A stretch of 20,000 bases of DNA from positions 50,071 to 70,070 of the forward strand of contig NKIB01012814.1 in assembly GCA_002256025.1 (NCBI GenBank), in the 5' to 3' direction. Made by a program: the position numbers and the translations under genes. Source of the DNA: Asterionella formosa. Its lineage: Eukaryota. This document shows, in pieces, positions 1 through 20,000 of the stretch. Each line of letters opens with the position of its first letter. Position 1 is the first letter of the stretch. The notes beneath the pieces were generated by a model. That model was not told the origin of the DNA. It saw nothing but the letters and a program-made list of their open reading frames with translations, and made no database searches.

Positions 1-1226
1 CCATTGGTCTTGATCGCGACGTCTTGTGTTTCGCCTTTCTTGTGCTCACTCAAATCATGAGCTTCTCCCTTGAAAACCAAGAGATAGCCCATTTGAAGAA
101 ACATGTAAAACCATAAGACATGCAACAGAATAATCAACCCTACCAATGTAACGAAAAAAGGCCCATATGCACAGAAGTAAATTGGATCAATCCTTCCTCC
201 TTCCATCACCATGTATGATTCAAAAATGACACTTCGATAAATGACGAAGGGCAAGATCGTTAATCGAAAAATAAGCCAAAAAATCACCATGGTAATGAAA
301 CAAATCGAAGTGCTCAACTTCCATTTCAAGAAATTGGCCAACTTCGAAAGATCCACAGGCACATCACTAATGTCGTGCACCAAGAAAACCATGCTTCCAA
401 CTCTAGTTAACCGAAACATGGACGACCCAATAATAAGCAAGTTGGTAACTACGTGGTGAATGGCCATTTCTCGGAAATCTCCTCGAACAGTCTTACTCCA
501 CGATATCAAAATGGGAAATTTGATTATGCCGTTCTCGAATGGATTTTGAAACTTGACAAAAAAGGATAGCTCCGCTAAGCTCACAAGTGCTTCTACGTTG
601 TATGCTGACTGTACCAAGTAATACCACGCCATACCCGAATCAACAGGGTGCAAGGGGTATCCTCTAAACAAGACTGTGGTTCCGCCCCGGTTCTCATCCC
701 ACCATTCTTTGTCGCAAAAGTACCAGACTCCGTAGAGACTGATAATGAAATGGTAGGCCAATCGAAAGACGTACTCCCCAAACTTTTGAATCCGAATTTC
801 ATTTTGCAGCTCCCAACCCTTTCCGTGTGTCTTTCTGCCGATTTCTCGACCTATAGAAGAAAATATAGGCAGGAGAATGCCCTTGATGAGCCGTAGTAAG
901 CAAACCAAGATCAGCAGGACCACAATGGACGTCACAGTCGTCAGATCGCCCAAGGATGTACTTGGCGTCTCGAAAGCGTAGCTGAAAGCGGATGCCCATC
1001 CAACGCCCTGGGAACTTTGCACCAAGTAGTCATTGTAAGACAGCATGGATGGAAAACTATTTCTTACATCGCCGACCTTGTACTGAACCCATGAGCTCAA
1101 GGCAGATGGGACAAAAGAACGCCATTCGTCAGAGCATCCAAGAAGGGAGCACACTGAGTCGATACCTTTCGTTGCCAACAAAATCGGACTTGCGGGATAA
1201 ATGGAAAGATCATAATCTTCGGACAT
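1..1226 (-). CDS. LAG1: Ceramide synthase (LAG1/LAC1, TLC domain), 3'-partial, >408 aa, intronless within the window
   Basis: Manual translation from ATG at 1226 (MSEDYDLSIYPASPILL...) stays open to base 1. It contains IQKFGEYVFRLAYHF, WYYLVQSAY, the Lag1p motif RGDFREMAIHHVVTNLLIIGSSMFRLTRVGSMVFLVHDISDVPVDLSKL, WLIFRL and LHVLWFYMFLQM. It is missing from the ORF track because there is no stop codon inside the window. Confidence 0.95.
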   Translation of the reverse strand, partial: MSEDYDLSIYPASPILLATKGIDSVCSLLGCSDEWRSFVPSALSSWVQYKVGDVRNSFPSMLSYNDYLVQSSQGVGWASAFSYAFETPSTSLGDLTTVTSIVVLLILVCLLRLIKGILLPIFSSIGREIGRKTHGKGWELQNEIRIQKFGEYVFRLAYHFIISLYGVWYFCDKEWWDENRGGTTVLFRGYPLHPVDSGMAWYYLVQSAYNVEALVSLAELSFFVKFQNPFENGIIKFPILISWSKTVRGDFREMAIHHVVTNLLIIGSSMFRLTRVGSMVFLVHDISDVPVDLSKLANFLKWKLSTSICFITMVIFWLIFRLTILPFVIYRSVIFESYMVMEGGRIDPIYFCAYGPFFVTLVGLIILLHVLWFYMFLQMGYLLVFKGEAHDLSEHKKGETQDVAIKTN

Positions 1227-2312
1227 GGTTGCCGAGGTATGTTAATTCGGTGTATTGTACCCTGGAGTATAGTCGATAACTTCTGGAAGAGCAAAATGAA
1301 AAGAGAGCCAATGATGCTGAAAATATGCTGGTACAAATGTAGTATTGGTACCAGTAAAAAACTGCTTTGACCCACTGGGAAAATTATCGAACAGCATTGA
1401 CCCACTGACGGTGTAAAAAACACGTTTTGCTATGAATTATCATTTATTTTCTATTTCTTAAGCGCTAGGATGTAATGGAGTTCTCAGCCGGCTTAACCCT
1501 AGTTTGGAGAAAATATCAGTAGGGTTGTAAACACGGCGTGGAACAGGGAGTTTACTACTATGAATTCCCATGATTCGAGTGTCAAGTTGAATATTTGAAT
1601 TAAAAAGGAATCGGCGCCAGATTGATGGAGTTATATTTAAAAAATACAAAAATGAATTTTAAACGTGAACACTTTATCTACATTACTGAATGTAGACATG
1701 ATTCTGCTCAACGCCAAAACACATATATAAATCAGGAGTACTCCAACATGTACGCTCATGGTTCGTGTTTATACGTTAAATCGAATCTACGCTGCTGTAT
1801 GTAGGTTTAATAAAAGCAGCACGTTACGAGGTAACGAAGTACCTGGTACCAGAGTACCGGTGTGCCGTTAGTACATAATCTCGGTTCATGACGATAGAAG
1901 ACAGGATGAAACTCGCACTGGTGTACCGGCAGTCTACTGATTTTGCCTGCTGGTGTGGTACGTCTAACACGTGTGGATCAAGTGTGGCTGGCGTGATTTT
2001 ACAAGACCGGAGTACTTCAGCCAATCTGGAGCAGGTGAGTAAATTCAATTCGACCAATCAGAATATGTGTAGTGACGCGGCAACGAACCCTGGAGTCTTG
2101 TCGGACTGAGAATTAAGCAGCAAAACACACAACTGCGCAGGACTCTCAGTCTACGAGAACGTTTTGCACATACAAATTCCGATTCCAATATTTTGGCGAC
2201 TGTTGAAAAAGCCGATCGGGTCGACTTTTTGGAGGAGGATTGCTCTACATCTGCGGGGTTTCATCAAGATTAAAGTAGACAGCCGTGTACCCTTTAACGT
2301 CAGGAGTTAACG

Positions 2313-2426
2313 TCTGGAGAGAAACTGCAGTTATGTATCGTGGATTTTTAAAAAAGCTTCGAAGCCCCTTTTTTGACTATTTTTGCGATAGTTACGAAAG
2401 ATACATAACTGCAGTTTCTCTCCAGA
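2313..2426. repeat. Perfect 27-bp inverted repeat with 60-bp spacer (hairpin or MITE-like)
   Basis: TCTGGAGAGAAACTGCAGTTATGTATC (2313-2339) is the exact reverse complement of GATACATAACTGCAGTTTCTCTCCAGA (2400-2426). Confidence 0.9.
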
Positions 2427-2941
2427 AATGAGGTCCTTAACATATCCGTAGATAGAACATACCCCGAAGTCGGCGCATGACTGTATCTAAGCATGTGCAA
2501 AGTGGTCGTAATGGTGAAAGCTATTTTTACCCTAACTATTTTCTTTACTTGTACGTAATGTGTCTATGAAGGTACATCATCAAATTTGGAAGAAACGGAC
2601 CTCGCAGTGTGTACCTGCGGGGCTGCAACCTTAATTTAGGTCCAAAGTGGTGATCGAAAAAAAGCGAAAAGCACAGATTGTCCCAAGTTTGGAGCTCTCA
2701 TCTTATATTGTGTACAATGATGGGTATAAAGTTCTTGCATTTTATGTTTTATCCATAACCTTGCCAATAATTATTCTATAAATAAACATAAATGAAACAA
2801 TGTGCCCAAATATTATTTAGAATAGGATACGTATGTATATGCATGAGATAGAATAGATACTAGAAAAGCAAAATTACCCTGATGGGTATGTATGATGTAT
2901 TTTATGCTTTGCTTACATTACCACTCATAATATTGAGCATC

Positions 2942-3787
2942 ATGCCAAAGACAAGAAAAGTCACCTGGCGCAAGCCTGATCTCACTTAAGAGATGATAGA
3001 TAGATGTTTACTTGGCATTGCTACTGAAATGGAATTGTTGAAAGCCAACAACAGAGATAAACTTCCATATGGCGCACTCACCAAAGCAGTCAATGAAATG
3101 AAGGGTATACTCCCATGGTTGACGGTTTTTAAAGTCAACTACTACCTCACCAAGATCAACAAAAATGCGGTTCCAAGGCCAGATGTTGGCTCTGCACCTA
3201 GCTAATCCCAACAGCCAGCAGCATAATGAATCAAAAACAAGTACACTATCTGATTTGTCAATGGATGGAATAAATGTAAAGCTGTCTAATAAATTTGAGA
3301 GTTTCTCCTACATGATTGATGAAGACTCTCTATCTGGTGTAGTGTTGGAAAAATACGAAGAAAATAGTTCTACTATGAACGACTTAACTACAGCACCCTC
3401 TACAATTGTCACTACTAGCACAACTTCATTTGGAGGTCCTCCAAACGGAACTACAACTGTCCTTACCACTGCCATGGCGAACTTGACCAAGCAGTGCATT
3501 GCGAACTCAGCAGAAGAATTTATAAGTGTGAGAGAGGAAGAAAGAAATACAAACGAGCAGGCAAAAACACACTAAACTGCATAATTGAGAGGTGGAATGA
3601 GGCGCTTGGTATTCCTCTTGCTGTTGATATTAAGAAAGAAACATTTAGATCAAGGGCAAAACGATTCAACACCAGAGGGCTGAAAGAAGCAGTCACCTCA
3701 CCAATGTTGGAAGTCGAACCATACTGGGATGAAGTTGAAGCGTTGGTGGAGAAGTTTTGGAACATGATTTCATTCTCACAAGAATGA
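2942..3787 (+). pseudogene. Degenerate ORF, probably the N-terminal DNA-binding region of a DNA-transposon protein (pogo/Tc1-mariner-like)
   Basis: ATG at 2942 (MPKTRKVTWRKPDLT*EMIDRC...KLPYGALTKAVNEMKGILPWLT). It continues through stops and frameshifts into GGPPNGTT...CIANSAEEF and KNTLNCIIERWNEALGIPLAVDIKKETFRSRAKR...SPMLEVEP. Three overlapping ORF-track fragments form one protein-like chain. The family call rests on recalled resemblance only. Confidence 0.5.
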
Positions 3788-4523
3788 AGGATGAATGCAA
3801 CAACAAGTCGTCAAAAGTGCGCAATCTTTCACGTTTTTGATCAGAACTTTTTGTGGACCATTGGGTAAAGGTGTTTGGCAGGAATTCCCTGACCTTTTCT
3901 TTGAAAGGGGTTCGATCCCTATTAAAAAATGATAACCCTAACGAAGAGTACACTGGTTTCAAACCGAATCTCAAACATTCTAAACATTATAAAACAAGTA
4001 CATCTAAGACGCCATTTACGGCACAGTTTCAAATTTATGTCTAAAGTGATGTATTTATGCTACTTTTCTAAAATATTATGTTACTTTGAAATATTATGTT
4101 ACTTTTTCCCTAATTTATTCGGGTCAAACAAAAATGTATTTCACTTATCAAATAATTATGTGATCATACCAATAATTATGTGTGTTCGTGACAATATATG
4201 TTGACCAACAAGCCATCACGACAGTATAAAAGCGAAATTATGCTGCTCCACTTCAATATTATGCTGGCTTCGATATATAATGAACGAAAGAGTTGCCAAT
4301 TCCGATTCACTTATTATTTTTTCTGCTCCAACATATTCCTTTGATCTCAACTGGCAAATAACAACACATGCAAGAGGAAGATTCACACAGTAGAATTCAG
4401 CGCACGTAGTAGTAGGTGCTGTTGTAGAAACATTGTTTAGTCATTGTTGATTGTAGAGTTCACAATAGCCTGCCAGATTAGAAATAAAGCACTGTTGGTC
4501 ATCATTGAGCATCGTTGAGCATT

Positions 4524-5250
4524 GCATGTCGCCGTAGTGAGTCGAAATTGAGATGTGCAACAATGGCCTTCTCCTCTTCGGAGCAGCCACATATAGTCTA
4601 CAACGATAACTCTAGAAAGTTAAATATAGAAAAGGAGCAGAAGATGAGCAGCTGTCAACGACTGAAGTCGTAAAATCGTTTATTTACAGCTGTTGCATAT
4701 TTTAACCTTGCATGTCGCCGTGGTGAGTCAAAATTGAGATGTGCCGCAATGGCCCTCTCCTTTTCGGAGCGGCTACAAATAGTCTACAGCGATAACTCTG
4801 GCAAGAAGTACAATGTATAAAAGTACCAAAGGATGAGTAGCTGTCAACGATTGACTTCGTAAATTTGTTTAGAAACAGCTGTAGCATACTACTTCAACAT
4901 TCAATGCATGTCGCTGTAGTCAGTCGAAATTGAGATGTGCCGCAATTGCCTTCTCCGGTTTGGAGGAGCTAGCGAAATTCTGAAGCGATAACTTTAGCAA
5001 TCACAAAATAGAAAAATAAGCAAAGGATGAGTAGCTGACAAAAATTGAATTCGTAAACTGGTTAAGAAACAGCTGTTGCATATTTTAACATTCATTATAT
5101 GTCGCCATAGTGAGTCAAAATTGAGATGTGGCTGCCCCAATGGCATTCTCCTTTCCGATCGGCTAGTAGATTACATCTATATTGATAACTGTAGCAATAA
5201 CAAATTGGTCGTAAACGCAATGGCCAAGTAGATGAGGACTATCAACTTCA
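4524..5250. repeat. Tandem array A: ~4 diverged copies of a ~190-bp unit
   Basis: The motif GCATGTCGCCGTAGTGAGTCRAAATTGAGATGTG recurs at ~4524, 4710, 4906 and 5097. GATAACT and GATGAG recur at matching offsets in all four copies, and ACAGCTGT(T/A)GCATA in the first three. Confidence 0.9.
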
Positions 5251-5529
5251 TTGAATTCAACCACTCCATACTAGCTAACCTGTATTTTTCGCAATATTTC
5301 GCACGTTTTCAGCACACCACCAGTCAATACACTCCAAAAGTACTTTCTAATGTCTGATTTGACCAATAAAACACTTAGCAATTTAGGAGATGGATGCAAT
5401 TTGGTATAGAATAATAGCTTTGAGTTTTGGGGCATCCCTGCTGATGTCCTAACTATCATCACGGCATAATAGTACATCCTATGGTAGTAAATCAAAAATG
5501 AGACGTGCAACAATCGCCATCTACAAAGT

Positions 5530-7175
5530 CTGATGCCTCCTTTGATCAATATATGTTTGTTATGAGTATATCGAAATTCACCTTGATGGCATTGATCTTT
5601 TGTACATCGAATACTATGCTGTATTGAAATCAGCCTTAAAATCATGGTGGAGCAAGATGGTTTGGAATTTCCGTTGCAACAGCACCTGATGATCAGTCCA
5701 ACATCACCGAAAATTCGCAAAACTTACAAATCCTGATGCCTCCTTTGATCAATATATGTTCGTTCTCAGAATATCAACATTCGCCATGACGGCATTGATC
5801 TCGTGTACATCGAATACTATTCTGGATATTAATTGGCCTTAAATTGGTGGACAAAGATGGCTTGGAATTGTTGTTGCCATAGCACTGATGATCAGTCCAC
5901 AAGCATCCGAAAATTTACACATCCTGATTCTTCTCAGAATATCGAGATTCGCCATGACTACATTGATCTCGTGTACATCGAATACATTACTGAATAGAAA
6001 TCGGCCTTAAATTGGTGGAGAAAGATGGTTTGGAATTTCCATTGCAACAGCACTTGTCCTTAGGAATTTTTGTTGCCACAGCACTGATGATAAGCCATTC
6101 CACAAGCATCCGAAAATTTAAGCATCCTGATGACTAACTTGATCAATATATGCTTGTTCTGGGAATATTGTTGTTTTAAATGAAGGCAATGATCTTGTGT
6201 ACATCGAATAATATGCTGGATACTAGAAATCGGCCTCAAATTGGTGGAGAAAGATGGTAAGGGATTTTTGTTGCCACAGCACTGATGTTCAGTCAAGAAG
6301 CATACGAAATTCACAAAACTTACACATCCTGATGCCTTCGTTGATCAATATATGTTTGTTCTGATCATATCAACATTCAACCTGACTGCATTGATCTTGT
6401 GTACATCTAATACTATGCTAGAGGGAAGCCGGCCAAAATTGGTTGCGAAAGATTGTTTGTATCCTACATCATTGATGATCATTCCACAAGCACCGACATT
6501 TTACACACATCCTAATGACCAATTTGATCGATATATGTTCGTTCTAAGCATATCGCCATTAACAATGATGGCACTGATCTCGTGTACATCGAATACTAGC
6601 TATGCGAGATAGAAATCGGCCTCAAATCGGTAGAGAAATATGTTTTGGAATTTTGGCTGCTACGGCACCACTTGTAATGCATCAGTCCACAGCAAGCACC
6701 GAAATTTTACAATCCTGATGCCTCCATTGATCAACATATGTTTGTTCTGAGCATATAAACATTCGAACTGACGGCATTGATTTCGTGTACATGATCGAAC
6801 ACTATGCTAGATGGAAATCTGCCTTAAATTGGATGAGAAGGGTTGTTTGGAATTTTTGTTGCTACTGCACTTAATGATCAGGCCACAAGCACTGAAAACT
6901 TACACAACATCCTGATGACCAACATTCTAAATAACGGCATTGATCTAGTGTACATCGAATACTATGCTAGATAGAAATTGACAATGAATTGGTAGAGAAA
7001 GATAGGTTGGAAGTTTGGTTGTTAAAGCAGTGGTCATCAGTCCACAGCAGGCACCTAAAATTTTAGAATCCTGACGCCTCCTTTGGACAAAAAACGTTCG
7101 TTCTGAGCGTATCGACATTCGACAAGGAGCCTCTGATCTCGGGTACATCGAATAATATATAAGATAGAAATTGGC
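5530..7175. repeat. Tandem array B: ~8.5 diverged copies of a ~190-200-bp unit
   Basis: Units begin CTGATGCCTCCTTTGATCAATATATGTT at ~5530, 5733, 5924, 6127, 6329, 6512, 6715, 6912 and 7071. A near-invariant TTGATCTCGTGTACATCGAATA core and AAATTGGTGGAGAAAGAT recur. Copies at 5924 and 6912 have internal deletions. Confidence 0.95.
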
Positions 7176-7624
7176 AATTGTTTCAAAAACTTCTAGAAGT
7201 GAGGTGGCATGAAATAACAAATAGAGTTTTAGTTTTACATGTTCTAACAAATCGACAACAAAAACAACATTTACAACTAAGAGAAAACATCGTCTATAAA
7301 TAAAATTTATCATGAATATAGGATCATGGGTATTGTACGCTAAGTGGCACAGGATTTTTACATATATGATAGTTTTTCGATCAAAAATATGATCAATGTA
7401 TCATATAATTATGATCATGAAGTAAACTTTTACCGAGATTGAAGTATGATGATACTACCATAGTTATAATTCCATTGCATCATATAATTAGATAAACATG
7501 GTCATATGATGTGTATACTTTTGTCATACATCTATCTTAGCATGATCGTAATTCTCATCGATATCACTGTCTAAAATAGGATGAAATTGATCGAAATTTA
7601 GAAGTATATTTAGCTAAGAATGGT

Positions 7625-8620
7625 TTTATGTTGCTATATCTTGAGTGGCTACAGAATGTTCTACAATGCTCTCATCGCAATGATTGGTGCTTCAGCTTTC
7701 ACTTCCAAATTCCCCCCAATCCAATTCTGAAGGTTTTTGTACTGGTTGCCTTGCCGTTGTTCCCCTGCGTTGTTCCATTTACTCCTGAGGGTTCTGAGTT
7801 TGCATTTCACGCACTATTGAATCCGTTTCGTTGTTCCAATTAGCCATACTAACAAAGAGAAGCAATTCATTGTTAGCTGTTCATGTTTTGCTTACACAAC
7901 AACATGCATTTCGCTTCTATCTTCACTTACCACAAATTGAGGAAGTAACTGATGCATATTTCTGTAAAAGAATGTGTCAGTTGAAGATTGAATGAGAAGC
8001 AAAGTATCGATCAATAAATGGGCTCCAACACTGCTGTTTGTAACTTAAAAATACTTTTTGTTTACCATTATCCTGAACTAAGCAACACAGCACATGTGTC
8101 AGTTTTTCTAACAGTTGTAGATTGATCCAAAGATGGCTGATAGCACTTACCGATTTCTTTTGTCCACCACATTGATAGTTGGACAGCCACCAAATCGAAA
8201 AAAATCTATTGAATCACTGAAAGGGGAAGAGTCATTCCGCATTTTTAATCCCAGCAATTGATCATCCTGGCATTTGCTCTTGAAAAACCGTGATGCTGTT
8301 CACAGCTTGTTGATTCTGCCCTTCTCCATCGTATTCACTCAATCTTAGCTGCATGTTGTATCATCATGCTGTTTTGTCACTTCAGTTTTTCGCATCATGT
8401 GTTGCTTGAGATCCTTCATTTCACTAAGTGTATGCATGACAAGGAACATGAAAAGCATTTGCTCTTGACTTGTTACCATCAATGGATCCTTCCCTTCTCT
8501 TCTAAGCCGCAAGTATCATTGTGCTGTATTATCACTTTTGTTTTCCGTGTCATCATGTGTGATGATCCTTCATTTCAGGAGCAAAGTGGCTGTATGCATT
8601 ACAAGGAACATGAAAACATG
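7625..8620 (-). pseudogene. Possible decayed spliced gene (three intron-like segments), product unknown
   Basis: Minus-strand GT...AG segments with branch-like CTAAC/CTGAC at 8150-8073 (GTAAGT), 8065-7962 (GTAAAC) and 7930-7849 (GTAAGT). No long intact frame was recovered. There is an internal degenerate duplication at ~8270-8620. Confidence 0.3.
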
Positions 8621-9559
8621 ATTTCAAATGTTTCAGCCATGAATACATATATGTAAAGATTTTTAAGAAGTTTAAATGTATATATAGTTGAACATTTGCA
8701 TAGTTTTAAACACGCTCATTATACAGCACATCCTGTGTATACTAATATCAATTTGATTATACATAATTCAAATATATACAATGCATGATGAGTTCATAGT
8801 GTTCCACGACCTGTTGAATTTTTTCAATTTGTTCTGTGTCAATTCTTGTACCTACAAGTCAGTGGCTGATTTAATTAAGCCCCTTAATAAACAAGAGTCA
8901 TCACCAATTTTTTAAATGGTCGAAATCATACATTTATGTAAATAGACATATTGACCAAAATTCACATGGCCTACCGGTAGTACTGTATACTTGCTAGGAA
9001 TTATTTTTTATCATGGAAATGCCACAATAGTGCAGCGGGAAACTGAAAATGCTCATGTGTTTAGGATCATTCGATCATATTTTTAAGATCAATTAATCCT
9101 GATTCCTGAAAATAAATTTTGATCTTTTATTTTTTCATCAACGACACCGTCCATCATATGATCAATATGTTATCATCAAAGGTATAGGATAAATGAATCA
9201 AAATTGATTGATTAAAGATCATAGTTTATACCGGAGTAGTTGCTCATGCATGCAATCCCTTCCCCCCTGTATTTAATTACGGAAGTGATAACCCCCAAGC
9301 TACCAAATTTTTATGTCTTGTAAGAATTATCGCAGCATGCATGCATACATGACTCCTACTCGTATATATAATGCGGATATGATGACCACCAGACTCCCAA
9401 TCCTATAGGTATCATTGAGGAGAAAACTTATTAGGATTCTCTGTCTTTGCCCTCGCCCGTTCGGCATTCTACCATTGCTTCCTCTCAATCAATACTAGCT
9501 AGTAGTATAGCTAATGAAAACCGTAATTAGATGAAATGTGACTTCCGGTTTCTAATATT

Positions 9560-9796
9560 TTAAATTGTTGCACTACTGAAACTTGAATCCATAGATGGGC
9601 ATTCAACTTGTGCTTGCTTCTTGCATTTTTGCAGTATAGACTGGCTGGTGATCGATAGGCCAAAGTGTCTTGCTTTTCATGAACATCTACAAAGTACTAG
9701 TGCTTTTGTCGAGGTTTGAGTCTAAATCCAACTGCTATCATCCATTGAACTATTCCAGATACATCAAAGAATACGCTCCTGTCTTCAAAGGTAAGG
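9560..9796 (-). pseudogene. Fragment of an IS630/Tc1-mariner-like transposase
   Basis: Minus-strand translation IVQWMIAVGFRLKPRQKH*YFVDVHEKQDTLAYR...AHLWIQ resembles the W-x3-GF...YxDGHE[KR]...YR motif of Tc1-like transposases. It has an in-frame stop. The assignment is from recall. Confidence 0.5.
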
Positions 9797-9893
9797 AACT
9801 AGTACGATGACAAAGGAAATCTGATGAGACACGAAAATTAGGAAACCAGAGTCACTCTGTTACTATAAATAGACAGTCTCATGCTTGAAAGAA

Positions 9894-9945
9894 TACAATT
9901 TTTGCATTAAAGTGTCGGAAAATGCATAAACCGTCAGTCAGGGGA
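9894..9945 (+). repeat. Left terminal inverted repeat of the MULE (core)
   Basis: TACAATTTTTGCATTAAAGTGTCGGAAAATGCATAAACCGTCAGTCAGGGGA has 6 mismatches in 52 bp to the reverse complement of 13905-13956. Confidence 0.9.
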
Positions 9946-10782
9946 GTTTGTGATCATTTCCGCGATGCGAAGTTTTTATCCGTGTAAAGAGCAAGCCGTC
10001 TATTGTTAAATGGCTTAAAGTATATCTATAGTAAGCTGTCAAATGACCTTATCAAGATTCCATAGAAATATGAACCACGACAATTAGTGTGTACATGAAA
10101 GTCACTTCAAATTGACGTAGAGGAATTTGTTGCATCTTGAAATGTTGTTCCCTCTCCGAGAATACTGTTGCTCTGGTTTTTCTCATCTATTTCTACAAAA
10201 CATAGGAAACCTTATCTAGTCAAAGTTATCTAGCTCATCACCGCGGACTCAACACTGTCGCTACTTTGGTCGTATCTTCAAAACTGAGCAAATGACGACC
10301 AAAAACAACTGTCAGCGCCGATTTTAACTTTTTTTGTCAATACCAGTGCAAAAAGTTTTATTATTGAACGATAATTTTGTTTATGTCAGTCTGCATAAAC
10401 GTGCGAAATAGGAGTTGTTCATTGTCAATATTCGTGAAGATATTCAAACCCATAATTTCGTCATGGTCAAGATGGAGTTGCTGACTCATCGACCCCATAC
10501 CACAGGCAGCTGTACAAACACACATGTAAGTACTGGTAGTACATAACCAGTAGTATGTATGCAAAGCATATTACTTATGCATGCCAAGGATATTGAATAT
10601 TCATCACTCTATACATATGTTGTGGTACCAGAAGTTGGAATTAACATGTAATCCTGTAGGTCTGTCATTACTACATACTCGGCAGTAAAAGTCCACATCA
10701 TACATCATATCGGCATTATATTTGGAATTGTTGTGTGTATCCATGAATTACTTTTTGTCAAAAGTCGCTCCACAAATACGAA

Positions 10783-12282
10783 ATGTCTAGTTCTTCCAAC
10801 TCATCTCACAATTCACCCTCCTCTGAGGAGGATGATAGCATCTTGCAGCGTTCAGGAGATAGTTTGTCAGATGATAGTGCTTCCTCTTCTGGGAAAAAGG
10901 GGTAGACGCCATTAACTTTTCCATCCTGCCATTGTCACCTGCAGGCGACACTCCAGCATGCACTGACAATTTTCCTCTTCCCCATGGCGACACTCCTTGG
11001 TGCTGGGAACCGGACTCACCAGACTTATCATACAGACAATGACTGATTATACATTAGCTTGTCGCAAGGCTGTCAAGAAGATTTGGCCAAATGCCGAATT
11101 TACATTTGGTATGTGCTCTTATCATGCCTGGAATGCATGGGTAAAGAAGCATAGAGGAAAGTTCAAGAAATACGACAAAAACAAGAAGAGAATGGGTGAA
11201 GACTTCGAGGCGTATAAAAGAAGTCCCTGGATACAGCTAGTTCCAATCCTTCACGATTTGATGATTTTCAAGTGGATCAACACATACAAGGAAAAGGAAG
11301 TTGCAACTGCGTAGTTGACACAATGGGGTCCCACCATTCACACCAGAATTGAATTGAACATTTCCAATCTACTTCGTGGTGGTTTGCCTGCACACAACAA
11401 CAATTCAGAGGGCATCAACAGTGGTGATAAATCATTCTTTGACCATAGGAAGCCTTTAACAGCTTACTTCATTCATAACATGACTTACATGTTAGAGGAT
11501 TGTTCCAAAGGGGATCTATCATTTTGCTCCACTTTACACTCATCGGTACACTCGATAAATTTCTACAAGTCTATTTATAAGCTTCTTGAGAAAAGCCAAA
11601 ATGGGGAAGCTACATTTCTAACAGTGACATTTGATTTCAAGTGTGATTCAATTAGAATCGGAGAGGGTTCATTGTTGATTGCGACATCGTCATTTGTGGA
11701 CCTAAATATTATGTCCTCTATGCAAACAATGCAGTCCCAGAGTACTGCAACTGCATTGTCACAGCACAGTCAACTATCCCAATCTCGAAAGAGATATCTT
11801 TATATTGGGAACACAGAATCAGTTACTGCACTAACTGTTATGCAATTGATAAAGAAGAACAAAATGCATGATGAATACAAGAGCCTTCTCCGAAATCCTG
11901 AACAGTATTCTGCTAACCACACATTTGATGATGTCCTTTCCCTCACCTGCAGGTTTCACCTTATTGTATTGAACCTATTGTTTCCAAGAGTGAAAACTAT
12001 GATGTTGCTGTTACTAACTTTTTAGAAATTTTGGGAGCATGTGGATTGGGTTCCATTTCGATTAATAGCTTGAAAGCAATGGGCAATGAAGGCCTCATAT
12101 CTTGCCATTGTCATGCGTATTTAGCAAACGCGTGGTGTAAACATGCATGTGCTTTTGCATTTGACCATGGAATTATTTCTACCTTTCCAAAGACAATGCA
12201 TCCAAAGCCTAGTATTAAGAATAAAGGTTCTGGATGAATCAAAAATGTGAAATGTGTAGGTAACTTAGATATTAAAGGATGA
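10783..12282 (+). pseudogene. MULE transposase C-terminal half: second Asp, CxxH, catalytic Glu and SWIM finger
   Basis: ATG at 10783 opens the leader MSSSSNSSHNSPSSEEDDS. After frameshifts come WEPD../TMTDYTLACRKAVKKIWPNAEFTFGMCSYH (D at 11045, CxxH at 11114-11125) and PAHNNNSEGIN (E at 11408). The SWIM finger CHCHAYLANAWCKH lies at 12103-12144. The frame ends in TGA TAA at 12280-12285. It is disrupted by stops at 11312 and 12235 and by frameshifts near 10900, 11020 and 11970. Confidence 0.85.
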
Positions 12283-12351
12283 TAACGTGGAGGTAACTTA
12301 GATATCAAAGGATGATAACGTGGAAGTAACTTAGATATTAATAGATGATAA
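12259..12351. repeat. 33-bp tandem repeat, ~2.8 copies, at the 3' end of the plus-strand half-gene
   Basis: GGTAACTTAGATATYAAAGGATGATAACGTGGA occurs at 12259, 12292 and (partial, diverged) 12325. Confidence 0.95.
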
Positions 12352-12398
12352 ATTTAGAAAAGCACTAGTAGTAGTGCTGATTATAAAAGTTATCATTA

Positions 12399-13622
12399 CT
12401 AGATAGGAATATCATGAGTTTTCCTATATCTAACGAGCTCTTCCAAGGCAGACTGAATCGACGCAAATATGAATTTTTTGCGCTTTGTGGTGATCATGGC
12501 TTATCACTCCATATGCAATCGTTTTTGTTTGTTGAGCCAAGTTGGTTGTAATAACTGGAAAAACGCCGTTTCCTTCTTGTGTGAGTCTGTAAGATGCATC
12601 AGCAGCAAAGAAGATTGGATTGCCCCAGAATCGCTGTCAGTACGCATTCAGCAACAAATTCTCGGTTGTTAGTACAGCTACCAAAGAGTTGTCTTCTGGT
12701 CGACAGTCTATGCCAAGTAGGTACATCGAATGTTGCGTGAAATTAAAGATATTTCCCTTCTTATACGATTCAAGGACAGCAGCGATTCCTCCCCAGTTAT
12801 TGCCTTGACCATTTATTAGCCCAACCGATTTATTGCGTAAGCGAGTGAGTTGTCCTTTAATGCACTTTTTCAACTTTTCATCAACAGGAATTCCTTTTGC
12901 CCTATAGCCTCAGCAATGTAGCGTGCTGGTTTCATGTTCAATTTATTCGGGGAAGTAATTAACACAGACTGATAGTATTTGTGAATACGTTTCCTTATGC
13001 CATCCTTGACAACATTATGTTGTGTGTGTTTTAAGTCACCAATCTCAATTGTGGTCAAATTTGTTTTGGTATTGAATAATTCCCGAATTACAAAGGGACA
13101 TTTACAGGAATGGAAAAATGTGCATCTTTTCTTTGTAACTCTAATGCCGTCAGCTCTAAGGTATGGACGATCTTTTGATAACCACATGAGACTCCCGCCA
13201 CCTCCAAAATTCCGTTTTCCCAAATCGCAAAGGATACCTTCAACCTCCCCAATCTTGACATCCGTAGCAAAATAATTATTCACCCACACCTCGACTTTTG
13301 TATCATTTGGTGGATTGAAGAAACACAGTCATCAAGTGCTAAAAGAACCTCGCTTTCCAAGATACCAGGCTCTTCTGTGACAGTTCCCATTACACCTTCG
13401 ATTTCTTCGATATCACAGCTGTTGAAATCTTCCTCGTTACCCTCTTCAAATTTAGGCTATTTTTCGATACCAGAACTGTCAGTACTATCACTGTCGCTAT
13501 GACTGGGACTGTGATTGGGAATGTCATCTTCGTCAACCACTTCTTCGCTTTCTTCTGATATCTTCCATCCCAGTGGTTTTCAAACCACTGGGTCGGGATG
13601 TAAACAAGTTTCGTCTCAACAT
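12399..13622 (-). pseudogene. MULE transposase N-terminal half: acidic leader, WRKY/FAR1-like Zn domain and first catalytic Asp
   Basis: ATG at 13622 precedes an acidic stretch, EESEEVVDEDD...SDSDSTDSS. The Zn module KKRCTFFHSCKCPFVIRE...KHTQHN follows, then TTENLLLNAY*QRFWGNPIFFAADASYRLTQEG (D at 12600-12598) and TIAYGVISHD. After a 1-nt shift in an A run, it reads FIFASIQSALEELVRYRKTHDIPI and ends TAG TAA (12401-12396). It contains several stops and frameshifts. Confidence 0.85.
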
Positions 13623-13904
13623 GGAGGAGCGTCTATAATTTAATTTAATACCGGTATGTAGTTTTCTCCTCTATATCAACCCAAAAATTCCTTCCTTGGC
13701 GGTATATCAATGTGGGTACCGGTACATCGCTATGCATCCGATTTCTTGACAAAATGTACAGTAGTACAAATATATATTTATTTTTCGATATTCAATATAC
13801 TAAGTAAAAAGAGTCATTGATAATTTAGTTAGGAAAAGTTTTAATCATTGATAGAACTTATTATTGAATTGCTACAAATTTAGTCAAAAAAAGTAATCCC
13901 GAGT

Positions 13905-13970
13905 TCCCCTGACTAACTCATTATGCATTTTCCGACACTTTTATGCAAAAAGTGTAATAGACCCTCATGC
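13905..13970 (-). repeat. Right terminal inverted repeat of the MULE
   Basis: The reverse complement reads GCATGAGGGTCTAT-TACACTTTTTGCATAAAAGTGTCGGAAAATGCATAATGAGTTAGTCAGGGGA. The inner 52 bp pair with the left TIR. The outer boundary at 13970 is inferred. Confidence 0.85.
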
Positions 13971-14770
13971 TTCTTTGTGCATATCGCCTGCTATGCTGCG
14001 TTTCAATTCTAGATGTATTACATTCTTGTTAGAGAGAGGATGTTACGGAGAAGTAGATTGTGCTGTTCTATAATGGATGTTGTTTAGCTATGATCGAGGT
14101 TGTAACACTGATTGATGCTTTGGTGACAGACTGGCCGGAAATATTCGTCTTGTGTGATGAGCCATTTCGTTTTCATTGGATTTCTTTTCGAGCTCTTCAC
14201 GAATTGCATACGAACATACTGTGCAATGTAGATGATGATTCATCGAAGACATAAGATGACTTGGACGACAAAAGAAGATTTATCACAAACACTCGTTCCT
14301 CTCGACATGGCTGGGCTGCTTTGTCGTTGTTGCAAGAATCAGAGTGAGGACTGGCGAGGATGATGAGCCAAACCACATTACTCTAGCTGGTACATTATCC
14401 TACTAAGAAATATAAATAAAGGAAGCAACCTAAAAGAAACAATACATATAATAACTAAATTTCCAAAGTCAAAAGGGTTACTATTTAAATTACGAGGGCA
14501 TTTATCAAAATTATAAGATGATATAACGAAAAATTATGATCAGATGATCATAATCCTATGATGCATCATAGTAATATGATGATTTTTATTTGCAGACGAT
14601 GCCACGTTCCAGTGGTGGTCGTCTCATTTCCGAAATTGGAGTTGGTGGTAAAGGAGGACAAAATATAGTCGCCAATTAAAATCAGAATTGGTGGACCTCT
14701 AAAATGCCTTTTCTTCCCCCTAAAAGAACACATCACCAATTGAAACATACTCTCAACTGAATTTCAATCA

Positions 14771-15715
14771 TATAATCGACTTTAATTCATTATCGAAACT
14801 GCCGCAGGAAGATATGTACTGCAAAAGTTGTGTGAATAATTTGTAAAAGAATATTGCAAACAATCACTTCATGACTTTGTAACTTCCTTTGCATCAAATC
14901 GAAAGCAAAAGCTGTCCTTCGAACAGCAATGTGAAGCATTTCTAGACCAGGATGTGTTTGACAATCCGATTTCAACAATGAACCAACCGTTGATTGTTGT
15001 CTCTACCAAAAATTACGGTTTTGCAAGCCAATTCAAAGTCTCCTGCTTGACCTCTTGTCAGAAACTGATTTCTAAAATTGAATCTGCAAGAAGCAACAGC
15101 AATGGAGACAGAAATGATGAGATAGGAAATAGTGCAATAGAAGCAAAAGTATTTTCTATCAACAAACAGTTTATCTTGGGTTTTCACGAAGCCGGAATGG
15201 GACCGGCTGATACAGATATATCTGCTCCGCAATGGACTTTCCACTTACCTTTGGATTTTGGTCTACAAAAGGTAATTTCGGTGATGTAGAGAAACTGGTC
15301 GGAAAGGTTGAAGTTGCTGCAACCGCTCTTGTAATGAAAGAAGCGTGCCAGGAAGAAATATATCAGACACTCAATGTGCATGAACGAGAAGACTGGGCTG
15401 ACAAAGGACGTGATTTTCAGTGGTGGAACAGTCTTGCTGCTATGGACCGCTTGTCTGTACTGAATATGTTGCAACTCACAGCTAGTTACAATAGGGGATG
15501 GCATCAGCGGTCCAACGGGAATAAGTATAACTCAGTAAGATGTCATGCTTTTTGTATTTGCGGCTACACGAAAAAATACTAGACTACAGAGTGAAATCTG
15601 AAGTCTGTAATGCGTGCGACAGGGCTGTACGGTTCAAGAAACCAACACCAAGGAACATGTTTGTCCCAAGAATCATGTAACTGGTACTAGTTCAAAGGCA
15701 ATGGAAGCAGAGGTC
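14771..15715 (+). pseudogene. Truncated, frameshifted Mutator-like (Phantom-type) transposase of a second family
   Basis: Successive fragments read IIDFNSLSK...YCKSC, YGFASQFKVSC, FSINKQFILGFHEAGMG, LTASYNRGWHQRSNGNKYNSVRCHAFCICGYTKK, ILDYRVKSEVCNAC and HVCPKNHVTGTSSKAMEAE. This follows the D-x-x-W-x-x-R...S-x-x-GH...CxxC...HxCxxN...SSxxME pattern of that family. The first Asp position reads Asn, and similarity ends before the remaining catalytic residues. Confidence 0.8.
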
Positions 15716-15815
15716 ACAACTTCAGCTTCACCCCTCATCATCGCTCTCAGTGTACATCTAGCCTACCTGGTACATTGCATCAGATAGTGAATACCAGTAG
15801 TTTATATTCTACAAC

Positions 15816-16280
15816 ATGCCCACCACTCAGACCATCATTCACAACGGACTATTTTGGTTCTTGACAGTGACAACGCTCATGAGCGGTGGACTGGGATTCC
15901 TTCTCAAGATCGACGCATTTTACAACCCCGACGTCTACTTAGTCTACAATTCTCAAGGAGACCTGCTCCCAGGGGACGGGACGACACCCTTTGAAGTCTG
16001 CGCCCACTATGTTATTGGTATTGCATATGTTGGCCCAATATTGGGCATGCTGTACGCCAAGCTGGAGGGATCTGCAGCAGCAAAGAAAGCCGCGTCCGTA
16101 TTTCCTCTCGCTTATCACTGTTCCATGATTCCTGGAGTGGTGCTTGTGTTTTCGCACGCTTTGGACCAAGAGAAGGCCCCGCTGGGTGCAGCTGTGTCAA
16201 TGCATGCTTTATTCGCTGCCTTGTTTTATGTCTTTTATCAGACTGCTGAGAATGATCCCAAGGCTAATAAAGTGGCGTAA
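15816..16280 (+). CDS. Small integral membrane protein (154 aa, ~4 hydrophobic segments), function unknown
   Basis: Intact ATG-TAA ORF with a good start context (ACAACATG) and higher GC than its flanks. Hydrophobic helices fall at roughly aa 11-31, 62-80, 94-112 and 121-140. Confidence 0.8.
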   Translation: MPTTQTIIHNGLFWFLTVTTLMSGGLGFLLKIDAFYNPDVYLVYNSQGDLLPGDGTTPFEVCAHYVIGIAYVGPILGMLYAKLEGSAAAKKAASVFPLAYHCSMIPGVVLVFSHALDQEKAPLGAAVSMHALFAALFYVFYQTAENDPKANKVA

Positions 16281-16744
16281 GACGAGAGAAGATAAGGAAC
16301 AATAATTATACATTTTGAATATTTCCAGTCAACGTTGTGGAGCCAATTACCGGTCCATATTCTTGTGATGCCCTGATGGGATAGCCTAAGCTGCCCCGCA
16401 GTCGCGATTGGTCAAGACTTGAATGTTTATGCCTTTCTTGAATTCAATCTCAAACAAAGGTTTTTAGATTTAAGTAACTTTCACTTTGACTAAGCGCCAT
16501 GGAGGCTGTTTGGAGTTTGTTAACTCTTGGTCCATTTCTTCCCTACACGTAGTCGTGTGTTGATTAGCTAAAAAGCAGGACTGCCACTTTTTGAAAGCTT
16601 ATGCATGCGAGCTTAAATAAGGTACGTCGACTATTCCTACATTTTTCGGCAAGAATACAAATCACTTCTCATGAGCGCAAGATACAACCTTTATAAACAT
16701 CCTTGACTGAACGTTTGGGCGCTAAACTTTTATCATATGAGAAC

Positions 16745-19111
16745 TTAGTCTATGGACTTGCGTACCATCGCCAGGAGACGCTTCTTTTCCAAAAGTAGGT
16801 CGCCATATTTCGTTTGAGCATGGGATTCAGATGCTTCCAACAAGCCGATATCAACCTTCAGCGCTTCGAGGCGCATTGAAGCCCCACGAACTTCGTGAGA
16901 TTGCAGGTTGAGAAAGACTGATTCTTCAATGCGCAGATTCTGAAGAACTGCAAAGTCCTGCAAAATGGTATCCAGGAACACTAAAGCTCTTTTTGCATAT
17001 CCACCATTCTTGACAGAGACTCTGTTTTCGACCCTGTCGTTCTTTTTGCTCAACACAGCAGTCGCACTTTTCAATGCATCGACCTCGGCTTTCATCGCAG
17101 CAACTACATTTTTGTCATCCAGTGCTGACGTCAACCCGGACATACCAAATACGGCATCTTTTGCACCTTGAATCGATACTTCAATTGTCGCGCGGACAAG
17201 GCCATCTATGGCATCGTGTTCATGTGCAAATTTTCCACTTGCCATGGCACAGGTAAGCTGTGTCGATAAAAGTTGGTCGGACTCAATTTGTATTGCTAAC
17301 TTGGCGTCGTTCAATGCACTTTCTGGAATGTAGTCCAGTGGTGTCTCCATAGGCAAATTATCCTGATTTCTTTTCTTTGCTCGTTTTTCGCCGCCAGCGT
17401 CCATAGGAAAAGCATATGCATCATGTTTCAACAAGAGCAAGCGTTCATCTTGAATCAACAGTTCCGCCACACTCGACGCTTCCACAGTCGATTCTGGAAT
17501 GATGCTAGTTGGTCGAGGTAGATCGGTACGTTTGACTACACTAGATCTCGCTGCATAAAGAATTTCTGATTCTTTGCGACGTCTCTCTCGCTCCGCAGCA
17601 TCAACATCAGCATGATCCGCATCATCCGTGACTGTGCCCACCAACGTACTGTCGATGTCGCCTGCATCAATAGGTGCAGACAATTCATATTCAAACTGGG
17701 GTGCTGGTAGAGCCGCTAGGGCGTCTTCCAGTTCCTTTCGGGCTCGCTTACTAGCTCGACGTTCCTCGCGCGCCATGTCCCGAATCGACATAGTTGACGA
17801 AGCAAAGGTAGATCCTCCCACTGACACTGCATCATCGTCCACCTTATGGAGACGAAATTCATCTCTTGCGGAAGGACGCGGCGTGACGTTAGGCTTGCTT
17901 TCCATAGAAATGTTGGTCTTGGCAATCGGAGCTTCATGACTGTCGAAAAAATCCCCACTAAGCAATGGCGTCTGTGCCTGTTCTAAGGCTCGCAATTGGC
18001 TAGCCTGATTTAACAATGACTCATGAGTGTTTGTTCTGACACCTGCTACGGGTGTCCTCATCGGAGTGGGCAGAGGACGACCACTGTAATCACCAAGTAA
18101 GGCTTCCGTAGCAGACGAACTTCCAATTATTGCTGTAACATGTTGCTGTAAAAATTCCAGCTTGGCCATTTTATGCAATTCTAAATCGCTCACACTTGGA
18201 GCTGGCAATTCCAATACGCCACGCTTCCGAGTATTTAGGGGATCGGCTGTCTTACTTACTGCCGCCACTGCATATTGCATGTTACTCCTTTCCAAGTTTT
18301 GCAGCCTCGCCTCTTCTCGTTTCTTGGCCTGTAGGGCCTCGCGATCCCTAGTCCTAAATTGGTTTTCATTGAGCTCCTTAAAGTCGACGCTTTTTACCCT
18401 CTTTTGGCGTAAAATTTCAGCTGTCATGCTCTCCTCGGAAGTGTCGTGAAATCCTGCTGGAGCGGGCTTGTGAAAGGGTATCTCCACTCCCAAATCAATC
18501 TCTCTTTTGTTGCGCGTCTTGCTCCTCGCTGCAGAACTCAACAATCCTGCCTGCTTCAACTCCCTCCTCTTTTGTAAATCCGCCAATCGCTTTGCTTGCG
18601 CCAAAAGCTTCTCTCTTGCTTTGCGCTTAGCCTTCTTTCCCTGGGTGTTGGCGAGACGGGCTCTGGCTTCTTGGAGCATCTCGATCTCGTCCTCATCCAT
18701 GTCCACAGGGTCTGGCCTGGCTGGCTTCGTTTCCGGGGCCGAGTCAATCTGGCCGGGTTGAAAATTGGTAGAGCGAGCCTCTGATCCAGCTGCTGCATCC
18801 AGTAATTGCTCGTAGTGCTCTTGGCATTGCGCAGCAGTACGCCCCACCAGAGGGCCAATTGTCTTCCATTGAGCCGGCATGAGTTTGGCGAGATGAAGTA
18901 GTTTCTCTTCTTCCTGTCGACTCCATTCCACTTTCCGAACTGAAGGATCGAGCCACTCGTGCCACCTAGCCTTGGCTTGTTTTGCAGATTTGCGATTCAA
19001 GAGTGATGCAACCCGAGCCCAATTTTGTTTGCCGTACTTCATCACCGCGGCCTTGAGGATTTCATCTTCGGAGTTCTTCCAGACGCCGCCTTTTATGAAA
19101 ACTTTCACCAT
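16745..19111 (-). CDS. CDC5: Pre-mRNA splicing factor CDC5/CEF1 (CDC5L), 788 aa, intronless
   Basis: MVKVFIKGGVWKNSEDEILKAAVMKYGKQNWARVASLL...WHEWLDP...EWSRQEEEKLLHLAKLMPAQW gives two Myb repeats. PETKPARPDPVDMDEDEIEMLQEARARLANTQGKKAKRKARE and EIPFHKPAPAGFHD are CDC5 hallmarks. The true ATG is at 19111; the ORF track's 19138 start is a TTG. Confidence 0.98.
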   Translation of the reverse strand: MVKVFIKGGVWKNSEDEILKAAVMKYGKQNWARVASLLNRKSAKQAKARWHEWLDPSVRKVEWSRQEEEKLLHLAKLMPAQWKTIGPLVGRTAAQCQEHYEQLLDAAAGSEARSTNFQPGQIDSAPETKPARPDPVDMDEDEIEMLQEARARLANTQGKKAKRKAREKLLAQAKRLADLQKRRELKQAGLLSSAARSKTRNKREIDLGVEIPFHKPAPAGFHDTSEESMTAEILRQKRVKSVDFKELNENQFRTRDREALQAKKREEARLQNLERSNMQYAVAAVSKTADPLNTRKRGVLELPAPSVSDLELHKMAKLEFLQQHVTAIIGSSSATEALLGDYSGRPLPTPMRTPVAGVRTNTHESLLNQASQLRALEQAQTPLLSGDFFDSHEAPIAKTNISMESKPNVTPRPSARDEFRLHKVDDDAVSVGGSTFASSTMSIRDMAREERRASKRARKELEDALAALPAPQFEYELSAPIDAGDIDSTLVGTVTDDADHADVDAAERERRRKESEILYAARSSVVKRTDLPRPTSIIPESTVEASSVAELLIQDERLLLLKHDAYAFPMDAGGEKRAKKRNQDNLPMETPLDYIPESALNDAKLAIQIESDQLLSTQLTCAMASGKFAHEHDAIDGLVRATIEVSIQGAKDAVFGMSGLTSALDDKNVVAAMKAEVDALKSATAVLSKKNDRVENRVSVKNGGYAKRALVFLDTILQDFAVLQNLRIEESVFLNLQSHEVRGASMRLEALKVDIGLLEASESHAQTKYGDLLLEKKRLLAMVRKSID

Positions 19112-19746
19112 TTTCAGATAAGCTGTGCGTAAGTACAACAGCGAAATGTGAAGGAGACGAGAATGAATGCAAGGGTAGCCTAGTTCCAGTGAAGTCTAAT
19201 AACATCCCTCGCCTCTGCCTGCATCTGTACATACAAGATGTGATTCATGGGTTTGAAATCATCATCGCCACATCGCCCGCCACGCCCAGAGGGGCTGAAG
19301 GTTATATAACTTGTAAGAAATCAGCTGTTTACTAGTCCTGATAGCTCATAAATTTTCTAATGAATCGATGCTATTTGTCTTATTTATTTTCATCAATTAA
19401 GCTACCGGTACCTGCAGGTTGCACACACTATTGCAGCAATTCCGGCTCCAGCTACCAGTATCATCTTGCCACTCGGGTACTTCTTATTCACACCCTGAAT
19501 TTTAGGTCAAACCGACACCTAAAAATTGGTCAGTACAAAATGTACACACGAGAATGACTTCTACCTCGGGCAGACCACACCCATCCATACAACCCTAATA
19601 AAGAAAGCACTGATATTATGCTTCACCTCGTGAAATTTCAATAAATAGCTAATATAGTACTGGTATGTCTACTTCAATAATTGGATAGCATTTATATGAA
19701 TTTTTAAGATAATTAATTCACCTAAACCTCTTGACCAACTCCATGT

Positions 19747-20000
19747 TCAAAGGCATTGCTTGTCAGAAATCTGATTGGTACTGAAGAAATGCGGCTTTGC
19801 ACCAACACGAACCTTGTTAGGCATGATTCTGAGATAGGTAGGCCACTTTGTGCGCTCTAGATGCCGGCGTTGGCCCTTTGGAGTAAATGTAGGAACTCCC
19901 AATGAACTAGCCACAATATCAAATGCTTTCCTACAATGCAAATCTGACATCTCCTGATGTAGCAACCCTTTTTCATGTGCAGCCAAATCTAACCTCCTCA
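19747..20000 (-). CDS. 3' end of an ORF entering from beyond the window; unknown, possibly transposon-derived
   Basis: The frame is open from the window edge (RRLDLAAHEKGLLHQEMSD...KGQRRHLERTKWPTYLRIM...) to the stop at 19747. The composition is protein-like. Confidence 0.35.
   Translation of the reverse strand, partial: RRLDLAAHEKGLLHQEMSDLHCRKAFDIVASSLGVPTFTPKGQRRHLERTKWPTYLRIMPNKVRVGAKPHFFSTNQISDKQCL

Follow-up and report, generated by a model that had tools for sequence, protein, structure and literature searches.

As described so far, transposases and integrases of the DDE/RNase H-like type have their complete catalytic triad on a single chain. Some elements need more than one element-encoded protein, as the element described here probably does; Tn7 (TnsA and TnsB), PIF/Harbinger (a Myb-like protein and a DDE protein) and CACTA (TnpA and TnpD) are examples. 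There the active site is whole in every catalytic protein, or DNA binding and catalysis fall to separate proteins. To our knowledge, in none of them are a single RNase H-like fold and its DDE triad shared between two chains. In maize MuDR, a Mutator-like element (MULE), the genes mudrA and mudrB are convergent.

MULEs have a target-site duplication (TSD) of 8-11 bp, and the survey that gives this range lists MuDR (mudrA and mudrB), Mutyl (mutA and mutB) and Hiun (vanA/B/C) as two-gene MULEs, and tabulates 'MULE-Diatoms' with a SWIM domain and one ORF (PMC6446971). One class of MULEs has a WRKY-GCM1/FLYWCH-type zinc finger at the N terminus (PMC1702500). An active MULE of Phaeodactylum tricornutum, which transposed in real time, is described as 3707 bp long; it has a TSD of 9 bp and expresses two ORFs, of which one is called a transposase with MULE and SWIM domains and the other, Phatr3_J50367, is a diatom-specific zinc-finger protein that was read as E3-ligase-like (bioRxiv 10.1101/2023.01.02.522487). 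An exact-phrase search of open-access text for a split, bipartite or two-ORF DDE transposase returned no report; apart from two irrelevant matches, only Tn7 appeared there, as a 'heteromeric transposase'.

The locus studied here lies in a window of 20,000 nucleotides from Asterionella formosa (contig NKIB01012814.1). It resembles MULEs (MuDR MURA, Hop, Jittery, TvMULE and 'MULE-Diatoms') and the IS256 family (ISCth4) in its terminal inverted repeats (TIRs), its 9-bp TSD and the order of its motifs, namely zinc finger, D, D, C/DxxH in a helical insertion, E and SWIM. In canonical MULEs and IS256 the triad is described in one polypeptide, which for MULEs is usual but not a formal part of their definition, whereas in this element two genes, each with its own start and stop, lie on opposite strands, one encoding the first Asp and the other the D/E pair. 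MuDR, Mutyl and Hiun share with it a second gene inside the TIRs of an autonomous MULE; their second gene is unrelated and their transposase whole, whereas the second gene here encodes the N-terminal third of the transposase. This differs from the MuDR type in that the second gene aligns to residues 146-408 of P0094, a colinear relative of 859 aa (E 1.2e-32 with the N-half profile), and to the first half of the Pfam MULE profile. The arrangement is not of the Tn7 type either, and TnsB was matched by its helix-turn-helix only (Z 4.5). We estimate at about 65% the probability that the element in the window is a dead member of a MULE lineage in which two separate, convergent genes encode the DDE transposase. 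The working enzyme is probably assembled from two proteins. The element and its genes, called the N gene and the C gene after the halves that they encode, have the following features in window coordinates:

9878-9886, no strand: left copy of the TSD, CTCATGCTT (sequence reading; empty-site joints)
9887-9959, plus strand: left TIR, with the element start at 9887 (inverted-repeat search and alignment)
10783-12285, plus strand: C gene (sequence; tblastn of P0003/P0005/P0006/P0010/P0012)
about 10896, after 11024, and 11312-11314, plus strand: lesions of the C gene, two 1-bp deletions and a TAG
11962-11966 and 12235-12237, plus strand: further lesions of the C gene, a 5-bp insertion and a TGA
12251-12351, no strand: three tandem 33-bp units, which contain the C-gene stop and take up the larger part of the spacer between the stops
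12286-12398, no strand: spacer of 113 bp between the two convergent stops (read from the sequence)
12399-13568, minus strand: N gene (sequence, tblastn of P0152-P0155, alignment of 12 relatives)
about 13555, 13457-13459, and within 13280-13328, minus strand: lesions of the N gene, a frameshift, a TAG and a frameshift
12903, 12637-12639 and 12476, minus strand: further lesions of the N gene, a 2-bp insertion, a TGA and a 1-bp insertion
13891-13963, minus strand: right TIR, with the element end at 13963 (inverted-repeat search, alignment, loose ends at 13963/13964)
13964-13972, no strand: right copy of the TSD, CTCATGCTT (sequence reading; empty-site joints)

Positions 9887-13963 form one decayed MULE. 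The two copies of CTCATGCTT are identical, a perfect 9-bp TSD. The TIR arms at 9894-9959 and 13891-13956 (66 nt) are 82% complementary and run on to the termini at 9887 and 13963, and self-comparison of the window found no TIRs inside the element. The TSD is within the MULE range and has the length typical of MULEs, and TIRs are present, so that both marks of a MULE are found. The empty site was seen as a joint from 9877 to 13964 with nine shared letters in the DNA runs X1 (n = 8 contigs) and X2 (n = 2), and other copies appeared in run contigs as loose ends from 9887 on with flanks unlike those of the window (agreement 0.36-0.44). The family is highly repeated, and its sites occur both occupied and empty. 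The terminal regions were 5-10 times commoner in run contigs than the interior of the element, so many copies are mobilised in trans anyway. Contigs of independent runs covered every depth bin; the spacer was the lowest bin in four of four runs, yet not empty. The window copy is dead, with at least 11 lesions, and other copies in run contigs and in the contigs L001-L003 described below are without them.

The C gene has its own ATG at 10783 and a Ser/Asp/Glu leader that extends to about 10900. The conserved pre-beta4 motif PAGDTPACTDNFPLP..WCWEPD follows at 10941-11015, and downstream of it are the second Asp (11045-11047, within IIQTMTD), the CxxH motif (MCSYH, 11114-11125), the catalytic Glu (11408-11410, within NNNSEGIN), a SWIM finger of the form CxCx8CxH (12103-12144) and the stop TGA TAA (12280-12285). 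The in-frame TGA at 12235 sits before this true stop. A scan of metagenome contigs gave three short contigs, L001-L003 (1051, 1852 and 1301 bp), which hold the C gene or the region upstream of it and all end short of the N gene. L003, a copy 92% identical, is a single open frame from the leader ATG through WEPD..MTD..CSYH. L002 reads CGA at the in-frame TGA and is unlike the window after 12281 (its last 89 bases), and the T that is absent after 11024 in the window copy is present in all three contigs. Among four C-gene copies dN/dS was 0.24-0.44 in six of six pairs. Scans of viral contigs and genome contigs found no relative, and a word-based protein search with P0005 returned P0005 itself only. 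A GT..AG intron at 10902-10944 was considered and rejected; its removal does not restore the frame, L003 is open across it and an RNA contig is unspliced there.

In public protein sets the relatives of the C half numbered 162 at E ≤ 1e-3, with phmmer E down to 7e-107. MTD is reached by 75 of the 150 listed matches, and in 74 of these 75 the second Asp lies within the first 200 residues, the median position of MTD being about residue 64. An initial M was present in 32 of the 36 listed matches of at least 380 aa. The leaders of the C proteins are open and Met-initiated over 17 to more than 100 codons in many lineages. In an alignment of 15 C relatives D132, C155, H158, N249, N250, E253 and N256 were invariant, and the SWIM residues C466, C468, C477 and H479 nearly so.

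In the N gene an acidic/Ser leader precedes a WRKY-type zinc finger, C-x7-C-x23-H-x2-H, at 13017-13124. The first catalytic Asp (12598-12600) lies within FFAADASYRL, and the gene ends with the helix ...ELVRYRKTHDIPI and then TAG TAA TGA TAA (12401 down to 12390). The leaders of the two genes are similar; an origin of one from the other by duplication was rejected, since self-comparison found TIRs only and the likeness is a low-complexity resemblance. Relatives of the N half were found with phmmer E down to 3e-51; the 'longer' search gave four matches, all of 328-377 aa, and the 'near' search gave 18 clusters. Twelve of these relatives were aligned, with 23-51% identity to P0153. In 11 of the 12 the protein ends at the same point, just past alpha1 within a tolerance of about three residues, and the twelfth is cut short. 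The first Asp (D278) is invariant, as are C102, C110 and H137 of the zinc finger, and H134 is nearly so. In the predicted model the zinc finger is a four-stranded sheet and the chain ends with beta1-beta2-beta3-alpha1. Fold matches of the zinc finger lay below Z 8 (AFT2, Z 5.5; WRKY33, Z 4.6; WRKY1, Z 4.5), and atlas neighbours with FLYWCH/MULE are a lead only.

The similarity of both halves to their relatives is far beyond chance by the sequence searches. Only one of the 150 listed matches of the C half, P0094, is colinear. Its identity to the halves is about 21-31%, and its linker, a plain peptide, aligns with the 'APRED..W.WEP' segment; when P0094 was aligned jointly with both halves, the N halves were misplaced, and that alignment served for the C part and the linker only. 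Against Pfam MULE (PF10551), matches, all below the cut-off, were obtained for 9 of 12 N proteins (profile positions 2-61) and for 2 of 28 C-type proteins (positions 56-97). Each chain covers only about half of the 99-position profile, and the best score was 24.1 bits (an N protein, E 4.9e-5) against a cut-off of 27.6. PF21056 (ZSWIM1-3_RNaseH-like) reached 23.8 bits against 27.2, and Pfam SWIM, a finger that many but not all MULEs have, was matched by 6 of 28 C-type proteins, the best at 19.5 bits against 19.6. The single-frame fragments of the window gave no Pfam match. The three catalytic residues do not lie in one polypeptide in the window, in L003 or in the relatives, and neither chain carries the full DDE set in the N and C alignments.

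The predicted model of the C protein begins with a disordered leader and continues with beta4-alpha-beta5, so that in the RNase H-like fold the gene break falls after helix alpha1 and before strand beta4. Its best structural match was ISCth4 of the IS256 family (6xg8_A; Z 7.2, rmsd 5.2, 160 aligned, rank 1 of 48,161) and the next match had Z 6.2, where a Z below 8 can reflect a common arrangement. In Foldseek, ISCth4 ranked 8-9 for the C model with E of about 2, and neither model had a match at E ≤ 0.001. The sequence search of the PDB with both family profiles found no relative, only one chance row at E 1.5. The spacing in the C half, D-23-CxxH-~95-E, is similar to that of D241, C262/H265 and E348 in ISCth4. 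Between them, the invariant residues of the N and C proteins make up a DDE core of Mutator/IS256 type, with its C/DxxH motif a short way past the second Asp.

The two halves were modelled together as P0003[95-522] and P0153[195-343], a non-cognate pair from different lineages. The predicted complex scored 0.77, whereas the best of three controls scored 0.00. Of 78 solved complexes 51 attained this mark, as did 2 of 108 mismatched pairs; by construction, the two parts of a divided fold are apt to pass such a test. The runs shared at least 80% of contacts; pLDDT was at least 78 for the partner and only 54-56 for the C chain. The predicted interface comprises residues 125-132 (beta4 with the second Asp), 155 and 242-251 on the C side, and 271-278 (beta1 with the first Asp) and 313-343 (alpha1) on the N side.

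These results may be put together as follows. The N protein (about 330-380 aa) would contain a WRKY-type zinc finger, a helix-turn-helix and the opening third of the RNase H-like core (beta1-beta3 and alpha1, with the first Asp). The C protein, of about 410-520 aa, would start with its own Met, a disordered acidic leader and the conserved 'APRED.FPLP..W.WEP' segment, and continue with beta4 and the second Asp, a helical insertion that bears CxxH, the Glu of the triad and, at the C terminus, a SWIM finger. On association, beta4 of the C protein would come to lie beside beta1 of the N protein and one active site would be rebuilt; the heteromer would then carry out cut-and-paste transposition with 9-bp duplications. 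The layout may have arisen from a colinear, P0094-like ancestor by inversion of one half, followed by the gain of a new start. Comparison of copies and relatives shows, at the level of sequence, that the split is of old date, runs through the whole family and is subject to purifying selection.

Both genes appear in RNA. In the polyA RNA run X17, depth was found over 10757-12266 and 12418-13474, i.e. both genes, and was zero on the flanking repeat, though this repeat had the deepest DNA in the same sample. The RNA evidence consists of contigs, without strand or transcript ends. Regarding linkage of the two genes, N and C clusters lay on contigs of exactly equal size twice, P0161 and P0005 on 3710 bp and P0245 and P0012 on 3009 bp (P = 0.00075 for at least two matches; jitter null, contigs of at least 2400 bp). 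This equality of contig size, which by itself implies no orientation, suggests that the N and C genes are linked in two distant lineages. The convergent layout was seen in the window copy alone.

The layout could be peculiar to this dead copy, if about 1.5 kb within a colinear family gene had been inverted. Turning the 3' half round once would yield what is seen, in a copy that has at least 11 other lesions, and both genes were found together in one contig only. However, such an event leaves unexplained the conserved stop in 11 of 12 N relatives and the Met and leader that C relatives have of their own. It also sits poorly with the L003 frame, open from the leader ATG into the catalytic part, and with the four consecutive stops after the N gene. 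No strand switch at the gene junctions was found among the 15 best-supported of 78 joints (29,513 X1 contigs), which is weak evidence, since only 15 of the 78 joints were covered and no listed piece bridges both stops. Given the N-only and C-only proteins and L003, we regard a one-off inversion as very improbable. It is hardly credible that the layout is an assembly artefact or a chance nesting of two unrelated partial elements. A highly repeated family is prone to misassembly, but there is a single TIR pair with a perfect TSD and no internal TIRs, the two halves complement each other exactly when set against Pfam MULE and P0094, contigs of independent runs fill every bin including the spacer, and an RNA contig of another copy runs from the 3' end of the C gene into the same spacer sequence.

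One polypeptide could also be made through RNA, by trans-splicing of the convergent transcripts or, in the distant relatives, by an intron between colinear halves that gene prediction takes for a stop followed by a new start. The N-gene stop contains GTAATG (after ...ATC TA), and the distant relatives are known from protein calls, which do not give strand and spacing. However, cis-splicing is impossible in the window, where the genes are on opposite strands, and introns would not keep the long open leaders of the C proteins. Furthermore, an RNA contig identical to the window copy is unspliced through 10817-11026, no joint between the genes is listed in the RNA runs, and the linker of P0094 is plain peptide. 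Joining at the RNA level is quite improbable. A different objection accepts two proteins and denies them a shared active site: the N protein would be a DNA-binding or regulatory truncation, the C protein inactive or in another role, and mobility would be supplied in trans. Truncated transposases that keep the DNA-binding domain are regulators in other families, and the excess of termini over interiors agrees with this view. Against it, the first Asp is invariant in N proteins and the second Asp, CxxH and Glu in C proteins, which would be unexpected if either half were idle; the sole colinear relative among the listed matches is too distant for an obvious helper; and the complex prediction puts beta1 beside beta4. 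We consider two proteins without a shared site unlikely.

The reading of two convergent genes agrees in most respects with the original prediction. It had placed both genes within one TIR pair, and they lie there, with every motif that it quoted present on both strands. Its dead, frameshifted copy, its N gene that closes directly after the helix downstream of the first Asp, its C gene with a start of its own, its complementary halves and its break in a loop of the fold were all borne out, the last in the predicted models, and its preference for a two-polypeptide family gained support. Trans-splicing, which it had offered as an option, received none; the C start is conserved, and the N gene closes with a row of four stops. 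Two details needed correction. The in-frame TGA at 12235 lies ahead of the C-gene stop, and the N start was probably misplaced; ATG 13568 (MEDI..., cf. MEDSSS... in P0153) is more likely than the alternative at 13622.

We lean slightly towards a still stronger statement, that this is a natural, transposition-competent DDE transposase with a single RNase H-like active site built from two chains of convergent genes, in an old and abundant lineage whose diverse members (25-65% identical to one another) are expressed in microalgae of fresh water and the sea. If so, a core split between beta3/alpha1 and beta4 would tolerate fragment complementation in vivo, and activity would require that both convergent genes be expressed together, which would offer a built-in control by dosage or antisense. 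It would also be a natural template for split transposase tools. For annotation, halves that stay below the Pfam MULE threshold are labelled 'hypothetical protein' or receive unrelated labels, and one of the halves so mislabelled may be the second ORF of the active diatom element. The Phaeodactylum element has TIRs of about 200 bp, as against about 70 bp here, and its likeness is by description, a lead only. If its two ORFs are of the same kind, activity of such an enzyme has already been observed, unrecognised.

The tandem 33-bp units in the spacer vary between copies, being fewer in the RNA contig that derives from another copy.

The window carries a Mutator-like element (MULE) that has a target-site duplication, terminal inverted repeats (TIRs) and a DDE triad with CxxH. 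Two convergent genes lie in it, here called the N gene (zinc finger and first Asp) and the C gene. All of the motifs quoted in the original prediction were found in the sequence. The N-gene start proposed there, 13622, is in the same frame, but the ATG at 13568 is more probable. The features are as follows.

Features of the element
9887-13963 (4077 bp): MULE, one DNA transposon, delimited by TIRs and a flanking direct repeat
9878-9886 and 13964-13972: perfect 9-bp direct repeat CTCATGCTT flanking the element, read from the sequence
9894-9959 and 13891-13956: TIR arms, 66 nt, 82% complementary; the alignment reaches the termini
10783 to 12280-12285, plus: C gene, ATG to TGA TAA; Ser/acidic leader, then PAGDTPACTDNFPLP..WCWEPD
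11045-11047, plus: second Asp, in IIQTMTD, followed by MCSYH
11408-11410, plus: Glu, in NNNSEGIN
12103-12144, plus: SWIM, CxCx8CxH
12251-12351: three tandem 33-bp units (90% matches) that contain the last codons and stop of the C gene and fill the spacer
13568 to 12399-12401, minus: N gene, probable ATG to TAG, then directly TAA, TGA, TAA
13017-13124, minus: zinc finger C-x7-C-x23-H-x2-H, downstream of an acidic/Ser leader
12598-12600, minus: first Asp, in FFAADASYRL; the helix after it ends ELVRYRKTHDIPI

This copy is dead: the C gene carries at least five lesions and the N gene at least six, and other copies are free of them. Three short metagenome contigs with other copies (L001-L003) all have the T that is absent after 11024 in the window, and L003 has the G missing near 10896. 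L002 is without the 5-bp insertion at 11962 and has CGA at 12235 where the window has TGA. Among the contigs of public runs, other copies have G for A at 11313, which turns TAG into TGG, and two letters are absent at 12903 and one at 12476. A 24-nt palindrome, CCCAGTGGTTTGAAAACCACTGGG (minus strand), is located at 13569-13592, directly upstream of the probable N-gene ATG.

The original prediction suggested that the division into two polypeptides is a property of the family and not a one-off inversion, and this reading is supported by protein relatives and by L003. The C-half query (window 10967-12025, with the single in-frame stop entered as X) was compared by phmmer with 1.84 billion representative proteins, giving 162 matches at E<=1e-3, of which 84 had E<=1e-10 and 23 had E<=1e-30. 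Among the 150 C-half matches listed, 75 reached the MTD motif, which lay within the first 200 residues in 74 of them (median about 64); 36 of the 75 were at least 380 aa long and 32 of these 36 began with Met. The full-length C-half proteins (P0003, 522 aa; P0005, 427; P0006, 508; P0010, 442; P0012, 484; P0018, 451; and others) are composed of Met, a variable acidic/Ser leader, the conserved 'G.APRED.FPLP......W.WEP', MTD, and a C-terminal SWIM and 'GR.KKA.RGGAL' tail. An N-half search allowing 280-2000 aa matched only four proteins, all of 328-377 aa, and a search for near relatives of P0153, an N-half protein, found 18 N-half clusters. When 12 N-half proteins (23-51% identical to P0153) were aligned, 11 stopped within about 3 residues of one point, just past the helix after the first Asp, the exception (P0160) being cut short; Met starts were present in 11 of the 12.

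A profile of four N-half proteins matched only one of the 150 listed C-half matches, P0094. This 859-aa protein is colinear: its N part occupies residues 146-408 (E 1.2e-32) and its C part residues 481-685. Its linker '..FVGREDNDLFVKP....FCYKP..ITLIKD' can be aligned to the 'APRED.FPLP..W.WEP..MTD' segment found in the split forms, and in the C part the protein is 21-31% identical to them. Judged from these proteins, the split forms make up a large clade that does have colinear relatives, though distant ones. In L003 (92% identical), one open frame runs from the leader ATG (MSSSSNSSHNSSSEEDD...) through WEPD, MTD and CSYH, so the C-gene leader does encode protein. Neither the N-only and C-only protein families nor the open frame of L003 can be explained by a single inversion in this copy. 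The family-wide division of the transposase into two genes is well supported, and we put its probability at about 0.9. Some relatives have extra Cys/His-rich modules, N-terminally in P0094 and P0141 and C-terminally in P0048, and P0108 and P0050 resemble C halves joined to low-complexity or leucine-rich-repeat sequence that is unrelated.

The break appears to fall within the RNase H-like core. The last elements of the N model (P0153; AlphaFold2, 12-row alignment, mean pLDDT 69) are strands at 274-277, 289-296 and 302-310 and a helix at 315-339; as modelled, they are beta1-beta2-beta3-alpha1 of the core, and residue 278 is the first Asp. In the C model (P0003; 15 rows, mean pLDDT 72), residues 1-108 have pLDDT <50, followed by a strand at 126-130 (second Asp 132), a helix, a strand at 149-153 (C155, H158) and a helical region with E253. 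Partial matches to Pfam MULE, all below the 27.6-bit cut-off (best 24.1), agree with this position: profile positions 2-61 are matched in 9 of 12 N proteins and positions 56-97 in 2 of 28 C-type proteins. The C model's best structural match in an all-against-all search was ISCth4, an IS256-family transposase (rank 1 of 48,161; Z 7.2, rmsd 5.2, 160 aligned; next row Z 6.2). One paper states that IS256 transposases resemble MULE transposases and gives the ISCth4 residues as D175, D241, E348 and C262/H265 (PMC7780238); on these residues, the D-CxxH-E spacing is the same as in the split-MULE family. The N model resembles AFT2 and WRKY domains in its zinc-finger part (Z 4.5-5.5) and helix-turn-helix domains at 148-207 (IstA, Z 5.6). 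Since all Z are below 8 and Foldseek gave no match at E<=0.001 for either model, the fold evidence is supportive, not decisive.

Association of the two chains, envisaged in the original prediction, was predicted with relatives. P0003[95-522] and P0153[195-343], a non-cognate pair run without alignments, scored 0.77 (runs 0.76, 0.77, 0.78), and the best of three controls scored 0.00. A score of 0.77 was attained by 51 of the 78 solved complexes and by 2 of the 108 mismatched pairs, although halves of one fold tend to pass this test. At least 80% of contacts agreed between runs; pLDDT was at least 78 for the partner and 54-56 for the C chain. The confident interface comprises 105-121 (the conserved pre-beta4 segment), 125-132, 155 and 242-251 on the C side and 271-278 and 313-343 on the N side. 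Neither half has a sequence relative in the PDB, which makes it less likely that the pair passed because the predictor had memorised a similar complex. In the predicted complex, beta4 of C would pair alongside beta1 of N, and the conserved 'APRED..W.WEP' segment of C would clasp alpha1 of N. The active transposase may be the N + C heteromer, and we consider such heteromeric catalysis fairly probable.

The first Asp is invariant in all 12 aligned N proteins; among the 15 aligned C proteins, the second Asp, the Cys and His of CxxH and NN..E..N are likewise invariant. The dN/dS comparison proposed earlier, run on the C gene of the window and L001-L003, gave 0.24-0.44 in 6/6 pairs (Nei-Gojobori; 154-478 codons, small counts). 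In the polyA RNA run X17, from the same sample as the DNA run X1, contigs that are unstranded and without transcript ends span 10757-12266 and 12418-13474 with a dip in the spacer bin, and depth is zero on 10455-10756 and 13475-14200. Carry-over of DNA is ruled out as the source, because the zero-depth flank at 13928-14200 is the deepest DNA in X1. Several X17 contigs derive from other copies (91-97% alike), and both genes are also covered in X18, a metatranscriptome from another study. Because only 113 bp separate the convergent stop codons, transcript 3' ends may overlap. The 33-bp units are fewer in an expressed relative.

The two genes are probably linked elsewhere. When source-contig sizes of 78 N-half and 28 C-half cluster members were compared, two were identical in bp, each within one source: P0161 and P0005 (3710 bp, JGI) and P0245 and P0012 (3009 bp, Logan), both sizes fitting both genes. 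At least two such matches among contigs of at least 2400 bp have P = 0.00075 (jitter null). Since these pairs are 34-39% identical to other lineages, the linkage is probably old. The convergent layout likely occurs beyond the window. The N gene was present in none of the three short contigs found in the metagenome scan, and a scan of viral and prokaryote genome collections found no relative. In L002 (coverage about 1), likeness to the window ends after the equivalent of 12281 and the last 89 bases (1764-1852) read as an unrelated ORF; the contig may be chimeric, or this copy may have another 3' neighbour. Upstream of its C gene, near window 10566-10575, L003 has about 170 extra bases (about 430-600) that look like a local duplication.

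Among the described MULEs that we found, none has the triad on two chains, whereas the element in the window does. An exact-phrase literature search for split or bipartite DDE transposases returned only 'heteromeric transposase' papers on Tn7 and two irrelevant matches. The proteins of Tn7 each carry an active site of their own. In a survey of 1631 MULEs, second ORFs are unrelated accessory genes and 'MULE-Diatoms' have one ORF with SWIM (PMC6446971). A preprint on a Phaeodactylum MULE (3707 bp, 9-bp TSD), which transposed during an experiment, describes a 'transposase' ORF (MULE + SWIM) and a diatom-specific zinc-finger ORF, an E3 ligase in the authors' reading (bioRxiv 10.1101/2023.01.02.522487). 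On that description, the zinc-finger ORF might be a candidate N half.

Contigs from four public runs were placed on 9700-14200. Contigs of the empty site, in which 9877 is joined to 13964 with 9 letters common to both sides, occur in X1 (n=8) and in a second DNA run, X2 (n=2). Agreement is low (0.36-0.5) at the loose contig ends at 9887 and 13963/13964, indicating other copies in other flanks, and the 29,513 fitting X1 contigs indicate a highly repeated family. Summed X1 depth is about 450,000-600,000 at the ends (9851-10605 and 13777-13963) versus about 55,000-200,000 in the coding interior (10606-13776), the ends being 5-10 times more abundant, and one contig links 10539 to 13798 with 3258 bases left out between. 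This suggests many internally deleted, non-autonomous derivatives. One X17 RNA contig (733 nt) has the left end of the element (9886-10051) embedded in another transcript.

The split MULE is inserted within another repeat (9700-9886 and 13964-14200, to about 15300), whose summed X1 depth of about 1.5 million is about 3 times that of the MULE's own ends. The window also contains two ordinary host genes on the minus strand, at 3-1241 and 16745-19195, so it is eukaryotic nuclear DNA. One encodes a TLC-domain (TRAM/LAG1/CLN8) protein (E 1e-29), the other a Myb splicing factor of the CDC5/Cef1 type (E 4e-24 for Myb_Cef and 5.5e-21 for Myb DNA-binding). A satellite-like block at 4508-7164, with no protein-family match, consists of arrays of ~190-200-bp repeats (families of 111-141 nt with 3-7 copies apiece, spaced 183-203 bp). 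In the repeat that hosts the MULE, an ORF at 14840-15289 (plus) weakly matches 'Mutator-like transposase' (Pfam PF20700; E 0.0032; 16.9 bits, cut-off 26.5).
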